This document shows positions 1-64,000 of a stretch of DNA of 64,000 bases, piece after piece. The notes beneath the pieces were generated by a model. The model made no database searches. It was not told where the DNA came from and was given only the letters and a program-made list of their open reading frames with translations. Numbering within the stretch: the stretch's first letter is position 1; each line of letters opens with the position of its first letter. The translations under genes and the position numbers were made by a program. This DNA is from a phage, in the sequence record PZ212788.1. One strand, given 5' to 3'.

Positions 1-182
1 CATGCCTTAACGGAGCTATCCTCCCAGAGTCCACTATTTATCTTAAAAGCAAGCAATATACAGGCTTCTATAAGGTGATCACGGTGCATCATAAGGGCAC
101 CATAGAAGGTGGTGATTACACTACAGAGCTTGGCCTTGGGGAAACAGTGGGTGGAGTTGTTGACAAAACTGAGGAGGTATGA
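1..182 (+). CDS. 3' end of an upstream ORF truncated by the window edge (hypothetical, probably tail-associated)
   Basis: Open frame from position 3 to TGA at 180-182, overlapping the ATG of the next gene in an ATGA arrangement; no start within window. Confidence 0.35.
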   Translation, partial: CLNGAILPESTIYLKSKQYTGFYKVITVHHKGTIEGGDYTTELGLGETVGGVVDKTEEV

Positions 183-859
183 TGGCAATAAATAGGAAAG
201 ATGCTGCTGTAAGATCTTTTATAGAAAAAATAATGAGGGACTACCACACCAGTATCAGGGCCAGAGTTGTCAGTGTAGACTACAGTATACCTTCTGCAGC
301 CGTGCAGCCAATAGCTGAAACTACGTTTGATGACGGAGATGTGGAGAGATACCCTCTTATCTATGACGTTCCAATTCAGGTGATGTCTGCAAACAGCGGA
401 AAGGCAAGGTTAACACTCCCTATTAAGGCTGGAGATGTTGTAGGATTGCAGTTTTCAGAGAGAAATGAAAACAATAACGACGATCAACAAACTCACGGCC
501 TGTTTCCAGGGTGGGCAATCACCTCTGTTCATTCAGACTCAAACGCCTTACAGATCGATCCTGATAACGTAGAGTTATGGAATGATAGGGTTTATTTTAA
601 ACTGACACCTTCTGGCGATTTTGAGCTTCAAACACCTGGTGGGACATTACGGTGCGACAGCAGCGGGGAGTTTTCTTTCACTAACGGGGCTGCCAATTTG
701 CGAGCTGCTGTGGATGGGAATATCAGAATGAATGGTGCTACAATAGACCCATCTGGTAGAATTATAACTGCTGCTGGCGTGGATTTGGATTCATTCTATG
801 CAGAATATAAAGGTCATACCCACTCTTGCCCTGATGGCGAGACAAGTGGACCGCACTAA
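179..859 (+). CDS. baseplate central spike protein (P2 gpV / Mu gp45-like)
   Basis: 226 aa; C-terminal apex contains GHTHSCPDGETSGP (HxH followed by Cys) as in metal-loaded spike tips; sits at head of a tail gene operon. Confidence 0.5.
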   Translation: MMAINRKDAAVRSFIEKIMRDYHTSIRARVVSVDYSIPSAAVQPIAETTFDDGDVERYPLIYDVPIQVMSANSGKARLTLPIKAGDVVGLQFSERNENNNDDQQTHGLFPGWAITSVHSDSNALQIDPDNVELWNDRVYFKLTPSGDFELQTPGGTLRCDSSGEFSFTNGAANLRAAVDGNIRMNGATIDPSGRIITAAGVDLDSFYAEYKGHTHSCPDGETSGPH

Positions 860-871
860 TAGAGGGCTTTC

Positions 872-1588
872 ATGGCTACGCTTTATAGTGATATATTGAT
901 GGACCCGCAGACAGGCGATTTGGCGATAGACAAAGGTCTTGAGTTGATAGATTCAAACCAGGTAAGTCTGCGCCAGCGCTTGTGGATGAGGTTTAATACG
1001 TGGAAGGGGAGCTGGTACTTTGACGAGCTGTTTGGCTTCCCTTATATGGACTTTCTCAGCAAGAAGGTCATGAAGACTGTTCTTGATAACAAGATCATGG
1101 AAGTGGCAAGACAAGAGCCGGATGTGCTAAACATCATAAACTTCCAGTCTACCATGGACCGAAGATCGAGAACATACCAAGCGTTCTTCGAGGTTGTTAC
1201 CAAAGAGAACGAGATTGTAAGGCTGGCTTTCGTAGGTCTTGATCAGTTCACCTACCCACAGCCTGATTCTGGGACAACCTCTCTCTGTGATGATGAGGGT
1301 TGGATTAAGTGGGCTAATAAACTGTACTATCTGATCAACTTCAGATTGCCTAGAACAGGAGATGCCACATGGTGGAACCAGTATGCTGGCCCTGAGATGG
1401 AAAACCCGATCCCTGTAGGCTCTCTGTTGACTCAGGATAAAGATCTGCTGATGACTGAGGCAGAACAAACCATTAACCGCAATACCTGGACGCTTGCTCC
1501 AGATGAGCGCGAATACTCTGGTGTTATTGCTACCTCCAATGATGAGGCTATTGCCAACCAGTCTGGTCGTGCTATTGATGTTAACTAA
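872..1588 (+). CDS. baseplate wedge protein, gp25/GPW-like N-terminal domain
   Basis: N-terminal segment LIDSNQVSLRQRLWMRFNTWKGSWYFDELFGFPY resembles the gp25/GPW signature; 238 aa is longer than classic gp25. Confidence 0.45.
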   Translation: MATLYSDILMDPQTGDLAIDKGLELIDSNQVSLRQRLWMRFNTWKGSWYFDELFGFPYMDFLSKKVMKTVLDNKIMEVARQEPDVLNIINFQSTMDRRSRTYQAFFEVVTKENEIVRLAFVGLDQFTYPQPDSGTTSLCDDEGWIKWANKLYYLINFRLPRTGDATWWNQYAGPEMENPIPVGSLLTQDKDLLMTEAEQTINRNTWTLAPDEREYSGVIATSNDEAIANQSGRAIDVN

Positions 1589-1597
1589 GGAGAAATC

Positions 1598-2266
1598 ATG
1601 GCTGTAGCTTATCCTACAATACCAATTCCAGATCTTGAAGATGCAGAAACAGTCCTGAGTGATGACTTCTTGGTTGTCAACCAGACTGATGGGACAAGAA
1701 AGGCTAAGATTGACGATGTTGTCAACGATCTTAGTATTACTAAGATAGTCTATTTCACAGAGGGTGGTTATCTTAAGAGCAAGAAGGACTTTGCTTATGA
1801 CCCAGAGACTAAGCGCTACTACACGTGGAACGGGGATTATCCTAAAATAATCCTCCCAGACTCCACCGTAGAGGGTGCTGGGGGCGTGTCTGCAAATGCC
1901 TGGTCTGTTTTTGGTGAGCTTGCTGCAACTTCTTCTGGCAGAATAGTTGATTACGGATCTATCGGTGGTCAGCTTGATATGGATCTTGAAGTTGCGGATA
2001 CCTTTAAGGTTCGACTAACTTCAAATACCACAATCTCTTTTGAAAATCAAACAGAAGGTCTTGAAGGGGTGGCGAGAACTATAACCGTATGCATTACTCA
2101 GACCTCTGGCGGCAACAAAGTCTATTGGCCTGGTAATGTTAAATGGTCCTACGGAAGAGATCCTATCCTAACATTTACAGCTGGTGCAACAGATATTTTC
2201 AAGTTGGAAACCTACGACAACGGGTTAACTTGGTACGGGGCACTGATTATCGCAGGAGCTATCTAA
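1598..2266 (+). CDS. tail fibre-related protein sharing an N-terminal anchor domain with the 4901-8713 fibre
   Basis: First ~100 aa align with the N-terminus of the 1270 aa fibre (LVVNQTDGTRKAKIDDVV vs LVVQQPDLTRRVKIGDVV; FTEGGYL...DFAY vs FKEGGKL...DFAY); AGGAG RBS. Confidence 0.5.
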   Translation: MAVAYPTIPIPDLEDAETVLSDDFLVVNQTDGTRKAKIDDVVNDLSITKIVYFTEGGYLKSKKDFAYDPETKRYYTWNGDYPKIILPDSTVEGAGGVSANAWSVFGELAATSSGRIVDYGSIGGQLDMDLEVADTFKVRLTSNTTISFENQTEGLEGVARTITVCITQTSGGNKVYWPGNVKWSYGRDPILTFTAGATDIFKLETYDNGLTWYGALIIAGAI

Positions 2267-2267
2267 G

Positions 2268-4865
2268 ATGCGTATTCAACATAACATTGATAACGTATTT
2301 CAGATGATTGAGGGGCACAGGAAGTGCCTCGATAACAACACAGGTATTACCAACACCTCTACACAAAATAAGCTAGTAAACCCTGATGGTCTTATAGCTG
2401 CAGGGTGGGCAGGTAATAAGATAAATAATGATTGGGCAATGCATGAGTCCCAAGCTGTGTTGATTCTGGGATACATTGAAGCATACAGGGCATCGAAAAG
2501 CGATTTCTATCTGGATAGGGCAAAAGATGCTTGGGAAGCTTACAATAGCCATCTTCTGGGTGCATATGCAGTAGAAAGTAAAATGCAAAGATTGTCCCAC
2601 TACCCTCTATCCACAGATGGGGTTCCATCACATGGTGGGTTTAAAGATGTGGTGGTGTCTTTTACCAACGGTAGAGGAAAAATCCCAGCTGGATCTCCGA
2701 CATGGGGGGAATACCTTGACAAGGCATTCCAAGCGTATAACGGTGTGTTAGGAAGAAACACTGTAGACTCTGATGTTTACGGTGGCACAGATGCTAACCC
2801 AGATTGGACAACATCCGGATTAAGTTGGTGGGTTGAGTGGTACATAGCATGGGATGGTAACCGCTATTGGGCTAACGGTAGCATAGCCGACAGTGGTCAT
2901 ACGTCTGTAGAGTTCGGCACAATCCAATTACAAGATAAGGGTGTTACAGGCAGCCACAAGGTGACCTATTGTGTAAGATTACCTCAAGAGCAGGGCGGAT
3001 CGGTGATACCTGCAGGATCCCCTGTAATTGTAAATCCTATAAACGTGGTTGCAGATAATCAGGCCCCAGAGTTGGACGGGGAAGAAATGTGGTGTGACGC
3101 TTGTTATCAACTCTACACCTTGACAGGTGAGGAAAAGTATTACACCGCGTTTAAACAGTCTTACAACAAATTGCTTAATTTCAGTGATATAAACGCCTAC
3201 GACAAACTGTTTAGGAAGACCACGTTGATTAAGGCACCGTTTACAGATGGTACTTGCCTTGTTGCAGGAACAGTTCCTGCCATGAGCAGGGACAGTGACG
3301 GGTATATCAATTTTAGAATGAACGCACGCCAGCCTTGCGAAATAATTCAAAAAGGGACTACATACAAAATAGGCAGAGATGCTGAAATTGTTATGAATTT
3401 CGGAGGAGAAGGGGTTCTGTTCCAGCCACATTTCATCCTTAATGATGGCAACAATAACAAAAAACAGTACAGGATAGGGGTTCCTTTTGGAGGGGCAGAG
3501 GTAACAGAAATAGTTGCCAAGGTTACTGATTTCGTAGAGGTAGTTGGTAAAGACGGTAATCCGTATCTCTTACCTAAAGAGGAAAACATTGTCGTAAGCG
3601 GTGGCGCTAGTGTTAGTATGCAGTATGATACCGACATTTACAACCACTCTGACAACTTCACCCGTTGTAATATAGCAAGAGGTAAAGTAACTTTCAATTT
3701 TGGGAGAGAGATTTCTTTAAACTCAGTAACTTATCGATCAGATGATGAGATGGTAAGGGTCAAATTTCTTGACAAAGATAGGTGGTTATGGTATGCTGAT
3801 CTATATGCCACTAATGGACAATGGATAACAGAAACTCTTACTCTAGGAGATTTCAAACTAGATCCGACACAACCTCATCACACCGAAGAAGAGATTAAAC
3901 CTTTCTTTGCTAATCCTAAGGGGCTCACCTCTGTAGATTTCAGCCTAAGCGACAGGCAGATAGGTAATGGCTTGTTTGATCTGTACTGCGTAAACACGCT
4001 GCCGCAGTTCTATATTGCAGATAGGGATGCTTATCTGATCTGGTTTAGCGTATGGATGGCAAGCAAGACAGAATCAACCGCTAAGGTTGGTGATTGCTAT
4101 GTCAGAAACTACAAGCAAGGTGCATACAGGCACACACCAGGTGTGTTCCCTGCCGGAAAGGTGATAGATAAGGAAAACTATCTCTTAGAGGAAAGGCCAA
4201 ATTGGCCCTACCCTGGCATGCAATACCCAGCAGTCTACTGCATGGGTGCAGAAAACATAGATCGCCATAGATTGTCAAATACAATAGGCTTTCTGTATGA
4301 CTCTCAAGTCTGGTATAATAATACGTTTAAGACAGAGGGTCCAGTTGCCTCACGTTATGTATGGCAGAGAGGCAATGAAGGGTTGACTGGTTGGTGGGAG
4401 ATGGTAGATAACTCTAAGCTCCAGTCAAGATCTTTTGTTGCTGCGTGCCGCACAATATATGAGCTCAAGAAACATAAAGAACCTGTTGATGAAAGACTAT
4501 TCCTGTTCTGCCAGAAATGGGCATGGTTCCTCAACAGATTCCAGTCATCTCATTCAGGAAATCTGCCTACAGACTTTAACACCTCTGGGGGATATTCTTA
4601 TCAGGACAGAGGAGACAGGATGTGGGTGGTAGGTGAATGGCTTGCAGGTTGCTGCTGGCTAGGTCTGTGCGGGTATTCAGAGACAATACCTCAAATAGAT
4701 ATTGTTGTGGAAGCCTGTGTGAAGCTACTGCAAAAGCACCACTTCATTAATGGGGATAATATTTTAAACGGCTGCTGGGCAGTTTCTGATCCGGTAGGCT
4801 ATCACTCTGGCGAAATCCTTCGCGGTCTGGGCCTTTATGCTCAATACCGTGGATTGTACCTTTAA
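2268..4865 (+). CDS. large tail-associated protein, possible polysaccharide-degrading tailspike
   Basis: 865 aa ORF translationally coupled (TAAGATG) within the tail operon; no fibre-type N-terminal anchor; enzymatic nature is inference only. Confidence 0.3.
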   Translation: MRIQHNIDNVFQMIEGHRKCLDNNTGITNTSTQNKLVNPDGLIAAGWAGNKINNDWAMHESQAVLILGYIEAYRASKSDFYLDRAKDAWEAYNSHLLGAYAVESKMQRLSHYPLSTDGVPSHGGFKDVVVSFTNGRGKIPAGSPTWGEYLDKAFQAYNGVLGRNTVDSDVYGGTDANPDWTTSGLSWWVEWYIAWDGNRYWANGSIADSGHTSVEFGTIQLQDKGVTGSHKVTYCVRLPQEQGGSVIPAGSPVIVNPINVVADNQAPELDGEEMWCDACYQLYTLTGEEKYYTAFKQSYNKLLNFSDINAYDKLFRKTTLIKAPFTDGTCLVAGTVPAMSRDSDGYINFRMNARQPCEIIQKGTTYKIGRDAEIVMNFGGEGVLFQPHFILNDGNNNKKQYRIGVPFGGAEVTEIVAKVTDFVEVVGKDGNPYLLPKEENIVVSGGASVSMQYDTDIYNHSDNFTRCNIARGKVTFNFGREISLNSVTYRSDDEMVRVKFLDKDRWLWYADLYATNGQWITETLTLGDFKLDPTQPHHTEEEIKPFFANPKGLTSVDFSLSDRQIGNGLFDLYCVNTLPQFYIADRDAYLIWFSVWMASKTESTAKVGDCYVRNYKQGAYRHTPGVFPAGKVIDKENYLLEERPNWPYPGMQYPAVYCMGAENIDRHRLSNTIGFLYDSQVWYNNTFKTEGPVASRYVWQRGNEGLTGWWEMVDNSKLQSRSFVAACRTIYELKKHKEPVDERLFLFCQKWAWFLNRFQSSHSGNLPTDFNTSGGYSYQDRGDRMWVVGEWLAGCCWLGLCGYSETIPQIDIVVEACVKLLQKHHFINGDNILNGCWAVSDPVGYHSGEILRGLGLYAQYRGLYL

Positions 4866-4900
4866 CATAGGGGGCTGTTTGCCCCCTTTCAGGAGAAAGA

Positions 4901-7900
4901 ATGGCTGATATTAAAGTTGTCAGAATTGAATCTCTTCCTGCCACTACCGCAGTGACAGAGGATGATTACCTGGTTGTTCAACAACCAGACCTGACTCGTC
5001 GTGTAAAAATTGGCGATGTTGTCCATGTGGATGGGACTGTTTCTCATGTAATCTCCTTTAAGGAAGGTGGTAAGTTAAACGGCCCAATGGATTTTGCCTA
5101 CTTCGAAGAGGAAGACCTCTACCTGCGTTGGAAAGGCGAATTTCCACACACTGTTCCTGCACTGTCTTCACCGTACTCCGATGGTGGGATTACTGACGCT
5201 GCATGGATGGTATATACAGATCCGTCCTTAAGGGAGGAGCTGGAATCTACTATTGGCGCATCTATGATCATGACAGCCGAAGGGCAGTCTGTCCAGGATG
5301 TGATGGATGTTACGGTTCAGACAGCTAACGATGCTAAAGCACTTGCACAGCGGGTAGATTTTGGTACAGTACATACTGTAGGCGATGTTATTCACCTTGT
5401 CAACTTTGTGGGTCCTGCAGTTATTGAGGAGGGAAGAACCACCAACTACCCTTCCGTAGCAGCTGGTGAAAGATTTCTGAACGGTGTGGTATCTCGTCGT
5501 GATACTACAACTGTTGATGGTATTTTCCGTGGCGCTACCACCGGAGCCATGTACACCATTGCAGTAACCAACGGTGTAGCAACAACGAAAAGAATAGCAC
5601 TTCGTGATGAATTTAAACGCCTAGAGGCAAACAACCCAACAAGAACAGTTATCCGTGCTGGAGATGATTTAAATACGGCAGGGTACTTGCAGCTTGATGC
5701 AACAGGCCGTTGGGGTATGTGGAACCAACAAACAGCTTCGTGGCAACCTCTTGCTATAGAGCAAGGCGGCACAGGGGCTAGAGATGCCGCTGGAGTCCGT
5801 ATCAATATCGGTGCTTTCTATAAGCAACGTGCAGCCCTTGAGCCAAATTTCAATATCAATAACTTGACTGGTAATCAGGATGGTGTATACTATCAGCCAA
5901 TGACTGCTTATGCAACTGAGGCGAATGGTTACCCTGCAGGTTCTGGTGCGGGTCACTTGATTGTTTGGCAGAACAATGCTAACGGCGGTACAGGTTGTCG
6001 TCAGGAATACTATCCATTCTCTAACGTAGATGTTTGGTATTTGAGAACCTATCAGGCCAACACAAATCAGTGGACTGCATGGCAGCCGATGGTCAGACCT
6101 CGTAACGATGATACCTTCAGATCTCATATTGGCCTTGGTAAAAACAACTCGCCAGCCTTCGGGCACCTTTACTTAGCTCAATACTCGGGAGATGTTAAAT
6201 CGGCCTCAGGTATTCTCCATGGAGATAAATATAATACTGACGGTGTCCTTGAGCATGGATATAGGATCTATTCTGAGGTAAGAAACGACAATAAGGCTTG
6301 GTTGACAATCCACCTGCACAAAGGCGCAAAAGGATCTGAAACTCATAGATATTTAGGCTTCCGTGAGGATGGGGTCTTAGATTGTCCTAAATATATGCAG
6401 GTTGGTGATCTGAACGGTCAGATGGCAAACTGGGGACTTGGAGAATGGATCCGCAGTTCAGGAGCAGAAAGAGGTTTCTGGGGATCTAAGAAAGCCGCCA
6501 AGATGGTCATCTGGGATGGCGGTATGGACGAGCAAGGTGAAGGAACGCTTGAGTGGGGTGTTTATAACAACCGGAAAGCCAAATGGGAACCACTACCGAT
6601 AGCTTGTGGTGGTACCAGTGCCAGGACTGTAGGGGATGCTCAAGCACAATTCAGAATCCCTCTGGCAGCAGGTGCTAGACCATATGTAAACCTGCCTAGA
6701 ACTGCAGCTATGCAGGACGGTAAGTATTATCCTATTATCGTCAGAACTGACCCCAACTTTGCAGCAACTATCGGGACAGATTTAACCATTGTCACCAGAT
6801 CTTCTTCTGGCGGCGACCCAATGAACTGTGCTACACTACAGTGTCACTACAGAACTGGTGGCTGGACAGACAGAGGTGATTCTTTCCAAGGGGTTATTAA
6901 TTTCTACCAAAACGAGAAAGCAATCCTCGGATGTGTATCTCCAACCAGAGGTAAGCAGGAGTATGTTGCATTCTATGTAGAGGCACGTGCATTCCCTGTT
7001 ACAGTATATGCTGGCGCTACTGTAATAGAAGTGTCAACCAGGGAGGCTGATTGGCAGGTAGGCAACGTGACAGGTAACCAAGATGGTGTCAAGTTCTGTG
7101 CTCCTCTGGAATCTGCAGATTTGAGTCTTGCAATCAAAGGTGATGATGTAACAAACACCAGACCTCTGGTTGAGTTCAAAGGAACATCAGGTTTCTACAC
7201 TGGTGGTGGAACTATGTGGCACTACCTGGGGACTCCTGAACGCTATGCAGTGATGAGCAAAATGAACATGCCTAAAGTCGAGCTTTGGGCAGACGGTATT
7301 GACTACATTTGTCCTGGTAGTCAGACCACTAGAAAAGCACTGTTCTCTAACGCAGGGTTCCAAGCTGCATCGGAAGGAACAGAGGATCTGATCAACAACA
7401 CCTTTACCTCTAAATGTGGTAATGGTGCAAGACTGCAAGGCCAGGCAGAGTTCAGATCTACTCCGGAAGCTGGTCAAGTTATCGTTCGCGATGTTGTAGG
7501 TACAGCTCATAAGTTCTACAATTTCAACAAAGACGGCACATTTTTCCCTCCTGGAGGCTATGTTTGCCAGACAGGTGCTGACTGGAACAATCAGTTTGGT
7601 AATACAAACCCCTCCAAGATAATGGCTGGCAATGTCAACGGGCCGGAAGGTTCGATGGTTGTTGGTGGACTGTCTGTGGCGTTTTCTGGAAACTATGCTT
7701 TCCAAATGGCTGGTCGCCTTGATCAGTTATACACTAGGTCTATCGAAGGTGGTAACCATAGGGCATGGAACAAGGTTATTCAGCACCGTGGTCAAGGTCT
7801 GGGGACAGAAGACCTTAATGCCTACGATGGTAGCCGTGAAGGTTTCTATCACCAGGGTTCAAACGCTGACGCACTTGTAACAGATCGTCACTACCCTGCT

Positions 7901-8713
7901 CCGTACGCTGGTACACTGCTTGTTTACAAAAACACAGCTAACAGACCTCAAGGTTGTGTGCAGGAATATATCACCTATTTTGGTGACAGATATACTCGTG
8001 CTGGTAACTACGTTGGCGATGTCTTTACTTGGGAAGAATGGAGACACGATGCTGGTAAGGGCATCCAGTTAAGACCTAATTACACTTTTGGTGAAACCAG
8101 TAATCAACTGGAAATTCATATCGGTGCTAATGGTCTTCCCTCCAACGCAGATGGCTTACCTAAGGATGATGCTGTACTCCATTATTGGGGTAACGGCAGC
8201 ACAGGGGATCGTCCAAACGTGTTAGAGTTTAAGGTTCGTGACGAGTCTCAAGCAAATTGGGTATGGCATTGCGGTACCTTGCCGGATAAATCAAGATATC
8301 TTTCTGTAAACGGTGCTGTGAATTGCACATCTGTCAATCAGAGTTCTGACAGAGACCTGAAAGATAACATAGCTGTTATTCCTGATGCGTTAGAAGCTAT
8401 CCGGAAGATGAAGGGTTATACTTACACTCTTAAAGAGAACGGTATGCCTTATGCAGGTGTTATAGCACAAGAGGTGCTTGAAGCGCTGCCGGAAGCAGTT
8501 AGCTCTTTCGTGCAAAGAAAGGAAATCCCAAACCCTGATCAGGATGGAACTCCTTTAGTAACAGAGGAAAGATTCTACAGCGTGGATTACGCAGCCGTAA
8601 CAGGCTTGCTTGTCCAGGTTTGCAGGGAACAGGACGATAAAATAACCGCCCTTGAGGAGCAGGTTAAAAAATTGACAGAGGTTGTTACTGGGTTGCAAGA
8701 GAAACTTAAGTAA
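4901..8713 (+). CDS. long tail fibre with C-terminal intramolecular chaperone (peptidase S74-like) domain
   Basis: 1270 aa; C-terminus ...DLKDNIAVIPDALEAIRKMKGYTYTLKENGMPYAGVIAQEVLEALPEAV... followed by a coiled coil matches the endosialidase/T5 pb1-type autoproteolytic chaperone; N-terminal anchor shared with 1598 ORF. Confidence 0.7.
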   Translation: MADIKVVRIESLPATTAVTEDDYLVVQQPDLTRRVKIGDVVHVDGTVSHVISFKEGGKLNGPMDFAYFEEEDLYLRWKGEFPHTVPALSSPYSDGGITDAAWMVYTDPSLREELESTIGASMIMTAEGQSVQDVMDVTVQTANDAKALAQRVDFGTVHTVGDVIHLVNFVGPAVIEEGRTTNYPSVAAGERFLNGVVSRRDTTTVDGIFRGATTGAMYTIAVTNGVATTKRIALRDEFKRLEANNPTRTVIRAGDDLNTAGYLQLDATGRWGMWNQQTASWQPLAIEQGGTGARDAAGVRINIGAFYKQRAALEPNFNINNLTGNQDGVYYQPMTAYATEANGYPAGSGAGHLIVWQNNANGGTGCRQEYYPFSNVDVWYLRTYQANTNQWTAWQPMVRPRNDDTFRSHIGLGKNNSPAFGHLYLAQYSGDVKSASGILHGDKYNTDGVLEHGYRIYSEVRNDNKAWLTIHLHKGAKGSETHRYLGFREDGVLDCPKYMQVGDLNGQMANWGLGEWIRSSGAERGFWGSKKAAKMVIWDGGMDEQGEGTLEWGVYNNRKAKWEPLPIACGGTSARTVGDAQAQFRIPLAAGARPYVNLPRTAAMQDGKYYPIIVRTDPNFAATIGTDLTIVTRSSSGGDPMNCATLQCHYRTGGWTDRGDSFQGVINFYQNEKAILGCVSPTRGKQEYVAFYVEARAFPVTVYAGATVIEVSTREADWQVGNVTGNQDGVKFCAPLESADLSLAIKGDDVTNTRPLVEFKGTSGFYTGGGTMWHYLGTPERYAVMSKMNMPKVELWADGIDYICPGSQTTRKALFSNAGFQAASEGTEDLINNTFTSKCGNGARLQGQAEFRSTPEAGQVIVRDVVGTAHKFYNFNKDGTFFPPGGYVCQTGADWNNQFGNTNPSKIMAGNVNGPEGSMVVGGLSVAFSGNYAFQMAGRLDQLYTRSIEGGNHRAWNKVIQHRGQGLGTEDLNAYDGSREGFYHQGSNADALVTDRHYPAPYAGTLLVYKNTANRPQGCVQEYITYFGDRYTRAGNYVGDVFTWEEWRHDAGKGIQLRPNYTFGETSNQLEIHIGANGLPSNADGLPKDDAVLHYWGNGSTGDRPNVLEFKVRDESQANWVWHCGTLPDKSRYLSVNGAVNCTSVNQSSDRDLKDNIAVIPDALEAIRKMKGYTYTLKENGMPYAGVIAQEVLEALPEAVSSFVQRKEIPNPDQDGTPLVTEERFYSVDYAAVTGLLVQVCREQDDKITALEEQVKKLTEVVTGLQEKLK

Positions 8714-8720
8714 CTGTTTT

Positions 8721-8750
8721 GCCCTCGCTTCGGCGGGGGCTTTTTGTTTG
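8721..8750 (+). terminator. rho-independent terminator (GC stem with TTCG loop plus T-run)
   Basis: gccctcgc-ttcg-gcgggggc followed by tttttgtttg immediately after the fibre stop codon. Confidence 0.7.
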
Positions 8751-8752
8751 TA

Positions 8753-8781
8753 TTGCGTATTAACTCAAAATCTGGTAAAAT
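8753..8781 (+). promoter_or_regulatory. sigma70-like promoter with extended -10 (TTGCGT-17-TGgTAAAAT)
   Basis: -35 TTGCGT 8753-8758, 17 bp spacer, TGg TAAAAT 8773-8781; same TGnTAAAATA motif recurs at 14284, 20615 and 56290. Confidence 0.55.
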
Positions 8782-8812
8782 AGCTATCATGATTGTTTAA
8801 CCTGGAGGCACA

Positions 8813-9403
8813 ATGTTTTTATGGGAAAGGCCTAGATACCTTCCAGATATTAGATTAGAGCTGCTGGCAGATATTGTTACGTTTAAAAGTCCGTTTACAG
8901 GTAAAACGCAAAAAGTAACCTATGCCACACCTAACTGGAAAGGCACTTTGACGGTCTCCAATATCAGCGAATCCCAGTTGCTAGAGCTTAAGAGCTTTGT
9001 TGATCAGGTGTATAAAGATGGGAACATCTTTCTCATTAAAACTTACGGTCACTCAGTAACAGCTAATGAGCCAATCGCCCTTGGGCCTACTGGTAACGAC
9101 GATTTTTTGAAGACGGTCGGGTGGGAGCCAAACAGAGACATAGCCAGAGCTGGAGATAAAATATCTGTCAATGATGAATTGAAAGTGGTAACAGCTCCAG
9201 TGCGTAGTGATGGTGTTGGGTCTGCTGTTATAGGCATATCTCCAAGACTTAGAAAACCTATTGCCGCAGGGGACACCATGAAGATAATAACTCAATCTCC
9301 GAAGGGTAGGTTTCATATCAGAGATATTTATAAAATTAAGCAAAAAGTCGATGCTATGCAAAAAGGTGATAATATAGTTATCAACTTCTTTGAGGATTTC
9401 TAA
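8813..9403 (+). CDS. minor tail protein (possibly lambda gpM-like)
   Basis: 196 aa; FLW...TLTVS...LLELKSF segments loosely resemble lambda gpM; first gene after promoter, upstream of K-like and J-like genes. Confidence 0.3.
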   Translation: MFLWERPRYLPDIRLELLADIVTFKSPFTGKTQKVTYATPNWKGTLTVSNISESQLLELKSFVDQVYKDGNIFLIKTYGHSVTANEPIALGPTGNDDFLKTVGWEPNRDIARAGDKISVNDELKVVTAPVRSDGVGSAVIGISPRLRKPIAAGDTMKIITQSPKGRFHIRDIYKIKQKVDAMQKGDNIVINFFEDF

Positions 9404-9404
9404 G

Positions 9405-9956
9405 ATGATCAGAGCGCCATTAGATAATTTATTTCTTGAAAAGCTGGAGCTTGATGGTGTTGAGATCTTAATTGCTGCAAAGCTGGAGCTACCGACAGGA
9501 ACTGTCAGGGTGTGCTCAGGCACTGGTGTTGTAGTAATTGAGGGGCAACATTTTATAGGGATAGGTGGATCAGCAACATTGACCGCTGTGTCTGAGAAAG
9601 ATGCCACCAACTTCGGATCTGTGGTAGCAACATTGAACGGGTTTGATCCTAAGTATGTAGGTGATCTGCTGAAGACGGAGTATTCTGGTTGTCGTGCCAC
9701 GTTGTACATTACCGCTATGGAGAATGGTTTGCCTGTTACAACTAATGGCTTGTTTGACGGACTTATAACAGATATGGCTATTCAGACAGGCGAGAATAGT
9801 GCTTTGTCCATATCCATCTCTTCCATCTTCAACAGCTGGTTAAGAGGTTTTCCTTATCGGTACACGGAGGAAAGCCACAGCTCAAGAAACGATAACGACA
9901 GATTTTTTAAATATGTGGATCAGGTGGCGAGCCGCCCGATCATTTGGGAGGTTTAA
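9405..9956 (+). CDS. minor tail protein (tail-tip assembly position, L-like by context)
   Basis: Start trimmed to ATG 9405 directly after upstream stop; positional analogue only, no sequence signature recognised. Confidence 0.3.
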   Translation: MIRAPLDNLFLEKLELDGVEILIAAKLELPTGTVRVCSGTGVVVIEGQHFIGIGGSATLTAVSEKDATNFGSVVATLNGFDPKYVGDLLKTEYSGCRATLYITAMENGLPVTTNGLFDGLITDMAIQTGENSALSISISSIFNSWLRGFPYRYTEESHSSRNDNDRFFKYVDQVASRPIIWEV

Positions 9957-10381
9957 TGAGCACACACCCTCGTTTAGTGGATTGGCAAGAAAGATTGTGG
10001 AAAGTGTTTGACGAAGAGGCCACCATACCTTTTGAATGGGGATTCCACGATTGTTGCACCTTTGCAGCTAAGTGTGTTGATGCCCAATACGGAACAGATT
10101 TTCTTTCTAACTTTGAAGGAACGTATAAAACAGAGTTGGAAAGCAAGAGATGGTGCATGCTTCATTTCAAAACCACACATCTGCCCACTATTTTTGATTT
10201 CTTTATGACTCGACTGGACACTCCTAAACAGGTTCAGCGTGGTGATATTGTTATTTTCGAAGGCCTGAACGGGCTCACCGCTGGTGTGTTCTGGAACAAC
10301 CAGATTTGGGCGAAAGGGGATAAAGGGGTCTTTATGTTCGACATGAAAGATTCTATCGTTGTTGATGTCTGGAGGTATTAA
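9956..10381 (+). CDS. NlpC/P60-like tail assembly protein (lambda gpK C-terminal domain-like)
   Basis: FHDCCTF (catalytic Cys context) and downstream GDIVIFEG resemble NlpC/P60 motifs; start trimmed to ATG 9956 with GGGAGG RBS; TAATG coupling to J-like gene. Confidence 0.5.
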   Translation: MSTHPRLVDWQERLWKVFDEEATIPFEWGFHDCCTFAAKCVDAQYGTDFLSNFEGTYKTELESKRWCMLHFKTTHLPTIFDFFMTRLDTPKQVQRGDIVIFEGLNGLTAGVFWNNQIWAKGDKGVFMFDMKDSIVVDVWRY

Positions 10382-13300
10382 TGCCAATTGCAATGATTGA
10401 TAACATCGTTGCTTCTGCAAGATCTTCAAGTTATGACTGGAACGCATCCAAGGCAGCTCTGGCTGACAGCCTGAACACTGTTACCACCAGAACTCTGGAT
10501 AAGATTTTTGAGGGCAACAAATCTTACAGAAGTCAGCAAGATAGACAAAAGCTTCTCAGATCTTCTGCTGCACCTTGCTCTGTAGTGTATGGGAAGACAC
10601 GCACATCTGGATTACTTGCGTTTTTGGAGCAGGACAGGGACAGGACCCTCCATTGTGCTATTGTTCTTGCCAATCATCCCCTGGAAGGTATAGAAGATAT
10701 ACTCATCGACGGTAATCCTATTTCCTCGTATGGAGATTTGATATCGTGGGAGCTACATAACGACAGAAAAACATCTGATCCTTTCATGGGTACACACTGC
10801 CCGTCGTGGTCACCAGACATGATAGGTAGAGGGATCAGTTGGCTACGTGCCAGCTTCAGGTTTGACCCTAACAAGTTCCCTTTTGGGTTGCCAAACGTTA
10901 CACTCGTCAAGGTTGGTAAAAAATGCTATGATCCTCGTATCAGTAAAGAGGTGTATACCAATAACGCGGCCTTGGTGATTCTAGACTATTTAAGAACGTA
11001 CCTTAAATGTCCTGACGAAACCATCAACTGGGAGTCCTTCAAGGAGGCTGCTAACATATGCGATGAGGCGGTAAGAAACGCGGACGGAACTAGTGAGCGC
11101 CGTTACACCATTAATGGTGAGTTCGATATGGATGAGGCCCCAGCAAGTATTATGGCAGAAATGCTGAAAGCTTGTGGTGCAGATCTCAGCTATGTAGCTG
11201 GTAAGTATGGACTGCTGGTAGGTGCATATTATGGTCCGGCAACAATGACACTGAGTGAGGACTGTGTCTGTGGTGAGGTTAAGATCTATCCGGAAGCCTC
11301 GTTTGACAAAAGATCCAACACAATAACTGGCAGATTCACCAGTCCGACTAAAGGGTATTCTGAAACAGATTTTCCATCAGTATTTGTCCCAGAGTGGATA
11401 GAGAAGGATGGAGAAAGAAAGATAATCGATATAGACTACCGCTTTGTTACCAGTCCTTACCAAGCTCAGCGTGTTTCTGCAATCTTCTTAAGACGTGCTA
11501 GAGCTGGCAGGATTATTGAAGTCACCTGCAATATGCGAGGTTTTAAATTTAAGCCTGGTAGTTACGTTACAATGGACCTTCCAAGTATTGGTATAGTGGG
11601 CCAAGAAATGAGGGTTCTTGAGTGGGAGTTCACTAAAAAGGGTGGTGTTAAGGTAAAACTTCGCCAAGATGCTAAAGAGTGGAATGATGCCACAGGGCAA
11701 CTTCCTGATTCCGGCGATGTAGATATTCCGATATCCCCGTCCGGTGTAGCTCAACCGCAAAACTTCAGATACTCCGTTCTCCAAGCTGGGGAAGTAACTC
11801 ACGGTGTTTTGGCTTGGGACAACGTTGGAACTTACGCTCAAAATATTGTGCAGGTAAGAAAGAACGGAGAGATTGTTTGGACAGCACAGACAGTTGAGCA
11901 GTTTGTCCGAGTAGAAGGCTTGACCAAAGGGTCATACACAGCAACCGTGGTTGCAACATCTTATAAAGGTGGTGTATCTCCAGAAGCCTACTGCGAGTTC
12001 AACATTCAAGCACCTGAAGCTCCTGTTTCTGTAGAAGTTAAGCAGGGATACTTTGCTATCACCTTGATTCCGCATAGTAGGGATTTAGCAAGTGTTAGCA
12101 CCCAGTATGACTTTTGGACATCCGGTATGACAAGGTTGCCAGACACCAGTGATGCAACCGTTACTTCAAAAGCCACCCGTATGGGTGTTGGTTCAACTTG
12201 GACATCTGAAGGTCTGCAGAACGATAAGATTTATTATTGGTATATTAGAACCACAAACGCTTTTGGTAGTTCTCAGTTTGTAGAATGCGCTGCACGCTGC
12301 TACACCTCTATTGAGGATTTGATGCCTCAGATAGATGCTGAATTCAAAAAGACAGAAACTTATAAAGAGTTGATGAGTACTTTGGATTCCTCTATTGAAG
12401 AGGTTGAAAATCGTGTCACAGAACTTAACAGGTACATGGATGGTAGGGTAGATGAAGCGTTCCAGCAACTTGGGGACAGAATAGGTGCGGTAGTTACAGA
12501 AACAACTCAGAAGTTTGAAGATGTCAATGGTAACATTACAGCGCTGGATAGGAAACTTGTTGCTGCACAGAACAAATTCACCAACGATCTGAACACTGAA
12601 AGTGGCAGACTGGCATCTCTGATCGAGACAACCAATAAAGCAACTACTGATCTTCTGAACAAAAAGACAGAGGCTTTAGATGAGAAATTGGTTGCCGCCA
12701 AAGGTGAGCTGGTAGAGCAGATAGAGGGAGTTGAGAGCGGGTATTTAGCCGGAGATAAAACTCTGGATGGTAAGATCAATACTCAGAGAACAGAACTTGA
12801 CGCAAGCATCTTGAGCACTAACCAGGCAACTGTGGATCTTTTGAACAGGACATCTGAAACTCTGGATCAAAAGATCAGTCAGACAAACGCGACGGTATCT
12901 AAAAACTATACCACCCTGGATGGCAAGATAACCACCGCAAAAACTGACCTCAACACCTTGATTGCCAATACCAACAAGGCCACCACTGACTTGTTGAATC
13001 AGAAAACATCTGCACTGTCAGAGCAGATAACTTCTGCACGTGGGGAGATTTCTACCAACAAGCAGGCGATTGATGCTTTGGATGGAAAACTGACTTCCAC
13101 AAAAACAGCGCTGGATGCTACAATTTCCGATACCAACAAAGCTACTGTGGACCTTATCAACGGCACAGCGTCAGCTATTCGTCAAGAACTTGCTGTTGCT
13201 AAGCAGGAGATCATTGATGATGTTGGGGATGTGTCCGAAATCAGGGCTGCAGTAGCTACAACATCTAAGGCTGTAACCGACTTAGAGGGTAAAGTAAATG

Positions 13301-14220
13301 CTCAATGGGGCACAAAAATACAGGTAGACTCCGCAGGGAATAAATATGTTGCAGGTATCCAGTTGGGGATGGAAGGGTCTGGAGGCCAAGTTCAATCCTA
13401 CTTCATGGTTAGTGCAAACAATTTTGCGGTATACAACCCTGGAAATGGAACAGCAACCCTTGCTTTCGCAATCAAGAACAACCAAGCGTTCTTGAAAGAT
13501 GCTTTTATAGAGAACGGGACGATTTCATCTGCCAAGATCGCACAAGAAATTTCGTCAAACAACTACGATGGCAACGGGTACCATAAATACGGTTGGTATA
13601 TTAACAAGAACGGGCACGCCCAATTTATGGATGTATGGGTGAAAGGCAACATCAACGCCAGTTCTGGTAACTTCACAGGGGCAGTTAACGCCACTAGTGG
13701 TACCTTCCGTGGGGATGTTTATGCCAATAATGGTAGCTTTAGGGGCACCATAGATGCAACTGGAGGTACCTTCCGTGGACGTGTAGAAGCTTCCGTTATC
13801 CGTGCTAACCAGTTCGAAGGTGCAATCGTTGCACATAGGACCTACGGTGACTGTTCTCCAGTGTACAACTCGCAGCAAAGGGTTTGCCGTTGGAGGTGGA
13901 GATATGTGGACAACGTGCAAGGCCAAGGTAAGAACGTAACATTCTTCTTTAAACTGAATGGTACTCTTGCCAGCTCACAACTGAATGCATGGATAGCTGG
14001 TCATCAGATCCTTGCTGGCAAGAAGTATTTTAACGACAACAACGGCATGTGTGCGGTAGGGATAACAGGTCTGGGTGAACAAACTATAGACATTGTTATC
14101 GAGATTTACACACCGTGGTCAACGTCTAGCGTGACAGGTGTCACAATCTCCTGTCCTACTGTGATCGTTAGTCGTTCTAACTCAAGCTTCCAGGGACCTT
14201 GGAACGAGTCTCACGACTAA
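10381..14220 (+). CDS. central tail fibre / host specificity protein, lambda gpJ-like
   Basis: 1279 aa; colinear matches to lambda J (YFAITLIPH vs YFQITATPH; YYWYIRTTNAFGSSQFVE vs YYFYIRSVNTVGKSAFVE; KYVAGIQLGMEG vs HYVAGIGLSMED; SYFMVSANNFAVYNPGNG vs SQFLVAANRIAFIDPANG). Confidence 0.8.
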   Translation: MPIAMIDNIVASARSSSYDWNASKAALADSLNTVTTRTLDKIFEGNKSYRSQQDRQKLLRSSAAPCSVVYGKTRTSGLLAFLEQDRDRTLHCAIVLANHPLEGIEDILIDGNPISSYGDLISWELHNDRKTSDPFMGTHCPSWSPDMIGRGISWLRASFRFDPNKFPFGLPNVTLVKVGKKCYDPRISKEVYTNNAALVILDYLRTYLKCPDETINWESFKEAANICDEAVRNADGTSERRYTINGEFDMDEAPASIMAEMLKACGADLSYVAGKYGLLVGAYYGPATMTLSEDCVCGEVKIYPEASFDKRSNTITGRFTSPTKGYSETDFPSVFVPEWIEKDGERKIIDIDYRFVTSPYQAQRVSAIFLRRARAGRIIEVTCNMRGFKFKPGSYVTMDLPSIGIVGQEMRVLEWEFTKKGGVKVKLRQDAKEWNDATGQLPDSGDVDIPISPSGVAQPQNFRYSVLQAGEVTHGVLAWDNVGTYAQNIVQVRKNGEIVWTAQTVEQFVRVEGLTKGSYTATVVATSYKGGVSPEAYCEFNIQAPEAPVSVEVKQGYFAITLIPHSRDLASVSTQYDFWTSGMTRLPDTSDATVTSKATRMGVGSTWTSEGLQNDKIYYWYIRTTNAFGSSQFVECAARCYTSIEDLMPQIDAEFKKTETYKELMSTLDSSIEEVENRVTELNRYMDGRVDEAFQQLGDRIGAVVTETTQKFEDVNGNITALDRKLVAAQNKFTNDLNTESGRLASLIETTNKATTDLLNKKTEALDEKLVAAKGELVEQIEGVESGYLAGDKTLDGKINTQRTELDASILSTNQATVDLLNRTSETLDQKISQTNATVSKNYTTLDGKITTAKTDLNTLIANTNKATTDLLNQKTSALSEQITSARGEISTNKQAIDALDGKLTSTKTALDATISDTNKATVDLINGTASAIRQELAVAKQEIIDDVGDVSEIRAAVATTSKAVTDLEGKVNAQWGTKIQVDSAGNKYVAGIQLGMEGSGGQVQSYFMVSANNFAVYNPGNGTATLAFAIKNNQAFLKDAFIENGTISSAKIAQEISSNNYDGNGYHKYGWYINKNGHAQFMDVWVKGNINASSGNFTGAVNATSGTFRGDVYANNGSFRGTIDATGGTFRGRVEASVIRANQFEGAIVAHRTYGDCSPVYNSQQRVCRWRWRYVDNVQGQGKNVTFFFKLNGTLASSQLNAWIAGHQILAGKKYFNDNNGMCAVGITGLGEQTIDIVIEIYTPWSTSSVTGVTISCPTVIVSRSNSSFQGPWNESHD
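12530..13230 (+). repeat. intragenic tandem repeats (about 42 aa / 126 bp period) encoding a coiled-coil insert in the J-like fibre
   Basis: Recurring units ...LDGKI.T..T.L......TN.AT.DLLN..T..L...I... at least four times; not present in lambda J. Confidence 0.55.
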
Positions 14221-14227
14221 CCTTTAA

Positions 14228-14255
14228 AGCCCCGCTTCGGCGGGGTTTATTTTTA
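14228..14255 (+). terminator. rho-independent terminator (same family as 8721)
   Basis: agccccgc-ttcg-gcggggt followed by ttatttttat after the J-like stop. Confidence 0.7.
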
Positions 14256-14263
14256 TGCTCAGA

Positions 14264-14292
14264 TTGACTATTGTTACAAAATTTGGTAAAAT
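14264..14292 (+). promoter_or_regulatory. sigma70-like promoter with extended -10 (TTGACT-17-TGgTAAAAT)
   Basis: -35 TTGACT 14264-14269, spacer 17, TGG TAAAAT 14284-14292; near-identical spacer/-10 to promoter at 8753. Confidence 0.6.
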
Positions 14293-14325
14293 ACCTTGTA
14301 GAGATTTTCATACCGGAGGAGTGAC

Positions 14326-15816
14326 GTGGCTAAGTATGGATTGACAGAGGCTGGTTTCGTTATACCAACCCTAAATGACCTAATCGTTGAAACTAAGCAA
14401 AGCCTGATCCGTGCTTTTGGCGAAAACTTCAACGTACAGAGTAACTCCGTTGCAGATAAGCTGACCACTATCTTCAACGAGCGAGAGTATCAACTTATTC
14501 TTATGGCAGCATCTGTATACGCATCACAGACGCTGTATGGGGCAGAAGGTATCTACCTAGATGAGCTTCTTGGAAGACAGGGTATTTACCGAAGAGGCCG
14601 TTCTAAATCATCAGGTACCTGCCAGTTGACAATCAACACAACTGTGCCGTACAATATGATTTATGATTCCAAAACTTATACGCTGGACAGTGGCAACTTT
14701 GTTCTTAGCAACGATGTGCAAGTAGCAGGGAATCTTATTGCTCACAGAATAAATGCTCCAGACCTAAGGATTGGGAAATACAACTTCCAAATTACCAACC
14801 AGACAGATGGAAGTATCAAAACAAAAAGTCTGGTTTTAACAGATAAGTCTCTGGACTCTTCTGATTTGCCAAGCTTTTACGGAGAGATTAAGCAATTCAT
14901 TGTCGATAATACAACCCTGTTGAACGACGATTTGATTCAGGTCGATATGTTGACAGGAACGTTGTGGATAGGGTACAATTCGAATCTTGATCAAGTTGGA
15001 CTTAATAGTAGAGTAGATTTCAGAGTATCCCCGATTGTAGGGGAAAGAACTATCACCCTGGATGTTATCGCTAACGAGGCTGGTGAGCTGTCAAGAGAGG
15101 CAGAAACCGTGACAACAATGTCACCTACTCCCAGTGGATTTATCAAGCTTACCAACCGAGAAAGATTCAACGAGGGCAGGGATGTTGAGAAAGATTCCGA
15201 GTATCGCTTAAGAGCTTCCAGCACAAAACAGTTAACATCGAAGGCTACCCGTCCTGCAATCCTTAGCGCTGTAAGCGAGGTGAAAGGTGTTGAGAAAGTG
15301 AGAGTGTTCTCCAACAACACTGATAAAACTGATGCTAAAGGTATACCTCCTTACAAGTTCCAAGTGGTTGTGTTTGGTGGTGCAACGGAGGACATTTGCC
15401 AAGCACTTTACCAAACTATAGCCTGTACGAACAGGACTTATGGTAATATTTTCTACGATGTCACTACATCTGACGGTCAAACTGAAAGAATTTATTACTC
15501 CAAGGCAAATACCTACCGCCTAGATGTAAGAATTACCTATTCCGGCGCTGCGCTTTCCACAACCGAAAAAGATGCCATTGTAGAGGCTCTTTTGCAGGTT
15601 GTTAACGGACTGGATGTTGCAGATACGTTGTACAATATCCAATTGGTCGGTGCTGCATCCGCTGCTGTGTCGATAGGTAGATTTAATAGACTGGTAATTC
15701 AAGTTAAACCAGTAGGAGCTTCTGATGAAGCTTACACTACAAACGATATTGTTGCGAACATGACCGAGGTGTTTGACCTCGACGAAAGTAATATAACTTT
15801 CCAACAAACTATTTAA
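14326..15816 (+). CDS. baseplate J-like (gp6/P2 gpJ-like) wedge protein
   Basis: 496 aa; GTG start with GGAGGA RBS; domain order and C-terminal beta-rich segment resemble Baseplate_J proteins; assignment by motif impression only. Confidence 0.4.
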   Translation: MAKYGLTEAGFVIPTLNDLIVETKQSLIRAFGENFNVQSNSVADKLTTIFNEREYQLILMAASVYASQTLYGAEGIYLDELLGRQGIYRRGRSKSSGTCQLTINTTVPYNMIYDSKTYTLDSGNFVLSNDVQVAGNLIAHRINAPDLRIGKYNFQITNQTDGSIKTKSLVLTDKSLDSSDLPSFYGEIKQFIVDNTTLLNDDLIQVDMLTGTLWIGYNSNLDQVGLNSRVDFRVSPIVGERTITLDVIANEAGELSREAETVTTMSPTPSGFIKLTNRERFNEGRDVEKDSEYRLRASSTKQLTSKATRPAILSAVSEVKGVEKVRVFSNNTDKTDAKGIPPYKFQVVVFGGATEDICQALYQTIACTNRTYGNIFYDVTTSDGQTERIYYSKANTYRLDVRITYSGAALSTTEKDAIVEALLQVVNGLDVADTLYNIQLVGAASAAVSIGRFNRLVIQVKPVGASDEAYTTNDIVANMTEVFDLDESNITFQQTI

Positions 15817-15827
15817 GGCGGCGAGAT

Positions 15828-16514
15828 ATGGCAGAGATTAAGTCGGATGTTAACCACATCCACACTCTGCCAGATTTTGTTCAGGGAGGTCTTGACTACC
15901 TGCCTGGAGATTTTCTGGCTGAGAAGGTTAATTTAGTCACATTCTTAACCGTATACCTTAAAAGGTTGGAGGATGTTGATAAGATGCTGGTAGGTTTGGC
16001 TGAAGGAAGATTGCTTAACAATGCCAGCGGAAGATACCTTGACGAAGTTGGTAATCAACTTGGTATTCTTAGGAATGGACTTTCAGATGCTGATTTTCGT
16101 GCCACACTAATTATTCAGCAGGCCGCAGCATCAAGGGGCGGGACTCGCGAAGATGTCATCTCCACCTTGCGACAATTGTTCGGAAGAGACAATTTCGATA
16201 CGTGGAAAGGAGACAACTTCAGGTTTGACATAAATATTAGAAAAACTTGCTTTGACATATTGCAGTCTATCGATCAGATCTTAGATATGCTACCATTGCC
16301 TTGTCATTTGCGTCTTACAGAATCGCAAGGGCAAGCTTTTGGTTTTGAAGGGGACTCTACAGCTCTTGGCTTCGGATCAGTATGGGAAGAAAACCAGTTT
16401 GGAGTTGGTGGGCTGGCTACTTTGCTGTATGTTCCTGACGTAAGACCTGATTGGGACACCACAACCATTTATTGTGAAAGTATTACAGTAAACGCAACTA
16501 GACAGGAGGGTTAA
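15828..16514 (+). CDS. tail/baseplate protein (gpI-like position)
   Basis: 228 aa ORF following J-like baseplate gene; no recognisable signature. Confidence 0.3.
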   Translation: MAEIKSDVNHIHTLPDFVQGGLDYLPGDFLAEKVNLVTFLTVYLKRLEDVDKMLVGLAEGRLLNNASGRYLDEVGNQLGILRNGLSDADFRATLIIQQAAASRGGTREDVISTLRQLFGRDNFDTWKGDNFRFDINIRKTCFDILQSIDQILDMLPLPCHLRLTESQGQAFGFEGDSTALGFGSVWEENQFGVGGLATLLYVPDVRPDWDTTTIYCESITVNATRQEG

Positions 16515-18586
16515 TGGCAACAGCTGTTTTTAAACCTTACCGTGATTACTCTACAATGGCTGCACGGTTTCATTACCGAACAGTTCAGGATACTGCCGTT
16601 CCTGGTAGGGATTATGATCATGTTGAGGGCGATGTAACTATCCCAGTTGGGGCAACCAGTATTGAGATCCCCGTGGAAATTGTTGACAAATTACCCAACA
16701 GGTTGCCAAGAAGCTTCTTTATGGAGTTTTCATCAAAATCTCAAGGGGTGATGATTGGAACACAAAGGGCGAAATGTACAATAGTTTCAGATGAGAATCT
16801 TGACAGGATATCTTGGGATACTGTTGAGGAGAGAATGTTTCACCCAAGATATTGGGTTACAACCACTCAGCAGACTGAAAGTACCTGTATTGTTGCAGAT
16901 AACAACTGTTGTATTAACCGTTTAGTGTCAAGAACATATGGAGGTATGGCTGGGTGCATTTGGGAAACAGTTGACAAGTATGACCATTTCGGTATTGGGT
17001 TTGATGATCACTATGAGATGAGAAACACCAAGCTTTGGTTCAGAATGTCAATAACCAATGCCAGCAACTTCTCCACCCCTGAAAAGATGATTATGACTGT
17101 AGACCTTGTTGATGGCACAATCATCTATGTTCCTTTAGCTCAATATGCTGTCAGCATCTCAGAGGATAAGAATGTTGCAGAGATTCATATTGATTTCGAG
17201 GACTGCGTCGGGATGGATCAGAACAACAACATGATGGGTGTTGATCCTCGACAGGTGAGAAGGATTTTAATACCGCTTATGCCTAAAGACTGGGTAAGTA
17301 ATAGCACAGACCCGAGAACGGAAAATGTAGAGTGTGAGTTGCGCCTAGATCTGCTCCAGCCAGACACAGGCTGGAAAATGATGCAACTTAACAATATTCA
17401 GGTTAAAGAGCACGACGTTGGGATCTGCACCGCATATGACGATATGTGGAACGTATCTCCTTTAAGGGTGTTGAACAATATCAAGCGTCTGGGCTATACC
17501 GGAACCATAAACCATTATGTTGGTATGAGTCATTATTATGACTACACATGGTCAGGAACCCAATGGTCTATAAACAGAACAGGGGCGCTAAACGCTGCAG
17601 CTTATAAATGGCATGATGATTTTATGTACAATGCCAAACGACATAACTTCGACGTTATGCAATCTGTAAGTTTTGAGCTTTTCAGCGATGCCTGCCCGTT
17701 GGAATGGACCCAAAGAGACTGGAACGATAACTACGCTAAAACAGGGTATACACCCTGTAGCTACCTCCTGTCTCCAACCATTGAAGAGGGTATGAATTTC
17801 CTTACTGCAGTATTTAAGAATTTTGCATCAGCCGCTATGAGAAACAACCTGCCAGTGATTATGCAGGTTGGTGAACCGTGGTGGTGGTACAATACCGATA
17901 CTCGTAGACCTTGTATTTATGATTACCCTACAAAGCAGGCGTTTTATGATGAGACAGGTGAGTATGCATTAGATATTGGGACTATTGACGATCCTAAAAC
18001 TGGCGGTGTTTACGACAAGTATGTAGCATTTTGTCGTGGTAAGCTTGGCGCTCGTATTGCGGCTATTTCAAAGGCAATAAAGGCACACGCTGCATCAGCT
18101 CAGATGACAGCTTTGCTGTTTTTCCCAACCATCATGGAAACCGAGCTTACGCAAAAGCTGAACCTTGCTGACCAATATAAAAAGGAAGCAGGTGCTCTTG
18201 ATTTCTTCTGCACCGAGTGCTACGATTGGGTGATGCAGGGAGGTATTGAAAAGGCAAAAGAGTCTGTAAACATACCTATCGTTAAGTTAGGTTGGCAACC
18301 GTCTGAAATACAATACCTTGCAGGGTTCGTTCCTAGTAAAGAGCTTGCTCCGGTATATGGCTACGACCCAACCAGGAATTACCAAGAATTTTTATGGAGA
18401 TGTATCTGCGGAAACATGGCAACCATAGAGTATAGATACCCTGAGGTAAAACAGTATGTGTGGGCATACCCGCAAGTAATGTCTGACAGCATCACTGTTA
18501 CAGCCAGAGATTCTACCGTGCTTCATATGGGGCAGGTTGCTCTGAAAGGGTATGTAGAAGATGTTGTCCCTCCAGACTTCTCATAA
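16514..18586 (+). CDS. tail-associated protein with possible glycoside hydrolase (TIM-barrel-like) domain
   Basis: 690 aa; central region with FELFSDACP ... MQVGEPWWWYNT patterns reminiscent of acid/nucleophile strands of clan-A glycosidases; translationally coupled in tail operon. Confidence 0.35.
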   Translation: MATAVFKPYRDYSTMAARFHYRTVQDTAVPGRDYDHVEGDVTIPVGATSIEIPVEIVDKLPNRLPRSFFMEFSSKSQGVMIGTQRAKCTIVSDENLDRISWDTVEERMFHPRYWVTTTQQTESTCIVADNNCCINRLVSRTYGGMAGCIWETVDKYDHFGIGFDDHYEMRNTKLWFRMSITNASNFSTPEKMIMTVDLVDGTIIYVPLAQYAVSISEDKNVAEIHIDFEDCVGMDQNNNMMGVDPRQVRRILIPLMPKDWVSNSTDPRTENVECELRLDLLQPDTGWKMMQLNNIQVKEHDVGICTAYDDMWNVSPLRVLNNIKRLGYTGTINHYVGMSHYYDYTWSGTQWSINRTGALNAAAYKWHDDFMYNAKRHNFDVMQSVSFELFSDACPLEWTQRDWNDNYAKTGYTPCSYLLSPTIEEGMNFLTAVFKNFASAAMRNNLPVIMQVGEPWWWYNTDTRRPCIYDYPTKQAFYDETGEYALDIGTIDDPKTGGVYDKYVAFCRGKLGARIAAISKAIKAHAASAQMTALLFFPTIMETELTQKLNLADQYKKEAGALDFFCTECYDWVMQGGIEKAKESVNIPIVKLGWQPSEIQYLAGFVPSKELAPVYGYDPTRNYQEFLWRCICGNMATIEYRYPEVKQYVWAYPQVMSDSITVTARDSTVLHMGQVALKGYVEDVVPPDFS

Positions 18587-18598
18587 TCAGGAGATAAA

Positions 18599-19639
18599 AT
18601 GTCAAAACCTAGTTTTCCATTAGAGATTTGGGCAGAGGAGGATCAGGTTCTGCCTAACACCCACAGACAGAACAGGCTACGCCCGATTGATGATTTGTGG
18701 AGAAAAGGTTGGGATCTTGGTCAAAAGCCATCCTGTGAAGAACTTAACTATATTTTCAATATGCTCGGAACTTGGGCAAAATACATTGCTGACGAGCAGA
18801 TCCCCGCTCAAGAAGGCCGTTATCTGGTACGTGATAATAACTTGAGCGATCTTTTGAACATCCCTGTTGCCCGTAGAAACCTTGGGATTATCACTAAGGA
18901 AGAGGCAGACGCCAGGTATGTAAAAGTTACAGGTGATACAATGACAGGCCCCTTGGGGTTGCAACGTATCAACTTTAAAGCTGCCGAGACAGATAAGGCT
19001 TGGATAGAGACAACTATTGGCCCAGATAAGACAACTCTCGACTTTGGGTTAAGTGATAATACCGGGTCGTTTGATGATGGTGGTACATCTACAGTAGATG
19101 CGTTTCGTTGGAGATTCCAGCCAACTCAGCCGGATATTAATCCAGAGTTCACTTTGATGTACCTTAACGCGATCACGGCTAATCGTGCGCTGTTGAAAGT
19201 GGTAGGCAATGTTGAAGTTGTCGATAACATGAGGTGCAATAACCTTACTATCAGCAATACAGCAACATTCACCAACTGTAATGTGGCTAGTCAGTTGACG
19301 GCTGGGTCAGTATATGTTAATGGTGGTGCAAGTTGTGACAGTATGGTTGTAAGAAGCCAGCACTGTGTTGTCGGTAACAGAAATGTGGTGCGCTCCGTGA
19401 ATGGAGTGACGGCTAACGGTAACGGTGATGTAACGATCACTATCCCGCAGACAGGTGTGCAAGACATCAGAATCGGTGCAAGACTTGTGGACGGCGTTTC
19501 TGAATCTCCAATCCGCAACGGCTACGTTGTCACAGGCTGGCATTTCGGTGACAAAAAAGAGATGCGTGGTTCAACCTACTGGGCAGGACCTTTACAAAAA
19601 CTTGTAAATGGTCAATGGATCACTGTTAATTATGCATAG
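18599..19639 (+). CDS. tail fibre protein (paralogue A)
   Basis: 346 aa; N-terminal ~200 aa and C-terminal YWAGPLQKLVNGQWITVNYA shared with 20654-21697; followed by a Tfa chaperone gene. Confidence 0.6.
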   Translation: MSKPSFPLEIWAEEDQVLPNTHRQNRLRPIDDLWRKGWDLGQKPSCEELNYIFNMLGTWAKYIADEQIPAQEGRYLVRDNNLSDLLNIPVARRNLGIITKEEADARYVKVTGDTMTGPLGLQRINFKAAETDKAWIETTIGPDKTTLDFGLSDNTGSFDDGGTSTVDAFRWRFQPTQPDINPEFTLMYLNAITANRALLKVVGNVEVVDNMRCNNLTISNTATFTNCNVASQLTAGSVYVNGGASCDSMVVRSQHCVVGNRNVVRSVNGVTANGNGDVTITIPQTGVQDIRIGARLVDGVSESPIRNGYVVTGWHFGDKKEMRGSTYWAGPLQKLVNGQWITVNYA

Positions 19640-19653
19640 ATCGGAGGACTAGC

Positions 19654-20238
19654 ATGAAAATACTTCAAGAGTTTAAACTTTACCAACCGGGATCTGGCGA
19701 ATACCACTCCAACAAGGAAACCAAGGAGCTGACCCCTCAAGAGGTCGAGGATTACACCGCATACACTGGGTATTTTTTACGTAATGATGATGGTGATTGG
19801 TATGTGCAGTCACGAACATTACGACAAGAAAATCCAGGGTGTATCTTCCTACTTGTTGACGAGAAGGGAATTCTTAAGACATCTACAGAAGAACCTGATG
19901 CCTTATGGCCTGCTCCAGGTCTTCGTGTGGTTATCGCCAAAAAAGAAGAGGTACCAGAAAACATTATGCTTCACCACGACGCTTTGCGTTTAGTTGGTGA
20001 TGAATTTGTCACAGACAATGAATTCTTTGTTCAACAGGCAGAGGGTGTCATAGAGACAGAACTTGCTTGGGCTACTGCTAGAATTGGTGCCTATCAAGAC
20101 ATGATTGACCTTGAATATGATCTTACTGATGACCAGAAACGTAACATCAGAGATTTGAAAATGTACAGGGTAAAACTTCTTGAAATAGATACATCTAAAG
20201 CCCCTGACATTTTCTTCCCGGAGCGACCTACCCTCTAA
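19654..20238 (+). CDS. tail fibre assembly chaperone (Tfa/gpG-like)
   Basis: C-terminus ...DLKMYRVKLLEIDTSKAPDIFFPERP matches the conserved tail-fibre-assembly protein C-terminal motif (KxYRVxLxxxDxSxAPDIxWPxxP). Confidence 0.7.
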   Translation: MKILQEFKLYQPGSGEYHSNKETKELTPQEVEDYTAYTGYFLRNDDGDWYVQSRTLRQENPGCIFLLVDEKGILKTSTEEPDALWPAPGLRVVIAKKEEVPENIMLHHDALRLVGDEFVTDNEFFVQQAEGVIETELAWATARIGAYQDMIDLEYDLTDDQKRNIRDLKMYRVKLLEIDTSKAPDIFFPERPTL

Positions 20239-20249
20239 GAGGAGGTGTT

Positions 20250-20564
20250 GTGGAGTTGGATTTGGCGGCATTGTACGGTATCTGCATGGGTACCGTTGTC
20301 CCGATCTGTGTATGGGCTTTCAACCAGTGGCACACCAAATGGAAAGGCATTTCCAAGAGGTTGGATGAGCTGGAGAAAGACCTCATCTTAGTGAAAAACA
20401 GTATGGTTACAAAAGATAGACTTGATTCCGTTATCGAGACTCGGTTAAGCAAGCTAGAGGCCGATATTAACGACCTTAAGCAGGATGTCAGGACAGATGT
20501 CTCCGGCATCCGAGCTGATGTACAAAAGATTTTGCACATGCTCGTAGAGCATAGTAAAAGGTAA
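20250..20564 (+). CDS. membrane-anchored coiled-coil protein (holin- or spanin-like candidate)
   Basis: 104 aa; hydrophobic N-terminal helix (ALYGICMGTVVPICVWAF) then charged heptad-like region; GAGGAGG RBS. Confidence 0.3.
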   Translation: MELDLAALYGICMGTVVPICVWAFNQWHTKWKGISKRLDELEKDLILVKNSMVTKDRLDSVIETRLSKLEADINDLKQDVRTDVSGIRADVQKILHMLVEHSKR

Positions 20565-20572
20565 ACAAAGGT

Positions 20573-20607
20573 CAGAACGGAAAGGACTCCGTTCTTGCAT
20601 TTTGTTC
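20573..20607 (+). terminator. rho-independent terminator
   Basis: cagaacgg-aaaggact-ccgttcttg followed by cattttgttc. Confidence 0.55.
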
Positions 20608-20623
20608 TCTAAAGTGTTAAAAT
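20595..20623 (+). promoter_or_regulatory. sigma70-like promoter with extended -10 (TTGCAT-17-TGtTAAAAT)
   Basis: -35 TTGCAT 20595-20600 overlapping the terminator stem; TGt TAAAAT 20615-20623; shares TAAAATAG with other promoters. Confidence 0.5.
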
Positions 20624-20653
20624 AGTCCTAAGGAATTTTCTCAGGAGAACGTG

Positions 20654-21697
20654 ATGACTAAACCAGTTATCCCTCTTGATATTTGGGCCAATCAGGATGT
20701 TGTGCTTGAAAATACGGGAGAGTTGAATAAGTCTCAACCAAAAAAAGAAGAGAGATTGAAAGGTTGGGATATGACACAAAGAATGGCATGTGAAGTTGTT
20801 AACTTTGAACTTCACATGCTTTCTGCGTGGTTGAAGCATTTAACAGAAGATGTTGTCCCAGGATGGGATAATAGATTCTTAAAGGTCACTAATAATCTAG
20901 CAGACGTTCCAGACAAAGCTGCTGCACGTCAAGTTCTCAATGTATACTCACCTGAAGAAATGGACGATCTATATGTTGACAAGTCTGGAGACATAATGAC
21001 TCAGACTCAAACTTTAGGTCTCCAAAGAATCGAGTTTGCATCTGCGTCAACAGACAGTGCGGCAATATATACCACCATAACGCCAGACAAGACGACGATG
21101 GATTTCTGGATTATGGACAACATCGGTGGTGCTGACGGCACAGACCTTGATGATCCTTCTCACCAAATAGACGGGTTCCGTTGGAGATTTCAACCTTCTG
21201 GTGGGCAGCCTGTGTTTTCGGCTATGAAGCTCAATGCTATAACTGCCAACCGTGCAAGACTGGCTATCCAAGGAAATCTTGAATGCAACGATGCAAAAAG
21301 TTCCTCTGCAAATGCCAATGCGGTCACGATACCAAGAGCCACTGTTAACGGACAACAATCCTGCGGAAGCGCTCAAATAGGTGGAAGAGTTGATTGTAAC
21401 GATGAAACCGTTAGAGGCCAATATGCAACCGTTGGTGGAAGAAACGTGGTCCGCAGGGTAAACGGTAACAGCGCAGACGGTAGTGGTAACCTTACTGTCC
21501 CTATGCCCAGTAGAGGGGTTGACGATGTAAGGATAGCAAACCGTTTCAAAACCACCTACAGAGAGTCAAGAGTCTACCCTGGACATGTGATGTGCTCTGG
21601 TAACTACGCTTATAAACACCCTTATCAAGGTGATTACTGGACAGGTGCTATCCAAAAACTTGTAAACGGTCAATGGATCACTATATCTTATGCTTAA
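20654..21697 (+). CDS. tail fibre protein (paralogue B)
   Basis: Start trimmed to ATG 20654 (AGGAGA RBS); N-terminus and C-terminal YWTGAIQKLVNGQWITISYA homologous to 18599 ORF, central region divergent. Confidence 0.6.
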   Translation: MTKPVIPLDIWANQDVVLENTGELNKSQPKKEERLKGWDMTQRMACEVVNFELHMLSAWLKHLTEDVVPGWDNRFLKVTNNLADVPDKAAARQVLNVYSPEEMDDLYVDKSGDIMTQTQTLGLQRIEFASASTDSAAIYTTITPDKTTMDFWIMDNIGGADGTDLDDPSHQIDGFRWRFQPSGGQPVFSAMKLNAITANRARLAIQGNLECNDAKSSSANANAVTIPRATVNGQQSCGSAQIGGRVDCNDETVRGQYATVGGRNVVRRVNGNSADGSGNLTVPMPSRGVDDVRIANRFKTTYRESRVYPGHVMCSGNYAYKHPYQGDYWTGAIQKLVNGQWITISYA

Positions 21698-21708
21698 AAA
21701 GAGGGTAA

Positions 21709-21975
21709 ATGAAACTAACTCAGTTTTTATGGGGACTGGTTGCGGCATCTGATGACCCTACGAAAGTATCCCAATCTAAGCTATGGTCGAACATAGGCAT
21801 GGCGGTGATGACTGGGGTGTTTATTCATATGGGGTATAATGATACGCTTCCTGAATGGTATGCGTGGATATATGCACCTTCAGTAGCCTGCCCCCAGCTT
21901 ATTAGCAAATTCATCTCGCTCCGGTGGGGTTGCCAGCACCCTGACCACGTTAAAAACGAAGAGCAAAAAGCTTAA
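21709..21975 (+). CDS. small membrane protein downstream of fibre paralogue B
   Basis: 88 aa with one hydrophobic segment (IGMAVMTGVFIHMGY); RBS AGAGGG. Confidence 0.3.
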   Translation: MKLTQFLWGLVAASDDPTKVSQSKLWSNIGMAVMTGVFIHMGYNDTLPEWYAWIYAPSVACPQLISKFISLRWGCQHPDHVKNEEQKA

Positions 21976-21984
21976 GGAGAAATC

Positions 21985-23730
21985 ATGGCGCAAGACATGA
22001 CAAGCTTCGAGCAGGCGGTAGATCAAGTAATTGTTGATTCTGAACGTTTGCACTTGATTGTCAACGGTAACGCTGTGGATGAAGTTGTCGTAGAGGATGG
22101 GACCACTATCCCTACGGTACGAAAAGCCATGCTTGACACCCTTTATTTTAAAACGCCACCAATCCCTTGGGCGTATGGTGCATCCACAACAGTTTTTAAC
22201 CAGTTGTATGAGTTTAAAGGGGATACAGGCACTCAGTGGTGGTACGCCCCAGCAGCATCAAAATCTAACCCGGTTAGAATGCCAGCAGATCCTTCACAAT
22301 CTCCAAACTGGAGATTATACACCGACTCTGCAGTAATGGCAAAATACTACGCAAAACTTAACAGCCCAAGGTTCGAAGGTGACCCGCGAGTACCTACACC
22401 TCCAATGGACGACAAATCCGAGTCTATAGCAAACACAGAGTTTGTTGTTGACTATGTGGATAGCATATTTGAAGCCATGGAGGGAATGAAAGTTACTGTA
22501 GGGTCTTTGGTGGTAAAAGGTCTTACAGAACTTGCTAACACTATAGTTGGTGGCACACTCACCTTACATGGGCCTGTTAATGGAGCAGATTCTACTGCAC
22601 GCTTCAGGAACCTAATCCTCACGGCAAATACTTCTACACTTACTTTTGCGTGGAGTGATCCTAAGCATGCAGACTGGAGAAGCACAGAGCTGCAACCTCA
22701 TGAAGTGTCCACCCACAGGGTTATAGCTGACACTATAACTTCTGGGAAACCAGTGGCTAATAATAACGATGTGCATTTTGATGGTCTAGGTAATAACTTT
22801 TTTGACTACGTGTACATTCGTGGTAATGCCATGAAGGCAGCAACCGAACCGACATTGCAGGTAGATGGAACCACCAGGGTTAAGAACCTTGAGGTGACAG
22901 GCACTGTTACAGGGATAACCTACTCTGTCGATGGCACCATGATTTACCCTAGCTATATTGAAAGCACGGGGGACGCATTAATAAATGGTGATTTAGAAGT
23001 TGGCGGATCTGTAGTTATTCGAGGTACAGCCTCTATCCAAAACATAGCTCTGAATACCCTAAGAGTCAATGAGCGTGCAACTTTTGAAGGGGAAGGGCTT
23101 ACAGCCAACAAAGGTGTAATTACCGAGCTGACAACCACTACTTTAACTGCAACAACTGCAAACTCTGAAAACTGCAACGTTACCAGAAACTTGCAGGTAA
23201 ATGGAGATGTTAGTTTAAACGCAGCAGGGACGGGCACCACCTACCTTCACAACCTTGAAATATCCGGCACAGTGACTGGGTGGCTGCCAGACTTCTCTAA
23301 TGTCAACTTTGTTTGTAATGGCATTAACTCCAGTGGCAAGATAACCACCTCTCAAGAAATTGAGGCGGGTAAAACCATTACTGCCCCTACTTTCCACGCA
23401 GGAAAGGTAGATTTTGATTTAGAGGAGGTTGACGCGTCCAGTGGGACATGGACACCTAACGGGCAGGCCAGTATGTATGTTGTCCACGCGAAAGGGGATT
23501 TTACAATAGGACAATGGCCTGGTACATCAGCGGAAGATAAACCTTATCCATTCACTGCGGTTATCTATGTCATTCAGGATGCTGTAGGTCACAACGTGAC
23601 TTTGCACGATAAGTATGCTATCCTGTCGGCAACGCCTGTTATTAATAACAAGGCTAATAGTGTTACCTTGCTGCAATTAACATATTGTGGTGTTGGTGAT
23701 ATCGTAGACGTAGTAATTGCACAACGTTAA
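21985..23730 (+). CDS. tail fibre protein
   Basis: 581 aa; N-terminal region contains the fibre collar-type motif PRFEGDPRVPTPPMDDKSESIANTEFV seen in side tail fibres; AAGGAG RBS. Confidence 0.55.
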   Translation: MAQDMTSFEQAVDQVIVDSERLHLIVNGNAVDEVVVEDGTTIPTVRKAMLDTLYFKTPPIPWAYGASTTVFNQLYEFKGDTGTQWWYAPAASKSNPVRMPADPSQSPNWRLYTDSAVMAKYYAKLNSPRFEGDPRVPTPPMDDKSESIANTEFVVDYVDSIFEAMEGMKVTVGSLVVKGLTELANTIVGGTLTLHGPVNGADSTARFRNLILTANTSTLTFAWSDPKHADWRSTELQPHEVSTHRVIADTITSGKPVANNNDVHFDGLGNNFFDYVYIRGNAMKAATEPTLQVDGTTRVKNLEVTGTVTGITYSVDGTMIYPSYIESTGDALINGDLEVGGSVVIRGTASIQNIALNTLRVNERATFEGEGLTANKGVITELTTTTLTATTANSENCNVTRNLQVNGDVSLNAAGTGTTYLHNLEISGTVTGWLPDFSNVNFVCNGINSSGKITTSQEIEAGKTITAPTFHAGKVDFDLEEVDASSGTWTPNGQASMYVVHAKGDFTIGQWPGTSAEDKPYPFTAVIYVIQDAVGHNVTLHDKYAILSATPVINNKANSVTLLQLTYCGVGDIVDVVIAQR

Positions 23731-23739
23731 TATATCTAA

Positions 23740-23765
23740 CCGCTCCTGACGGGGCGGTTTTCTTA
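23740..23765 (+). terminator. rho-independent terminator
   Basis: ccgctcc-tgac-ggggcgg followed by ttttctt. Confidence 0.55.
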
Positions 23766-23778
23766 TCTGGAGAACACA

Positions 23779-26700
23779 ATGCTTCCAATCCCTTTGCTAA
23801 AACTTGGTCGTCATTTCCTCGATAAGAGGGGTGGAATTAAGGAACTTGCTGTTCTGTCATACCCAATAGACAACAGTGATGGTACAAGCAACACAGTATC
23901 CTATGTAAATAGCTTAGCTATACTTTTTGATGATGGTCAGCTTAATATTACTGGCTATAATAGGTTCGGAGAGTGTCGGACTGGAGATCTTGATACAATA
24001 AACTATCCTAATGAGGCAGCTTGGAACGTAGACCATGTTTGGAGAGCTGACCGTGCATTTGTAATCCGCACATTCGATAATAAATTTTTCTATATTGGTT
24101 GCACAGCTGGTCTTATCGGATCGGAGGCAGCAGGTGGAAACGATGTTTGTGTCAGAGAGTGGACACCTTTGCCGGAACAGATCGTAACAGGGTTGCATTT
24201 GGACACCCATCCTGAGAGACTTGTTGAAGTAATGGGTGGCGTAAACAATACCGTGTGGGTAATTGCTGCACCAGAGGCTGATGGTATGCTTCACCTGTAC
24301 GGCTCTGGCAATAATACTTACGGCTCTCTTCATGTTGACAAAAGTCAACACGCTACTCCAGTTAAGATCGGTGAAACATCTGAAAGTCCAGAGACAGGTC
24401 CTTGGAAAAATCCAAGAATTAATTGTGAAGTTCATGACAACTCGGTTATTTTTGGTGGTCCTAACGGATTCTGGATTGCAGGTTACGACTTTCTGAGAAA
24501 TAACAGTAGAAACGACCTTGTTTGGCCTCCTGTGCAGATTACTCGTAACGATTTGAGGGGCATTCCTGCAGATGAGGAGTGGAAAGGGTTTATGTGTGGT
24601 CCTAACGGGGCAGTAATTGCTACACAGAGGATGCATAGACCCGATGACCAGCAGCTTGTTAACGTATTTTATGGTCAAAACATTTGGGGAGATGATACAT
24701 GGCGGGAACTGAATATCACCTACACCCATGAGGTAATGATGGCTCGTGGGTACGGCACAAGTGGCATTTTCTTCAATAATGGCACCAAGCAGTATCGTGG
24801 ATTCTCTCGCAACTTGTGTAATGATATTGGTGCACAATCTGCAAACAATAGTCCTAGGTCCGATTTTATCCACTATCAAGCTCTTGCTACAGCTAAATAT
24901 GTTGAGCAACGCCTGCCAGTTAGCTGGACAGAGAGTGTTTATTTCCAAGGCATCCATAGAGAAGGTTTCTTAGGGACCTTTACTGTTGTTAATGGTAAAC
25001 TTTGGTGGTCAGGCATCCCAAGGGGAAGTTTTGCAGGCTCTAACAACCTGTTTGGAGGCAGACTTAATAGCCAGGGGTTCACAGAGGTTCCTGAGAATTG
25101 GTATAAAAATGTCCCGGTAGACAGTTGGGGTGTTGAGGATATTTTCGACGTTAACGGTGTTAGCAGCGTTAGCAATATTTACATTGGTGACACGGTCAAG
25201 ATGAAGTTGAAGCCTCAGCCAGAGGGGGCTACGTTCATTATTGACAAGATTGAACTGGTAAATGCTGCAGGTACGGTTGTTACAGATGCAAATTACCAAT
25301 TCTCCACCAACTGGAACCACGGAGGGGCCAATGAAGTTGTTGTCACCCAGTATAACAGAAATGTTAACAGACGTGGCCTGTACTCTGTAAAAATAACCTA
25401 TCATGACAAGCATGGCACAGGCAGAACCCATACGACAAGGACTTTGAACTGGAACACCATAGTTCCTGCGTACCCGTCTGATGGTAAATGGCATACTGTC
25501 GGTAGAAACAAACAGTTCCATGTCAACGATACTGTATACTTTGGGTTGAATGCGGCTCAGCCTGCAGTAGAAGGGGATACATCGTATATGGTCAGACTCC
25601 ATAGAATGGATGCCGGATCAGTAACTTATGATGTTACCCAAGAGATTTATAATCAGCGACGAAATACCTATGATAACTTGGTGCAGACACAGGCCTTATG
25701 GGAGTTCAACCCAAACGGCAGAGGTGGTAAAATGTTGCAGGTCAATGAACAAAACGGGACATCGTTAACTGTTCACGAACACCCAAACCCTTGGCCTGAT
25801 CCTGGAAAACCTAACTCTGGTGCTCGTACACTGAAAATTGTCAGCCATGATGTAGGATATTTCGGAATACGCTGGGAAGCTACAGTAAGATATGCCGACG
25901 GGACAACAAACAACATAGGGATCACTCTTGGTGGCACTAGTGAGGATAACTCACTGAAAATTGCCTACACCCCTAGAGGCATCTCTATTGACAATATGGA
26001 TGTTGTTCGCAACGGTTACGGCGATGTGAATGTCAAAGTTACTCTTGGCGAACATCTTGGTGGGGAAAGGATCATCATGTATGCCTTTGATCATGACCCT
26101 CGCACCAACGGAACCTATGCAGACCAGGCGTGGAGCTACCTGATAAGCGCACCTGAGCCAAATACTAAAGAGTTCTACTACGGTATGAAGCGAGATGTGT
26201 GCAAGAAAACAGGAACACATGACTGGATTGCTATCTGCGTTAAAGATGAGCGCACAGCTTGGGACGAGCCTGTTAACAGATGGTTCATAGGGATTCCTAC
26301 CAGAAGTGATAAATACGTTGAAGACTATATCGTGTGTATGGGCGGCACCAACCTCAACATGTGTTGGAACGAGGATGCTGCAAACAAATACTCTGACTAT
26401 GACTATATGAGGGACTACTCTTGCAATCAATGGTTTAACCAATCCGGATATGCTAATCGACAGTCAAGAGTAAATCCTGCAATCTTTACAGATACGCAGG
26501 TTTTCTTGTTGAAACAGGCAAACGAGGTTCAGACCTTCAAGAATAACTATGACCCTAATAAGTGGTTCTACAACTGTTACGGGGCATACTTTTGGGGACC
26601 TGCTGAACTGCCTGACAGCGGCTCTTGCTTCGAGGCTGCAACCTACGGCAGCGACTATATCATGGGACAGGTCAAGAAGTACAAGATGATCCCAGGGCCT

Positions 26701-29406
26701 GAAACTTTAGGTAACGCTGTTGACCCATACATAAATTTCGCAGCTTTGCATGCGAATATGGATGGTGCAAGGTATCCGTTCAACGTTCCAGTCGCCAATG
26801 GGTACAGACGTGTCGTGATGATTATCAAATGCGATCTGATCGGAAAGCAAGTTCTTGCAGAAAACGGAACATCCACACATCCTTTTGAAGTTGCTCTGCA
26901 CTACCAGTTTGCAGACTCACCATATGCGGGAGATAAAAGAATCTCCGACACAGACTCTAAGCGCTGTAAGAAAGTTTTACTTGGAGCCGGGTGGTGGTGG
27001 TACGAGTTTGATTTAACAGATAAGTTCACAGATGATACCAAAACTCTCACAGGTATCCGTCTGGACCTTGGTGAGAACATGCACAAAGCTGTTTGTGATG
27101 GCACCTACGGTGATCCTACAGTATACTTGAAGTATGTCTCTCTTGAGCATCCAGAGGATGCCGTAATCGGTCCTAAACTGAAATTGTTCGGCTCATGGAT
27201 TGCCAAGGATAGAGTAGGAATGGGTAAGAAAGTGAGAGGATTCCTGATAGACGCAGGGACAGAGGACATGCTGGTTAATGCAGTGTGGCCTACGCTAGAA
27301 GGCACTGCCTACAACAATGCAGCTAGGTCTATAAATTGGTTCAACATTCACAGAGCTATGTGGACCACTAACTGCTACTTGTGGAGAGAGCTTAACGATC
27401 AGGCCTTTGGCTTTAGTGACGGCAGAAGGATGGCGATCATTTGCTGGACAACACTGCAAAGATGTTATGACCATGACTACGAGATTGGCGGTAGAGCATG
27501 GAAAGATATCAGAGATAGAATCATATACAATTTTGCAGATGATAATGGTGGCGGGGCATATAACTTTGGCACAAGCCGACTTATCCACTTGAACGGATCT
27601 TTAGCCTACAAGAAAGAAGGTTACTCTGGGTCCATGATCGAGTGGGGCCTGGTAAAAGATGCTCGTATATTGATGGGCCAGCAACTTGCTGCCGCAATAG
27701 GACCTAGCGCAGTGCAGTCTGTTAAACCAGCGTGGTTCGATATTCCATTGTGGTCACCTGGAACACCAGGAACTGCTGCAATCAACCCTACCACTGGGGA
27801 TCTAGAAATCTCATGGGAGGACTTGAAGCAGGTCGGTGGTTGGGATAAAACAGGGTATCAGGTTCAGTGGTGGAGGCCTGATGGATCTTTAGCCGCTGAT
27901 GAGTTTGTTAAGGACAATTTCTACACTATGTCTTCTGCAAAAGCACAGCAATTGTTCGGTCAGGCCACTCCGTCAACGATCACCATGTCTATGTGCTGTA
28001 AAGACAACAGGACTGGAGCTCTGGGACCGAGGGTTGCTAAGGTTTTCTCAGGTATTAAATGGAATCTTCCTGTTCAAAGTGTTTCATGGAAGCAAATAGG
28101 TGATAACAAGCTGCTGGTTACCCCTGCCTGTCAGTTCAACGCAACTCTTAACGTTGATCCTGCTGTTGCGGCAAACTCAGCTAAAGCTTCTGACTTCTCT
28201 GTGTCTAACACTGCTATGGCAGATGTGAGGAAGATTGACACACTGAACGCCAGAATTACCTGTAAAAACACTTATGGCACATTCCAAATCATCAACAACT
28301 TCACAGATGCTGATTCTAAGGTAGTAAGGACAGCAAGCCAGACTCTGAGTTTAGGGACTCTGGCCTATGCGGCCCTGATCACCGAGCAGTCGGCAACACT
28401 CCAAGGAGGTGGTGTAGGCAAGTCCATTGCAACACCTGTGTGGAAGCCAAATGAGTGGGTTGTGTTTGATTTGACTGTGGACTTCTCCAGCGATAATAAC
28501 TGGACATGGGTAAGGAATTGTTTGTCACAATTGATGGGAGGTCCAAGCTCCGTTAGTGATAGTCACGACTCTACTGACCCGAGTGTGTTCCAGGTAGGTA
28601 AAACTCACCCAGAGACTGGAGAAACGTTGCCTGACAGGAAGTATGCGTTGGTTTGCATCTCTTACGGGAAGGCAGATGTCACCTTCTCGGGGACACACAC
28701 TTATAACGGAACATACAATTTCTCAAGGAAGTATAGTCTCAAAGCAGGGAACATTATAGACGAGGTTGGTGCACTGTATAATCCTGGAAACGGCATAGGG
28801 ATTGTGGGTGGTCAACTGCAGATGCAGGAACCTTCTATTACCCCTTCCAACGTATCTGGGATTAGAAAGACTTGGGAAAGTAGCAATACCAACATTGCAA
28901 CAGTGGATGCTACCACAGGGCTGGTAACATTTAAAGCTACTGGGAATGTCACCATAAAGTTTGTAGTTACAGATGATGCAGGCCGCAAAACGTCCTCAAC
29001 ATCATTCACTGTCAAACAGATGGCACCTCAGTGGTTTATTTGGGAAGGAAATCCTCTTGACGGGGCCTACCCTAGACCTGCAGGAACGTCTAATATGAGG
29101 GTCTTTACCGGTCCGGTAATGAACAATCCGACCACAACCACCAACCCTACATTTTTTGGTGCTTACATACCTGAAATTATTGGCCTACCAAGGAACCAGA
29201 TACAACTGCTTTTCGGAGCAGGTGTTGATGGTCTAGCCACTTTTGGGTACAGTGACAACATTGATGCAGCCAGAAGCTCTGGTTGGATTGGATTTAAGTT
29301 TCAGTGGAACCCTGGTGGTAGAACATTAGGTATTGCAAGCATAGGTGTTATGCTACCTGGTAACCAGCAATACCATCTCGAAGCTTATACAAACTTCCCT
29401 AGTTAA
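23779..29406 (+). CDS. giant tail fibre/adhesin-like protein with bacterial Ig-like (Big_2-type) domain
   Basis: 1875 aa; C-terminal segment ITPSNVSGIRKTWESSNTNIATVDATTGLVTFKATGNVTIKFVVTDDAGRKTSSTSFTV resembles Big_2 domains; last gene of late operon. Confidence 0.5.
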   Translation: MLPIPLLKLGRHFLDKRGGIKELAVLSYPIDNSDGTSNTVSYVNSLAILFDDGQLNITGYNRFGECRTGDLDTINYPNEAAWNVDHVWRADRAFVIRTFDNKFFYIGCTAGLIGSEAAGGNDVCVREWTPLPEQIVTGLHLDTHPERLVEVMGGVNNTVWVIAAPEADGMLHLYGSGNNTYGSLHVDKSQHATPVKIGETSESPETGPWKNPRINCEVHDNSVIFGGPNGFWIAGYDFLRNNSRNDLVWPPVQITRNDLRGIPADEEWKGFMCGPNGAVIATQRMHRPDDQQLVNVFYGQNIWGDDTWRELNITYTHEVMMARGYGTSGIFFNNGTKQYRGFSRNLCNDIGAQSANNSPRSDFIHYQALATAKYVEQRLPVSWTESVYFQGIHREGFLGTFTVVNGKLWWSGIPRGSFAGSNNLFGGRLNSQGFTEVPENWYKNVPVDSWGVEDIFDVNGVSSVSNIYIGDTVKMKLKPQPEGATFIIDKIELVNAAGTVVTDANYQFSTNWNHGGANEVVVTQYNRNVNRRGLYSVKITYHDKHGTGRTHTTRTLNWNTIVPAYPSDGKWHTVGRNKQFHVNDTVYFGLNAAQPAVEGDTSYMVRLHRMDAGSVTYDVTQEIYNQRRNTYDNLVQTQALWEFNPNGRGGKMLQVNEQNGTSLTVHEHPNPWPDPGKPNSGARTLKIVSHDVGYFGIRWEATVRYADGTTNNIGITLGGTSEDNSLKIAYTPRGISIDNMDVVRNGYGDVNVKVTLGEHLGGERIIMYAFDHDPRTNGTYADQAWSYLISAPEPNTKEFYYGMKRDVCKKTGTHDWIAICVKDERTAWDEPVNRWFIGIPTRSDKYVEDYIVCMGGTNLNMCWNEDAANKYSDYDYMRDYSCNQWFNQSGYANRQSRVNPAIFTDTQVFLLKQANEVQTFKNNYDPNKWFYNCYGAYFWGPAELPDSGSCFEAATYGSDYIMGQVKKYKMIPGPETLGNAVDPYINFAALHANMDGARYPFNVPVANGYRRVVMIIKCDLIGKQVLAENGTSTHPFEVALHYQFADSPYAGDKRISDTDSKRCKKVLLGAGWWWYEFDLTDKFTDDTKTLTGIRLDLGENMHKAVCDGTYGDPTVYLKYVSLEHPEDAVIGPKLKLFGSWIAKDRVGMGKKVRGFLIDAGTEDMLVNAVWPTLEGTAYNNAARSINWFNIHRAMWTTNCYLWRELNDQAFGFSDGRRMAIICWTTLQRCYDHDYEIGGRAWKDIRDRIIYNFADDNGGGAYNFGTSRLIHLNGSLAYKKEGYSGSMIEWGLVKDARILMGQQLAAAIGPSAVQSVKPAWFDIPLWSPGTPGTAAINPTTGDLEISWEDLKQVGGWDKTGYQVQWWRPDGSLAADEFVKDNFYTMSSAKAQQLFGQATPSTITMSMCCKDNRTGALGPRVAKVFSGIKWNLPVQSVSWKQIGDNKLLVTPACQFNATLNVDPAVAANSAKASDFSVSNTAMADVRKIDTLNARITCKNTYGTFQIINNFTDADSKVVRTASQTLSLGTLAYAALITEQSATLQGGGVGKSIATPVWKPNEWVVFDLTVDFSSDNNWTWVRNCLSQLMGGPSSVSDSHDSTDPSVFQVGKTHPETGETLPDRKYALVCISYGKADVTFSGTHTYNGTYNFSRKYSLKAGNIIDEVGALYNPGNGIGIVGGQLQMQEPSITPSNVSGIRKTWESSNTNIATVDATTGLVTFKATGNVTIKFVVTDDAGRKTSSTSFTVKQMAPQWFIWEGNPLDGAYPRPAGTSNMRVFTGPVMNNPTTTTNPTFFGAYIPEIIGLPRNQIQLLFGAGVDGLATFGYSDNIDAARSSGWIGFKFQWNPGGRTLGIASIGVMLPGNQQYHLEAYTNFPS

Positions 29407-29416
29407 CAGGAGGAAA

Positions 29417-29449
29417 ATAAAAAAGGGGCCAAACGGCCCCTTTCTTTTT
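29417..29449. terminator. bidirectional rho-independent terminator between convergent operons
   Basis: A-run, GGGGCC-aaac-GGCCCC hairpin, T-run; lies between the + strand giant gene and the - strand block. Confidence 0.75.
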
Positions 29450-29453
29450 ATAA

Positions 29454-29654
29454 TTAGTAATATTCCCAACATGCCCCATCTTCAGACGGCTTGACGCGCT
29501 TACCTTTATGGTCAACATAGGTATAGCCACAACCTTCACAAATAACAGGTGCTGCATAGCCTTCCTTCCACTGATCCTCAGTGATCAGACCTTCCAAATC
29601 TTTGCAGTCAAAGCCAAACAACTCTTCAGAGCAATCTTTACAAAAATCAGCCAT
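29454..29654 (-). CDS. small Cys-rich (putative zinc-binding) protein
   Basis: 66 aa with CxxC...C...CxxC pattern; RBS present. Confidence 0.4.
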   Translation of the reverse strand: MADFCKDCSEELFGFDCKDLEGLITEDQWKEGYAAPVICEGCGYTYVDHKGKRVKPSEDGACWEYY

Positions 29655-29657
29655 TTC

Positions 29658-30065
29658 TCAGTCCTCGCATTTAACAAATTTTTCTATAGATCCACCAAGC
29701 ACAGCTTGTTGTTTGATGGCACTTTCTTCATCATAGTGGATAGACTTATGTTCCGTACCTCCAAACTTACCTGTGTGGAAGGTGTGCACCCAAATCTCTT
29801 TAGGAAGGGATTTATTCTCTTCCTCCACCAACTCCCACATACCCCACAAGTGATCTGTGATATCTCTGATGAAATATCCCTCGCCGAGGTTTGTATTCAC
29901 ACTGTAAGCTGATTCGTGATCTCCGCAAATATAACGGAAGGCAGTGTACTCTTTACCTGGTGTGAAGTGAGTATCCATTAGTATGGCTGTTAAAGAATAA
30001 GGGTCTCGAAAGCCCAAGAACTTTAGTTTAACAATTTCGACATTTACATCTGCAAGATTATCCAT
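29658..30065 (-). CDS. hypothetical protein
   Basis: Start trimmed to internal ATG (MDNLADV...) preceded by GAGGAG RBS. Confidence 0.4.
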   Translation of the reverse strand: MDNLADVNVEIVKLKFLGFRDPYSLTAILMDTHFTPGKEYTAFRYICGDHESAYSVNTNLGEGYFIRDITDHLWGMWELVEEENKSLPKEIWVHTFHTGKFGGTEHKSIHYDEESAIKQQAVLGGSIEKFVKCED

Positions 30066-30226
30066 GACGATCTCCTCTGTTTGGTTGGTGAGAATTATAT
30101 ATAGATCTGGTGGTGGTGTCAAGCTTAATTTTAAGAGATCTGAGAGGGTATTTTATTCAGGAAGGCAATCGCACAGGGTGGAGAAATTTATGAAGGCACA
30201 GGCCTCGTTTGAGGCCTTAAATTCTA

Positions 30227-30607
30227 TTATGACACTTTGACATAGCGCTCTGACAAAGCTGGGAAGCCAAAAGTAGTGCCTATACTACCATAGGCTATCC
30301 ACCATTGGAGTTCATCGTGACACCATTTTCCGATCAGGAAGGTGCTGGGATAGCGGGTCAGTATTTTGGCATAAGCTTTAGGATCTGCATCTTCTGGGAT
30401 AATGATGCTTGGAATATCTTTGTTATGACCACAGCAGCAGTTTAGCGTTTTCAAACCTGCTGCCCACAAACTCATGATAGGCTTAGCCATACACTTATCA
30501 AGGCACACACGTTTTTTGCCGTCACGAAGATTTTTAGGCACATCAACGATAACATTTGGATGCTTGGCACCTTTCACTTTCCAATTATAGGATTTACACT
30601 TGCACAT
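30227..30607 (-). CDS. Cys-rich hypothetical protein
   Basis: 126 aa, multiple Cys including CCCGH cluster; GGAGA RBS. Confidence 0.4.
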   Translation of the reverse strand: MCKCKSYNWKVKGAKHPNVIVDVPKNLRDGKKRVCLDKCMAKPIMSLWAAGLKTLNCCCGHNKDIPSIIIPEDADPKAYAKILTRYPSTFLIGKWCHDELQWWIAYGSIGTTFGFPALSERYVKVS

Positions 30608-30833
30608 TTAATCAGTCTCCGTCTAGAAAGCCGCACTATACGTTTTTGAGGTATACTTTACTTAAAGTCTTTATCACCTGCCACGATTGCATGAATCCAC
30701 TCATTGTGATGCTCAATAGCGGTGAGATGTAACATGATGTAGTGATCGTCATTGCCAAACATGATATGATAGGCTTTGGCAGCATTTTGATATAACTTCC
30801 ACATCAGGTAATGATATCTTCGCCTCATGGCTC

Positions 30834-31298
30834 TTACTCCGGTGCAGGATCTGGGTAATCTTCAATAATAAAGGGCCATCCGTTCCGCTTAGCCTCAGAC
30901 TTATACTCAATCTCCTTCATTGCAAACTCTAACTGATTCTTAGCCGGAATACATGCCGGAGAATCATCAATCCAGATATCTGGGTAGATATCAAACTGCG
31001 CCAGGTAGGCTGCCTTCTGAACACCACCTGTGTAGAACACACCAACATCGAGCTCCTTGCGCCAATACTCAATGTCTACATTGTCTTGAGTAATGAATCG
31101 GAAAGTCACAAGGTAGACTGTCCACCCCTCCTTCTTCAGATCCCTGATCAGGCGGGAGAAGATGAAAGGGCTCGCATTAAACGTTCCATCAAAGTCGATG
31201 GCAATGATGTGCGTGCCGTGGCGAGTCTCATATGGATTGCTCGTGGTAAGATTGCTGTAATTAAAAGGGACTTCTTCCCCGCAGTAGCTGTAGTCCAT
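30834..31298 (-). CDS. HAD-superfamily hydrolase (putative nucleotidase/phosphatase)
   Basis: IAIDFDGTF (HAD motif I DxDGT) and IWIDDSP (motif IV DD); start trimmed to ATG 31298. Confidence 0.5.
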   Translation of the reverse strand: MDYSYCGEEVPFNYSNLTTSNPYETRHGTHIIAIDFDGTFNASPFIFSRLIRDLKKEGWTVYLVTFRFITQDNVDIEYWRKELDVGVFYTGGVQKAAYLAQFDIYPDIWIDDSPACIPAKNQLEFAMKEIEYKSEAKRNGWPFIIEDYPDPAPE

Positions 31299-31300
31299 AT

Positions 31301-31576
31301 TCACACCTTCTCGTTGATAAATTTACGGGCGGTTTGGTGAGTTGTTTCTGCTGTCTTCAGAATGATATTAATTTTATCGTCAAGATCATTCATCTCGGCA
31401 GTTAATTCAGGAATCTCTCCGGCATGCATGGTGAAATCATACATAGACATGCCCAAGATCTCATTGATGCGGCGGTTGCATTCTGCAGCACGCTGGTTCA
31501 TTTTCCAAGCTAACACCAAAGCCTCCTGCGTAGCCTCTAGTGCAAAATCTAATACGTCGGCCTCTTCTTTCGTCAT
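31301..31576 (-). CDS. hypothetical protein
   Basis: 91 aa ORF with AGGAGA RBS. Confidence 0.4.
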   Translation of the reverse strand: MTKEEADVLDFALEATQEALVLAWKMNQRAAECNRRINEILGMSMYDFTMHAGEIPELTAEMNDLDDKINIILKTAETTHQTARKFINEKV

Positions 31577-31633
31577 CTTAGTCTCTCCTGTTGTATTGTT
31601 GGTAGGTGTATGAATACCTTATAACTCACCTTT

Positions 31634-32200
31634 TTATTCAAACTGCAATAGTAAGTCCACCACCGCGCTAGGTCTGTCAACAAATTCCCCAGGTCCACAT
31701 GCCCACAGAGGGTATCCGTCTACATACCGCCAAATCCAACCTGCAGTGTGGAGTTCGAGCAGGGCAGTACCGTCCTTACTGTCAACCACTCTTTCCCACA
31801 GTGTCGGGCAGCGAAGCTTGAGGATCGGATCCCCTCCCTTATACCCATCCATGTAGATACCCATTGCAAAGTTCAGCATCATCTTTTTGTGCACTGATCT
31901 TTTACTGAGGGTACTCATCACTTCCTCTTTGTGAATGTTTGTAAGCTTCTCCTTGGCTACCCGCAGATCGTTGCAACCATTGTTCAGCAGATCTTCCAGA
32001 CACTTGATCCGAAGGTCGTGAATGTCTTTGTCGTGTACCGTTGGCACAGGGTCGTAGCGGTATAGCACTGTTGATACAAGGTTGCTCGGGTGTGGGTCTG
32101 ACAGCAACCCATAACCCCAATACTCTTCTGTATCTGAAAGGACAAGACACCCAATGTCTCTGTCAAGCTTTCCTGTGTTGTAAGCCACATTGACCGCCAT
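31634..32200 (-). CDS. hypothetical protein
   Basis: 188 aa ORF with RBS; no motif recognised. Confidence 0.4.
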   Translation of the reverse strand: MAVNVAYNTGKLDRDIGCLVLSDTEEYWGYGLLSDPHPSNLVSTVLYRYDPVPTVHDKDIHDLRIKCLEDLLNNGCNDLRVAKEKLTNIHKEEVMSTLSKRSVHKKMMLNFAMGIYMDGYKGGDPILKLRCPTLWERVVDSKDGTALLELHTAGWIWRYVDGYPLWACGPGEFVDRPSAVVDLLLQFE

Positions 32201-32202
32201 GA

Positions 32203-32448
32203 CTATAGCTCCACTAGCAAAGTGCTTTCAAAGTGCCGTTCATGCAAACCGTTGTAAGGGACCACTTCTACAACGCCATCACGGACATATGGGGCCATCA
32301 TGGTGGTATAATCTCCAAACGGGTTGGTATTGTCACTAACCACAACCACCTTCTGCCCTTCCTTGGCAGAGTGCCAAATAGATCTGCACTTCATCAGGTG
32401 TTCGAGAGCTCCAGGTAAAATTTTGTTACGTTCTTTACGGGTCTTCAT
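32203..32448 (-). CDS. hypothetical protein
   Basis: 81 aa ORF with AAGGAG RBS. Confidence 0.4.
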   Translation of the reverse strand: MKTRKERNKILPGALEHLMKCRSIWHSAKEGQKVVVVSDNTNPFGDYTTMMAPYVRDGVVEVVPYNGLHERHFESTLLVEL

Positions 32449-32894
32449 AACAGATATAGCTCCTTATGAAAGTGGTCTTTTAATTTCTCACTGAGAAACT
32501 TCTTGATACCTTCCTCTAAAGTGTTTTCGATGTAGTCCAGCTTAACTGCTTCGATGGACATATCATAGATCGCCAGCTCTAAGCTGTCAAGTCCCATCAT
32601 AGCATGAACCATAAGATTTTCATCTTCAGATACATTCAGGGGGCTTCCTATAACATCTGGAGGCAGAATAGTTTCCCAATTATTCTGGGCGGTAGTTCTC
32701 CCTCCCTCTACTTTACGGCGCAGTTCGAATGTGTTCTTAGTGTAGAACACTTCATAAGAAACGATACGACTGTCGCTCTCGTAATAAACGAAGTTCAGGT
32801 AGGAGCCTAGCCGCAGTCGGCAAACTTCTACCCCAAACCATTGTTTCTTATAAGAATTCAGGCTAATGCTGTCGCATTCACGTTTGCTCAACAC
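32445..32894 (-). CDS. hypothetical protein
   Basis: 149 aa ORF, GTG start with AAGGAGAGA RBS. Confidence 0.4.
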   Translation of the reverse strand: MLSKRECDSISLNSYKKQWFGVEVCRLRLGSYLNFVYYESDSRIVSYEVFYTKNTFELRRKVEGGRTTAQNNWETILPPDVIGSPLNVSEDENLMVHAMMGLDSLELAIYDMSIEAVKLDYIENTLEEGIKKFLSEKLKDHFHKELYLL

Positions 32895-32910
32895 GGCTCT
32901 CTCCTTTTTG

Positions 32911-33147
32911 TTAATCTTCGTAAATCAGGATTTCTGCTTTAGGTTTTCGTGCTTTCATGTCCAGCTCTATCCAGTGCACCATAGCTGTTTCAAGAAAAAC
33001 AGCCTGGATGCATCCGTCCTCAGCAGCGTGTCCTAGCAGCATAACAAGATCTTCTCCTTCGTCATCTGCATCACGAACATACAGAATCTCCCCGGGTTCA
33101 AAATCTTTAACAACCTGATTGTTGGATAATTTACGAATTTTCGCCAT
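32911..33147 (-). CDS. hypothetical acidic protein
   Basis: 78 aa ORF with RBS. Confidence 0.4.
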   Translation of the reverse strand: MAKIRKLSNNQVVKDFEPGEILYVRDADDEGEDLVMLLGHAAEDGCIQAVFLETAMVHWIELDMKARKPKAEILIYED

Positions 33148-33148
33148 A

Positions 33149-33412
33149 TCAGAAACCCTCTAAAAAGCTCTTGTAGAAAACAATCTCAGTATCCACACCA
33201 GTCACAATCTTGTCGTTCCTGATTTCATCGGTAAGATAGGTGTCAAAACGCAGAACCTGTGTGGTGTTGTCACACATCCACTCAGCTGTGACCATTGCGA
33301 AAATCTTAGCATCTTCATTATCTGGTGTGAATGTTACCACCTCACCGCACTTAAACTTTTCGATAGGCTGAGTGTTAGCTTTCGGTTCTGCGATAGTGAT
33401 TTTTGTGGTCAT
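33149..33412 (-). CDS. hypothetical protein
   Basis: 87 aa ORF, coupled to upstream gene. Confidence 0.4.
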   Translation of the reverse strand: MTTKITIAEPKANTQPIEKFKCGEVVTFTPDNEDAKIFAMVTAEWMCDNTTQVLRFDTYLTDEIRNDKIVTGVDTEIVFYKSFLEGF

Positions 33413-33669
33413 TACTCTTCCTCCATAGTTTCACCAAATACTTCGATACGAGCATCGAGCTCGGTTGCTTTCAGCTCCCCAACAAAATCTTTTAGTTCTT
33501 TCTCGTCCAGATCGTAAGCCCACACACAAGAAGAACATGCAGATTTCACAATCAGTAGAGTAGATACACGACCTGACTCTGTGATCATGCTCACAATGGT
33601 CCCCACAGGGAACGTGTTGATAGCTTTTTTAACTGGGCGTTCAGCTTTAATTACTACCTCTGTTGCCAT
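33412..33669 (-). CDS. hypothetical protein
   Basis: Start trimmed to second ATG (MATEVV...) with better RBS spacing. Confidence 0.35.
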   Translation of the reverse strand: MATEVVIKAERPVKKAINTFPVGTIVSMITESGRVSTLLIVKSACSSCVWAYDLDEKELKDFVGELKATELDARIEVFGETMEEE

Positions 33670-33684
33670 AAATAACATCCTCTC

Positions 33685-35145
33685 TTACTTAGCGTACTCG
33701 ATTAATTCCACAGTTTTACCAAAGCTAGGGATATAATTTTTATTATACCCTTCGGTGAGAACCCATAAAGTATCGTACTTTTTCCACCTGTTGTCAACAG
33801 CCTTTTGTTCAAAGTTATGCTCAAAGTATAGGTCGGTCAGGACGATGACATCTTTTGCATTTGGTATGTTGGCATCCAGATACTCGAACACGCAAGCAGC
33901 TGTTGTGCCCCATGTTGAGTGGACCTCATAGTTGATCATCTCGTCTATGTTGCCGCGAGTATATACTTTAACCTCTCCGACTTCAGTTGACCAACAGAAC
34001 ATTGTAACCTTAAACTCTTTATACAGGTTGCACAATCCGGTGATTTCATTGAACATTTTCTTTAAAGTTCTTTGAGAGATCGAGCCAGAAACGTCTAAAG
34101 CCACCACAATATCTATAGTGTTTTCCGGATTACGACCCGGAACAATAACGTGTTGGTTCTTGTTTATAGCTCCAACTTTTCGCATTGTGCTGGTCAAAGA
34201 CCCAGATCGGCGACCAGGTTTTCTGTAGGTCAGTTCGGCCTTTCGTTTAGACAACATGCGTTGCTTGATGATGTCTATATAATTGATTACAGGCTTACCT
34301 CTGTTCTTGACAAACTCACGAACCGCCTCAGGGCAACGACCTCCGGAAGCTTGCATTGCTGCCTCCAGCATGTCACCAGAGTCCTGCATGGCCTGATCTT
34401 TATCAGATTGGCTGATTACAGGTTGTGGCTGATCATACCCCATAGCCTTTCCAAGATCATCACTAGTGCCACCGTTCCCACTCATGTGATCATCGGTTTG
34501 TCGCTTATCACCTTGAAAGTTCTCACCTTTACCGTTCTTACTTTTACCGTTATTTTGATCTCTTTGCTTATCAAGAACTGCATAAACGTTCTCAGCAATC
34601 CATCCATGAAACTTCATGTCGCAGTAGCAGCTGGCTAAGAAGCCAAAAGGCTTACCTTTTACGAACGTAGTGCTTTTCCCTTTTGGGAAGAAAACACAAG
34701 GAGGCTTGCTAAAGTCAACCACAAGGCCTGTGTTGATGACGTGATCACAAGCAATGTTGAACAGTTCCGGTTCAAAGCTTTTACCACGGACCAGGTGATC
34801 ACAGATAATATGCCCCACCTCATGTGACAGAAGAAAGGCCACCTCTTTCACAGATTTGGGGGAATAGAAAACCTCAGCCATCTCAAACTGCTCGTCAGTT
34901 AGAGAAGCCTTAAGAATAGCCTTGCGTTCATCAGCCAACCCCATAATGAACTCAGGACTGTAATAGATGCGTTTATGGTCGGTTGCCATGGTGGAGCACC
35001 ATGTGTGGTTTTCTACGAACTGCAACCCTGACAGTAGTGTGCCATAAAACGGCAGCTTTTCAAGGAGATACATACGTGCAGCCTGCAACATTCTCAGGGC
35101 ATCATCTTTCTGTGAGGCAATGATTTCTGAACTTCTGCTATCCAT
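33685..35145 (-). CDS. metallopeptidase-like (HExxH) plus von Willebrand factor A domain protein
   Basis: HEVGHIICDH zincin-type motif in N-terminal half; VVALDVSGSIS (MIDAS DxSxS) in C-terminal half; start trimmed to ATG 35145. Confidence 0.6.
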   Translation of the reverse strand: MDSRSSEIIASQKDDALRMLQAARMYLLEKLPFYGTLLSGLQFVENHTWCSTMATDHKRIYYSPEFIMGLADERKAILKASLTDEQFEMAEVFYSPKSVKEVAFLLSHEVGHIICDHLVRGKSFEPELFNIACDHVINTGLVVDFSKPPCVFFPKGKSTTFVKGKPFGFLASCYCDMKFHGWIAENVYAVLDKQRDQNNGKSKNGKGENFQGDKRQTDDHMSGNGGTSDDLGKAMGYDQPQPVISQSDKDQAMQDSGDMLEAAMQASGGRCPEAVREFVKNRGKPVINYIDIIKQRMLSKRKAELTYRKPGRRSGSLTSTMRKVGAINKNQHVIVPGRNPENTIDIVVALDVSGSISQRTLKKMFNEITGLCNLYKEFKVTMFCWSTEVGEVKVYTRGNIDEMINYEVHSTWGTTAACVFEYLDANIPNAKDVIVLTDLYFEHNFEQKAVDNRWKKYDTLWVLTEGYNKNYIPSFGKTVELIEYAK

Positions 35146-35178
35146 TAAAACTCCAGAAGGGGACAATGGCCCCTGTCA

Positions 35179-36156
35179 TTATTTAACGTGTTTGAAAATA
35201 CCTGCCAACTCGGTCATTGTCATGCGGGTGGTCTTCATAAGATCTGTCATAGCTTTCTCCATAATTGGAGATACTACCATAAAGTTTCCTTTAGTGAAAC
35301 CTTTATTCCAGTCGGTCACCAACAGTGGTTTAAGTCCAGCTCCGAGACGTTCACCAGTTAAAGCACAGCATTTGCGAATATACGAACTCTTAAATTGGCT
35401 GAACGACAGATCAACTTTCATACCTGCATCGTAGAACGTTTGACAATAGAAAGTGTAAGCCTTAGCAATCTCAACATCATCAGGCAGTGCAGGAACTTCT
35501 TCTGTAATATCCTCTTCGACCTCCTGAGGATCTTTTTCCTCTTCAGAGTTCTGTTCTTCAATTTCTTCTGTCACAGTCTCGTTTACGATGTCTGAAATGT
35601 GTTTGTTGGCTGCACGATCAGCCATGAAATTTTTAAAGTCCTGCATTGGTGACATATCTTCCTCCTCTTCGTCAAATAGTGCTAGTTTATCTTCTTCTGT
35701 CCCGTATTGCAAGATGAAATCTTCAAAAGTATAATCACCTTTCAATTTCTCCATACGCTCTTCGCTCAGGTGGAGCATCATCTGCTGGACAATTTTTCGA
35801 TCAGTTTTATCTTTTATCAAGATTGCAGTCTTTTTATCTACCAGACAGTCCTTCAGAGCGTTGCACCTCAATCCCACCACACAACAATTATCAATTGAGT
35901 AAGGACCTTCATCATCTATCCGCTCCAGAGATGGATAGAAAGGATTTCCCAGCCCGTTTTCATCTGTGTGCATGTCAAAAGGTATAAGGGTGTAATCGCA
36001 CACTCCATCTCCTAAAAGTTTTTTACCAAATAGGAGGTATTCTTCCCATGACAGGTTGAACTCTATATCCCGTTTCCGTGCATTATTCTGTTTGCGTCTA
36101 TATTTTTTGAGCAGGCGCTCTAACTCTTCTGGTGTATAATATTTTTCAAGATTCAT
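35179..36156 (-). CDS. HNH-like nuclease/DNA-binding domain protein
   Basis: N-terminal region ...SLERIDDEGPYSIDNCCVVGLRCNALK resembles HNH-type loops; acidic central linker; track start is TTG without RBS, trimmed to ATG 36156. Confidence 0.35.
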   Translation of the reverse strand: MNLEKYYTPEELERLLKKYRRKQNNARKRDIEFNLSWEEYLLFGKKLLGDGVCDYTLIPFDMHTDENGLGNPFYPSLERIDDEGPYSIDNCCVVGLRCNALKDCLVDKKTAILIKDKTDRKIVQQMMLHLSEERMEKLKGDYTFEDFILQYGTEEDKLALFDEEEEDMSPMQDFKNFMADRAANKHISDIVNETVTEEIEEQNSEEEKDPQEVEEDITEEVPALPDDVEIAKAYTFYCQTFYDAGMKVDLSFSQFKSSYIRKCCALTGERLGAGLKPLLVTDWNKGFTKGNFMVVSPIMEKAMTDLMKTTRMTMTELAGIFKHVK

Positions 36157-36187
36157 GAGTTGTCTCTTGTGCTCTGTAGGTGAAGAA

Positions 36188-36216
36188 ATCTTATCAAGTG
36201 CCTCAACAGATGTCAA
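36188..36216 (-). promoter_or_regulatory. leftward early promoter (TTGACA-17-TAAGAT on minus strand)
   Basis: Reverse complement of 36211-36216 is TTGACA; 17 bp spacer; TAAGAT; about 25 nt upstream of trimmed start 36156. Confidence 0.5.
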
Positions 36217-36229
36217 CCTCAAAAACGTG

Positions 36230-36258
36230 TTGACTTTACCCTAAATCCACGATATAGT
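36230..36258 (+). promoter_or_regulatory. rightward early promoter (TTGACT-17-TATAGT)
   Basis: -35 36230-36235, spacer 17, -10 36253-36258; 40 bp upstream of ATG 36299 with AGGAG RBS. Confidence 0.6.
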
Positions 36259-36298
36259 GCACCCATTCGAAAGAAAACGAACACAGGAGTACTTAATC

Positions 36299-37198
36299 AT
36301 GGCAAATCTTAACAGCTTTAGCACTCGGTGGAAACAAGATATCACAACCAATCTCTCAGCAGGCGATATCCTTTCTGCAATTTACGAGGCTTTGGATGAT
36401 AAAGCTACTTCAAAAGCGGTTTGTACCAACCCACTAATTCCTGTAGTGATGAAGGTTATTGAGCGTAGATTGGTATCCGGGTCTGATAAGTGGACATATT
36501 TAGATAATGAAGGACACACCTATTCCAATGGGTACGTCGATATAAAAGTAGAATACGCGGTATCATACCGCCGGAGCGGTTCTGTAACTTTCAACTTCTC
36601 TGGAGGTTTTCGATCTCTGGCTACCTCACCTTTTGTTTCCTCAGAGGAGAAGTATGAGCTTCCATTTCTTTGGATGATGGCTAACGCGACAGGAAAAACC
36701 CCCGTTAGCATCCGAGTAAAATACAACTACAACGGATCTAGTAAGATCTATGCCGAGAGTGTCTCAGCAAGTTTTTATTTTGTGATGGGGGATGGAATCC
36801 TCAAACATATAAAGATGTGCGATATGCATGATGTTATAAATGAAGTGACTGATAAGAATGTTCTGGTGAAGGATCTCAACAATTTTTATACACCCGGAGA
36901 CTATTACGTCAGCCGTCCACTGTGCATCTTTAATGCCGCACACCCTCTAGGTGAGTATTTGATCGCCAATAGCGATATTGCCAATAACCGCTTCGAGGTA
37001 GCAAGAGTACAGAATGAGGTATTGACATCTTGCAAGAGCGGTGATAAGTTTACCGAAGAAGAGATGGGTGTTTTAGAAATGATGGGATATAAGTGTAGCC
37101 TTTGGGTAGATGAGGTGTTTAATGATTGCATCTATGGACAGGATATTTACCCATTAAAGAAGTATACTGATTCCAGTTTAATTTACGCGGAGATTTGA
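36299..37198 (+). CDS. hypothetical early protein
   Basis: Start trimmed to ATG 36299 (AGGAG RBS); 300 aa, no motif recognised. Confidence 0.5.
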   Translation: MANLNSFSTRWKQDITTNLSAGDILSAIYEALDDKATSKAVCTNPLIPVVMKVIERRLVSGSDKWTYLDNEGHTYSNGYVDIKVEYAVSYRRSGSVTFNFSGGFRSLATSPFVSSEEKYELPFLWMMANATGKTPVSIRVKYNYNGSSKIYAESVSASFYFVMGDGILKHIKMCDMHDVINEVTDKNVLVKDLNNFYTPGDYYVSRPLCIFNAAHPLGEYLIANSDIANNRFEVARVQNEVLTSCKSGDKFTEEEMGVLEMMGYKCSLWVDEVFNDCIYGQDIYPLKKYTDSSLIYAEI

Positions 37199-37200
37199 CT

Positions 37201-37473
37201 ATGATGAAGTCATGTGGTAGTGTATATTATGTTGGTGAGAATGTTCAGGCAGATAGTGTGTGGAAATCCATTAAGTCCACCACCGATGATGCCTTTCTGA
37301 GCGGGTTATGCTTTCCCAGCCCAGGGGACACTCTCCCTTACCCTGGAGATTTTGTTGTCAACAAGATGGACGGTTATACCGTGTGCCTGATGGTTGAAAA
37401 AATCTTTTTAGACACTAGACACAATCACCGTCTTGTGTTAAAATTTCAAGAATGTAAAATGACAATTTCCTAA
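37201..37473 (+). CDS. hypothetical protein
   Basis: Start trimmed to ATG 37201. Confidence 0.4.
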   Translation: MMKSCGSVYYVGENVQADSVWKSIKSTTDDAFLSGLCFPSPGDTLPYPGDFVVNKMDGYTVCLMVEKIFLDTRHNHRLVLKFQECKMTIS

Positions 37474-37486
37474 GGAGACCTTGCCG

Positions 37487-37843
37487 ATGTCTAAAGTTAC
37501 TTATCGTGCAGCTATTTACTGCAATGAACACCCAATCTATAATGATGGTCACTGCCTTTTTAAAGAAAATCAATTGGGCTGTATTGTCCTACCTGATGAA
37601 GGGAAAGGTTATCTGATTGCATTGACAGGGTTCGAGCCTGAAGCTCTGGAAGCCAATCTGGACTATCTGGTAGAAGAGGGTGCTGCAGACCTGGTTTCCA
37701 ATGGCCTCGCCATAAGCCTTGACGAGGTGGAGCGCTTCATGGGCAATTACCGTGTAGTGCGTGAGTTTACTATCGAGGTGGAAACTCCAGAGTGGGGTAG
37801 CACTGAAACTAACGCCGAAGAAAAAGAAGAGGAGGCAGAATAA
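37487..37843 (+). CDS. hypothetical protein with acidic C-terminus
   Basis: Start trimmed to ATG 37487 (AAGGAG RBS). Confidence 0.45.
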   Translation: MSKVTYRAAIYCNEHPIYNDGHCLFKENQLGCIVLPDEGKGYLIALTGFEPEALEANLDYLVEEGAADLVSNGLAISLDEVERFMGNYRVVREFTIEVETPEWGSTETNAEEKEEEAE

Positions 37844-38100
37844 TGAAAGTGCAGATCTTGACTAATGCCGAGAAGATGTTTATTGAAGATACACCTTTTG
37901 AAGCTGGTGAGCTACAGTTCGTTTATTTTGTTGACTTAGATAAGGTGTTCCCTGCACTGAATCTGGGTCTGGATGAAGTCCCTCATAAAGTTTTGTGCCA
38001 AGTTGTTCGTGCCTTAGCGGCAGATGGGGATTTCCACACCCTTGAAGATATCCAGACCTACGGGTATCTTGAACTGCAACGAGAAGAAGAGGTGGACTGA
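37843..38100 (+). CDS. hypothetical protein
   Basis: 85 aa, translationally coupled. Confidence 0.4.
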   Translation: MKVQILTNAEKMFIEDTPFEAGELQFVYFVDLDKVFPALNLGLDEVPHKVLCQVVRALAADGDFHTLEDIQTYGYLELQREEEVD

Positions 38101-38102
38101 TA

Positions 38103-38483
38103 ATGGCCCGGTGGAAGACAACAGTTGACCTTCATGATCAGTGGTTAGGACGCATCGCTGAAGACGGGAAACTAGTAGAGTGGGACAATAAGCATGTTAG
38201 CGAGTTGGCAAGCATTGTGGCTGGCAAGTTACGCTCCAAGTTCCCTGAACAACTGGATCCTGATAATTCAAAGTTCGATCCTGAGTTGGAGGATGTTGTA
38301 TACTACTTCGATACCGTGGATGACTACGATGCGTGGCTTGCAGCACGGGAGCTTTACCCACAAGGCTCTGCTATGCGCCAGATGGAAGAAGATTATCCTC
38401 CGTGTGAGCAATTCAATAGCGCAATGACTTGCCTCTATGATTGGGCAGATAAGAACCTTGTCTGGATTCGGACTGCATTTTAG
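38103..38483 (+). CDS. hypothetical protein
   Basis: 126 aa ORF. Confidence 0.4.
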   Translation: MARWKTTVDLHDQWLGRIAEDGKLVEWDNKHVSELASIVAGKLRSKFPEQLDPDNSKFDPELEDVVYYFDTVDDYDAWLAARELYPQGSAMRQMEEDYPPCEQFNSAMTCLYDWADKNLVWIRTAF

Positions 38484-38527
38484 TGGGCAGGAATGGCGGC
38501 AAGGATGCCGCTTAAGGAGTAGTAGAG

Positions 38528-38797
38528 ATGTTATACCAGCAATATGAACTTCGTGCAGAAAAAGAGTTAAATTTTGACAAAGATATTCACAGATATTATT
38601 ATGGGAAAGTTAGAGGGCAAGCAAGAAAGTGTACTCCAACACTCTTTTATGCCAGCAGACGACTAGCGCCAGAAGAGGCAACAGCAGAAAGGGTTGCGTA
38701 CAACTGGAGAGTCACGTATGATATTGACAGATTCGATGTGATATCTGTTTTGGAAAACTTTGAAAACACTTACACACAAGTAGAGGACTTTTACTAA
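38528..38797 (+). CDS. hypothetical protein
   Basis: 89 aa ORF with GGAG RBS. Confidence 0.4.
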   Translation: MLYQQYELRAEKELNFDKDIHRYYYGKVRGQARKCTPTLFYASRRLAPEEATAERVAYNWRVTYDIDRFDVISVLENFENTYTQVEDFY

Positions 38798-39981
38798 TGT
38801 CAAGAAACGTATTCGAAAGTGGTCAAATCACTGTCCGTGAGTTGCCAGCTATTATTCAGTTTGCCCAACGTCATAGCCGATCTGTCCTAATTTTGGGACC
38901 AATGGGTGTGGGTAAAAGCCAGGTGATGAAGCAGATCGCTGATAATATGTTCGGTGAGCGAGATGACAACCTTGTTGACGTGCGACTGTCAGATAAAGAT
39001 CCTGCCGACTTATCTGGGCTACCTATCCCTGTAGAAGCGGATGGAACTACACGTACAGTGTTTGCAATTCCAGAATTTTGGCCTGCGGATCCTGACTGGA
39101 GCGGAATTATCTTTCTGGATGAGCTCACTCATGCAGATAACTACCTGCAAAAGGTTGCAATGCAAATTATGCTTGACCACAAGTGCGGCACCTATGCATT
39201 CCCTAAGGGTTCTGTTTTTGTGGCTGCGGGTAACCGTTCTACAGATGGTGCGGTTCTTTCGGCGCTCGAAGCCCCTCTGGCTAACCGTTTTATCATTGTA
39301 GAGGTTACAAGCAATGCAGAGGTGTTTATTGAGGACTACGCATTCCTCAACGGGGTTCACTCCTCTGTAATTGGGTATCTGAAAAGAGTTCCATCAGCTA
39401 TTGATAATTATGAGGCTATGGCTGAGATTAATTGTCCATCTTTTGCCACACCACGATCTTGGGTTGCTGCATCTGACATCTTGCACGATTTTGACAGCGG
39501 TATTATTTCTGACGCTATGGCCCGTGTTCTTCTGCAAGGTGCTATTGGTCACACTGCAGCGGTAGAGATCTGGACATACCACACCAAGAAACGCAATTTA
39601 CCGGAAATCGGTCGGATTATGGCAGGTGGCTGCAAAGAATACGTAGGTCCTAAGCAGCCAGACATTTTGTGGATTCTTGGATCTGAAGGTTGTATCGCTA
39701 TTCGTAATATGATGGAAAATGCAAGTATCTCAGACGAAGATCTTGTCAGCTGTGTGGCAAACTTCCTCGATTTCCTTTGGGAAAACTTCAAGGACGAGAA
39801 CCGAGATTTTGTATTCTCAGTCTTTATGGCGATGATGAAACCTAATGCCTTAGGAAATGCCTTGCTTATCGGTAAAGGGCGTGACAAGATTGTTGCTCAG
39901 CTGATCAAAGCATACCCAAACCTGATGAAGATTGTAAAAGAGTTTGGTGAAGAGTTTAGCGCCATTTTGGCTAAAGCTTAA
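38797..39981 (+). CDS. AAA+ ATPase, MoxR/AAA_5-like
   Basis: Walker A LILGPMGVGKSQ; Walker B IIFLDELTHA; 394 aa. Confidence 0.7.
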   Translation: MSRNVFESGQITVRELPAIIQFAQRHSRSVLILGPMGVGKSQVMKQIADNMFGERDDNLVDVRLSDKDPADLSGLPIPVEADGTTRTVFAIPEFWPADPDWSGIIFLDELTHADNYLQKVAMQIMLDHKCGTYAFPKGSVFVAAGNRSTDGAVLSALEAPLANRFIIVEVTSNAEVFIEDYAFLNGVHSSVIGYLKRVPSAIDNYEAMAEINCPSFATPRSWVAASDILHDFDSGIISDAMARVLLQGAIGHTAAVEIWTYHTKKRNLPEIGRIMAGGCKEYVGPKQPDILWILGSEGCIAIRNMMENASISDEDLVSCVANFLDFLWENFKDENRDFVFSVFMAMMKPNALGNALLIGKGRDKIVAQLIKAYPNLMKIVKEFGEEFSAILAKA

Positions 39982-39991
39982 GGGGGGTTGT

Positions 39992-40372
39992 ATGGCTAAA
40001 GTAGGTAAGCGGGGAAACTACCTGGTGGTATTGACCGAGGAGCCGGAGAAGGAGTACGAATGCAGCTCCACTTGCGTGATCGATATCCGAGAAAAAGATG
40101 TAGATGAAATCTGGTTTAAAATATTGGACGCTTGCGATAGCAGTGATTATTTCTTCATTTATGTCAACGATAAGGCTGGATTCTTCCATGACGACGGAGA
40201 GTTGCCGTATGAAATCTATGAACTTGTAGAGGCTTGCCATCGTGGAGATGCGGAGTTGTTTGGCCTACGGCTGAAAAGCGGTAAATTCTTCTATCAAGAT
40301 GAGTGCATGAATCTTCATAACTTTGTAGAGGGAACTTGCAACGATGGAGAGATTTTGGCACACTACGATTAA
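39992..40372 (+). CDS. hypothetical protein
   Basis: Start trimmed to ATG 39992 after GGGGGG RBS-like run. Confidence 0.4.
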   Translation: MAKVGKRGNYLVVLTEEPEKEYECSSTCVIDIREKDVDEIWFKILDACDSSDYFFIYVNDKAGFFHDDGELPYEIYELVEACHRGDAELFGLRLKSGKFFYQDECMNLHNFVEGTCNDGEILAHYD

Positions 40373-40383
40373 TTTCTAAGACC

Positions 40384-40411
40384 TCCCCCGCTTCGGCGGG
40401 GATTTTCTATT
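40384..40411 (+). terminator. rho-independent terminator (TTCG-loop family)
   Basis: ccccgc-ttcg-gcgggg followed by attttctattt. Confidence 0.65.
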
Positions 40412-40421
40412 TGGAGTCATT

Positions 40422-40922
40422 GTGAAAATTAAGATCTTTGCTATTATTTTGAGCGCACTTTTATCGCTGCCTGTTGTTGCAGCACCAAAACAAAAAGTAT
40501 ATCATACTTGCAAGCCCTCAGATACTAAGGAAAACATTCTGGCATGCAATATCTACAGGGAGGCTAGAGGGGATGGCACGATGGGTATGCTGGCATCAGG
40601 GTTTGCCACACTAAACAGGAAATCTCACCCCAAATACCCAGACACTATAAGAAACATTGTCTACCAACCTAACCAGTTTTCGTGGACAAACCACGGCAAA
40701 ACTTTTAAGGTGACAGAAAAAGATTCATGGGATCACGCTAAAAGTCTTGCAAAGATGCTTCTAAAGGTCTATAATAACAACCATGTTGCATACATGGCTA
40801 TGGACATAACAGGTGGAGCAACACACTACCATACAACCAAAGTACGACCGAAATGGGCAAAAAAGATGCAGAGGACAGCTCAATTCGGGAGTCATATCTA
40901 CTACAAGGAGCGCAATAAATGA
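40422..40922 (+). CDS. secreted cell-wall hydrolase, SleB/CwlJ (Hydrolase_2)-like; candidate signal-peptide endolysin
   Basis: N-terminal signal-like peptide MKIKIFAIILSALLSLPVVAAP; catalytic-domain motifs NIYREARGDG ... GFATLNR ... IVYQPNQFSW; GTG start with GGAG RBS. Confidence 0.6.
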   Translation: MKIKIFAIILSALLSLPVVAAPKQKVYHTCKPSDTKENILACNIYREARGDGTMGMLASGFATLNRKSHPKYPDTIRNIVYQPNQFSWTNHGKTFKVTEKDSWDHAKSLAKMLLKVYNNNHVAYMAMDITGGATHYHTTKVRPKWAKKMQRTAQFGSHIYYKERNK

Positions 40923-42901
40923 TTGTAAACAGTAATGAAACTAAAGCAGTACTAACCGGAAATATGGAGGTCACCAGGGGCTCAATTTCTCTGAACAAAG
41001 AGACTTTTGGGCTAATCATTAAAGGGATTTACGAAGATAAGGTGCTGGCAAGCTGCCGTGAACCAATCTTCAATGCTGTGGACTCCCATGTTGAGTCTGG
41101 ACGGGGTGATGTACCTATCATCATTCACTCTCCTACAGACCTTGAACCATACTTCTTTGTGCAGGACGTTGGATTGGGCATGTCAGAAGAGATGGTCCGC
41201 AACACTTTCATGAATCTCGGGGAGTCAACCAAGCGCAACAGCAACGCTCTGGTAGGTAATAAAGGTGTTGGTTCAAAGGCTCCGTTCAGTATGGTGGACA
41301 CTTTCGATGTTATCAGTGTGCACAATGGTGTTGAAAGCACATATCTATTGTTCTTGGATCAGGGTATCCCAAACGTTACCAAGATCCGCGAGCGAAAGAC
41401 TGAAGAGCACAACGGGGTAAAAGTTCAGTTCCATGTTAAGAAAGAGCATGTTCTGAAATATCGCACTGCTATTGCGTCATGCCTACGCTATGCAAAGTTT
41501 CCGTTTACCGTTACCGACCCTATGACCAGTAAGATGCTGGAAGGTGACAAGGTTGAGGCGCAGTATCGCTACGAGAAAGATGGTTGGAAAATGACTATCC
41601 TGAAAGGTTATACCAGCTCTGATGAGAGCCGTGTGGTGATGGGACACCAACCTTACCGCTCTAAGTTTCTGGAAACATTGACAGACTACCCTGCAATCTG
41701 TGTAGAGATCCCTATCGGGGATTGCAATATTAACCCTGGGCGCGAATGGACCATAGAGGGGCACGACGATGGTGGATTCCAGGATCGCCTGGAGGCCTTT
41801 GTCAAAGAAGGTATACGTCTTCGTGGGGCAGAAGTTGTTGCGGAATTGGAGACAGCAAAAACATCCTCAGAAGCACGTGAGATGATGAAGAACAGTGGAG
41901 TGTTCGGACACATCTTCGGCAAAAACTTTATGTGGAACCGTTGGGAAGAAACAGGGCTTGGCGACTTAGGCGATTGTGAAATTTTCGCTGGCGGCTTAAA
42001 TAAAGGCCGCATAGGCTATGCTCGTTACGGAAAGTCGGAGTTCTTACGAGGTGTATACCTTGTATTTAACGACGGAGACGGCAAATATAACCGAAATAAG
42101 TGTAACTACTTAAGCGAGATCACCGGACGCAACGTTTTCTATTGCCGTAACACGGATCTGATGGAAGAGTTTAAAGAAGCGGCACACCACCCGTTCTTTG
42201 CAGATACGGTCAAATTGTTATCAGAGCTCCCTCGCCGTCCTGTAAAGAAAGGTGAAACAAAAACTCACTATGAGCCAGGGTATTGGGTTAAAAAACTTGA
42301 GAAAGATGGTTACTTCCGTCGTGAGCGTATTACTAAGGCAGAGTTCAAGAAGATTAAGCACTGCATTCCTTATGAGGGTGATATCCAACGTGGAAGTTGT
42401 TGGCTGGGACAGCTAAGTAACATCTACCAGCAAAATTATGACCGTGTGCGTGCGGCACTCAAGATTCCTGAAGGGGAAGATCTGTACCTGGTATCAGAAT
42501 CTCGTCTGCTTTGGACTGATCCTGATTGCCAGTATGTTACAGAGAAAAATGTGGAACATTTGTTGAAAGAGGACGCCTGGAAATTCTTACTGACTCGCGC
42601 AGCAAATGAAACTTCATATGACAGCCTGTATAGACAATTAGGGAAAATTATCCCCATGCAAGATTTTGGAAATTATCGGCCACATTTCCACAAGTGGGAA
42701 GGTAACACCGCGTGGAAGCACAGTGAGCTAAATCATCGTGCCAAAATCTTAATCGCCAACCGAGTCAAGTGCGGGAAGGCCTATATTGCAAGATTGGAAA
42801 AGAAATATCCACTTTTGAAGCATGTGGGCTTGAAATATTGGGACACTCCTGCTATGATTGAATACCGTGAACTGATCGACGCAAAGAATAACACCAAATA
42901 A
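40919..42901 (+). CDS. GHKL-type ATPase domain protein (rIIA-like)
   Basis: N-box REPIFNAVDS, G1 box QDVGLGMS, G2 box GNKGVGSKA in N-terminal region of a 660 aa protein. Confidence 0.5.
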   Translation: MIVNSNETKAVLTGNMEVTRGSISLNKETFGLIIKGIYEDKVLASCREPIFNAVDSHVESGRGDVPIIIHSPTDLEPYFFVQDVGLGMSEEMVRNTFMNLGESTKRNSNALVGNKGVGSKAPFSMVDTFDVISVHNGVESTYLLFLDQGIPNVTKIRERKTEEHNGVKVQFHVKKEHVLKYRTAIASCLRYAKFPFTVTDPMTSKMLEGDKVEAQYRYEKDGWKMTILKGYTSSDESRVVMGHQPYRSKFLETLTDYPAICVEIPIGDCNINPGREWTIEGHDDGGFQDRLEAFVKEGIRLRGAEVVAELETAKTSSEAREMMKNSGVFGHIFGKNFMWNRWEETGLGDLGDCEIFAGGLNKGRIGYARYGKSEFLRGVYLVFNDGDGKYNRNKCNYLSEITGRNVFYCRNTDLMEEFKEAAHHPFFADTVKLLSELPRRPVKKGETKTHYEPGYWVKKLEKDGYFRRERITKAEFKKIKHCIPYEGDIQRGSCWLGQLSNIYQQNYDRVRAALKIPEGEDLYLVSESRLLWTDPDCQYVTEKNVEHLLKEDAWKFLLTRAANETSYDSLYRQLGKIIPMQDFGNYRPHFHKWEGNTAWKHSELNHRAKILIANRVKCGKAYIARLEKKYPLLKHVGLKYWDTPAMIEYRELIDAKNNTK

Positions 42902-42911
42902 GGAGACAGCT

Positions 42912-43493
42912 ATGATTTTCATCTACGAACATTTCAAAACTCGTAAAGAAGCACGCGACCGCCGTGCAGAACTTGAGAAGAAGGGTTTCACATGTGCTAT
43001 TGAGAAAGGTACTACAACATGGACACTGGCAGTAGGTGCCCCAGAGCTGTTTGATCCTGACCGAGACAGTGTCTGCTATACCCGTGAGGATTTTGAAACC
43101 CGCGAAGAGGCCCGTTTATTCCGCTACGGACTGGAAGACAACGGTAAGTACGCCATGATCTTAGATTCAGGTGAAGGTTCCGTTAAACGTTGGGGCGTGG
43201 TATACCCACTGTGTGTTGTTCACGGTGTGGGGGTCACTGGGGTAGCAATCAAGTCAGAAGAACCTTTAGTAGAAGTCAAAGATCCGGTGCTGGAAGTGGT
43301 GAGCAGTGTGTCTCAGCAACAGTCTCGAAGCATCGAGCCTTTGGTAGTTATTTGCGGGGAACTCCTCCAGATCACCTGCAACGAAGGCATTTTTGAAATT
43401 CGCCGCAGCGAAAGTGAGGAAGTTTACCAGAAAGTCTTCGACCATATTTCTGTTCAGGAATATGATGAGGCAATTGGTGAAATCCTTGTCTAG
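42912..43493 (+). CDS. hypothetical protein
   Basis: 193 aa ORF with AAGGAG RBS. Confidence 0.45.
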   Translation: MIFIYEHFKTRKEARDRRAELEKKGFTCAIEKGTTTWTLAVGAPELFDPDRDSVCYTREDFETREEARLFRYGLEDNGKYAMILDSGEGSVKRWGVVYPLCVVHGVGVTGVAIKSEEPLVEVKDPVLEVVSSVSQQQSRSIEPLVVICGELLQITCNEGIFEIRRSESEEVYQKVFDHISVQEYDEAIGEILV

Positions 43494-43538
43494 CTGGAAC
43501 GCAAGAATGAGTTCACCACACTTGCAGACAACCTGATC

Positions 43539-44117
43539 ATGAAAGATGGTAAGCTCTACTACTACGGTGTAGAGATGCGATCCACCATTGCAAAGAAAAT
43601 TGAGAAAGATTATGCAGACGGAACGCTGGATGACCGCTATGTGAAATTCCTCGTTCGCCTGCTACGCAATCCTTCTGCAAAATCTGTAAACATGCTCTAC
43701 GATTTTATGCAGGCCAACGATATCCAGATTGCAGAAGATGGTCGAATCATTTGCTACAAAGGGGTTCAGTTTAACGGCAGCAAGTGGGTAGATTGGCACA
43801 GTGGTAAAGTTCCACAATACCAGGGTGCTTTTGTATCCATGCCTCGTAACTTTGTAGAGGATGATCCGGAAGCTGCGTGCTCCTATGGCTTACACTGCGC
43901 CAGCAAAGAGTATGCAAAGAGCTACGGCACTGTAATGACTGTCATGGTTGACCCTGCAGATGTGGTTAGTGTGCCATACCAACACAATAGCGCCAAGTGC
44001 CGTGCATGCCGCTATGAGATTGTGGTAGCTCCGGAAGCACGCAAAGATGGAGACCCTATTGAATATGTAGTTGATCGTGACGGTAACACTATCGACATTC
44101 TTTACGAGGAGGCGTAA
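43539..44117 (+). CDS. hypothetical protein
   Basis: 192 aa ORF; weak RBS. Confidence 0.4.
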   Translation: MKDGKLYYYGVEMRSTIAKKIEKDYADGTLDDRYVKFLVRLLRNPSAKSVNMLYDFMQANDIQIAEDGRIICYKGVQFNGSKWVDWHSGKVPQYQGAFVSMPRNFVEDDPEAACSYGLHCASKEYAKSYGTVMTVMVDPADVVSVPYQHNSAKCRACRYEIVVAPEARKDGDPIEYVVDRDGNTIDILYEEA

Positions 44118-45487
44118 TGGAAAAAGGGCAGTATGATGTAGGCACAGATGCTGCCCTCGTTGCAATCATGAGCGGTGAGAATGTCTTCGTTTCAGGACCT
44201 GCAGGTTGTGGGAAGACGTATCTCATCAACATGATCCAGTCGATGTATGGAGACTCTTGCATAACGGTTGCCCCGACAGGGGTAGCCGCTTTAAACGTTA
44301 ATGGAGCAACAGCACACCGAACCTTCGATCTTGCAGCAGGTGTGAGCATGGAGTCAGACTGGACCGCAATAAGGGCAAAAACAGCAAAGCCTTTGAAAAG
44401 CAAGGCATTTACCATCCTAATTATCGATGAAATCTCTATGATCCGTGCTGATAAGTTTATAGAGATGGATAGGAAACTCCGCTTCCTTCGAAAAAATGAC
44501 AAACCTTTCGGAGGCATACAGGTCATATTGTTTGGCGATTTTTACCAGGCACCTCCTGTTGTCTCTTCTATGGAGAAGGAAGCCTACTTCAACTTCTACC
44601 ATACGGACCTGTGTTGCTATACCGAATCTTGGAAAGAGCTTGACCTCCACAACATAGCCCTAATAGATCAGTTCCGACAGGAGTCTATTCGATTTGCTAC
44701 AATGCTCAACTGTGTTCGTGAGGGTCGTCGCATAAAAGAGGTTGTAGCAGAACTTAATGCTCGCTGTTACAAAGGAGGTGTACCAACAGACGCTCTCACA
44801 ATTTGCGCCACCAACAAACAAGCAGAGGAAGTGAACAGAAGGTTCTATGATGCCATCAACGCCCCAGAGAAGGTATACACTGGTGAAATGAAGGGTAAGT
44901 TTCCCTCCACCCTGCCAGTTGAGCAGGAGATGAAGTTGAAAATTGGCATGAAAGTTATGATAACCGCCAACGATGTTGACCCGACGCACAAAGTACCTTA
45001 TTATGTTAACGGAACACGTGCTACAATTGTTAAATTTAAGAACAAGGCGGTGGTGGTAGAGCTTGAAGATGGAACACAGGTTGACATAGAGCAGAGGTTG
45101 TGGGAGAATAACGAGTATAAGCCATCCCAGAGATACAACATTGCAGAAAGGAAGATGGAGAAGTTTATAGAGAGGGTAGTGATTGGGTCATACAAGCAAC
45201 TTCCTCTGAAATCTGGGTACGCTGTAACATCTCATAAAAGTCAAGGACTTACACTAGATTGTTACAACCTAGACCTTGGAAAGAACGGAGCTTTCTCTCC
45301 TGGGATGACGTATGTCGCTTTGAGTAGAGTTAAGACAATACAAGGAATAAACTTGTTGCGTCCACTAAGAGAGGTTGACATTATTGTTGACCCGCGAGTC
45401 GTAGAGTTTTACAATACAACATTCCCTGACTTAGACAAAATTGTCAGGAAAGATTTTGAAACCAGAGCAGAAGAGGGGGACGTATGA
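44117..45487 (+). CDS. Pif1/RecD-like (Dda-type) DNA helicase
   Basis: Walker A SGPAGCGKTY; IIDEISM; ILFGDFYQAPPV; VTSHKSQGLTLD; YVALSRVK. Confidence 0.75.
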   Translation: MEKGQYDVGTDAALVAIMSGENVFVSGPAGCGKTYLINMIQSMYGDSCITVAPTGVAALNVNGATAHRTFDLAAGVSMESDWTAIRAKTAKPLKSKAFTILIIDEISMIRADKFIEMDRKLRFLRKNDKPFGGIQVILFGDFYQAPPVVSSMEKEAYFNFYHTDLCCYTESWKELDLHNIALIDQFRQESIRFATMLNCVREGRRIKEVVAELNARCYKGGVPTDALTICATNKQAEEVNRRFYDAINAPEKVYTGEMKGKFPSTLPVEQEMKLKIGMKVMITANDVDPTHKVPYYVNGTRATIVKFKNKAVVVELEDGTQVDIEQRLWENNEYKPSQRYNIAERKMEKFIERVVIGSYKQLPLKSGYAVTSHKSQGLTLDCYNLDLGKNGAFSPGMTYVALSRVKTIQGINLLRPLREVDIIVDPRVVEFYNTTFPDLDKIVRKDFETRAEEGDV

Positions 45488-45825
45488 GTTTGTGGAGAAA
45501 TATCGTTAACTACGTGTGCGGCAATCCAACTCCTGAAGAGAAGGATGTTGTGATTCACGATTTTACTAAAAGATCTCGTGAAAAAGATCTACTGCTAACA
45601 AAGGTGACTGATAAAGATCCTGCAGTAGGGGACTGGGCAGGTTTTGCGTTTACATCGGACAAATACACCTTTAACAAAGGTGACTACCTTGTTGTGGATT
45701 TTAACGAAGACATTGAGGGTGCTGAACCTTACTATCAAACCCTTATTGTTGCAGGGTGTGTTGATCTCTCTGCAGGCATGCACAGTTTGATTCTTTTTGA
45801 GCTTGACTCTGAAGACCTTGAGTAG
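45484..45825 (+). CDS. hypothetical protein
   Basis: 113 aa, coupled to helicase gene. Confidence 0.4.
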   Translation: MSLWRNIVNYVCGNPTPEEKDVVIHDFTKRSREKDLLLTKVTDKDPAVGDWAGFAFTSDKYTFNKGDYLVVDFNEDIEGAEPYYQTLIVAGCVDLSAGMHSLILFELDSEDLE

Positions 45826-45885
45826 TAAGATGTGAGTATAAAGGGGAGGCACTCCTCCCCACAAAAACTAAGGAAGCACTAAACG

Positions 45886-46188
45886 ATGAAACGTTATAAA
45901 CCATACACTTTTGAAATCGATTTCGAACTTGACGATATGTTTACTGTGGAAGCTCAGGCAGTTGTCCAGTTGCCAGACTCGGAGTGCCGTGACTCTGATG
46001 TTGACTATTACGGGTTTAGACAAATTACCGATGTGCGTGTTTACCACAACGGTGAAGAGGTGGACTTCCACCAACTGCCAAACGATATGCGCCACTCAAT
46101 TTACAAACGTGCAGCCCGTGAACTAGAGTCCTATCTGGATGCAGCGACGACAGCAGCTGCATTTGCTGAAGAAGTGGGAGGTTTCTGA
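45886..46188 (+). CDS. hypothetical protein
   Basis: 100 aa ORF with RBS. Confidence 0.4.
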   Translation: MKRYKPYTFEIDFELDDMFTVEAQAVVQLPDSECRDSDVDYYGFRQITDVRVYHNGEEVDFHQLPNDMRHSIYKRAARELESYLDAATTAAAFAEEVGGF

Positions 46189-46583
46189 TGATTACAGGTG
46201 TGAAGATTATCCAATACCACTTAACCAAATTGGAAGATGCTGAAAAAGAGCTTGCAGAAGTTCTGAATAGTGGATATACTTTGCTATCATGCGCCTGCTC
46301 AGACACATACGCTGTGTGGACACTTATCCGGAAGGAAGAGCCTGCGGGGATCTTGGTGCCAAACCCTAAGATCATTAGTGAGGTGGATGACTACGCTCAG
46401 GACGGCCTGCCAGAAGGCTGGGAAGTATGGGAAGGTGGTGAAAACCCTGCACCAGGTAAGTGGGTAAAATACAAACTGCGTAGTGGCGCACAGTACGCTG
46501 ACTATTCTGATGACCTGGACTGGAGTCATTCTTCACCAGAATCATCTGCAAGTTCCTATGATATCATAGCTTTTAAGGAATAA
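46188..46583 (+). CDS. hypothetical protein
   Basis: 131 aa ORF, coupled. Confidence 0.4.
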   Translation: MITGVKIIQYHLTKLEDAEKELAEVLNSGYTLLSCACSDTYAVWTLIRKEEPAGILVPNPKIISEVDDYAQDGLPEGWEVWEGGENPAPGKWVKYKLRSGAQYADYSDDLDWSHSSPESSASSYDIIAFKE

Positions 46584-46595
46584 GGAGAAGGTGGT

Positions 46596-47078
46596 ATGTC
46601 AGATTTTATGTGGAAAGTTGGTTATTCCTCCCCTGAAATGTGTAAGGCCTGTTTTGTGAAAATAGGTCGCGAGGATATCGACAAAGTGATTCTTAAGTTT
46701 CGTGATGTGGCTGTAATCGGCAACCGAGTGCTTAAGCACTTAAAGAATCTGAAGCTCACCAAAAAGAAGTTCTTTGGACTTTTCGAAGAGAAGGTTGATG
46801 CTTGGACCCATTGCATTCAGGAAGCTAAATCTCACTACAGTGCTATCATTACCCCAGAACGGGTAGCCAAGATGGAAGGATTCATCAACAGCACAGAGTT
46901 TGAGTGCCTGAAAGCTGCACTTGATAGTTATCCGAAATGCCTCAAGCACTTGGACAAGTATGTAGAAAAGGATGGGGAAATGTACCTAACCCTGGACGCA
47001 TATTATGAGATGCAAGAAATTTTAAATTTAGATTTGACATTGGTATCCACCGAGTATACAATAGGTATCCAGGTTTAA
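46596..47078 (+). CDS. hypothetical protein
   Basis: 160 aa ORF with AAGGAGAAGG RBS. Confidence 0.4.
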   Translation: MSDFMWKVGYSSPEMCKACFVKIGREDIDKVILKFRDVAVIGNRVLKHLKNLKLTKKKFFGLFEEKVDAWTHCIQEAKSHYSAIITPERVAKMEGFINSTEFECLKAALDSYPKCLKHLDKYVEKDGEMYLTLDAYYEMQEILNLDLTLVSTEYTIGIQV

Positions 47079-47084
47079 CACTAG

Positions 47085-47112
47085 GCCCTGCCCGAAAGGG
47101 TGGGGCTTTTTG
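47085..47112 (+). terminator. rho-independent terminator (GAAA-loop family)
   Basis: gccctgccc-gaaa-gggtggggc followed by tttttg; identical stem-loop recurs at 58590. Confidence 0.7.
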
Positions 47113-47129
47113 CATTAGGAGACAGCAAA

Positions 47130-47894
47130 TTGAAATTCATCTACAAAGAACACTACCACAAAGGTGTTGTGTGGAGTCTATTTGACGGGTCTGGTGGTGC
47201 AGTTATTGACTGGGCAAAAGCTGGGTACCTGTGCCTGTGCTTTAATGCAGAAGGTGCTGACCACGGCAGTTATGCAGAGGTGATAACCGATCATCCTAAC
47301 ATTCACTATGTGGATTATTGGATTGACCCATGGTTCCCTCAGGAAACTTTTTGCATGTATCCAGCTCCAGACTTTATTCTTGCATTTCCTCCGTGCACGC
47401 ATTTAGCGGTATCAGGTGCTGCACATTTTAAGAAAAAGCTGGCTAAGGATCCTTTGATCCAAATTAATGCTGTAAAGGATGCTCGGGTTGCGGAAGAGTT
47501 GGGAGAGATTTACGATTGCCCGTGGCATGTAGAGAATCCTGTAGGGGTTATGTCCACACTGTGGCGAAAACCTGATTACCGTTTTCATCCTTCGGATTAT
47601 GGTGGGTATTTACCGGAGGATGATGTAAACCCCTGGTTTCCTGAATTTATAGCTCCACGTGATGCCTATCCAAAAATAACTTGCGGCTGGATAGGCAATG
47701 GATTTATAATCCCGGCCACAAAACCTGTCCCGCAAATAGTTGACGCGGTTAGCGGGTATTCCATGCAACACGCCAAGCTGGGTGGAAAGAGTGCAAGAAC
47801 GAAGATGATCCGAAGCCTCACGCCACGTGGCTGGGCAAAAGCCGTATTCTTAGCAAACGAGCCTGTAGTAAGGAGCAGAATTAATGGGAAGTAA
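47130..47894 (+). CDS. C5-cytosine methyltransferase-like enzyme with variant catalytic motif
   Basis: Motif I SLFDGSGG, motif IV-like FPPCTH (PC-T instead of PCQ), motif VI-like HVENPVG; track ORF start lies inside the terminator, so start placed at TTG 47130 after AGGAGA. Confidence 0.5.
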   Translation: MKFIYKEHYHKGVVWSLFDGSGGAVIDWAKAGYLCLCFNAEGADHGSYAEVITDHPNIHYVDYWIDPWFPQETFCMYPAPDFILAFPPCTHLAVSGAAHFKKKLAKDPLIQINAVKDARVAEELGEIYDCPWHVENPVGVMSTLWRKPDYRFHPSDYGGYLPEDDVNPWFPEFIAPRDAYPKITCGWIGNGFIIPATKPVPQIVDAVSGYSMQHAKLGGKSARTKMIRSLTPRGWAKAVFLANEPVVRSRINGK

Positions 47895-49962
47895 ATTTAT
47901 GGCATCTGCATACAACCGTTTCGGTGAGCCAAACCCGAAAGCAACTAAGTATAAAAGTGGGGGAAGTGTGAAACGAGACTATCGTGATGAAAAAGAGGTT
48001 GAAACTGTAGAGACTGTTTTAGAAAATACTAAAATTGTCCCTGTCCCACAACAAAATATCGGTCTGATGGCTGCACAATATTTTGGTGTGCGATCAGCAT
48101 TGTCACAAGAAGACGGTGTGACAGTCACTGCAACATATTTCCCATATTACGACCGCTACGGAAATCTGTCCGGTTTCAAAAAGCGTGACTGGACTATTCC
48201 TAAAGAACAAAGGGGCCACTTCTCCGTTGTTGGCATCGTAAAGGCCAACTCCCAGATGTTTGGTCAAAAGCTGTGTGCATCTTCCAACAACCGTAAGCAG
48301 ATTAACGTTTGTGAGGGAGAAGGTGATGTTATTGCAGCATGGCAGGCTGCATATCAGATACAAGTAAAAGGGATTCTCACCAACGCTAAAGCCCCGGCAA
48401 AGGTGAAGCAGTGGGCTAAAGAGGTCCAGGACGGGATCGACGCAGTTATCAACGGTGGTGATCTGGCAGGAAAACCCTGCCTGCCTTTTGTTGGAATTAA
48501 CTGTGGATGTGCAAACGCAGTAGATACTTTTGCAAACAATGAGAAGTTTATCCGTAGCTATGGAACAGTTGTGCTGGCAATGGATAACGATGCAGCTAAC
48601 GAGGTAGAGAAGCAAAAACACGTCATTAAAGGTGTTGAGGCCACGCACAATATCGCAGCATTTTTGATGGCTGATAACGTTTACCACGTAGAATACCCTG
48701 GTGAAGTAAATGACCCTGACGGGGTAAAAGATATCCGTGACATGCTGAAGGCTAAAAAGCTGGAAGATATTGTCAACATGTTCCGGCATCCTGTTAAATA
48801 TGTGCCTGATGCTGTGTCGGACTTAGAAGACTTCTCTATCGAGTCTTTGCGGAAAAAGACTTCCAACGGGGTAGATATCAGCGCAGAGTTCCCAAAACTG
48901 CAAAAAATGCTAAAAGGCTTGCACAAAGGGACACTCGTAATGCTTACAGGTCCATCAGGCGGTGGTAAAACAACCGTGGCTAAAAAACTGGAACACTGTA
49001 TTGCAAGATATCTAATGGACCCGACATGCCCGAAGGCTGATGACTATGAAGAGGATGATCGTCTATGTATGATCCATCTTGAGGAGGACCCAGAGGAAGC
49101 AATTAACTCCTTGTATGCAAACCAGTTAGGGTTTGATGTTAAAGAGTTTGTTGAAGATCCTAGCCAGTTTTTAACTGATCAAGAACACGCAGAGATTCAC
49201 CAATCATGGGCAAAAGCTGGAAAAATCAAAGTGTTCAAACATTTCGGATCTATTCCGGTGGACGAGTTGATTACTAAGCTTAAGCAAATGGTTTGCCTGT
49301 ACCATTGTCGTTATATTGTGCTGGATCACCTGTCCATGGTAATTTCAGGGCTTAATGTTAAAGATGAGCGAAAAGAACTGGACATGGCTATGACCCAACT
49401 GGCTGCGTTTTGTAAGCAGTTTAACGTGTTTATCTTGGTGATCGCTCACCTCAAACGTACAGAGATTGTGCCTCCTAAGGACAAGGATGGTAACCCATTA
49501 CCTTTCTGGTATCCTGTGCGAAAAGAGAATTTGCGAGGATCGGCTGGGCTTGAACAGTTGAGTTGGGTAGTCATAGGTGTCGAGGCCGAAGAAATGGTGG
49601 ATCGTTCTCGTGGGCGTGTCCGTCTGGTAGGTCTTAAAAACCGTCCAGCAAAAACTTTAGGTATTGCTGACACTTTAGTTATGGATCCGCATACAGGTAA
49701 GTTCCATGATGCCAGTAATTGGTACTGGGACAAAGAAATGCAGATGTTTACAGACGGAGAAGGTGGGGAGGTTGTTTGGAGACCTCAGGCCATGTTTGAG
49801 GACCAAGAGCATGCAGTTGTAGAAACACCTATGGGCAAGGTTGTAGCCGATAAGGTTGTAACTCCTACTATTAAGCCTGTTGACACGCAGGAAGACCTCC
49901 AGTACGATGATCCATCCTCTGACCCGGTCCCTGGTTTTGAGGATGATGAAACGCCTTTTTAA
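47884..49962 (+). CDS. DNA primase-helicase (TOPRIM primase plus DnaB/T7 gp4-like helicase)
   Basis: TOPRIM motifs NVCEGEGDVIAA and LAMDNDAANE; Walker A MLTGPSGGGKTT; acidic C-terminus ending DDETPF. Confidence 0.8.
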   Translation: MGSKFMASAYNRFGEPNPKATKYKSGGSVKRDYRDEKEVETVETVLENTKIVPVPQQNIGLMAAQYFGVRSALSQEDGVTVTATYFPYYDRYGNLSGFKKRDWTIPKEQRGHFSVVGIVKANSQMFGQKLCASSNNRKQINVCEGEGDVIAAWQAAYQIQVKGILTNAKAPAKVKQWAKEVQDGIDAVINGGDLAGKPCLPFVGINCGCANAVDTFANNEKFIRSYGTVVLAMDNDAANEVEKQKHVIKGVEATHNIAAFLMADNVYHVEYPGEVNDPDGVKDIRDMLKAKKLEDIVNMFRHPVKYVPDAVSDLEDFSIESLRKKTSNGVDISAEFPKLQKMLKGLHKGTLVMLTGPSGGGKTTVAKKLEHCIARYLMDPTCPKADDYEEDDRLCMIHLEEDPEEAINSLYANQLGFDVKEFVEDPSQFLTDQEHAEIHQSWAKAGKIKVFKHFGSIPVDELITKLKQMVCLYHCRYIVLDHLSMVISGLNVKDERKELDMAMTQLAAFCKQFNVFILVIAHLKRTEIVPPKDKDGNPLPFWYPVRKENLRGSAGLEQLSWVVIGVEAEEMVDRSRGRVRLVGLKNRPAKTLGIADTLVMDPHTGKFHDASNWYWDKEMQMFTDGEGGEVVWRPQAMFEDQEHAVVETPMGKVVADKVVTPTIKPVDTQEDLQYDDPSSDPVPGFEDDETPF

Positions 49963-50020
49963 TGTTTAACAAAGAGTGGGAGGGGTAGTACAACCGCCTC
50001 CCCTTTAAGGAGAACACTTT

Positions 50021-50755
50021 ATGAACGAGTTCAGAGATCACTGTGTAGCCAATCACTTGTGGTCAGAAATATTGGAGTATGACGGTCAAAATCTTTTTTG
50101 GAAGATAGACATTCTGGCAGGTAGCGGTGTAGGATATGTTAAAACTTCAGCAGGCTCCAGAGCCGACAAGGGGCAAGATGCTGATGGCAGGCCTGTGGTT
50201 AGCCTAGGAAAGCATTGCACTAAAGGTGCCCACGTCATAATTTGGGAAATGTTTAACGGTCCTGTACCGGAAGGGTATGAGGTTGACCACATCAAGGAGA
50301 TAAGGGAAACAGGTGGTGTGGCTGATAACAGTATTCAAAATTTGCAACTACTCGAGCCCACAGATAACAAAAAGAAAAGTTGCAAGATACCTCGTAGCAA
50401 CAACAAATCTGGCAGGGTCGGGGTGCACTATTCTGAAGAAAGAGAGGCATGGGTAGCTCAAGGCACAGACTCTGTAGGGGAAAGGGTCTGGCTAGGCCAG
50501 TACAGAACTTTCGAAGAGGCAGAGTGGGCAAGAAAGTTCTTCGAAGATAATGGTTTTTCGCACAAGAGTGGAAGAGCCGTGCAGTATAATAACACCAGCG
50601 GTTGCTCAGGGGTGAATTGGGATAAAACCCATGAGAGATGGGTAGCCAGAATTTATGTAGATGGTAAAAGGAAATGCCTTGGGTATTTCAAGAATAGGGA
50701 CGATGCAATAGCTGCAAGAAAGAATGCTGAGAAGAAACAGGAGGAGACAGTATGA
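50021..50755 (+). CDS. HNH homing endonuclease with tandem AP2-like DNA-binding domains
   Basis: HNH core around GYEVDHIKEI; two AP2-like repeats (SGRVGVHYSEEREAWVAQ..., SGCSGVNWDKTHERWVARIYVDGKRKCLGYF). Confidence 0.65.
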   Translation: MNEFRDHCVANHLWSEILEYDGQNLFWKIDILAGSGVGYVKTSAGSRADKGQDADGRPVVSLGKHCTKGAHVIIWEMFNGPVPEGYEVDHIKEIRETGGVADNSIQNLQLLEPTDNKKKSCKIPRSNNKSGRVGVHYSEEREAWVAQGTDSVGERVWLGQYRTFEEAEWARKFFEDNGFSHKSGRAVQYNNTSGCSGVNWDKTHERWVARIYVDGKRKCLGYFKNRDDAIAARKNAEKKQEETV

Positions 50756-53529
50756 GTAATTGGTGCTTCGATCTGGAGGCCTCCGGGCTTTTGGAAGACC
50801 CAGATCTTTATTATCACTGCGGCCTGTTTAAAGAGCTGAATAAGAACCGTTTTATGCTGTTCCTTCCTCTAAATGACCGCACACACTACTCCGAGGAGGA
50901 TATAGAAAAGGCTAAGAACTTCATTCTGGCAAAGAAAACTCTTTATAAAGATTTTGAAGTTCGCATAGCAGATTTTTCAGAGTTGGAAGGTTGGCTTACA
51001 GGAAATTCTGACTGGTCACCAACAGCTTTGAACTGCCATAACTGCTACAGTTATGACTTTATGCTGATGGAAAGATTATCTGGTATTCATTTTGATATGT
51101 TCCGTGATCCTAAATGTATGGGGACTATCAACGATCACCAGGTTAACCTGTTTGATACGTTGGCGATGAGCCGAATCTTGTGGCCTGATCGCCCTTTACC
51201 AAAAGGTTGTCCGGACTCTGTATTCAACCCGGTTACTAAGAAAATGCAACCTGTTGGTCCTCACGGCCTTATGGCATGGGGCTACGCCCTTGGTAACCAG
51301 AAAGTTCAAATTGATGACTGGCGCGATCTTCCGTTGTGGAAGTATGTGGATCGTGTATTCGAGGACGTTATCATCCAGGAGCTGCTCTGGAAAGAGCTGG
51401 TAGCGGAATCAAAAGGTGTATTCTACGGCAAATCTGACATGCAGAACTTTATGTACGATCCAGCCAAAGAGAAGCCGAAAGGGTTCAAGAAAATCACCTG
51501 GAAGAACGCATTACGCCGAGGCATGCTGCAGCACTTCCTGATGGAGCTGCAGGCCCGTCAGGGTGTGTATTTCGACATAGATGGGGCTATTGCTTTACGT
51601 GACCGTTGCGATGCGTGGATGAAAGAGATCGCTGATCGTGTTGAACCTCAACTTCCTTTAAAAGAGTTGTCAATGTCTCAGCGGCCCAAGTTCCCTGAAA
51701 AGCCGTTTAACCAAGATGGGACAATCTCCAATAATGGTTGGAAATGGTTAAAAGATAAGCTTGGCTATCCTGTAGACATGAGCGCTTTAGAATTCAAAGC
51801 CCCGCCTAAGCGAGCATTTACCTCCACAGGAGATGTCAGCAAGATGGGGATAAAATGGTGCGAAGAGATGGGCTGCAAAGACCCCGACAAGATGGCTGAT
51901 TTCTTGAGAGGTTATATTAAGGGCACCTCCACACCACAACCTTTACCTAAAGAGCTGATGGATCAGGCAATAAGTGATCTGCAGCAGAAGCGAATGCCTG
52001 ACTGCAAGATACCTATGAAAATCAGCAATCAGGACGACATTAAGCGATACCTGATCAGTGCTGGTTGGCTCCCAACAATGTGGAGAACTAAGGATGTAAC
52101 TAAAGACAGCAAGAAGAAAGCTCTACCTGATGCAGATGTTGATGCACGAGTGTATGCATATATGGACGAGCTTTTAGAGTCAGAGTATTGTGACCTAATT
52201 ATCAACTTCTGGAACAAAACTGATGCTAAGTTCCAGACAACCGTGCACAAGTTCCGAAGCTTTCCTAACTCCGAAAGGATTAAAAAGGAAGTATTCGGGA
52301 AAATACGTAGAAAAGCTAGGGCACTTATTACTTCTCCGCAACTGAAAGATACGTTTGGACACCTATGCCCGAATCTTGAAAAATTGAACGGAGAGATGGC
52401 TAAAGATATCGTCTTGTGGTTATCATTGCGAAACCGCAGATCGGTCCTTGATCCAATTAAGGAGGATAAGGTTGATACTGGTCTTCTTAATCACCCACGT
52501 TTGAAGATTGACCATAAGCTTCCTGCTAAAAGCTCTGGATTAACAAACACTTCCAGACAGAAACACAGTATTTGTGCAAACATGCCTAAACCATCTCCTA
52601 AAGTGGTTATGGGTAAAGAGATGCGTAGTCTGTGGGGTGTTCCTCCGGGATACTTTGAGATCGGTATTGACGGGTCCAACTTAGAGCAGCTTATCGGGGC
52701 TTGGGGTGCCTTTGAGTTCGACAACGGCTTGTATTATGATGTTGTAAGTAACGGAGACGCACACCAAAACAATGCTGAGGCATATACAAAAGTGGCAGGC
52801 AGAGAGGTGTCCCGTAACGACGGTAAACCTATCACGTATGGGGTTATGTACGGGGCACAAAAAGATAAAGTTGCAGATATGCTGGACATCTCCCCAGAGT
52901 TGGGACAAAGGGTAATCGATGCACTCTGGGATGCCAACCCAGGTCTTAAGGGGCGCAAAGAGGATCTGGAGAAATTCTGGGAAGCAACAGGTAAGAAGTT
53001 TATCTACTCTTTTGATGGTCATGCTATCTGGACCCGATCTAAACACTCTTTACTTAATGCATACCAACAAAATGGCGGTGCATCGTTGTGTGACTTAGTT
53101 GGAATACTCATGCACCACCAGATGGTGAAGCGTGGGTGGTACGATGAAGGTGTTCGTCGTATTATCTATTACCATGACGAATATCAGCTTCAAGTCCCTG
53201 ACACACCGAAGTATAAGACTGTGTACACCTTCGACACAATCGAAGAACTGGAAGCATTTAAGGCAGAGCAGGAGGCCAAACTTCATGTGTTCGACGGTCA
53301 TAAGTACAAAAAGGCACGCAAGGATGAGGACGGAAACGAAGTGGTTGACAGAGACGGAAACACGGTGTACGATCCTATCCTGAATGATGACGGAAAGCTT
53401 GAACTTATCTGGAGCCCTGTGGGTGAAATGGTGGTGCATTGCTTCTGGCAAGCTTCTAAAATGATGGGCGTCCCGTTCCAGATCACAGGTGAATACTTGT
53501 GTGGTCGTAATTGGGGCGATTGTCACTAA
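50752..53529 (+). CDS. DNA polymerase, family A with 3'-5' exonuclease domain
   Basis: Exo I FDLEASGL; motif A-like IGIDGSNLEQLIG; motif B-like R..GKPITYGVMYGAQ; motif C YYHDEYQL. Confidence 0.8.
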   Translation: MSNWCFDLEASGLLEDPDLYYHCGLFKELNKNRFMLFLPLNDRTHYSEEDIEKAKNFILAKKTLYKDFEVRIADFSELEGWLTGNSDWSPTALNCHNCYSYDFMLMERLSGIHFDMFRDPKCMGTINDHQVNLFDTLAMSRILWPDRPLPKGCPDSVFNPVTKKMQPVGPHGLMAWGYALGNQKVQIDDWRDLPLWKYVDRVFEDVIIQELLWKELVAESKGVFYGKSDMQNFMYDPAKEKPKGFKKITWKNALRRGMLQHFLMELQARQGVYFDIDGAIALRDRCDAWMKEIADRVEPQLPLKELSMSQRPKFPEKPFNQDGTISNNGWKWLKDKLGYPVDMSALEFKAPPKRAFTSTGDVSKMGIKWCEEMGCKDPDKMADFLRGYIKGTSTPQPLPKELMDQAISDLQQKRMPDCKIPMKISNQDDIKRYLISAGWLPTMWRTKDVTKDSKKKALPDADVDARVYAYMDELLESEYCDLIINFWNKTDAKFQTTVHKFRSFPNSERIKKEVFGKIRRKARALITSPQLKDTFGHLCPNLEKLNGEMAKDIVLWLSLRNRRSVLDPIKEDKVDTGLLNHPRLKIDHKLPAKSSGLTNTSRQKHSICANMPKPSPKVVMGKEMRSLWGVPPGYFEIGIDGSNLEQLIGAWGAFEFDNGLYYDVVSNGDAHQNNAEAYTKVAGREVSRNDGKPITYGVMYGAQKDKVADMLDISPELGQRVIDALWDANPGLKGRKEDLEKFWEATGKKFIYSFDGHAIWTRSKHSLLNAYQQNGGASLCDLVGILMHHQMVKRGWYDEGVRRIIYYHDEYQLQVPDTPKYKTVYTFDTIEELEAFKAEQEAKLHVFDGHKYKKARKDEDGNEVVDRDGNTVYDPILNDDGKLELIWSPVGEMVVHCFWQASKMMGVPFQITGEYLCGRNWGDCH

Positions 53530-53578
53530 TGTAAACTATCAACACATGGAAGTGTTGTTGAGCAAAGAGGAGACTTTT

Positions 53579-53863
53579 ATGGTAGTAGAGCCAACAAAAA
53601 CATTTACATCCATGACCATTCCTGTTATTATGCAGGTGGAGTGTGTTCAGGTATCTCAAGTGTGGCCTGGCACCAAAATCCCAACAGGGCCTGATTTCTT
53701 TCAGGTTGGGAAAGTGTACAATGTCTGGAAGGCACCAGATTGTTACCCTTTCATTAAAGATGACCGTGGGATGCTGTGGTATCTTGGAAATGACTTGACA
53801 CTGCACCTTGGGAATGCTATTATTGCAGTATTCAGACTTAACAAGAAGGAGACCGATCAATGA
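53579..53863 (+). CDS. small protein, member of a local paralogous family
   Basis: Start trimmed to ATG 53579 (AAGAGGAGA RBS); contains FIKDDRGMLWYLGND matching the family (K/E)DD.G..W motif. Confidence 0.45.
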   Translation: MVVEPTKTFTSMTIPVIMQVECVQVSQVWPGTKIPTGPDFFQVGKVYNVWKAPDCYPFIKDDRGMLWYLGNDLTLHLGNAIIAVFRLNKKETDQ

Positions 53864-54087
53864 CGACTTTGGTTAAAGCTACCTTTGTAGAAGAAAAGAT
53901 GACAGACCTGTCATTCTTTAAAGAAGGAAAGACCTACGAGGTTTATTACGATAAAGCTCGTGCAAACAAAATGATTAAAGACGAGGAAGGGGTTGCCTGG
54001 TATATCTCTCACCTGGCAAACGGTGAGTATCATATCTACGGAACCACTTTGCTTGCCAAGTTTGTAGTTGTTGAAGAGGACCTATGA
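53860..54087 (+). CDS. small protein, paralogous family member
   Basis: 75 aa; MIKDEEGVAWYISHLANGEY. Confidence 0.5.
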   Translation: MTTLVKATFVEEKMTDLSFFKEGKTYEVYYDKARANKMIKDEEGVAWYISHLANGEYHIYGTTLLAKFVVVEEDL

Positions 54088-54278
54088 AAGTAAAGTATCT
54101 TGCTGAAGGTATGAATAGGTATTTTACCCTTGGGGAAGAATATTGGCCCTTTACAAACAACGGTGATGTCTACGTGAAAGATAATTTCGGCACGCCGTGG
54201 TTTCTGCACTCTAATGGGCTGGGATACTCCATTTACTGCGGTGCAGTGAACAACACAACTCTTGCAGAGTTCGTTTAG
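54084..54278 (+). CDS. small protein, paralogous family member
   Basis: 64 aa; YVKDNFGTPWFLHSNG. Confidence 0.45.
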   Translation: MKVKYLAEGMNRYFTLGEEYWPFTNNGDVYVKDNFGTPWFLHSNGLGYSIYCGAVNNTTLAEFV

Positions 54279-54288
54279 AGGAGGTAGG

Positions 54289-54660
54289 ATGTTAGTAAAA
54301 GGTACCCACACAGTCAAACAACGTATTGAAGTTGAGATTGATGATTGTGAGCTGAAGCATATTTTACGGTCATGCTCCAACGTTTTGCTCCTTAGTATTC
54401 TTCAGGAGCGAGCGGAGAACGAGTTCTTAAATGCATTGGCAGGCCGTCCCGGTGACTTCTGTGTGCGTAAGCGTGGTGACAACAAGTCGTGGTTGTGGGA
54501 GATCGATGCCGACTGGGATTACCACAAAAATGAGGGTATAGATGAGCCTATTCGTGAACTGACGGACAAAGAGATTCAGATGTACAATGAAGTTTGTCAT
54601 TGGGCAACACGCCAACAAATTTACCTAGACCCTGTGTGGCTGATTGAAAATAGTCGTTGA
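54289..54660 (+). CDS. hypothetical protein
   Basis: Start trimmed to ATG 54289 (GAGGAGG RBS). Confidence 0.4.
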   Translation: MLVKGTHTVKQRIEVEIDDCELKHILRSCSNVLLLSILQERAENEFLNALAGRPGDFCVRKRGDNKSWLWEIDADWDYHKNEGIDEPIRELTDKEIQMYNEVCHWATRQQIYLDPVWLIENSR

Positions 54661-54736
54661 CAAGAAGTAAGGTTAGATGTAAGATACTCCTCACAAACAG
54701 AGTATTGATTGTTAAATAATTAAGGAGACCTCTAAG

Positions 54737-54991
54737 ATGAAAATCATGTTGAAACCAGAATGCGTTGCAAACGACCGAGCTTTTAAAGATTGCACACTTG
54801 GCGCTACTTATGAAGCAGAGTTTTGTGAGAACCCTTTGGTAAAAGCCCTTTTGGAAGAAGGGGCCCCTCTATCACAAGAAGAGCTTGATGAGCTGGAAAA
54901 CTCAGCACAGTGCCTTACCTTTAAAGATGATGAAGGAGACTCTGTCTGGTGCACTGTTAACGAAGTAGTTTTTGTAAAAACTGAACATTAA
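54737..54991 (+). CDS. small protein, paralogous family member
   Basis: 84 aa; KPECVANDRAFKDCTLGATYEA ... FKDDEGDSVWCTVNEV, clearly alignable with 55055 ORF. Confidence 0.5.
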   Translation: MKIMLKPECVANDRAFKDCTLGATYEAEFCENPLVKALLEEGAPLSQEELDELENSAQCLTFKDDEGDSVWCTVNEVVFVKTEH

Positions 54992-55054
54992 TACTTGACA
55001 ACAGCGATAGGACCTAATACAATGGTCCTATCAAAACGAAAGGGGACCACAGCA

Positions 55055-55315
55055 ATGACCAAACAATATCAACGAATTAAAGCCAAGGTTAAGCCAGACT
55101 ATCTAGAGAAGGACTCTGCTTTTCGGGACTGCACAGCTGACAAAGTTTACACAGGGGCCGTCCTGTTGAACGATAAACTTGAAGTAGATGTGCTGGGTAA
55201 AGAGGCCGTTATCGAGGATGACAACGGTGACTGTGTTTTCTGCACCACACGAGAGCTAGAAGTCTTAGAATATTTCGGTGAAATCTTCAACTCCTTAGAC
55301 GACGAGGAAGCGTGA
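55055..55315 (+). CDS. small protein, paralogous family member
   Basis: Start trimmed to ATG 55055; KPDYLEKDSAFRDCTADKVYTG ... IEDDNGDCVFCTTREL. Confidence 0.5.
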   Translation: MTKQYQRIKAKVKPDYLEKDSAFRDCTADKVYTGAVLLNDKLEVDVLGKEAVIEDDNGDCVFCTTRELEVLEYFGEIFNSLDDEEA

Positions 55316-55704
55316 TGAAAAATATTTGGGATATCGATATCTTTGAAGCCTCTAAGCTTGACGGTGCTGATGGAGTGATTATGGTGTCTGATGGCAAGGC
55401 AACACTAACTTCCGGAGATATCATCTATGCCTTGGACGAGCTGGCGCTTCTGAAATCTACCGGTAACACTTTGGAGGAGCGTCTTCAGGGATTCGCTTTC
55501 AAAGAAGGTACAAATACAGCCATGATGTGCACCACACGGACAGTTCAGGTTGGTAACGGTGTCTATATGATTATTGCTGTGTGTCCTAAATTCAGCAACG
55601 TCAACAAAGATGATGCTGACGCGGTCAACGATGTGGTTGTTCTCTTCGTGGGTGACGCTATGGCAGATCTGATGAATGCAGGAGAAGCAGCAAATGAAGA
55701 CTGA
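55315..55704 (+). CDS. hypothetical protein
   Basis: Start at ATG 55315 overlapping upstream stop. Confidence 0.4.
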   Translation: MKNIWDIDIFEASKLDGADGVIMVSDGKATLTSGDIIYALDELALLKSTGNTLEERLQGFAFKEGTNTAMMCTTRTVQVGNGVYMIIAVCPKFSNVNKDDADAVNDVVVLFVGDAMADLMNAGEAANED

Positions 55705-55996
55705 AAACATCACCCCAGCAGGGTTCTTAAAAGTATACCGTGAACTGCTATATACTACAGAGGACAGTGTTCTAGAGTATCCAGAATATCTTTTGCTGTA
55801 TAAGTATCTGCAGGAGGCTGGTGAAAATCTGCCAGTTAGTGCAGAAGGTGGTCCAAACTGGATATACAGCGCATGGAGAAAGGTTGACATTCTCCCAGAC
55901 CCAGGTAAAGATATGGTAGTTTGGCAGCTTATCAACAACATCGGGATTCCAATCTTTGATGAAGCTGTTAAAATCTATTTTGAACTTGACGATTAA
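55694..55996 (+). CDS. hypothetical protein
   Basis: Start trimmed to ATG 55694 with AGGAGA RBS. Confidence 0.4.
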   Translation: MKTENITPAGFLKVYRELLYTTEDSVLEYPEYLLLYKYLQEAGENLPVSAEGGPNWIYSAWRKVDILPDPGKDMVVWQLINNIGIPIFDEAVKIYFELDD

Positions 55997-56013
55997 TATC
56001 AGGAGACCTTAAG

Positions 56014-56259
56014 ATGACTGAAGCAGTTGCTCGCGCAGGACAGAAAGTACGTTGTGTTGAAGTAGGTTTTGGTGGCAAAGGGTGTCAAAACTTGACTCAA
56101 GGCAAGGAATATGCTGTTATCTCTGGTGGTGGCGACGAAAGTATTGTGTTCGAGGGCCACATCCTGGATGCTGAAAACTTTGAAATCTTTGACGACGATG
56201 GGGATCCGATCACCTGCCTGCTGGACGGGAATTGGGGAACTTTCGAAGTGATTGGCTAA
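56014..56259 (+). CDS. small protein, distant paralogous family member
   Basis: 81 aa; IFDDDGDPITCLLDGNWG; CAGGAGA RBS. Confidence 0.4.
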   Translation: MTEAVARAGQKVRCVEVGFGGKGCQNLTQGKEYAVISGGGDESIVFEGHILDAENFEIFDDDGDPITCLLDGNWGTFEVIG

Positions 56260-56269
56260 CAAATACCTA

Positions 56270-56298
56270 TTGTAATTTACAGAAGGGGATGCTAAAAT
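56270..56298 (+). promoter_or_regulatory. sigma70-like promoter with extended -10 (TTGTAA-17-TGcTAAAAT)
   Basis: -35 56270-56275, TGc TAAAAT 56290-56298, followed by AG as in the other TAAAATAG promoters. Confidence 0.5.
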
Positions 56299-56342
56299 AG
56301 TGTCTCCTTCTATGTTGTTCAAATAAAATCGGAGATTCCATA

Positions 56343-56711
56343 ATGGAACAAATGAACGATCAAGAGTCGGTTGCGATGAACGAGCAAGAACAACCTCAAG
56401 AATTTTTCTTAGGGTTAAGTAAAGATCAAGTGTCTCTTTTGCTAGTGCTTTCTTCTTTCATGGGAAGACTTCAGGAGCTCACACAACAACCGGAGGCTGA
56501 ACAATTATTTCAGGCTCTGCGTGAAGAAGAAAAATATCGTCGTTTGGACTATGCCTTAGGTTGGGTAGCTCAACAACGAGATATGTTGATGGCCCTCTCT
56601 GGGACCACAAGTTTTGCAATGGGCCTGTTGGCTCAAGTTCAGGACAAATTAATTCAAGCAGGGTTTGCACACACGGCAAACACTAACGAAGAACAAGGAG
56701 ACAAAGAATGA
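56343..56711 (+). CDS. hypothetical protein
   Basis: 122 aa ORF. Confidence 0.4.
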   Translation: MEQMNDQESVAMNEQEQPQEFFLGLSKDQVSLLLVLSSFMGRLQELTQQPEAEQLFQALREEEKYRRLDYALGWVAQQRDMLMALSGTTSFAMGLLAQVQDKLIQAGFAHTANTNEEQGDKE

Positions 56712-57979
56712 GCGTTATTCAACAATTCGCTAACCCGATGAATCCGCGTGAAACTGTTTTACTGGCTCACGGCATGATTAAACGCGTCAGCATCAAGCCT
56801 ATCAAAGGTGCTGATCCTACAACAGGTATTAAAACCACTGTGTGGCAAGGTAAGAAAATTGAGTCCAGCCACACCATCTCTTTACTGATTTCTGAACTGG
56901 ATTCCTCTGATAACCTACTTCAAGGTGGTGAAGAAGTTTGGATCAGTATGGGCGATAAGCTGCTTAAACCGGGTCATCAAGACTCTGTCTCTGTTAAAAT
57001 TGATGACAAGTGGGAAACCGTAACGCCAGGATGGATCGTAAATATCCCTTTGAAGGCAAACGAGCATAACGGTAAGACCTACTACAAAGGCTCACTGGCT
57101 AAGATGGTTAAGCTGGGTGCAGGAGAGGCTCCAGCAGCGACTCAGCAGCAAAAACAGCAACAAGGTGCACAATCACAAGGCCAGAAGCAGAAACCTCAGC
57201 AGAATGCCAATCAGGACGTTTTACGCATCTATGGTGATGTGACTCAGATTGTTGGCAACGTGGTTACTGTTAATGACCACAAGATTGGCGAAGGTGCTAT
57301 GGTTGTAACTGATGAGCAGCTTAAAGACCTGGTGGTAGGTGGTCGTGTTGCAGCCATTGTTGACAAAGACACCGGAAACATTATCAGTGGTTTCAAAGCC
57401 TATCCTCCTAAGGCAGAGAACGGCACTCAAGGCTCTGGTGGCAAGCGTAAATCCTCTTACGACCCTATCGGTGTGGAGACGGGACATAGCATCAATGCGT
57501 TGCAGATCATCCTGGATCGCGGGTTTAAGGTAGACGACCCACTGGGCGTGGCTAAAACACTGCACGTAGTCACCATTGAGCTTAAGAAAGAGTATGCTCA
57601 AGCCACCAACCGAACTGAAGATGAAGTAGGTGCCAGTGTCGGTAATGCGGTGTTGAACGCTTGTCGCCGTATTGACAAGAAAACGAAAGTTGATGATTTT
57701 GCAGTGGCAATTACTGCAGAAGCAAAAGATGTCTTGACTAATCTAGCTGAGCCGTTGTACGATTGGATCAAGAACGGTGCTGAGTCCACTGACCATCAAG
57801 AACCTCAGGCTGCCAAACAGGAAGCAGCTCCACAGCAAAACACTGTAGACGCTCCTCCTGTAAATGATGGGGAAGATGACCCGATGGATCAGAATCCAGC
57901 ACAGTATGACTTCTGTGATGACATACCTTTCGCTCCGGTGGGTTTGCAATATGGAAAAAGCAGAATCCACGCATTGTAA
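56708..57979 (+). CDS. single-stranded DNA-binding protein-like, with internal acidic DDIPF motif
   Basis: Gln-rich linker ([26 protein letters not shown]) and acidic region ...[19 protein letters not shown] typical of SSB C-terminal tips, but followed by 15 extra residues before the stop. Confidence 0.5.
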
Positions 57980-58574
57980 GAGGTGCATCAAGTGCGGAGA
58001 GGTGAAAAACCTCTCCGAGTTCTACAAACACCCAAAGATGTCTGACGGTCATCTTAATAAGTGCAAAGAGTGTTGCAAGAAGGCCAGCAGGGAGGCTGAC
58101 AGGTTTTCCCACGACTCTTCAGAAAAAGGTGTAATACGCGTGCTGTACAAGGCTCAAAAGTGCAACAGCAAGCAAAGAGGCCACCCTCCTCCGACTTACA
58201 CCAAAAAAGAGTTTAAGGAGTGGCTATACCTGAACGGTTACAAAGAGTTGTATGATCAGTGGGTAGCCAGCGGATACGACAAAAGGAAAAAGCCTTCTTG
58301 TGACAGGATAGATGATTTCAAAGGGTACTCTTTTGATAATATCCGTTTAACGACTTGGGGAGAAAATAAAGACAAGCAGACGGAGGATATTCTGTTGCAT
58401 AGAAGCACCAGCGGTAGACGGTGTAAAAATGTAAGAAGGCTGGACATGAATGGAAACGTTCTTAAAGAATGGGTATCCCACAATTCTTGTAGAAGAGAAA
58501 CCGGAATATGTGTTGATTACTACATTCATGAAAAAATTCCAGCCCCCGATGGATACCTCTATGAATACTTTTAG
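57951..58574 (+). CDS. HNH-family endonuclease (free-standing, zinc-finger N-terminus)
   Basis: [10 protein letters not shown]...CKECC cysteine cluster; [27 protein letters not shown]-like core; start trimmed to ATG 57951, overlapping the 3' end of the SSB-like gene. Confidence 0.5.
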
Positions 58575-58589
58575 CACCTAACTAACATA

Positions 58590-58618
58590 GCCCTGCCCGA
58601 AAGGGTGGGGCATTTTTG
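58590..58618 (+). terminator. rho-independent terminator (GAAA-loop family, copy 2)
   Basis: gccctgccc-gaaa-gggtggggc followed by atttttg. Confidence 0.7.
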
Positions 58619-58636
58619 TATAAGGAGATCTGAAAA

Positions 58637-59053
58637 ATGACATTAGAAGATATCATTGTTAAACCTGAGAACTATGACCAATACAACCTGTCAACTCAAT
58701 CTGTAGACCTTGGATGCGCCACAGTTAGTGCGTGGCTGGTTAACGGAAAAGAGCTGGACAAGTGCTTAGAAGCTCACATGTCTGTTAACAAGTTTCTGGA
58801 TGAAAATACTCACTGGCTTGAGGGTGCAGGAGTATATGCTTCATGGTTGGAAAGTATGGGATTCGACTACCAATCTGAAGAAGGGTGGTGGAGCTATTTA
58901 GCTATCTGCCCAGAGACGCTGCAATGCTTCATGAAATATTCTGAAGATTTGGAGTACCGGGCGGTGGTTGATAGTGCTATTGCCCGTTATAGCCGTAAAC
59001 CTTTTTCCCACGACATTAAAACTGTGGAAGAGTTTGTTGAAGTTTTCTGTTGA
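58637..59053 (+). CDS. hypothetical protein
   Basis: 138 aa ORF with AAGGAGA RBS. Confidence 0.45.
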   Translation: MTLEDIIVKPENYDQYNLSTQSVDLGCATVSAWLVNGKELDKCLEAHMSVNKFLDENTHWLEGAGVYASWLESMGFDYQSEEGWWSYLAICPETLQCFMKYSEDLEYRAVVDSAIARYSRKPFSHDIKTVEEFVEVFC

Positions 59054-59078
59054 CACAGGTGGAAAGGTGTGCAATTAT
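59050..59078 (+). promoter_or_regulatory. possible promoter (TTGACA-17-TGcAATTAT)
   Basis: Consensus -35 59050-59055; weak -10 with upstream TG. Confidence 0.3.
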
Positions 59079-59149
59079 AACTTCATAGAACGGGAGGACG
59101 TGATGAACGAAGAAAACTGGGATGTATAACTAACAGGAGGCCACTGCCC

Positions 59150-59347
59150 ATGATTTATCGAATCCGTGTAAGAGAAGATGCACCAGGCTGTTACTTTGAC
59201 TGGCGTGGGTGGTGGTTTCTCCACCCAATGGATGGACTCACAGATAGAATGCTGGATGCTGCCCTTTATACAGATACCGACATAGAATATAATCTCTATC
59301 TGAAGGACGGTATAGATAACGGCCTGTTTGAAGCAATTCCTGTGTAA
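59150..59347 (+). CDS. hypothetical protein
   Basis: 65 aa ORF with AGGAGG RBS. Confidence 0.4.
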   Translation: MIYRIRVREDAPGCYFDWRGWWFLHPMDGLTDRMLDAALYTDTDIEYNLYLKDGIDNGLFEAIPV

Positions 59348-59415
59348 GAGACTGTGATAGCTATGTTTTATGATCTTCCTGTAGCACCACCACCTGTTGA
59401 ACCCGGAGAACTAAG

Positions 59416-59841
59416 ATGATCTATGAAATGCCAAAACTGATTCGTGACGATGCCCAAAACGCCCACACCTTTATCATGGGCAAGCGCATGGATATTATTT
59501 GTCATAAAGATTTCTGGGAAGGTAGTTACTTCACAGAATATTTTGGTAAACTGGATAATGGTCTGCTGATCCAGTTCTACACCGATGCGGAAAACAATAT
59601 CTGCTGGGAGTTCGAAACTGAAGATATCCATAAACTTTTCACCTTCCTAGGTATTAAGGTTGAGGCCAAGTTTGAAGAAGGCGAGTGCGACGATTGTGGA
59701 TTCTACGAGGTAACAGATTTCTATCTCCCAAGTGGTGAGAACCTTTACTATGAAAGCCACTTCGGCAACTCAAATATGCCACAAGGTTGGGATGAGTTTT
59801 TTGAAATTGCGGAAGAGGAGCTGACATACCGTGATTATTGA
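59416..59841 (+). CDS. hypothetical protein
   Basis: 141 aa ORF with GGAGAA RBS. Confidence 0.4.
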   Translation: MIYEMPKLIRDDAQNAHTFIMGKRMDIICHKDFWEGSYFTEYFGKLDNGLLIQFYTDAENNICWEFETEDIHKLFTFLGIKVEAKFEEGECDDCGFYEVTDFYLPSGENLYYESHFGNSNMPQGWDEFFEIAEEELTYRDY

Positions 59842-60289
59842 TACTGTAGCGGGAGATTTAATCTCCCTTTTTAAGAGCGGTGCTGGTCACCTGATCCACG
59901 GTTGTAACTGCTTTCATACAATGGGTGCAGGCATAGCGAAAGATATTGCCCGTGAGTTCCCTCAAGCACTGGCAGCCGACAAAGAGACTGCCTATGGTAA
60001 TCTGGACAAGCTGGGTATGTTTTCTTGTTGGGAGCATTTTGCCAAGAACAGGGTCGTATATGGAATCAACCTGTATACCCAGTTCTACCCAGGGCCCAAT
60101 GCTGAATACTTCTCAATAATGAAAGGTTTTGAGCGAGTCAACGAGGTATTCAAAGGTGTGTCATTGCCGTTCTACATTCCTAAAATTGGATGCGGTATTG
60201 GCGGTCTAAAGTGGGAACATGTAGAAGATGTAATTAATCTTGCAACCACAGATATTGATGTGGTTGTAGTAGAGTACAAAAAGTGTTGA
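59831..60289 (+). CDS. macro domain protein (ADP-ribose binding/processing)
   Basis: HLIHGCNCFHTMGAGIAKDIA matches the macro-domain NAAN..L..GGGVA.AI region; later KIGCGIGGLKWEHV matches the G.GI.G motif; GTG start. Confidence 0.6.
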   Translation: MIIDTVAGDLISLFKSGAGHLIHGCNCFHTMGAGIAKDIAREFPQALAADKETAYGNLDKLGMFSCWEHFAKNRVVYGINLYTQFYPGPNAEYFSIMKGFERVNEVFKGVSLPFYIPKIGCGIGGLKWEHVEDVINLATTDIDVVVVEYKKC

Positions 60290-60343
60290 CGACCATCTTC
60301 TGAGGTGATATAGTTTCCACAACAACTAAGAGAGGAGAGCACT

Positions 60344-60514
60344 GTGGAGACTAAAATCTTAATTCTTGCTGTGGTAGATACAACCGAAGGAGCTATATTC
60401 GAATCTGCAGGGGGGTATTTCTACCTACCATACGGAAAAAGAACTTCCGAGCCAAGTAAAGATTCAATCCTCAAGGTGTTCCCGTGTGCTTTCTGGCTGG
60501 AGATTTTGGTATAA
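60344..60514 (+). CDS. small ORF (56 aa) not in supplied track
   Basis: GTG start 5 nt after AGAGGAGAG; open to TAA 60512-60514. Confidence 0.25.
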   Translation: METKILILAVVDTTEGAIFESAGGYFYLPYGKRTSEPSKDSILKVFPCAFWLEILV

Positions 60515-60540
60515 GATTGCAGAGGATTTGGGAGAGAATT

Positions 60541-60735
60541 ATGAGAAACAAGAAAGAGCTTTACTCTGGTGAGTGGATCAACGATCAACAGGTGGGAGAG
60601 GTAACCTGCTTCCGATGTTTTACCAGGTACAATCTTAAAACTGCACCAAAAAGTGTTCCAAAGACTGATGGTTATTACATAAAAGAACCTCATTGCCCAA
60701 AATGTAAATGCCGATTATACTGGAGTAACCTGTAA
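60541..60735 (+). CDS. small zinc-ribbon protein
   Basis: Start trimmed to ATG 60541; CFRCF ... CPKCKC pattern. Confidence 0.45.
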   Translation: MRNKKELYSGEWINDQQVGEVTCFRCFTRYNLKTAPKSVPKTDGYYIKEPHCPKCKCRLYWSNL

Positions 60736-60798
60736 AAGATTGACATCTGAAAACTGCAGTGTATAATATATGCATAAACTAACAGAGAGTGATGTATT

Positions 60799-60990
60799 AT
60801 GGTAATTTTTAACCGGGATGGTATCATAGTTAGACAGCACCCCTTCCTTGAATACTATCAAATTGAGCAATGGTGCTACGGGGATTGCAGTCACTCCTAC
60901 GGGCAAAGTTGGGGATATCGCACAGTTTTTGAATCAACAGATCTTGATAAAGTAAAACAGAAAGTTTTAGAACTTCTTAACAACAAGTGA
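60799..60990 (+). CDS. hypothetical protein
   Basis: 63 aa ORF. Confidence 0.35.
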   Translation: MVIFNRDGIIVRQHPFLEYYQIEQWCYGDCSHSYGQSWGYRTVFESTDLDKVKQKVLELLNNK

Positions 60991-61000
60991 GTATCGTGCC

Positions 61001-61333
61001 ATGGTAACTTTGGAAAGACGTAAAGCTATCGCCGCCACACTGGCAGACATCTTTTGGGATTGCAACTTAAAAGATACCCGAAATTGTGGTGCATCTGTAG
61101 ATGTATTATTCCCACGGCCTACTATTGTTGCAATGGGCAACCTGCTCGATGTGGTATATGGAGCATGGGACAAGGAAGGTGGATTCTATATCTGGCAACC
61201 TGACTACGGGACTTGGAAAGAGGTTAGTGGTTCTTCGGACTTCACTCCTGCAGTGGCTAAAATGGATGGCTGGAAAATCTATGTCGGTAACGACATGGAA
61301 CTGAAAGGCGAAATTGTTTACTGGTTACCTTAA
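61001..61333 (+). CDS. hypothetical protein
   Basis: 110 aa ORF. Confidence 0.4.
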   Translation: MVTLERRKAIAATLADIFWDCNLKDTRNCGASVDVLFPRPTIVAMGNLLDVVYGAWDKEGGFYIWQPDYGTWKEVSGSSDFTPAVAKMDGWKIYVGNDMELKGEIVYWLP

Positions 61334-61354
61334 GAAAGTCCAGGAGATAAAGTT

Positions 61355-61600
61355 ATGAACAAAGGGTGGACATTTGTAGACGGCGTTAAAAACATGCCTC
61401 TAGGAAAGTATATTGTAGCCATGGCAGATGAGAATGGAAAGGTTGATTTCGGAGTTTGCGAGGTTGTTCTTGCAGGATCTGGTGACTATGCTCACAAAAC
61501 TGGGATAATTAACGGTCATTTCTACTTTGATTACAACCCTGTTGTGGCGTATATGGCTATGCCAGAGTTCGAGCTCCCAAAGGAAGGTGCAGATGTTTAA
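61355..61600 (+). CDS. hypothetical protein
   Basis: 81 aa ORF with CAGGAGA RBS. Confidence 0.45.
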   Translation: MNKGWTFVDGVKNMPLGKYIVAMADENGKVDFGVCEVVLAGSGDYAHKTGIINGHFYFDYNPVVAYMAMPEFELPKEGADV

Positions 61601-61790
61601 GCTTAAATCTGCATGGAACATCGCTGTGGGGGACGAGATCCGTATCCCAGGTGGAAAGACCATTATGAAAATATCTCGTATCGAGTACGAAGGTGATCGT
61701 GTATTTCATATCTTTGCAGAAGATGGTCGAGAGATTTATATACAGGCAGGATCTCACATCTATATTCGTAAGAAAGAGGAGGACAAATGA
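61593..61790 (+). CDS. hypothetical protein
   Basis: Start trimmed to ATG 61593 (AAGGAAGG RBS). Confidence 0.4.
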   Translation: MFKLKSAWNIAVGDEIRIPGGKTIMKISRIEYEGDRVFHIFAEDGREIYIQAGSHIYIRKKEEDK

Positions 61791-62116
61791 CAGAGATCAT
61801 CATTTCAACTGCAGGGTATGTATTCCTGACAATCATTGCACTGGCTATTTTGGTGACAGTGTATGGGTTTGTTATCCTTCCTATCCTTGAGACATTTAGT
61901 TTGTGTCGGTGTTGGAGAAAAGCTTACGGTCCACAACCATGGAAGGACTGGCCCCACCTGGTGCGCTTAGCGTTCTCTTATGCTTACGATCACTCCAGTA
62001 GTGCATGCATAACCGGATACCACGCCCACAACTGGAGCTGGGAAGGGTTGAGGAAATGGAATGTTACAAAGACCATACCTCTGCGCATGTACAAACCTAA
62101 AAACAAAGACAACTGA
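61787..62116 (+). CDS. membrane protein
   Basis: N-terminal hydrophobic helix AGYVFLTIIALAILVTVYGFVILPIL; GAGGAGG RBS. Confidence 0.45.
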   Translation: MTEIIISTAGYVFLTIIALAILVTVYGFVILPILETFSLCRCWRKAYGPQPWKDWPHLVRLAFSYAYDHSSSACITGYHAHNWSWEGLRKWNVTKTIPLRMYKPKNKDN

Positions 62117-62640
62117 TACTTGAAAATTCCTGGCATATCAAGTATAAGGGGGATTTCTAAAATGGATTTCCTCCTTTTGATATTTCACCGGGCTGGATAT
62201 TTTAAAATTCTTAGAAAATCAGAAAATGGATCGAAAACTAAAATGGATTTTTCAGAGTAGGCGCGACAAGCTGAATAACTCATCCTATCGTTTGCACCAT
62301 ATTCCAGGCCACCATTATAGATTTCCCACACATGCTAACCTCTCTCTACTAGAACTTCCTCCACTTACCCTTGACCTTCTATGGTAACAATCTAACCGCT
62401 ATCTTGAAGTTGCGGTGCAGCTTTCCAGGTACTCGATCTACTTTTCATTTCAGGGCTTGGATTTTCTGAAAATTTTTCTCGATAAATTTCTCAGTACTCG
62501 ATCTGTTTTTCGTTTTCTGAATCGGATTTTCTGGAAATCGTTCCGGCTCTCAACCTGAAATTTTTGGGGACGAAATCGATTTTTCGTTTTCAGAAATGGA
62601 TTTTTAAAATTTCTATATGGGAATATTTTAGTGGATACTA
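62116..62640. repeat. repeat-dense non-coding region (iteron-like direct repeats and hairpin), candidate origin or terminus
   Basis: No ORF over about 600 bp; AAAATGGAT(T/C) at 62158, 62221, 62238, 62591; ACTCGATCT twice; GGATTTTCTG(A/G)AAAT twice; TTTCGTTTTC(T/A)GAA twice; inverted repeat ATACTTGA/TCAAGTAT at 62116-62145. Confidence 0.55.
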
Positions 62641-62665
62641 TTTTATAGTAAATTGTTACGGAGGG

Positions 62666-62683
62666 TAATTAGCGTGCTAATTA
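62666..62683. promoter_or_regulatory. perfect 8-2-8 palindrome TAATTAGC-GT-GCTAATTA (operator-like)
   Basis: Read directly from sequence; lies about 40 bp upstream of the first Fur-box-like site. Confidence 0.35.
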
Positions 62684-62720
62684 AATTTATTAAATGCGAG
62701 GAGTTCTCATTTAGAATTTT

Positions 62721-62735
62721 GAATGATAATCATTC
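62721..62735. promoter_or_regulatory. Fur-box-like palindrome GAATGATAATCATTC
   Basis: Perfect 7-1-7 palindrome; core AATGATAATCATT identical to the centre of the enterobacterial Fur box GATAATGATAATCATTATC. Confidence 0.5.
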
Positions 62736-62851
62736 TCGTTTGCAGAATAACGGGCAGGCCCGGTGATTGTCTCCCGGCCCCTGTTGCCCCGGCTTGTTAT
62801 TATAGTATCACACAGGACAAAGAAAGCAAGGATTTTTTGCATAAATTTTTA

Positions 62852-62866
62852 AATGATAATGATAAC
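62852..62866. promoter_or_regulatory. second Fur-box-like element AATGATAATGATAAC
   Basis: Tandem GATAAT/GATAAC hexamers, preceded by TTGCAT at 62837-62842; followed by TTCTC..TTT..TGCAG as after the first element. Confidence 0.4.
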
Positions 62867-63278
62867 CGTTCTCATTTTATGCAGCGCCCATCCCCAGTGG
62901 TTGTCTCCCCCGTCACCGGTGCCTGCCGTCCTTTCGATAGGTATATTGTGCCACCTGGCGGGGCCGCTGTCAACACCTTTCAAAAAAAAAAAATTATAAC
63001 CAGGTGCGCCCACTGCCAGGACCTGGCGGGGGAGAGTGAAAGCTTGCAAACCTGGTAGGGCTATGCTATAGGGTAGGCAACAACTGGAGAGGAGGTACAA
63101 AAATGAAAGGTAATATAATCCCCTGGAAAATGTAGCGACTAATGACGCTGAGGCTATCGCCATGGTTGAAAAGGCTATGGCGGGAGCGTTGGAACATAAA
63201 GAAGAGTACGAAAAAATGGTGGTTAACCTGGCGGGGGCGGCAGGTGGATTCTATCATAAAAATAATTTAAAATAGTCG

Positions 63279-63306
63279 TTGACAACAAGGTTAATCATGG
63301 TATTAT
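63279..63306 (+). promoter_or_regulatory. strong sigma70-like promoter (TTGACA-16-TGgTATTAT)
   Basis: Consensus -35, extended -10 TGg TATTAT 63298-63306; about 50 nt upstream of ATG 63357. Confidence 0.6.
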
Positions 63307-63356
63307 TACCCTACAAGGTGAACAACACCGCACTAACCAGTAAAGAGGATAAATTT

Positions 63357-63554
63357 ATGAACGCATACGGGATCAAAGTACGTCGCAACACTCGCCAGGT
63401 GGTCACCAATCAAGTGATTTGCCGGGTGGATGTAACCATCAACAACGGGCAAGGCCTTTATAAATTTCGTCGCGGTCATAGCTATACCCTGCAACAGCTT
63501 AATCGTTGCGCCCTGACAAAAGGTCAGATCAACCACTGGTTTAATAAAAAATAA
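63357..63554 (+). CDS. small basic protein (66 aa)
   Basis: Track ORF trimmed to ATG 63357 (AGAGGA RBS) downstream of promoter. Confidence 0.45.
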   Translation: MNAYGIKVRRNTRQVVTNQVICRVDVTINNGQGLYKFRRGHSYTLQQLNRCALTKGQINHWFNKK

Positions 63555-63557
63555 GTA

Positions 63558-63586
63558 TTGACATACAGTCAGACACCAAATACACT
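63558..63586 (+). promoter_or_regulatory. sigma70-like promoter (TTGACA-17-TACACT)
   Basis: Consensus -35 63558-63563; -10 63581-63586; upstream of ATG 63619. Confidence 0.5.
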
Positions 63587-63618
63587 AAAAGCACAAAAGA
63601 CACTAAGAGGATAAAATC

Positions 63619-63999
63619 ATGAAAACCACTACCTTTAATTTTGATAATGCAGACTTTTCTTTTTCTGATGTCAAGAACTGCCGCCGTGATCGTGGATTTT
63701 ACAAGGCTTATAATCTGGTGGGCCTGGACGATGACAATAATTTGCACGAAGTAGCTGAGATCCGGTATTATGCCGCCGCCAGCGGGAACACTTACTACTG
63801 CGTTTTTTGGATACACGACAACAAGAACAACAAGTACGGCTATACTGGCGGCAAGGCGAGCGGTCACGGTTATGATAAAGCTAACGCAGCACTTGAGAGC
63901 GCATTAAATGCTATGGGGATCACTGCCGACGGCTGGATCTACGAAGAAGAGTTTTTGTCGGCACTTGCTGACCACCTAGGCTATAAAAAGCACATTGTA
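63619..63999 (+). CDS. hypothetical protein, 3' end beyond window
   Basis: ATG 63619 with AGAGGA RBS; open frame (MKTTTFNFDNADFSFSDVKN...) runs to window end; not in supplied track because no stop codon. Confidence 0.45.
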   Translation, partial: MKTTTFNFDNADFSFSDVKNCRRDRGFYKAYNLVGLDDDNNLHEVAEIRYYAAASGNTYYCVFWIHDNKNNKYGYTGGKASGHGYDKANAALESALNAMGITADGWIYEEEFLSALADHLGYKKHIV

Positions 64000-64000
64000 A

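Follow-up and report, generated by a model that had tools for sequence, protein, structure and literature searches.

The six small genes studied here (A to F below), which lie in the rV5-like Vequintavirus genome of an E. coli phage, are an old and stable set that comprises at least two sequence families, rather than a recently amplified six-member array; an earlier note on this DNA had seen in them a tandem array of six paralogues. Judged by their sequences, A, B, C and F form one superfamily. D and E make up a pair whose very remote kinship with those four is probable, though short of proof. The most likely role of the six proteins, as we infer it, is that of small protein-binding adaptors made alongside the replication genes. 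"The window" below is the whole stretch of DNA that was analysed, 64,000 nucleotides of sequence record PZ212788.1.

The genes and their surroundings

All six open reading frames are found on the + strand where the earlier note had placed them, and each is preceded, at a distance of 5-10 nt, by a ribosome-binding site of the GGAG type. The array does directly follow the DNA polymerase gene, as had been claimed: a family-A polymerase gene occupies positions 50752-53529 and is followed by gene A (53579..53863, 94 aa, rV5 gp219), which was recognized by its ribosome-binding site and translation and whose product has an N-terminal extension of 35 aa. The stop codon of A overlaps the start codon of gene B (ATGA; B is 53860..54087, 75 aa, rV5 gp218), the central member of the A/B/C family, and the start of gene C (54084..54278, 64 aa, rV5 gp217) in turn overlaps the stop of B. 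Gene D (54737..54991, 84 aa, rV5 gp215), whose product carries an acidic helical insertion of 16 residues, and its paralogue gene E (55055..55315, 86 aa, rV5 gp214), whose product has an acidic C-terminal tail, lie farther downstream, as does gene F (56014..56259, 81 aa, rV5 gp211, PHROG 4927), whose product belongs to the A/B/C superfamily as a distant relative and has a longer β2-β3 insert than A, B and C do. The genes are annotated in phage Bas57 (MaxTheCat) as well, whose DNA shows 99.6% identity in this region and in which they fall within bas57_0075-0083. The locus is made up of ten small genes in one block that is conserved across the genus Vequintavirus, and its neighbours include genes for a primase-helicase, the DNA polymerase, small hypothetical proteins and a 423-aa protein. 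The small proteins have calculated pI values of 4.1-5.1 (except A, 6.5), and inspection of the A to F sequences showed no signal peptides. Pfam, NCBIfam and PHROGs supply no functional name for any of the six, and searches of the literature yielded neither functional nor expression data for these genes.

A consensus scan predicts two sigma-70-like promoters on the + strand within the locus, one (TTGACA-17-TAAGAT, 54657..54685; annotated in rV5 as promoter P220) in the gap that separates gene D from the gene at 54289-54660, and the other (TTGACA-17-TACAAT, 54995..55023, 11 of 12 matches) in the gap between D and E; consensus promoters are not enriched overall (19 found, 13.3 ± 3.8 expected). 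The rV5 counterparts sit in a non-late transcription unit. The predicted promoters before D and E, together with this unit, are consistent with an early region.

Sequence relationships among the six proteins

Are the six proteins paralogues of one another, as had been proposed? The motif on which that proposal was built, (K/E)DD.G..W/F, is present in all six. Written as a regular expression, it has 6 matches among the window's 691 six-frame segments, all of them in A to F (shuffled sequences predict 0.8 ± 1.0 occurrences); since the expression was fitted post hoc, this count shows that the motif is exclusive to A to F and not that it is significant. The KP(E/D)..AF(K/R)DCT..Y block common to D and E is likewise real, as the D-E alignments show. 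Smith-Waterman alignment against 500 shuffles gave z scores of 11.7 for D-E, 10.7 for A-B, 6.2 for B-C and a weak 3.5 for A-C, and all cross-group pairs had z scores below 2.3, so the expectation that the proteins would align better than shuffled controls held within groups and failed between them. Comparison of orthologue profiles by hhalign gave P values of 5.7e-6 for A-B, 9e-5 for B-C and 8e-8 for D-E, with all remaining pairs at 0.01 or above, and the PHROGs cross-hits delineate the same three groups (A-B-C, D-E and F) and never link D or E to the others. What survives of the six-paralogue proposal is thus one superfamily comprising A-B-C and F, together with the D-E pair; a single six-member family is not demonstrated.

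Gene F is tied to A-B-C through metagenomic tandem-repeat proteins (hhalign P 1e-10 and 2.5e-7, the latter for F against the repeat profile; F against A/B/C plus the repeats gives 1e-7). When a profile built from non-window repeat units alone was ranked against 476 window segments, the best four of the 476 were C (1.3e-7), A (1.7e-6), F (2.4e-6) and B (6e-6), and all four proteins are recognized as members of the GKEY..DD.G superfamily (hmmsearch E 2.4e-7 to 1.5e-3), whose consensus over A, B, C and F is 'v..C....fT.GKEY.V....v.DD.G...w....f.v'. The repeat proteins themselves, found by an exhaustive HMMER search (metagenomic P0071-P0074, 181-571 aa), have the same domain as A/B/C/F, but in them 2-5 tandem copies are fused in one polypeptide instead of being encoded by separate adjacent genes, so the domain unit is an autonomous module. 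P0073 is encoded on a phage-like contig amid nucleotide-metabolism and ArdA genes. One further candidate family member in the window is an open reading frame on the - strand at 29658..30122 (135-154 aa, motif HFTPGKEYTAF...YFIRD), which the repeat profile places fifth among the 476 segments (P 1.6e-3) and to which the family HMM gives an E value of 0.086.

The position of D and E is less clear-cut. It could be that relatedness extends no further than the families A-B-C(-F) and D-E, that no six-member paralogous array exists, and that the common motif reflects convergence typical of SH3-like barrels, with Gly-x-x-Tyr at the start of a strand and Asp-Asp-x-Gly at a hairpin turn. The cross-group statistics are indeed weak (P 1e-3 to 5e-2, besides the low z scores and the silence of the PHROGs cross-hits): a D/E profile scores below threshold against A/B/C/F even with deeper profiles (hhalign P 1.3e-3 to 5e-3), and as single sequences E (P 0.025) and D (P 0.027) are just 9th and 11th of the 476 segments with the repeat profile. 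Against this, three independent profiles align D/E over the same β2-β4 region with P values of 1-5e-3, the best non-self matches of a D/E HMM among the 691 segments are two neighbours (gene Y, below, and F), the motif is found nowhere else in the 64 kb and falls at equivalent positions in the predicted models of B and E (the start of β2 and the β3-β4 hairpin), and the genes lie side by side on one strand. We regard separate, convergent families as somewhat unlikely, and a remote kinship of D/E with A/B/C/F as plausible from the motif positions in the two models, the P values of about 1e-3 and the Y and F matches.

Gene Y (55312..55704, + strand, 130 aa, rV5 gp213) had been called unrelated, and here a weak, unproven link to D/E was seen, which would make it a possible very distant relative of that pair. 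Y is the best non-self match of the D/E HMM with an E value of 0.79, D/E against Y gives an hhalign P of 0.017, Y and E share 'CTTR' plus an 11-nt identity (TGCACCACACG), and in the metagenomic protein P0045 E and Y are fused at the 'CTTR' point.

Conservation and age of the locus

All six genes are present in about 116 phage records of the genus, and they are conserved at 85-100% identity in every genus member fetched, with dN/dS values of 0.01-0.27 (A, 0.01). The paralogous copies are about 30-37% identical to each other. The local amplification and divergence that the earlier note had suggested is thus upheld as ancient duplication, and recent amplification is rejected on the grounds that identity between the copies is only about 30% and that all of them are stably fixed in the genus. 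The locus does not look like a fast-evolving accessory locus engaged in an arms race. Its strict conservation and purifying selection are unlike the patchy occurrence of typical anti-defence genes, and a phage-internal partner would fit them equally well.

Word-indexed protein searches with B, D+E and F returned only same-genus relatives of at least 75% identity, so deep alignments of these proteins were unobtainable. In tblastn searches of phage genomes, for which B, E and F were the queries (A, C and D were not run separately), B and E are restricted to the genus and F has weak matches alone (E 0.01-0.9). The polymerases of sister genera are 60-66% identical over the C-terminal 399 aa, and no family members were found in the 8-kb flanks of the polymerase genes of Klebsiella phage KP12, Salmonella phage SalP219, Proteus phage Mydo and Erwinia phage pEp_SNUABM_01.

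Predicted fold and comparison with known small barrels

The predicted model of B is a six-stranded β-barrel with a prominent β1-β2 loop, and that of E is a five-stranded SH3-like barrel; as closed barrels of five or six antiparallel strands that match domains of the SH3, KOW or FeoA type in structure, the predicted models belong to the SH3-like small β-barrel fold class. The B model has a strong predicted fold match to Gp54 of phage Bas11 (PDB 9AXB), a likeness that comes from this single model, built from a 9-sequence alignment. Gp54 is a six-stranded barrel of rare topology with a prominent β1-β2 loop and SH3 as its nearest fold, which is bound directly by the pseudo-zinc-finger domain of the immunity protein CapRelSJ46; it is non-essential and known only as the trigger of CapRelSJ46, its close homologues from Bas5, Bas8, Bas10 and SECphi27 do not activate CapRelSJ46, and its discoverers speculate that it may inhibit another defence system (PMC11578894). 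Foldseek comparison with viral models found many small proteins with a Gp54-type fold (TM 0.7-0.8), often several per T1-like genome.

Like Gp54 (66 aa), B is a small standalone phage protein, and the two share faint collinear sequence similarity (hhalign over 44-48 columns, P 0.003-0.013) with FxxG at β2 and GxxW at β4. However, their identity is 16% and the sequence match is not significant: a home-made Gp54-family HMM places B first of the 691 window segments with an E value of 0.069, and none of the six proteins matches Pfam PF25180 (Gp54; threshold 27 bits) at E values up to 1, a family to which Gp54 itself scores 116 bits. Neither F nor the A/B/C and D/E profiles found anything meaningful among PDB chain sequences. 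Gp54 also differs in lacking the DD.G hairpin motif of the window proteins, its homologues are confined to the T1-like Drexlerviridae, and the window genome has several diverged copies. The Gp54 gene, too, belongs to a string of small genes, one of which encodes a member of the GKEY..DD.G family; in tuinn, a T1-like phage, the Gp54 homologue has directly beside it a gene that clearly belongs to that family (E 1e-10 in a 20-protein set).

DUF7244 (PF23896, SH3 clan) is a standalone SH3 protein encoded next to the lysis cassette of T1-like phages/Drexlerviridae (PMC13164509). It is a small barrel of about 56 aa, modelled as a minimal five-stranded SH3, whose motif style ('KVKCVE...Y..G.VY......YKIKDESG') resembles that of the window proteins, and bas11_0041, a true member (E 1.7e-26), is matched by the A/B/C plus repeat profile at an E value of 2e-4. 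All six window proteins nonetheless fall below the Pfam cut-off of 27 bits, F with 14.5 bits (E 0.039) and the other five with no match; the repeat protein P0073 has a faint match.

Proposed role of the proteins

The explanation that we prefer would be as follows: the ten-gene block would be co-transcribed with the replication genes, and A to F would make small, acidic, cytoplasmic, standalone β-barrels of the SH3-like class, in which A, B, C and F would form the six-stranded barrel with long β1-β2 loop of Bas11 Gp54, and D and E a second pair with an SH3-like barrel. The array would have been born by ancient tandem duplication and kept intact since. Each protein may be a single-domain adaptor that clamps its partner by β-sheet augmentation and a flexible loop, for which Gp54 on the pseudo-zinc-finger domain of CapRelSJ46 is the model, and the paralogues may engage different conserved host partners in takeover or immune modulation; as a by-product, such adaptors could be sensed by host immunity. 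Analogous in kind, and no more than that, are Ksap1 and Ksap2, small taxon-restricted phage proteins that are conserved within one phage genus and that the immune sensor KpAvs2 binds directly. The whole of this explanation, from barrel cluster through ancient tandem duplication to adaptors with conserved host partners, seems to us evenly balanced between right and wrong.

The barrels might instead bind phage proteins (the polymerase, the primase-helicase or the downstream 423-aa protein) as accessory factors of replication or nucleotide metabolism. Their genes are flanked on one side by those for the primase-helicase and the DNA polymerase and on the other by the conserved 423-aa gene, overlaps of stop and start codons make A, B and C look translationally coupled, no genus member lacks any of the copies, dN/dS is very low, and the multi-repeat relative P0073 has its nucleotide-metabolism neighbours. 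But the sister genera share the polymerase without having these genes downstream of it, so A to F are not a required part of that replisome, and Gp54, the nearest structural relative, is dispensable and has a host immunity protein as its sole known partner; we consider this role unlikely. A host-interaction or anti-defence function, which the earlier note had favoured, draws circumstantial support from the predicted fold match of B to Gp54. In its narrow form, with each paralogue a dedicated inhibitor of one specific bacterial immune system, it could appeal both to that match with an immunity-protein binder and to the speculation about Gp54 cited above, yet Gp54 itself is known as a trigger only, the genes show neither presence/absence variation nor raised dN/dS within the genus, and literature searches found no function for them, so that we judge it very unlikely.

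The faint DUF7244 matches of F and a repeat protein, and the place of DUF7244 in the SH3 clan and beside the Drexlerviridae lysis cassette, could be taken to point to cell-wall-binding or lysis-associated proteins, a role that has been proposed for DUF7244 in T1-like phages, and small barrels such as Sm, KOW and Tudor domains bind nucleic acids; roles of either kind are extremely improbable here. The DUF7244 scores are far under the cut-off, A to F lie in the replication module with no holin, endolysin or spanin genes adjoining, and a lysis or cell-wall role was rejected on this gene context and the absence of export signals; nucleic-acid binding was rejected on the acidic pI values, which argue against it.

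Implications for phage biology

Gp54 of Bas11 has so far been an orphan, a rare six-stranded barrel known as the trigger of CapRelSJ46 alone. If its fold is shared by the proteins described here, it would cease to be a curiosity of T1-like phages and would belong to a wider family of small phage proteins, one that has been tandemly duplicated and also fused into multi-repeat proteins. Going further, and in our view quite doubtfully, Vequintaviruses might carry a battery of Gp54-fold "clamp" proteins, 4-6 per genome and maybe more elsewhere, each directed at its own host sensor or housekeeping target; one widespread phage effector superfamily, so far unrecognised, would then take three architectural forms, the tandem genes, the T1-like pairs of Gp54 plus neighbour and the metagenomic polyproteins with 2-5 repeats, and its members would double as PAMP-like triggers of CapRel-type immunity. 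The sharing of the Gp54 fold, if true, would by itself give a structural class to 4-6 hypothetical genes in more than 100 genomes of therapeutic-candidate coliphages and a concrete hypothesis for them, that they encode protein clamps which immunity proteins may sense, and it would provide natural sequence variants with which to probe what Gp54-like proteins do.

Gene content around the small-gene block

Positions 53400-56400 match Escherichia phages SophiaRose, A6-1 and MaxTheCat at 99.6% identity and rV5 at 97.7%, which makes the window a Vequintavirus genome. Sixteen GenBank records (MG0656xx, e.g. MG065644 and MG065659) are named 'Campylobacter phage' with Campylobacter jejuni as host and match this E. 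coli Vequintavirus region at 97-100% identity, which suggests mislabelling or contamination of those deposits. Genes for a DnaB-type primase-helicase (47884-49962), an HNH-AP2 homing endonuclease (50021-50755) and a family-A DNA polymerase (50752-53529) lie upstream of the small-gene block, and a conserved 423-amino-acid gene (56708-57979) lies on its other side. Between the polymerase and 423-amino-acid genes are ten small genes, A (53579), B (53860), C (54084), X (54289), D (54737), E (55055), Y (55312), Z (rV5 gp212; 55694-55996), F (56014) and G (56343), all of them hypothetical proteins in existing annotations (rV5 gp219 to gp210; bas57_0075-0084). The endonuclease gene overlaps the start of the polymerase gene by ATGA. 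The polymerase gene is uninterrupted here (925 aa) and is broken up differently in relatives (rV5 gp223 plus gp220, a two-piece join in MaxTheCat, an internal HNH gene in FV3 and isim), which makes the locus a hotspot of polymorphism in homing endonucleases or introns. A Tk.4-like gene at 59831-60289, called 'phosphatase' in the rV5 annotation, has a partial Macro-domain match (E 1e-5).

The treatment of A to F as real genes in the earlier note is borne out by a GGAG-type ribosome-binding site on each, genus-wide presence, and dN/dS values that lie between 0.01 and 0.27 for all ten small genes (Nei-Gojobori, against diverged genus members); the ten proteins are thus under purifying selection. 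The A/B and B/C overlaps are ATGA, and all ten genes are kept in every genus member fetched (rV5, MaxTheCat, FV3, JEP1 and isim; HMD-6 was also compared, as far as its record end). By tblastn B and E are present in 116 records each and F in 136, of which about the same number as for B and E are genus records. A 116-aa variant of A (53579-53863), P0067, carries an internal tandem duplication of ~11 residues (KAPDCHPFIKE / KAPNCYPFIKDD) immediately before the DD.G hairpin. The rV5 counterparts of the six genes belong to a non-late transcription unit, and sigma-70-like promoters are predicted in the gaps preceding D and E. Directly 3' of F, a stem-loop of 14 bp with its weak T-tract (56281-56311) is overlapped by a promoter-like site (56270-56298), and the boundary between two transcripts may fall here, separating F from G.

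Relationships among the six proteins

The earlier proposal that all six are paralogues holds within groups, A-B-C with F as a distant member and D with E, and fails to gain significance for any pair across groups by shuffles or profiles. In Smith-Waterman alignments against 500 shuffles, D-E (z 11.7), A-B (10.7) and B-C (6.2) were significant and A-C (3.5) weakly so, while cross-group pairs all had z ≤ 2.3. Comparison of orthologue alignments by hhalign gave P values of 5.7e-6 for A-B, 9e-5 for B-C and 8e-8 for D-E, with P ≥ 0.01 for all remaining pairs including the controls X, Y, Z and G, and cross-hits in PHROGs delineate the identical three groups, A-B-C, D-E and F alone. Gene Z has no kinship with the barrel family; it belongs to Pfam DUF7238 (E 3.4e-7, above cut-off) and to PHROG 1451.

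Searched exhaustively with HMMER, a set of 1.84 billion representative proteins yielded only ten matches to the A/B/C profile, and four of these (P0071-P0074, 181-571 aa) contain 2-5 tandem domain copies each. A repeat profile made solely from the units of these four, with no window sequence in it, matched A/B/C with P 1.2e-10 and F with P 2.5e-7 (hhalign). Among all 476 six-frame window segments 50 aa or longer, its top four matches were C, A, F and B (P 1e-7 to 6e-6; next 1.6e-3). F is thus a genuine distant member of the A/B/C family. The six proteins are single autonomous domains that are elsewhere strung as beads in multi-repeat proteins. The fifth-best match, an ORF of 135-154 aa on the minus strand (29658-30122; PHROG 15992; P 1.6e-3), bears 'HFTPGKEYTAF ... 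YFIRD' and is a possible additional, diverged family member beyond the array.

E and D ranked 9th and 11th in that scan (P about 0.025), and a joint D/E profile gave P 1.3e-3 against the repeats, 5e-3 against A/B/C plus repeats and 2.6e-3 against F (hhalign). D and E are nevertheless likely to be true relatives of the A/B/C/F family, because their cross-family alignments always span one region, beta2-beta4, the best non-self window matches of their HMM are the neighbours Y and F, and the motif that the earlier note saw in the six ORFs is absent elsewhere in the 64 kb (by a regular expression fitted post hoc). A 131-aa metagenomic protein, P0045, fuses the N-terminal part of E in frame to the C-terminal part of Y (window 55055-55704), with the junction at a 'CTTR' common to both, where the two genes have 11 identical nucleotides (TGCACCACACG); this looks like a microhomology deletion and is a hint of possible remote kinship between Y and D/E.

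Predicted fold and occurrence in other phages

An AlphaFold2 model of B, built without templates from a nine-row alignment that included A and C, has six strands and a long loop at 11-24 (pLDDT 85.1, pTM 0.72). The sole experimentally characterised protein with this predicted fold is Gp54 of phage Bas11, a six-stranded barrel (PDB 9AXB) whose 2024 deposition postdates the AlphaFold2 weights. In the models of B and E the G-K/x-x-Y element opens beta2 (B 23-26; E 29-32) and the D-D/E-x-G element forms the beta3-beta4 hairpin (B 41-44; E 55-58). At the sequence level there is only an echo of this likeness: an HMM of five T1-like Gp54 homologues ranked B first among 691 window segments (E 0.069), hhalign gave alignments of 44-48 collinear columns (P 0.003-0.013), and all six proteins fell short of the Pfam cut-offs for both Gp54 and DUF7244.

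Foldseek comparison of the B model with BFVD returned dozens of small uncharacterised enterobacterial phage proteins (TM 0.7-0.8), mostly from T1-like phages and often several per genome. Several small proteins of the GKEY..DD.G type occur in T1-like phages, here tuinn (L013, 1501-1910), FSL SP-126 (L015, 1707-1940) and Bas11 (L010, 8760-8930, 12579-12944 and 17370-17555). The family profile picks out bas11_0041, bas11_0048 and bas11_0061 in the 20 kb of Bas11 that were scanned, and in tuinn the Gp54 homologue is directly adjoined by a clear member, tuinn_38. In Drexlerviridae this barrel may commonly come in sets, either tandem or scattered. The protein bas11_0041, encoded before the holin gene, is also a bona fide member of DUF7244 (SH3 clan), a standalone SH3 domain that adjoins the lysis cassette of Drexlerviridae and for which a lysis role has been proposed (PMC13164509). 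Within 8 kb of the polymerase genes of sister Vequintavirinae genera no family members were found. A 78-aa Escherichia phage isim protein annotated 'putative minor capsid protein' (A0A6B9X1Z6 in BFVD) has a B-like predicted fold (TM 0.69) and is encoded outside the array, so the fold may have more copies at other sites in Vequintavirus genomes.

Possible function

The six proteins are acidic, with pI values of 4.1-5.1 (6.5 for A), and sequence inspection revealed no export signals in any. Gp54 binds another protein through partial unfolding and beta-sheet augmentation (PMC11578894), and because it is the only characterised protein of this fold, A to F are best read as small protein-binding adaptors, each paralogue with its own partners. 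We hold identity, family structure and fold with high confidence and give the adaptor reading as a whole about an even chance. The partners would most likely be conserved host proteins, a mechanism we put forward tentatively and rate somewhat below even, and the adaptors might be visible to host immunity.

The strict conservation and low dN/dS of the array fit conserved partners and speak against a classic patchy anti-defence locus. They would equally suit a phage-internal role as replisome accessories, which we consider rather unlikely.

The array genes have long been known as hypothetical proteins; what is new is how they group into families, that four of them are linked to multi-repeat proteins, and that a Gp54-type fold is predicted in a Vequintavirus. 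The array proteins fall among standalone SH3-like or Gp54-like phage proteins, and the finding opens the biology of Gp54-like proteins to testing in a second group of phages, one that is well sampled.

Follow-up and report, generated by a model that had tools for sequence, protein, structure and literature searches.

An extended tip behind the internal DDIPF motif of an rV5-like phage SSB-like protein and its probable arrival with an overlapping endonuclease gene

Results

The acidic SSB-type tip of a replication-type protein of an rV5-like Vequintavirus was found to be followed by 15 residues that recur, with the same A-P-x-G-L-Q-Y core, behind the tips of other phage proteins. In the window, by which the whole analysed stretch of 64,000 nucleotides (PZ212788.1) is meant, this extension probably arrived together with the endonuclease gene that overlaps it. 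We consider it fairly probable that the extended tip is a portable, selected module which was imported with a tip-associated endonuclease and which may cap or retarget the SSB tip. The positions of the features are presented in Table 1.

Table 1. Features at the 3' end of the SSB-like gene (positions in the window)
Feature	Position	Strand	Remarks
SSB-like gene, 423 aa	56708..57979	+	orthologue of rV5 gp209 and Bas52_0087
Internalised SSB-type tip DFCDDIPF, aa 401-408	57908..57931	+	translation; in relatives the protein stops at this point (..FDDDIPF or ..DDSIPF)
15-residue 'extended tip' peptide, aa 409-423	57932..57976	+	translation; stop codon 57977-57979
~640-bp cassette missing from empty-site relatives	57932..58571	+	alignments; divergence spike at both junctions
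PacI/I-HmuI-like endonuclease gene of the His-Me finger type (HNH superfamily), free-standing, 207 aa	57951..58574	+	
Predicted N-terminal Cys4 zinc ribbon of the endonuclease	57984..58073	+	C12, C15, C38, C41 invariant in family alignment
Predicted beta-beta-alpha-metal motif of the endonuclease	58293..58367	+	invariant columns; alignments to I-HmuI and PacI
Terminator-like hairpin and T run	58590..58617	+	kept in all three allelic states, just 3' of the insertion site

The SSB-like protein and its internal tip

The 423-aa protein was 99% identical to rV5 gp209, and the phrog_4477 profile covered its residues 1-408 (profile positions 1-393 of 393, E 3.2e-173). According to the prediction, aa 1-138 form OB-like beta domain 1, aa 171-232 beta domain 2 and aa 253-355 a four-helix bundle, and the acidic tail of aa 361-423 is disordered. 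A sequence-only reading had taken the protein for an SSB-like one and this identification stood, the predicted OB-fold domain resembling those of SSB, PriB or RPA. In the Pfam search nothing better than E 0.1 was obtained, and the protein does not belong to PF00436, the Pfam SSB family. In the AF2 model, the pLDDT of the tail was below 40 (about 35 in the extension) and the extension was not docked onto the folded domains.

The internal DFCDDIPF and the 15 further residues, both pointed out in that reading, were confirmed by translation. DFCDDIPF has the acidic D/E-rich stretch ending in I-P-F of an SSB-Ct, P407 and F408 are invariant in the family alignment, and ..EPPMDFDDDIPF is carried exactly by many relatives. 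The C-terminal tip of SSB is a textbook example of a motif that has to be strictly terminal. Here, Phe is neither the last residue nor in possession of a free alpha-carboxylate, as 15 residues follow F408. An 'extended tip' was defined as IPF or TPF followed by A-P-[IV]-G-L-Q-Y and a tail of 7-10 residues, the last of them hydrophobic, at the C-terminus. The window extension agrees with this definition and with the alignment consensus. The tails end in [A/C]-hydrophobic, and the whole peptides are 14-17 residues long.

The extended tip in other proteins

The same motif was detected after IPF in 27 of the 72 members of the SSB-like family. All 27 members that run past IPF bear it, an unrelated extension was seen in none, and the others stop exactly at PF, save one partial sequence that ends before the tail. 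The extension was also located directly after IPF on canonical phage/prophage SSBs and on a primase/helicase. The canonical SSB loci amounted to 32 viral and 8 bacterial ones, most of them without an endonuclease gene, in motif scans that are ascertainment-biased by design. The search with an extension profile yielded 45 representative clusters with the motif C-terminal in 44, P0226 being a spurious multi-stretch match. Judged from the sequences, the extended tip sits after IPF or TPF on phage replication/recombination proteins of four or more unrelated kinds.

The extension occurs without the endonuclease gene in PVP-SE1 gp038, Serratia phage Kashira, Justusliebigvirus muut and the primase/helicase of Klebsiella phage VLCpiM5b. 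In VLCpiM5b a clean indel of 45 nt accounts for it and endonuclease remnants are absent, which indicates that the peptide can move or persist alone. These proteins, together with many canonical SSBs, contradict an accidental alteration of the gene by the endonuclease; homologues of just this kind had been named in the sequence-only reading as refuting evidence. The comparison with relatives lacking the HNH gene, suggested in the same reading, gave a divided answer: the near-identical phages end with ..DDDIPF as expected, but distant endonuclease-less homologues bear the extension.

When E. coli genomes were queried with the Vibrio-type extended SSB, one partial match only was obtained; the mEp554-type query, unlike the Vibrio-type one, was informative. 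In the literature searched on rV5 SSB, phage DDDIPF tips and prophage SSB C-terminal extensions, the extension was not described. The HK620 SSB paper was discarded as a precedent, as it concerns another terminal motif, NDYPPF.

The endonuclease gene and its relatives

The overlap of the endonuclease gene (ATG 57951) with the 3' end of the SSB-like gene, also noticed earlier, was verified and measures 29 nt. The protein matched phrog_1035 with E 1e-40. Its family profile matched I-HmuI (E 7.4e-5) and PacI (E 0.013) in the PDB, where the single-sequence search gave marginal matches only. The AF2 model had a pLDDT of 92, and the best Foldseek match was PacI (prob 0.99), with I-HmuI at 0.89; a beta-beta-alpha-metal fold is predicted accordingly from the model. 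In Pfam, the window endonuclease and 46 homologues matched nothing but NUMOD-type domains, PF22083 being present in 15 of the 46 homologues. The gene is named T4 endonuclease VII in GenBank/PHROG. This name was rejected, as that enzyme was found neither by Pfam nor among the PDB structure matches.

The invariant R119 replaces the usual catalytic His and is aligned with the His of I-HmuI VDHKDG. Y126 and N139 are invariant and N130 nearly so, and the metal-ligand Asn is thus present. The corresponding alignment motifs are VDHKDG..N in I-HmuI and VDRSDSFEGYS..N in PacI, where Tyr stands in for the missing His (PMC5714182). R119 was not taken as the mark of a dead nuclease, as the active PacI has the same DR..GYS..N signature. 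By analogy with PacI the window protein may be an active endonuclease, the canonical catalytic His being absent.

DNA matches of 68-72% to the extension and the zinc-ribbon segment were found in mEp554, GAP31, ABPH49 and PsgM04F. The extension and the 5' segment of the endonuclease gene occur together on the canonical SSB of the lambdoid mEp554, the primase/helicase of GAP31 and the PsgM04F homologue. Deletion derivatives that retain the extension and endonuclease stubs were represented by loci L011, L066, L033/L037 and by ABPH49. Three of the four sampled distant endonuclease homologues lie just 3' of ssb genes or of a DEDIPF-tailed helicase. As these gene neighbourhoods indicate, the endonuclease family recurrently adjoins the 3' end of tip-bearing genes.

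Allelic states and the origin of the cassette

Three states were found among phages that are at least 95% identical and have collinear flanks. In the first, the site is empty and the protein stops with ..DDDIPF; in the second, the navn type (named after phage navn), a non-overlapping endonuclease gene is present and the protein stops with ..DDSIPF; in the third, that of the window and rV5, the extension is combined with the overlapping endonuclease gene. The approximate counts among 117 records were 32 for the overlapping allele, 19 for the navn-type allele and 66 for the empty site. Such a presence/absence polymorphism at one site of near-identical genomes is characteristic of homing genes. 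The near-identical phages FFH2, JLBYU08 and RudolfGeigy/Bas52 have the empty site and a 408-aa protein.

The cassette is bounded on the left by the F408 codon (TTC) and on the right by a TTT-TAG collinear with the original TTT-TAA of the relatives; the final codon and stop of the endonuclease gene sit where this TTT-TAA of the host gene was. The boundaries are ambiguous by a TTY / CTTT repeat. In comparison with empty-site genomes, the last 50 nt before the left junction contained 7-9 mismatches (0-4 in the other left bins) and the 50 nt adjoining the right junction 4-5 (0-7 in the other right bins). With rV5, which is in the same state, the left junction bin contained 2 mismatches. This divergence fits an imported cassette. 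At locus L048 the DFC tip variant is carried on an empty site, which shows that recombination shuffles parts of the tip and the cassette. The earlier suggestion that a homing-endonuclease insertion altered the 3' end of the SSB gene holds in that the extension and the endonuclease gene form one ~640-bp indel; the extension is not an accidental alteration.

We infer the direction of the change; the empty-site alleles could also be precise deletions of an ancestral extension and endonuclease. It is rather unlikely that the SSB-like protein of the Vequintavirinae had the extension from the beginning, with the endonuclease inserted 3' of it later and the tip-only alleles arisen by secondary deletion of the extension, the endonuclease being removed along with it or not. 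Such an origin would account for the spread of the extension over several genera of the Vequintavirinae (Seunavirus PVP-SE1, Kashira, ABPH49) and for its occurrence in the Stephanstirmvirinae, and deletion of the endonuclease demonstrably occurs, as in L011 and L066. But most alleles in Vequintavirus and its 57-83%-identical relatives stop at IPF, at the clean empty sites the stop codon comes immediately after F, and the divergence spike near the junction takes in the tip codons themselves. Moreover, the nearest counterpart of the window extension is that on an unrelated SSB of a temperate phage (locus L033), with which it shares an identical 29-nt stretch, CAATATGGAAAAAGCAGAATCCACGCATT.

It is still less probable that the extension is a removable pro-peptide or degron on which a host protease acts, either trimming the protein back to a terminal IPF or setting the time of its turnover. 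The tip is fully conserved before the extension, which suggests its continued use, and the [A/C]-hydrophobic-COOH ends of the extensions resemble ssrA-like ClpX C-motifs. This resemblance was judged by eye, and neither a protease site nor a precedent was identified. The by-eye comparison of the extension with LexA-type Ala-Gly cleavage sites and ssrA/SulA-type degrons gave no convincing match, nor did that with beta-clamp motifs (QL[SD]LF) and PIP boxes.

Selection on the extension

In the APxGLQY codons of 7 sequences, gathered independently of the motif, 83 synonymous and 12 non-synonymous codon-pair differences were counted, and all 12 of the latter were V/I exchanges. The dN of the core in these sequences was at most 0.10, with dS saturated. 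The pattern of substitutions indicates that the APxGLQY core is held by purifying selection on the protein.

That the peptide is conserved only as DNA in the service of the endonuclease gene (ribosome-binding site, start region or recognition site), with no role in the SSB-like protein, is very improbable. The last ~9 codons do overlap the start of the endonuclease gene, where YAL plus stop, TATGCCTTGTAA, also reads MPCK and YGKSRIHAL overlaps MEKAESTHC; also, the extensions paired with endonuclease genes are those of the G[KR]xxI[YH]AL type. However, APxGLQY, the most conserved part, is situated upstream of the overlap and its third codon positions vary freely, and extensions of the PALLNCM type occur on canonical SSBs that have no endonuclease. 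In muut, which also lacks the endonuclease, the substitutions within the overlap are synonymous when read in the SSB frame but non-synonymous when read in the endonuclease frame. Conservation at the DNA level, be it as endonuclease target, ribosome-binding site or terminator, was rejected on two grounds: the synonymous sites are saturated with change although the amino acids persist, and the peptide is retained by alleles that lack the endonuclease.

Equally hard to credit is a destruction of the stop by the endonuclease insertion, with 15 residues of meaningless read-through and a dispensable tip. The single indel and the predicted disorder of the peptide agree with it. Against it stand the recurrence of the peptide behind the IPF of canonical SSBs, of a primase/helicase and of distant homologues, often with no endonuclease gene, the purifying selection on its core and the lack of unrelated extensions in the family. 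In addition, the navn-type endonuclease allele retains TGA right after F408, its protein stopping at IPF, so that insertion alone does not lengthen the gene.

Discussion

According to the favoured explanation, import of a selected tip module with its endonuclease, a block of ~0.7 kb would have been acquired at once, made up of the 3'-terminal ~30 nt of the tip-coding DNA, the 45 nt of the extension and the overlapping endonuclease gene. The exchange may have proceeded by recombination or homing within the conserved tip-coding sequence, and the endonuclease can be deleted later with the extension left behind. Indirect support for site-specific cleavage with biased inheritance comes from the divergence spike at the junctions and from the recurrent place of the endonuclease family behind tip-bearing genes. 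The extension would take away the free alpha-carboxylate of the terminal Phe, the anchor used by host SSB-interacting proteins; without this carboxylate the tip should be capped or retargeted and other host factors engaged. Among the host factors affected there could be ExoI/SbcB as well as defences that sense SSB, for example DRT10.

A wider proposal is that A-P-x-G-L-Q-Y is a dedicated, selected device for capping or retargeting the SSB tip, spread between SSB-like, canonical SSB and primase/helicase genes by tip-specialised homing endonucleases. It would alter the set of host SSB-interacting proteins engaged (ExoI/SbcB, RecQ, PriA, chi and others) and the way in which SSB-sensing immunity such as DRT10 perceives the phage proteins. 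This is put forward tentatively, as a possibility that is doubtful at present.

A conserved, selected peptide after the tip in dozens of phage/prophage SSB-type proteins challenges the rule that the tip must be terminal; alternatively, the extension is a naturally evolved means of turning the tip off or of retargeting it. If the import is true, this would be an unusual case of a homing endonuclease bringing a functional peptide tag as cargo into a host gene. Naturally occurring near-isogenic phages, several of them from the BASEL collection, differ in whether the tip is free or capped and in the endonuclease allele, so that the role of the tip in defence triggering and host-factor recruitment is directly testable. 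EmilHeitz, DrSchubert and MaxBurger are BASEL phages with the capped tip. The supplement of the DRT10 preprint contains no per-phage plating data for free-tip versus capped-tip BASEL phages.

Comparison with known systems

The hexapeptide of the E. coli SSB-Ct (..MDFDDDIPF-COOH) is the same as that of the window tip or nearly so, and both tips are preceded by a disordered acidic/Pro-rich linker. In E. coli SSB the Phe is terminal, whereas in the window protein, which is not a member of the Pfam SSB family, it is internal. The terminal Phe carboxylate of the SSB-Ct is anchored by Arg in RecO (PMC3152348).

The closest characterised protein is Bas52_0087 (QXV84166.1) of phage RudolfGeigy, which occupies the same genome position and is ~98% identical over residues 1-408. 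It shares the two OB-like domains, the four-helix bundle and the acidic tail with a tip of the FDDDIPF type. In contrast to the window protein, where DFCDDIPF is followed by 15 more residues and the overlapping endonuclease gene, Bas52_0087 is complete at F, with 408 aa, and is not followed by an endonuclease gene. Bas52_0087 has been reported as the SSB-like trigger of the DRT10 reverse-transcriptase defence, its tip has been proposed as a competitor of SbcB/ExoI, and the functional data on this family are genetic, in the form of DRT10 escape mutants of Bas52_0087 (bioRxiv 10.64898/2026.04.29.721553). D252, the residue of a DRT10 escape mutation, is nearly invariant across the family.

Like free-standing phage HNH homing genes, the window endonuclease gene lies between conserved genes and varies in presence among near-identical phages. 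In T4, SegG, the product of a free-standing homing gene beside gene 32, reportedly co-converts flanking markers, as is said of work by Liu et al. 2003 (J Mol Biol). SegG is said to be a GIY-YIG enzyme and, unlike in the window, to leave the C-terminus of the SSB unchanged. I-HmuI (PDB 1u3e) has a comparable beta-beta-alpha-metal core followed by a NUMOD-like DNA-binding tail; the window endonuclease differs from it by the Cys4 zinc ribbon, by Arg in place of His, and by not being intron-encoded but overlapping the 3' end of the host gene. With PacI (PDB 3ldy / 3m7k) it shares the signature DRxDxFxGYSxxNxRL..N, including the Tyr available for the missing His, although PacI is a bacterial restriction enzyme without the NUMOD-like tail and the sequence relation is marginal (E 0.013-0.3).

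The SSB-like gene and its C-terminus

In the SSB-like protein, the acidic tip DFCDDIPF was followed by 15 further residues, together forming the final 23. The reading frame shared 29 nt with that of the endonuclease, which lies in another frame. The phrog_4477 profile matched the protein with an E-value of 3e-173 and was exhausted at residue 408, indicating that this Phe is the usual end of the family. The ORF coordinates, the translation and the profile end confirmed the internal DDIPF tip with an overlapping endonuclease gene, as noted in the sequence-only reading.

Coordinates of the features (window unless another locus is named)
Feature	Position	Strand	Remark
Primase/helicase	47884-49962	+	692 aa
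HNH_3 endonuclease	50021-50755	+	Pfam HNH_3 E 5e-12, plus AP2
DNA polymerase gene	50752-53529		
122-aa gene	56343-56711	+	phrog_7310; overlaps SSB-like start (ATGA)
SSB-like ORF	56708-57979	+	423 aa
Endonuclease ORF	57951 (ATG)-58574	+	207 aa
Macro-domain protein, small	59831-60289	+	Pfam Macro E 1e-5; three genes downstream of the finding
GAP31_256	L015 (GAP31) 1545-2042		zinc-ribbon HNH endonuclease
Helicase tail	L062 (metagenomic contig) 1297-1476		DEAD/ResIII
395-aa SSB-like allele	L048 (metagenomic Vequintavirus, P0005) 3140-3200		ends at DFCDDIPF

The surrounding ~2.8 kb matched some 117 Vequintavirus (rV5-group) phage records at 94-99% identity, with rV5 gp209 and gp208 as counterparts of the SSB-like and endonuclease genes. 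Matches of at least 97% to this E. coli rV5-like region included sixteen 'Campylobacter phage' records (MG0656xx); the host label, Campylobacter jejuni in 15 of the 16, looks doubtful because of this match.

The Pfam search with the 423-aa protein gave no match. The AlphaFold2 model, built from 42 homologues, predicted two confident beta domains (residues 1-138 and 171-232), a four-helix bundle (253-355) and a disordered tail (361-423), the extension being disordered as well. For Bas52_0087 of phage RudolfGeigy, a 2026 preprint (bioRxiv 10.64898/2026.04.29.721553) reports this architecture together with an 'FDDDIPF C-tip'; the protein is a 408-aa orthologue encoded at the same genomic position. 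The name SSB-like is reasonable by predicted fold and context, with ssDNA binding as a putative function. The upstream 122-aa gene is annotated in JLBYU08 as 'putative single-stranded DNA-binding protein'; it had no Pfam match, and nothing seen here backed that annotation.

Allelic states at the site

The end of the SSB-like gene has an insertion/deletion structure with three states.

Allelic states of the SSB-like gene end (record numbers are rough, from coverage classes)
State	Genomes	Gene end	Endonuclease gene	Records
A	FFH2, JLBYU08, RudolfGeigy	408 aa, FDDDIPF-stop; next gene after 62 nt	none	66
B	navn	DDSIPF-stop, TGA directly after F408	192 aa, 8 nt downstream, different 5' end	19
C	window, rV5	423 aa, tip + 15-aa extension	207 aa, overlapping	32

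Compared with state A, state C had an insertion of ~640 bp behind the F408 codon. The two states became homologous again at TTT-TAG-CACCTAACTAACATAGCCC, collinear with TTT-TAA-CATCTAGTTAACATAGCCC of the empty site, so the last codon and stop of the endonuclease occupy the position of the host gene's own. The left flank of the window differed from empty-site genomes by 0-4 mismatches per 50 nt across ~1.15 kb, and by 7-9 in the 50 nt adjacent to the junction; the right flank had 4-5 mismatches in the first 50 nt and 0-7 in later bins. Against rV5, the left junction bin had 2 mismatches. The local divergence from empty-site genomes makes the tip codons themselves look imported with the cassette. 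The alternative is that the empty sites are deletions rather than the pre-insertion state; import, rather than deletion, is the reading we infer. The allele of L048, which has the tip variant of state C as its end at an otherwise empty site, is evidently a recombinant of states C and A, with the crossover within the tip codons.

Distribution of the extension

Among 72 homologues collected with the whole SSB-like protein, 27 continued past IPF, all with the common motif A-P-[VI]-G-L-Q-Y (rarely SPV or AYA variants) and then 7-10 residues; the motif held down to 26% overall identity. The others stopped exactly at PF, except one partial sequence lacking the tail. The sequence-only reading proposed that a homing-endonuclease insertion had altered the SSB gene end. 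However, the same extension was present without an adjoining endonuclease gene in PVP-SE1 gp038 (with a terminator and then a convergent tail gene behind it), Serratia phage Kashira and Justusliebigvirus muut, the very observation which that reading had named as refuting it. Accidental alteration is thereby refuted, while it is likely that extension and endonuclease were acquired together.

A degenerate-codon scan for DDIPFAPxGLQY matched 32 viral and 8 bacterial contigs. Most of the matches were canonical bacterial-type SSBs with the end EPPMDFDDDIPFAPIGLQYPALLNCM, from temperate phages of 40-55 kb, usually with unrelated genes downstream. The tail profile, searched against 1.84 billion representative proteins, gave 45 clusters including several unrelated SSB-type families, with the motif C-terminal in 44; the 45th (P0226) was a spurious, multi-stretch match.

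Primase/helicases presented similar alleles: that of Cronobacter phage GAP31 ended in DFDNDTPFAPIGLQYANHAIYAL and was accompanied by an endonuclease gene, Klebsiella VLCpiM5b had the extension only, as a clean 45-nt insertion/deletion, and Salmonella SEW_6S the tip only. In GAP31, the gap corresponding to the one before the window's DNA polymerase gene holds tip, APIGLQY extension and zinc-ribbon endonuclease; the last, GAP31_256, is mislabelled 'baseplate wedge protein gp25' and overlaps the primase/helicase stop at TATGCCCTGTAA, where one frame gives YAL-stop and the other MPCK. The window's primase/helicase has a free SSB-like acidic tip, GFEDDETPF-stop, and a different homing-type endonuclease (HNH_3) starts 59 nt after it, before the DNA polymerase gene. 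In L062, the helicase tail DISDEDIPF is internalised by a 25-residue extension, SLSIAIPLASLSLYLEWYNLII, unrelated to the APxGLQY type, and a homologue of the window's endonuclease begins 24 nt downstream.

Selection on the peptide

The codon test used seven sequences that had been collected without reference to the motif. Within APxGLQY, the seven codons had 83 synonymous and 12 non-synonymous codon-pair differences, all 12 being V/I (dN ≤ 0.10, dS saturated). The other eight codons were variable (39 synonymous, 104 non-synonymous), keeping a pattern of hydrophobic residues and ending in [A/C]-hydrophobic. In 48 unique sequences, a set biased by collection on the motif, third positions differed in 59% of pairs and first and second positions in 1-12%. 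In muut, which lacks the endonuclease, the stretch where other phages have the overlapping endonuclease start carried substitutions that left the residues of the SSB frame unchanged but altered those of the endonuclease frame. DNA-level reasons for the conservation, an endonuclease target or a ribosome-binding site, were rejected because synonymous change was saturated and the muut changes were silent in the SSB frame only. The codon pattern indicates that the peptide itself is under selection; it is portable and selectively maintained.

Coupling of the extension to the endonuclease

In the window, the DNA of the extension and of the initial ~50 endonuclease codons (Cys4 zinc ribbon) was 68-72% identical to gene 3' ends and overlapping endonuclease genes at the canonical lambdoid SSB of mEp554, the GAP31 primase/helicase and the PsgM04F and ABPH49 homologues. 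A stretch of 29 nt of the extension was identical to a temperate-phage SSB locus (L033). Past the zinc ribbon the nuclease domains differed: PacI-like DR..GYS..N in the window, classical HHxDY..CH..H in mEp554, PsgM04F and ABPH49. Because of this difference, the common unit is read from the alignments as tip, extension and zinc ribbon.

Decayed forms were also found. An 83%-identical relative (L011) retained the extension with 5' and 3' endonuclease stubs, and ABPH49 a 5'-truncated endonuclease gene. Among E. coli prophage alleles, L067 had the tip only, L066 the tip and extension, with 8 endonuclease codons left as a stub that is fused to the following gene, and mEp554 the full set. Of four more distant endonuclease homologues sampled, two were closely preceded by a canonical ssb gene and a third by the gene of a helicase with DEDIPF plus 25 residues at its end. 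The endonuclease family is thus recurrently associated with tip-bearing genes.

Discussion

Recombination in tip-coding DNA would have brought in the tip, extension and endonuclease and so created the rV5-type allele, and the endonuclease presumably homes. Partner proteins anchor the terminal Phe carboxylate of SSB with Arg (PMC3152348), and an internal Phe lacks that carboxylate; from established SSB biology, the extension would thus be expected to cap the tip or retarget it.

No description of the conserved post-tip peptide or its coupling to a tip-associated endonuclease was found in the literature searched. SSB-like proteins and free-standing homing endonucleases are themselves known kinds of element. 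In 46 aligned endonuclease homologues, C12, C15, C38, C41, W104, P115, S116, R119, Y126 and N139 were invariant. The family profile matched I-HmuI (E 7e-5), with R119 where the catalytic His is, and PacI (E 0.013). PacI and I-HmuI were also the top Foldseek matches of the AlphaFold2 model (pLDDT 92). 'Endonuclease VII' is a misnomer. The protein is best called a predicted PacI/I-HmuI-like His-Me finger homing-type endonuclease. With PacI, where Tyr stands in for the missing His (PMC5714182), it shares the DRxD..GYS..N signature, and the NUMOD-like domain of I-HmuI was present in 15 of the 46 homologues.

Follow-up and report, generated by a model that had tools for sequence, protein, structure and literature searches.

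Introduction

In phage T4, a DarTG2 challenge of a transposon library (HIDEN-SEQ) has given tk.4 as the single significant hit, and a clean knockout of tk.4 sensitises the phage to DarTG2; the gene was named adfM and its authors inferred an enzymatic removal of ADP-ribose from DNA (bioRxiv 10.1101/2025.11.20.689424). This evidence comes from a preprint and consists of genetics alone, the DarTG2 phenotype having been shown for T4; a library of the rV5-like phage Bas54 was also built in the same study, in which the DarTG2 challenge is reported for T4 (bioRxiv 10.1101/2025.11.20.689424). The phenotype of tk.4 fits the observation that T4 without adfA and adfN stays resistant to DarTG2 (PMC11825919). 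AdfN of T4 (gp30.3) and the other phage NADAR anti-DarTG1 factors follow the same strategy, in which an orphan phage enzyme erases the DNA ADP-ribosylation made by DarT, but these have an unrelated fold, are specific for guanosine (DarT1) and are inactive against DarTG2 (PMC11825919). Phage T5 is sensitive to DarTG2 (bioRxiv 10.1101/2025.11.20.689424; PMC11825919).

In the year 2026, gp104 of PhiKZ was also named 'AdfM'; it removes the ADP-ribose placed by DarT2 from DNA in vitro, PhiKZ and PhiPA3 being protected, and its N23A mutant is crippled (Cell Rep 2026, PMC13309987). In the DarG antitoxin, the K80A mutant is inactive, Lys being indispensable, and the N22A mutant of TaqDarG is crippled. 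SCO6735 of Streptomyces coelicolor, a bacterial chromosomal gene product and not a phage one (as is BT1257 of Bacteroides thetaiotaomicron), can in vitro take off the ADP-ribose that DarT has attached to thymidine in ssDNA, and it saves both E. coli and S. coelicolor from DarT; activity is lost in the mutants Q85A and Q85E, catalysis is proposed to be water-mediated, and the enzyme acts on protein substrates too (PMC9411070). The idea of a phage macrodomain acting against DarTG2 is hence already published for the T4 orthologue of the gene studied here and, non-orthologously, for PhiKZ.

Results and Discussion

Gene model and start codon

The gene was found in the window, which is the whole stretch of 64,000 nucleotides of phage DNA that was analysed. 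The window is from an rV5-like Vequintavirus, an E. coli myovirus of roughly 136-140 kb; its first 25 kb hold the baseplate and lateral tail-fibre genes of rV5-like phages, and the 4-kb stretch around the macro gene matches 122 phage records with 80-99% identity. The macro gene itself is found in about 120 rV5-like records.

59815..59820, + strand: Shine-Dalgarno sequence GAGGAG, 10 nt 5' of the GTG start and within the 3' end of the upstream ORF, read from the sequence
59831..60289 (stop codon included), + strand: stand-alone macrodomain coding sequence of 152 aa, orthologue of rV5 gp204 and T4 Tk.4 (AdfM) by PHROG, Pfam, alignment and structure model

The first-pass annotation had described a 152 aa ORF at these coordinates on the + strand with two glycine-rich motifs, and it is present exactly so; direct reading places the motifs at residues 23-40 (HGCNCFHTMGAGIAKDIA) and residues 118-131 (KIGCGIGGLKWEHV). 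The start codon is GTG in the ORF listing as well as in the sequence read directly, and this start is supported by the Shine-Dalgarno sequence, by the alignment with T4 Tk.4, which runs end to end from residue 1, and by the rV5 gene model rv5_gp204, which is identical to the GTG-start model of the window. In MiataMamis (PP925834.1, 21922) the macro gene has been begun at an internal ATG, giving 369 nt and 122 aa. This start would remove the invariant HGCNC loop, therefore the GTG start is the better one and the MiataMamis model is probably wrong. Start-codon translation aside, the protein is the same in six records including Murica, MiataMamis and WalterGehring, and the comparison with the rV5 gene gave a dN/dS of 0.19, a value resting on just 7 synonymous and 5 nonsynonymous differences. 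The public labels for the gene are 'hypothetical protein', 'phosphatase', 'tk.4: phosphatase', 'macro domain protein' and 'Poa1p-like family protein'.

Family, fold and class

The macro domain that had been proposed from the sequence was borne out by profile searches far above chance. Pfam Macro (PF01661), whose gathering score is 22, was matched with 25.9 bits (E=1e-5), which places the protein in the superfamily, and PHROG 335 ('phosphatase') with E=1.4e-59. The protein has 279 homologues at E<=1e-3, and precomputed PF01661 assignments are found on homologues. The DarG profiles of NCBIfam (E=1.7e-12) and PADLOC (E=1.4e-13) were matched as well, both in the macro part. The best PDB profile matches were SCO6735 and BT1257 (E about 2e-14 to 4e-14).

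The AlphaFold2 model built from a 92-sequence alignment, which is of very high confidence (pLDDT 96.3, pTM 0.91), has predicted the three-layer alpha/beta/alpha macro fold with a mixed beta-sheet, in agreement with the macro fold expected earlier. In the Foldseek comparison with PDB, TARG1, TaqDarG, Poa1p and MtbDarG ranked top with E values of 7e-10 to 2e-8 and a TM of about 0.75. In sequence and structure the protein is nearer to TARG1, DarG, Poa1p and SCO6735 (ALC1-like) than to the MacroD, Af1521, viral, PARG and macroH2A classes. On the basis of the profile matches, the AlphaFold2 model and the Foldseek ranking, it is a macrodomain of the TARG1/DarG/Poa1p/SCO6735 class and not of the YmdB/Af1521 type. 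Of the structures recommended for comparison in the first-pass annotation, DarG was therefore a match of class, whereas YmdB and Af1521, being of MacroD type, were off target.

The DarG2 antitoxin proper was considered and rejected. The NCBIfam equivalog NF048014 was matched with 47.3 bits against a cut-off of 250, over profile positions 4-144 of 338; the C-terminal DarT-binding domain is absent, the 152 aa being the macrodomain alone; Gln84 stands in place of the catalytic Lys80, and no darT is adjacent. This low score also counts against the reading of the protein as an eraser of DarT2 modifications, and so does the comparison with single proteins, in which DarG stands no nearer to the window protein than TARG1, SCO6735 and BT1257 do (35-40 bits each).

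Relationship with T4 Tk.4

The alignment with T4 Tk.4 covers residues 1-150 on 1-152 in 153 columns with 39% identity (E=1e-43), and the motifs HGCNCFHTMG, NLYTQF-PGPN and P-[KR]-I-G-x-G-I-G are common to both proteins. In the reverse direction, tblastn with T4 Tk.4 matched the window at 59831-60280 alone, and the macro gene is named tk.4 in the rV5 annotation. By sequence comparison, the macro gene and T4 tk.4 (adfM) are orthologues, the former in a Vequintavirus. The two genes are alike in length (about 150 aa), stand alone amid small genes of early type in a large E. coli myovirus, and both have Gln at the position of the DarG Lys. They differ in that T4 belongs to Straboviridae and the window to Vequintavirinae, and in that tk.4 follows vs, whereas the window gene follows a 141-aa ORF. 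The suggestion that a stand-alone phage macrodomain could reverse DarT ADP-ribosylation of DNA is thus supported by the genetics of the T4 orthologue, which is 39% identical. A shift of substrate is possible at this identity.

As a small correlation test, a Tk.4-family ORF was searched in nt 1-86,000 of the DarTG2-sensitive phage T5 and none was found (best E=0.1). The part of T5 past nt 86,000 presumably consists mostly of late structural genes and the right terminal repeat. The T5 early region was seen to hold two ORFs annotated as Sir2 (NAD-dependent deacetylase/ADP-ribosylase), T5.105 (L005 8589-9095) and T5.102 (7448-8266).

Active site and the probable role of Gln84

The residues lining the predicted ADP-ribose site are encoded by three segments of the gene.

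59897..59938, + strand: first ADP-ribose-binding loop, codons 23-36, H-G-C-N-C-F-H-T-M-G-A-G-I-A, with N26 invariant
60068..60082, + strand: N-L-Y-T-Q, codons 80-84, with invariant Q84 at the position of DarG K80 and TARG1 K84
60179..60205, + strand: glycine-rich diphosphate-binding loop, codons 117-125, P-K-I-G-C-G-I-G-G, with P117, G120 and G122 invariant

Among the 92 aligned homologues, G24, N26, C27, M31, G34, A36, D50, N80, Y82, Q84, P117, G120 and G122 are invariant, and H23, T83 and G125 are nearly so. N26 aligns with N23 of PhiKZ AdfM, N22 of TaqDarG and N27 of SCO6735, and H23 aligns with H24 of SCO6735 and H23 of Poa1p. The macro protein has 'YTQ' where DarG, TARG1 and PhiKZ gp104 have 'PTK', so that in comparison to the DarG2 macrodomains of T. 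aquaticus and M. tuberculosis the catalytic Lys80 is replaced by Gln. The same replacement is present in SCO6735 and BT1257 ('NMIGQH'), Q84 matching Gln85 of SCO6735. Since SCO6735 removes ADP-ribose from thymidine and needs Gln85 to do so, a macrodomain of the Gln type is capable of this reaction.

The window protein shares with SCO6735 the His, Asn and Gln residues and the P-[KR]-I-G-C-G loop. On the other hand, two features of SCO6735 that are implicated in DNA binding are missing: its Lys34 is Ala33 here, and the longer mobile loop with Lys89 is absent, the loop after Q84 being 5-6 residues shorter and having no Lys. The identity to SCO6735 and BT1257 is 23-36% over partial alignments (35-39 bits). 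The protein has a pI of 5.9 and is without global electropositive character. The missing catalytic Lys, the absence of Lys34 and of the Lys89 loop of SCO6735, and this pI are points which stand against the reading of the protein as an eraser of DarT2 modifications.

The kinship with SCO6735 also brings in an alternative, that the protein erases other or broader ADP-ribose substrates (uracil-linked on RNA, or Glu/Asp-linked on proteins) and counters other defences or toxins instead of, or besides, DarTG2. TARG1-like macrodomains including SCO6735 of the Gln type hydrolyse uracil-ADP-ribose on ssRNA too, and SCO6735 is active on proteins (PMC9411070); the wide spread of the stand-alone clade in phages of many hosts suits a general-purpose eraser, and a bacterial member of the clade is found in a housekeeping context without DarT. 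Against this, the sole known phenotype of the clade is specific for DarTG2 (T4; bioRxiv 10.1101/2025.11.20.689424). SCO6735 does not act on RNA that is ADP-ribosylated at the 2'-OH, nor, as per the results of the paper, on 5'-phosphate-linked ADP-ribose, the discussion of the same paper stating the opposite. The adenine ADP-ribosylation of CmdT type has so far been described as irreversible. To our knowledge, no bacterial anti-phage system makes uracil-ADP-ribose. We consider this alternative rather unlikely.

Conservation of the site bears also on a non-catalytic role, in which the protein would be a binder or sponge of ADP-ribose-derived immune signals (e.g. the gcADPR of Thoeris) or a regulator of phage ADP-ribosyltransferases. 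Such signals had been mentioned in the first-pass annotation, as something the protein might degrade, and no support was found for their degradation. The nearest class consists of hydrolases, and the (near-)invariance of Gln84, N26 and H23 is what a catalytic site would show, the equivalent Gln being essential for catalysis in SCO6735. A non-catalytic role of either kind is highly improbable.

Two proteins named AdfM and the spread of the Tk.4 clade

PhiKZ gp104 is, like the window protein, a stand-alone phage macrodomain of the TARG1-like class and has the Asn in common with it (N23 there, N26 here), but it has the catalytic Lys (PTK), a PPLG loop and is imported into the phage nucleus. The two proteins are 22% identical (27 bits), and the motifs of the gp104 type differ from those of the window protein. 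In the pairwise set, three pairs were tight: gp104 and MtbDarG (87 bits, 40% identity), SCO6735 and BT1257 (163 bits, 56%), and T4 Tk.4 and the window protein (128 bits, 39%). The Tk.4-type proteins of T4 and the window gave only 21-27 bits with gp104. DarG, SCO6735, BT1257 and TARG1 are all at about the same distance from the window protein (35-40 bits), with gp104 the furthest. As gp104 pairs with MtbDarG and the window protein with T4 Tk.4, the two are set apart; from these sequence comparisons, AdfM of PhiKZ looks like a captured DarG macrodomain, and the Tk.4 type is a separate clade bearing Gln. Independent recruitment of the Tk.4 clade and of the DarG-derived PhiKZ AdfM is well supported. 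The name 'AdfM' has been given independently by two groups to these non-orthologous macrodomains, a collision of nomenclature which is misleading for annotation transfer.

In the tblastn search at E<=1e-3, matches were obtained in 2,831 of the 50,697 phage records, the weakest of which may belong to other macro clades; T4-like, rV5-like, FelixO1-like, Pakpunavirus and Vi1-like phages are included. A longer clade member of 239 aa was located in a T4-like phage contig. The bacterial relatives were considered as a trace of an antitoxin origin and this was rejected, the Pelagimonas member being stand-alone, in a housekeeping context and with no DarT neighbour. We put forward, tentatively, that the Tk.4 clade is a phage-dominated, Lys-less, Gln-dependent and independently recruited group, whose members may be SCO6735-like erasers of ADP-ribose on a broad range of bases and proteins. 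In that case their role would reach past DarTG2 to further ADP-ribosylating defences or toxins. A broader substrate range of this kind, for example on uracil ADP-ribosylation of RNA, is speculative.

Genomic neighbourhood

The macro gene follows the DNA polymerase gene at a distance of about 6 kb, at the distal end of a replication module containing rIIA/B, helicase, methyltransferase, primase-helicase and polymerase. It is one of a long series of small ORFs, all in one direction and without assigned function, that have sigma-70-like promoters.

57864-58574: endonuclease VII/HNH-type putative homing endonuclease (PHROG 1035, E=1e-40), probable true start near 57951
58590..58611, + strand: strong intrinsic-terminator-like hairpin (9 bp, 7 GC, then a T-run) closing the preceding endonuclease gene; upstream limit of the unit
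59050..59078, + strand: candidate sigma-70-like promoter, TTGACA-17-AATTAT with TG, by consensus match only; could drive a three-gene unit ending in the macro gene
59416..59841, + strand: upstream ORF of 141 aa (PHROG 8157), its stop overlapping the macro start by 11 nt
60541-60732: small downstream ORF with a phage zinc-binding domain (PF23903, E=8e-23), the sole neighbour with a Pfam match
60740-60767: perfect sigma-70 consensus, corresponding to the annotated rV5 promoter P205

The 141-aa ORF and the macro gene are probably co-transcribed; the RB49 homologues of this ORF sit elsewhere and not beside tk.4. The 5' end of the homing endonuclease overlaps the preceding ORF of 423 aa (56708-57979), which has no Pfam match. 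The 'early region' in which the first-pass annotation had placed the gene was a deduction and not an observation; the promoter-like sites and the position of the gene make early expression through the host sigma-70 polymerase plausible.

A functional partner gene was sought nearby and none was recognised, as PHROG and Pfam scans of the 10-11 adjacent ORFs returned only families of unassigned function, the endonuclease VII/HNH and the zinc-binding domain. No darT or ADP-ribosyltransferase match was found among the neighbouring ORFs in these scans, and no ADP-ribosyltransferase among the annotated genes of the 44-kb homologous region, which argues against a regulator of phage ADP-ribosyltransferases. 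The occurrence of the clade in many phage groups by tblastn speaks against such a regulator too; for many of these groups we know of no Alt/Mod-like ADP-ribosyltransferase.

The neighbourhood bears likewise on the function implied by the 'phosphatase' and 'A1pp' labels, namely an ADP-ribose-1''-phosphate phosphatase (Poa1p-like) or an O-acetyl-ADP-ribose deacetylase clearing NAD-derived metabolites. Poa1p is a close structural relative and HxCNC is common to both proteins. However, the label is historical and was transferred by homology, the neighbour scans gave no 2'-phosphotransferase, RNA-ligase or sirtuin partner and thus no pathway context, and the DarTG2-specific phenotype of T4 tk.4 would be left unexplained; weak Appr1p phosphatase activity is a side reaction of many macrodomains. 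Such a metabolic function is judged to be improbable.

In comparison to rV5, about 180 bp with rv5_gp201 (a 64-aa RB49-like ORF; rV5, L001 8721-8915) are apparently missing from the window at about 60735-60740, as deduced from coordinate offsets and the two-piece rV5 match. This gap is just upstream of the promoter at 60740-60767, and the gene layout of MiataMamis is that of the window. Among the related records, 16-18 are named 'Campylobacter phage' with C. jejuni as host (including MG065646, MG065647, MG065655 and MG065659) and share 95-97% identity with rV5-like phages of E. coli over both the tail-fibre region and the macro locus. These host labels look doubtful, for example if E. coli phages were carried along in the preparations.

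Hairpin inside the macro gene

A terminator-like hairpin, GGGAGAT-TTA-ATCTCCC followed by TTTTT, is present at 59851-59867 of the window (codons 7-13), 20 nt past the start codon, and several records have a 'terminator' annotated at this site. In tk.4 of T4 and SP18 a hairpin is found at the equivalent codons with another stem (GGGCGA...TCGCCC), through a compensatory A:T to C:G swap that changes Ser12 to Ala. Four other homologues (JD18, AB-Navy97, HY02 and Entb_45) do not have the hairpin, nor is it unusually stable (z=-1.67), since 13 of the 200 shuffles fold equally well. A conserved regulatory element is thus unproven, since the hairpin is missing in four homologues, has ordinary stability and can be yielded by the codons for G-D-x-I/V-S/A-L-F; it may be a by-product of the codons.

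Proposed mechanism

From the analogy with T4 and SCO6735, it is likely that the macro gene encodes an AdfM-like ADP-ribosyl glycohydrolase, which would reverse the ADP-ribosylation of thymidine by DarT2 and let the phage escape DarTG2. In this mechanism, the host sigma-70 RNA polymerase would transcribe the gene early in infection. Infection would release the host DarT2, thymidines in ssDNA TNTC motifs of the phage would be ADP-ribosylated and replication would be blocked. N26, T83 and the two glycine-rich loops (residues 31-36 and 119-125) would hold the ADP-ribose, and Gln84 probably positions the distal ribose for hydrolysis by a water molecule, as proposed for SCO6735. Cleavage of the N-glycosidic bond between base and ribose would then restore replicable DNA. 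The macro fold and class, the orthology with Tk.4, the genetics of T4 and the biochemistry of SCO6735, with the same reaction known from relatives of the Lys type too, are the demonstrated elements of this proposal; the same activity and the same target, as well as the early timing, would be extended from them to the window protein.

Conclusions

This study has identified in the Tk.4 clade an invariant Gln of the SCO6735 type without the Lys of DarG, and the clade is not nested in DarG, which is new here. Since the widespread Tk.4 clade works without the catalytic lysine of DarG and TARG1, 'AdfM' now stands for two non-orthologous enzymes, probably differing in their chemistry. The labels 'phosphatase' and 'hypothetical protein', together with at least one truncated gene model, are due for replacement. 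The split between Gln and Lys is relevant to annotation, to inhibitor design and to forecasting which ADP-ribosylating defences a phage evades. The enzymatic erasure of DarT2 DNA ADP-ribosylation, which is known from T4 and the nucleus-forming jumbo phages, would be extended to Vequintavirinae, which are of interest in phage therapy and in the biocontrol of O157, and rV5-like phages are predicted to have an intrinsic resistance to DarTG2.

Follow-up and report, generated by a model that had tools for sequence, protein, structure and literature searches.

A subfamily-wide non-coding repeat array beside Fur-box-like operators and facing predicted promoters in rV5-like phages

The AT-rich repeat array described here, carried by a phage that is an rV5-like Vequintavirus with a genome of ~136 kb, is common to a subfamily of E. 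coli-type myoviruses and is undescribed: the literature on ICP1, T5, rV5, Certrevirus and the BASEL collection contained no description of it, nor any data on replication or transcripts in the group. Fur-box-like operators and two predicted sigma-70 promoters that stand face to face directly adjoin the array on its right in every genus. The best explanation for this arrangement is that the array, the operators and the facing promoters make up one ~0.9-kb non-coding, putatively cis-acting unit (~62160–62990 of the window, that is, of the whole stretch of 64,000 nucleotides analyzed), which would be ancient in the Vequintavirinae. From left to right, the unit comprises (i) AT-rich short repeats (GATATTT and AAATGGATTT); (ii) a spacer; (iii) three 65–78-bp units (CTCGATC..TTTTTC..GGATTTT..AnTn); (iv) the AT-richest tract; (v) the Fur-box-like operators; and (vi) the facing promoters around a GC-rich dyad (Table 1). 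The repeat region of the earlier note corresponds to the left two-thirds of this unit; what had appeared as a repeat-dense gap is resolved into an element of the whole subfamily, in which the three-unit array, the operators and the facing predicted promoters have exact coordinates. We tentatively read the array as a cis-acting protein-binding and unwinding site that may serve as a transcription-activated replication origin, a reading held with less than even confidence. The rV5-like and related phages are widely used in biocontrol and therapy.

Table 1. Features of the repeat array and the adjoining operator/promoter segment (window positions; a dot marks features without a strand)
Feature	Position	Strand	Description
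Inverted repeat at the ORF200 stop codon	62113–62148	.	Weak fold, −7.6 to −9.8 kcal/mol
Block A	62159–62255	+	Two GATATTT (62179, 62196) and AAAATGGAT copies (62159, 62223, 62240)
Block A core, nearly invariant	62196–62255	+	Identity 96.5%; 55/61 columns invariant (10 genus members)
Variable spacer	62256–62425	+	C-rich and G-poor on +; purine-rich on −
Block B, three tandem units	62426–62490, 62491–62564, 62565–62640	+	Form GTACTCGATC..TTTTTC..GGATTTT..AnTn
Perfect 6-1-6 palindrome ATTTTCTGAAAAT	62461–62473	.	Unique in the genome
H-NS motif match TCGATAAATT	62479–62488	+	Perfect versus the published high-affinity motif; sequence match only
AU/GU-rich hairpin (16 bp), then GGAUUUUU	62560–62605 (hairpin 62560–62597)	+	Resembles an intrinsic terminator for rightward transcripts
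AT-rich minimum	62596–62695	.	GC 23%, lowest 100-bp window of the 64 kb
Operator box a, degenerate	62693–62711	.	Fur-box-like
Operator box b	62722–62740	.	Fur consensus match 15/19 (match start listed as 62719)
Predicted rightward promoter	62719–62748	+	TTGAAT-N18-CAGAAT; box b fills the spacer
GC-rich dyad with conserved core GGAGACAATCACCGG	62752–62796	−	Between the facing promoters
Predicted leftward promoter P_L1	62799–62829	−	TTGCTT-N19-TATAAT; faces the rightward promoter
Second tandem module copy	62855–62976	−	Fur-like box 62855–62873; GC dyad 62884–62930; P_L2
Predicted leftward promoter P_L2, strong	62973 to 62945	−	TTGACA-N17-(TG)CACAAT; 10/12, extended −10
T12 tract upstream of P_L2	62982–62993		

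Repeat motifs and coding status of the array

A motif scan recovered every motif that the earlier note had reported, each in its place. The motif AAAATGGATY was found exactly at 62159, 62223 and 62240 and nowhere else in the 64-kb window (0.38 copies expected); three of the four copies previously counted are thus exact, and the fourth is GAAATGGATT (62593–62602). The duplications of GTACTCGATCT (62429 and 62494), GGATTTTCTGRAAAT (62459 and 62524) and TTTCGTTTTCWGAA (62508 and 62582; 0.03 expected) were confirmed, as was the inverted repeat ATACTTGA/TCAAGTAT, whose perfect 8-bp arms (62116–62123 and 62138–62145) enclose a 14-nt loop. Motif uniqueness was scored on a ~135-kb composite genome besides the window. 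The array motifs exceeded chance and were restricted to the repeat region in this composite genome, and the region holds 3 of the 4 genome copies of TTTTCNGAA and 4 of the 17 copies of GGATTTT. Mangalyan and slur16 carry a different dyad in place of the one at the ORF200 stop codon, and in FV3 that dyad is disrupted.

The block B units are spaced by 65 and 78 bp, and their internal repeat was picked up by BLAST in every relative. The palindrome ATTTTCTGAAAAT, which has weaker copies at 62526–62538 and 62587–62596, has a loop too short to form an RNA hairpin and so would act as a DNA site. The adjacent TCGATAAATT is the sole perfect copy of the high-affinity H-NS motif (Lang et al. 2007, PMC2094087) in the ~135-kb composite genome. 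Only one 100-bp stretch of the genome is less stable than the AT-rich minimum of the window, and part of the array falls within the 300-bp window with the lowest GC content of the ~135 kb (62437–62736). The repeat region was found in 117 Vequintavirus records, with homologues in other genera; the iteron-like array proposed earlier is borne out in that its repeats are AT-rich, conserved, non-coding and of a putatively protein-binding kind. These observations support a functional, conserved, non-coding, AT-rich array of predicted protein-binding type.

No reading frame is conserved in this region, which is therefore non-coding. A six-frame comparison revealed that a T5/T6 run shifts the small-ORF frame and that stops occur in Mangalyan, slur16 and YP-6; the codon-phase counts were 11/13/15 in the repeat region (no bias) versus 18/11/46 in the adjacent ORF200. 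That the region codes for small proteins, corresponding to ORF199/ORF198 of rV5-type annotations, is highly improbable: CDSs are annotated here in some records, and an SD-like AAGGGGGA lies 8 nt upstream of the ATG at 62162, but the annotations differ from record to record, the relatives show frame shifts or stops, and third-position bias is nil in the repeat region and weak (4/5/10) in ORF198. We rejected rV5 ORF199 as a protein-coding gene, since no frame stays open among relatives and shows variation concentrated at third positions. Public annotations of ORF199 lack a conserved frame; those of the neighboring ORF198 stay ambiguous. The description of the region as ORF-free holds in that it contains no credible gene, although ORFs of 32–53 aa do occur; its extent of ~520 bp was underestimated, as the non-coding stretch runs on to ~63100. 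Nor does it follow the last early gene, because small same-strand genes with sigma-70 promoters continue for ~11 kb. The neighboring genes encode small proteins without known function, an endonuclease VII and a phosphatase, and the array sits inside a co-directional gene block and not at a strand switch. An Rfam scan of the region returned chance-level matches only (E of at least 0.65, far under the gathering scores).

Operators, facing promoters and their conservation

The two operator boxes right of the array are invariant in the genus and kept in six other genera, with the Fur-box-like cross-genus consensus AATGAGAAT-N-ATTCTCATT. Positions 62726–62741 are identical to the E. coli K-12 fhuA operator/promoter in 16 of 16 bases. 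The box of the second module (62855–62873) matches the Fur consensus at 16 of 19 positions, and at 17 of 19 in rV5, FV3, YP-6 and navn; scans of shuffled sequences yielded 0.17 sites with at least 16 matches. By sequence, a 19-bp box overlaps a predicted promoter, as at Fur-controlled promoters. The segment would resemble Fur-repressed E. coli promoters such as that of fhuA in three respects: (i) a palindromic box lies over the promoter; (ii) 15–17 of 19 consensus positions match; and (iii) 16 bases are identical to fhuA. It differs from fhuA in that the element occurs in virulent phages, the half-sites are GAGAAT/ATTCTC (one symmetric change from GATAAT), and boxes are also present downstream of the leftward promoters.

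We infer that TTGAAT-N18-CAGAAT is a rightward promoter. It is weak (8/12, under the promoter-scan threshold); GAP31, BIS47, PBES02, Hena1 and phAPEC8 share its hexamers and their spacing. Homologous leftward promoters were predicted by scan in GAP31 (TTGATC-16-TATTAT) and PBES02 (TTGCAA-17-TATATT), and were recognized by eye in BIS47, Hena1 and phAPEC8. P_L2 is the sole strong minus-strand promoter predicted between 41 and 74 kb. The dyad core GGAGACAATCACCGG has three copies in the genome, at 62763 (−), 62897 (−) and, in the EdH4 extension, 72064 (+). The GC-rich dyad folds better on the strand of its upstream promoter; RNAalifold applied to it across genera on both strands gave no consensus structure. 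Face-to-face promoter switches are known from P2- and 186-type phages. As in these switches, the convergent predicted promoters are less than 100 bp apart and operators lie at one of them; unlike in P2 and 186, a neighboring repressor gene is lacking, the phage is virulent, and the module is tandemly duplicated in this genus.

Among 10 Vequintavirus members compared, the blocks 62196–62255 and 62426–62640 showed 94–97% identity versus 91% for the neighboring CDS and 72% for the spacer, with a within-genus identity of 93.7% for block B. The repeat region is 100% identical between the window and EdH4 (EdH4 11670–12230). Other genera were searched with nhmmer profiles of blocks A and B. Block B homologues were full length in Seunavirus, Certrevirus and Henunavirus and partial in Mydovirus (E 2e-12 to 1e-5; GAP31 full length, 2.1e-12; PBES02, 5.8e-10; Hena1, 2e-6; BIS47 partial, 1e-5), and their cross-genus alignment was collinear. 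The nhmmer homology of block A across genera was not significant (E 0.14); three to five GATATTT copies and AAATGGwTTT occupy its relative place in the other genera. The order of GATATTT repeats, AATGGwTTT, spacer, three units and boxes is constant across genera despite differing flanking genes; in GAP31 and BIS47, a DNA ligase gene adjoins the array. GATC sites, assessed as an origin mark, show a 2–5-fold enrichment in the array in three genera, a weak one in this phage and none in Hena1. Across 264 records, which span many genera and hosts, the operator/promoter core retains 70–88% DNA identity, a conservation that fits a conserved host factor as the putative ligand.

In tblastn searches, ORF200 was confined to the genus, and the small minus-strand genes flanking the element in GAP31, BIS47 and an Aeromonas phage had no homologue in this phage. 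E. coli chromosomes, searched for a host source of the repeat-region DNA, gave no match. When IMG/VR was scanned for exact matches to a 16-mer of block A, 32 loci were recovered, of which 31 were chance matches and only one, L025, was a real relative.

Replication origin or transcription control

In our preferred reading, the repeats would be a nucleoprotein assembly site, and the leftward promoter (in this genus duplicated as P_L1 and P_L2) would direct transcription into the array, which melts easily. This promoter would be gated by a host factor at the operators, most probably Fur, and leftward transcription could activate or prime DNA replication at the array, as at the promoter-plus-AT-rich origins of T7 and T4. 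The Vequintavirus array might also stop rightward transcripts by means of its C-rich, Rho-loading-like tract and hairpin/U-tract. Tandem direct repeats lie beside an AT-rich tract, as in iteron origins, and the predicted P_L1 and P_L2 aim into 62596–62695, as do their counterparts in GAP31 and PBES02 into the corresponding tract. In T7, the primary origin combines an AT-rich tract with the tandem promoters phi1.1A/B; T4 ori(uvsY) and ori(34) each pair a middle promoter with a DNA-unwinding element. The array resembles these origins in that tandem predicted promoters point into DNA that is among the most meltable of the genome, an adjacent initiator gene is lacking, and the replisome is T7-type (PolA and a gp4-like primase-helicase, according to the rV5 paper). 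It differs from them in having predicted host sigma-70 promoters with operator boxes and a large fixed-order repeat array.

The array shares with the lambda ori and plasmid oriV direct repeats next to an AT-rich tract, in one copy per genome; unlike theirs, its units are 65–78 bp and not ~20 bp, and it has no known cognate initiator. No initiator gene was found among the neighbors of the array, and no DnaA boxes (TTWTNCACA) were found in 62000–63200, the 13 genome-wide copies not being clustered here. The lambda-like arrangement of this genome is located elsewhere, at 96.13–96.32 kb of EdH4, where three 21–22-bp palindromic iterons accompany the least stable tract of the genome and adjoin the gene for a 116-aa HTH protein (PHROG 12838, "replication initiation protein"). 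This gene gave the only such match and lies ~84 kb from the array along the linear genome. The EdH4 96.2-kb site is a more classical, lambda-like origin candidate than the array; its iteron motif is absent from the repeat region, and the HTH gene (by tblastn) and iterons do not extend beyond the genus, in contrast to the array, which occurs throughout the subfamily. The rV5 paper reported a skew analysis for an origin that found none. In our data, GC changes from 44.8% to 42.5% and GC skew from 0.129 to 0.074 from left to right of the array; the GC/AT skew shift is not in the direction expected of an origin and gives no origin signal. The putative purine-rich transcript and the terminator-like features, both restricted to Vequintavirus, were counted against the origin reading.

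A close rival of the origin reading, possible but rather doubtful, is that the element controls transcription as a hub or insulator located between two early units. Rightward transcripts from the upstream operon would be stopped by the hairpin/U-tract and by the C-rich, Rho-loading tract; the units with their AnTn tracts would form a bent region, bound by H-NS, Fis or a phage factor, upstream of the first operator-controlled promoter of the terminal early block; and the facing leftward promoter would cause promoter interference, as in a face-to-face switch. The spacer, which occurs in three haplotypes with a mean identity of 72%, keeps its composition constant (C ~0.30, G 0.12–0.15); within it, 62295–62372 contains 30 C and 5 G, the top C/G ratio of the 64 kb, and is C-rich and G-poor in all haplotypes, so that in composition it agrees with a rut site (an ~80-nt untranslated C-rich, G-poor tract). 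The terminator-like hairpin is strand-specific (−15.9 kcal/mol on the plus strand, z −1.9, versus −8.6 on the minus strand), and its pairing is retained upon a G-to-A change in FV3. A role in transcription control is also consistent with the operator that fills the spacer of the conserved rightward promoter, the second promoter facing it ~85 bp away in all genera, the genome's sole perfect H-NS motif, the shift in base composition across the array, and the downstream genes, each of which has its own sigma-70 promoter. Against this, the other genera possess the three-unit array without the rut-like C/G skew or an evident terminator hairpin, and 0.6 kb of multi-family repeats in fixed order far exceeds the needs of known promoter upstream regions. 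The AnTn phasing is weakly periodic (11 bp, 2% of shuffles), and strong promoters on both sides of the array leave the promoter classes unseparated. It is less probable, and on balance unlikely, that the element mainly yields an untranslated, purine-rich RNA of ~0.7–0.8 kb that runs leftward from P_L1/P_L2 to the dyad 62148–62113 and acts in trans or as antisense. Its predicted promoters are strong and conserved, with leftward promoters in other genera too; base composition is inverted between the strands, as expected for a minus-sense transcript (the purine fraction at the spacer is 5 sd under that of the plus-strand gene block); the RNA would be C-poor, hence a poor Rho substrate; and a U-rich run follows the 62113–62148 dyad on the minus strand. 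However, no Rfam family matched, RNAalifold on the minus strand of the spacer gave no supported structure (covariation term −2.15, many broken pairs), the minus-strand units fold no better than shuffles, palindromes with 1-nt loops point to DNA-level sites, and the purine skew is limited to the genus.

Genome ends, DNA entry and host iron

The proposal that the region is a packaging site or terminus did not stand, because the exact 459-bp terminal repeat of EdH4 lies ~11.7 kb to its right. A genome terminus, terminal repeat or terminase pac/cos site is the least probable reading of all: the region is repeat-rich, AT-rich and non-coding, and a Fur-like box motif beside it, GAGAAYNNNTATCATT, recurs twice within the terminal repeat, but EdH4 was linearized at read-defined, experimentally observed ends, its 459-bp repeat is exact at both record ends, and no array motifs occur near the genome ends. 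A terminus or pac site was rejected, as the region is neither at nor within the EdH4 physical ends.

It is also improbable, if less extremely so, that the array is a DNA-entry checkpoint like the T5 injection-stop signal (iss), in which case it would mark the inner border of a terminal block of ~30 small, first-entering and first-expressed early genes. It is 11.2–12.2 kb (8–9%) from the EdH4 physical end, to which the genes beyond it point; in many Phapecoctavirus records the homologous region lies 9–13.5 kb from the record end in the same orientation; and Vequintaviruses and T5-like phages are both highly sensitive to daunorubicin. The T5 iss (Repeat Region 3), located at 7.9% of the genome, spans ~1.2 kb of untranslated sequence rich in repeats and palindromes and surpasses the neighboring ORFs in conservation (Davison, bioRxiv 10.1101/866236). 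Likewise, the region described here comprises ~1 kb of DNA that is not translated and contains palindromes and nested direct repeats, is conserved beyond nearby ORFs, and lies ~8% from a genome end by small early genes pointing there, although here either end may enter first. Unlike the T5 signal, it has no DnaA boxes (paired and within inverted repeats in T5) and lies outside a long terminal repeat, which is 459 bp and not 10 kb; moreover, GenBank record starts are often arbitrary, early-type promoters also occur left of the array, and two-step transfer is unreported for this group.

A broader proposal, which we consider speculative and unlikely, is that Vequintavirinae and relatives share one element gated by host Fur, whose facing promoters would switch transcription into the array as origin or entry checkpoint, or whose Fur boxes would titrate Fur. 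If the former were true, lytic phages would couple genome replication or the early program to host iron status; in the alternative, amplified Fur boxes would titrate Fur, de-repress iron uptake and feed the iron-dependent ribonucleotide reductases of the phage. The element raises the idea that virulent phages may read or manipulate the iron regulator of the host. The hosts of phages that carry it belong to Escherichia, Klebsiella, Cronobacter, Erwinia, Serratia and Aeromonas.

Location and content of the repeat-dense gap

The window is part of the genome of a Vequintavirus (an rV5-like myovirus of about 136 kb). Matches to 61700–63400 were found in 122 phage records at 80–99% identity, and the gap itself (62116–62640, analysed as 62100–62660) matched 117 records, and in 116 of these the match spans at least 80% of the gap; in phage EdH4 it is 100% identical. 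The gap lies in a long rightward gene block, termed unit 10-1-238-164 by the rV5 authors, between ORF200 and the ORF198–164 series, and the genes around it encode small proteins of unknown function, endonuclease VII and a phosphatase. Among the MG0656xx records, 16–18 unannotated ones that name a "Campylobacter phage" and C. jejuni as host show 92–99% identity to E. coli Vequintaviruses; mislabelling or contamination is the probable cause.

The gap, described as ORF-free in the earlier note, is non-coding. A T5/T6 run shifts the frame among relatives, stop codons interrupt it in Mangalyan, slur16 and YP-6, and the variable sites have no codon phase (11/13/15, compared with 18/11/46 in ORF200). 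Public annotation is inconsistent: ORF199 is annotated here in rV5, Gotham and FV3, different ORFs in EdH4 and Mangalyan, and nothing in navn, JEP1 and YP-6. No Rfam family matched the gap. All repeat motifs listed in that note were found, except that only three of the four claimed AAAATGGATY copies are exact and the fourth reads GAAATGGATT. Neither the window nor the ~135-kb composite genome (window plus EdH4 extension) has these motifs anywhere else. The gap includes block A, a spacer and block B, whose internal repeat was picked up by BLAST in each relative. In YP-6, an additional 214-aa gene (L006:461–1105) is inserted between ORF200 and block A, where it takes the place of both the hairpin at the stop codon and the leftmost AAAATGGAT; the indispensable part accordingly begins at about 62196.

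Features of the array and its flanks, with mean identity in an alignment of ten diverse Vequintavirus members
Feature	Position	Strand	Mean identity	Remark
ORF200 coding sequence	61787–62116		90.9%	Small membrane-type protein; directly left of the gap
Block A, conserved core	62196–62255		96.5%	
Spacer	62256–62425		72.4%	Three haplotypes; unusual composition constant in all
Purine-poor tract	62266–62565	+		Purine fraction 5 sd under remainder of gene block
C-rich tract	62295–62372			30 C vs 5 G; top C/G ratio within 64 kb
Block B	62426–62640		93.7%	Three tandem units; spacing 65 and 78 bp
Lowest-GC 300 bp of entire genome	62437–62736			
Second least stable 100 bp of genome	62595–62694			
Left predicted operator–promoter module	62693–62830			
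Stretch right of block B	62701–62980		97.2%	
Bases of box b region shared with fhuA	62726–62741			
Right predicted operator–promoter module	62855–62976			
P_L2, outer predicted promoter	62973 to 62945	-		TTGACA-N17-TGgCACAAT; T12 tract upstream

The proposal that the gap might be a terminus or packaging site was ruled out by the ends of EdH4, whereas that of a repeat or binding array stood. Korf et al. used reads to define the ends at which they linearised EdH4, and gave its terminal redundancy as 458 bp; in the record, an identical 459-bp sequence stands at either end. Since the gap corresponds to EdH4 11670–12230, about 11.7 kb separates it from the physical end on its right, past the window. 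An older statement that the rV5 genome is circularly permuted is at odds with these ends, and we prefer the direct EdH4 evidence. Nor is ORF200 the "last early gene", because small genes with sigma-70 promoters run on to the physical end.

Conservation across genera and the adjoining predicted operator–promoter modules

A sensitive search with 62640–63000 retrieved 264 phage records, well outside the genus, in which a core is conserved at the DNA level; the hosts include Klebsiella, Cronobacter, Erwinia, Serratia and Aeromonas. Among these records are Seunavirus GAP31 and 4MG, Mydovirus BIS47 and KNP2, Certrevirus PBES 02, Henunavirus Hena1, Serratia and Enterobacter phages, Phapecoctavirus phAPEC8 and an Aeromonas Plateaulakevirus. 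The core comprises (i) two boxes with the consensus AATGAGAAT-N-ATTCTCATT; (ii) a predicted rightward promoter, TTGAAT-N18-CAGAAT, the spacer of which is occupied by box b; and (iii) a GC dyad followed by an opposed predicted leftward promoter about 85 bp off, which a promoter scan predicted independently in GAP31 and PBES 02.

Left of the core, the other Vequintavirinae genera have the same architecture: GATATTT repeats and AAATGGwTTT copies, a spacer, and three tandem units at 63–78 bp spacing with the form CTCGATC..TTTTTC..(GGATTTT or CGTATTTT)..A(n)T(n). An nhmmer profile of Vequintavirus block B alone matched GAP31 (model positions 3–210 of 215, E = 2.1e-12), PBES 02 and Hena1 near full length (E = 5.8e-10 and 2e-6) and BIS47 partially (E = 1e-5); homology of block A across genera is discernible by eye and not significant (E = 0.14). 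The genes flanking the array vary from genus to genus, with a DNA ligase gene adjoining it in GAP31 and BIS47. In phAPEC8 (L047:1240–1450), another repeat, AAAATTTAAAGTTT, stands in triplicate where the three CTCGATC units would be, and the GATATTT repeats, TTATCTCAAA repeats and boxes are retained; the three-repeat layout of Phapecoctavirus thus persists despite the changed sequence. In papers on rV5, Certrevirus and BASEL we found no description of the array, and the element is outside every characterised family. Its interest lies in this subfamily-wide conservation, the link to a Fur-like operator and its direct testability.

In the window, two tandem ~135-bp modules each contain a palindromic Fur-box-like box, a GC-rich dyad (core GGAGACAATCACCGG) and a predicted leftward sigma-70 promoter opposed by a weak predicted rightward one. 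The boxes match the Fur box at 15/19 and 16/19 positions, and at 17/19 in rV5-type genomes; a shuffle control gave 0.17 sites scoring at least 16. That the boxes keep their sequence across very different hosts, without any conserved adjacent protein gene, argues for binding by a conserved host factor, for which Fur would be the obvious candidate. P_L2 is the only strong minus-strand promoter predicted between 41 and 74 kb. Box b shares 16 consecutive bases, ATAATCATTCTCGTTT (62726–62741), with the E. coli K-12 fhuA Fur operator/promoter (L046:186–201), an identity that may reflect mimicry, capture or convergence; the fhuA product, FhuA, is a phage receptor.

Candidate functions of the array

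Several repeat families in fixed order, present once per genome and retained although proteins diverged strongly between genera, adjoin the genome's most easily melted DNA, with predicted promoters aimed inward, all of which indicates a core cis-acting nucleoprotein site. What the analysis shows is the sequence features with their statistics and conservation; promoter activity, factor binding and a part in replication are inferred. Of the known kinds of site, the best fit is tentatively a transcription-activated replication origin in the style of T7 or T4, which would suit the T7-like replisome of these phages: the predicted leftward promoters would transcribe into the array and activate replication there. 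Confidence is limited because a more classical origin-like site exists beyond the window at EdH4 96.13–96.32 kb (in region L012:22130–22741, 96.13–96.74 kb). Besides three 21–22-bp palindromic iterons (GTGTCCGTATCACGGACAGTTA), whose motif does not occur in the gap, it has a large palindrome and the genome's least stable AT tract. The adjoining gene encodes an HTH protein of 116 aa that falls in PHROG 12838 ("replication initiation protein"), has a Pfam HTH_36 score below threshold and is labelled "transcriptional regulator" in most records. Both protein and site are genus-confined, and the site is a candidate lambda-like origin or operator. The origin could be the array, the 96-kb site, both or neither.

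Nearly as likely as an origin, though still doubtful, is a role in transcription control or insulation. In this genus the array has the window's best Rho-loading-like tract on the + strand, a 16-bp hairpin (-15.9 kcal/mol, + strand only) that runs into a U-tract and, in unit 1, the genome's only perfect H-NS motif match (TCGATAAATT). Because other genera show none of the three, they were probably acquired later. A long leftward non-coding RNA is unlikely. More improbable still is a T5-like DNA-entry checkpoint: the array lies 8–9% from the genome end, and many Phapecoctavirus records have the homologous region 9–13.5 kb from the record end, but no DnaA boxes were found in the array region and no two-step injection is known.

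Related sequences near the genome end and right of the array

The box motif GAGAAYNNNTATCATT occurs twice in the 459-bp EdH4 terminal repeat (L010:128–161), oriented as in the window, and is absent from the rest of the genome beyond these two places. Just inside the terminal repeat (L010 about 500–590), in 1.4 kb of non-coding DNA by the genome end, a cluster of GTTTACA(C) repeats includes a consensus DnaA box, TTTTACACA. The GC dyad has a third copy, GGCAGGC..GGGAGACAATCACCGG..GCCTGCC, on the + strand near the genome end (L010 about 2210–2254, extension coordinate 72044–72087), just past a terminator/promoter, with the rightward promoter upstream. The spacer of another promoter beyond it contains GCCAGGTGG and resembles that of P_L2. 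GCCAGGTGG is related to the GC-rich ACCTGGCGGGG, which has three copies (62953, 63021 and 63226), one of them inside the P_L2 spacer. In each dyad, the strand of the upstream promoter has the better fold; RNAalifold did not recover a consensus hairpin.

The homopolymer A12 at 62982–62993, the T12 tract upstream of P_L2 on the minus strand, ranges from A6 to A13 in relatives, and large indels occur at 62991–63100. At 63104–63275, a strong SD (GGAGG) precedes a small ORF whose variable sites have no third-position bias (24/11/17). A C4 run at about 63118, in place of C5, cuts it to 10 codons in the window; where relatives have C5, an ORF of ~57 aa is retained.
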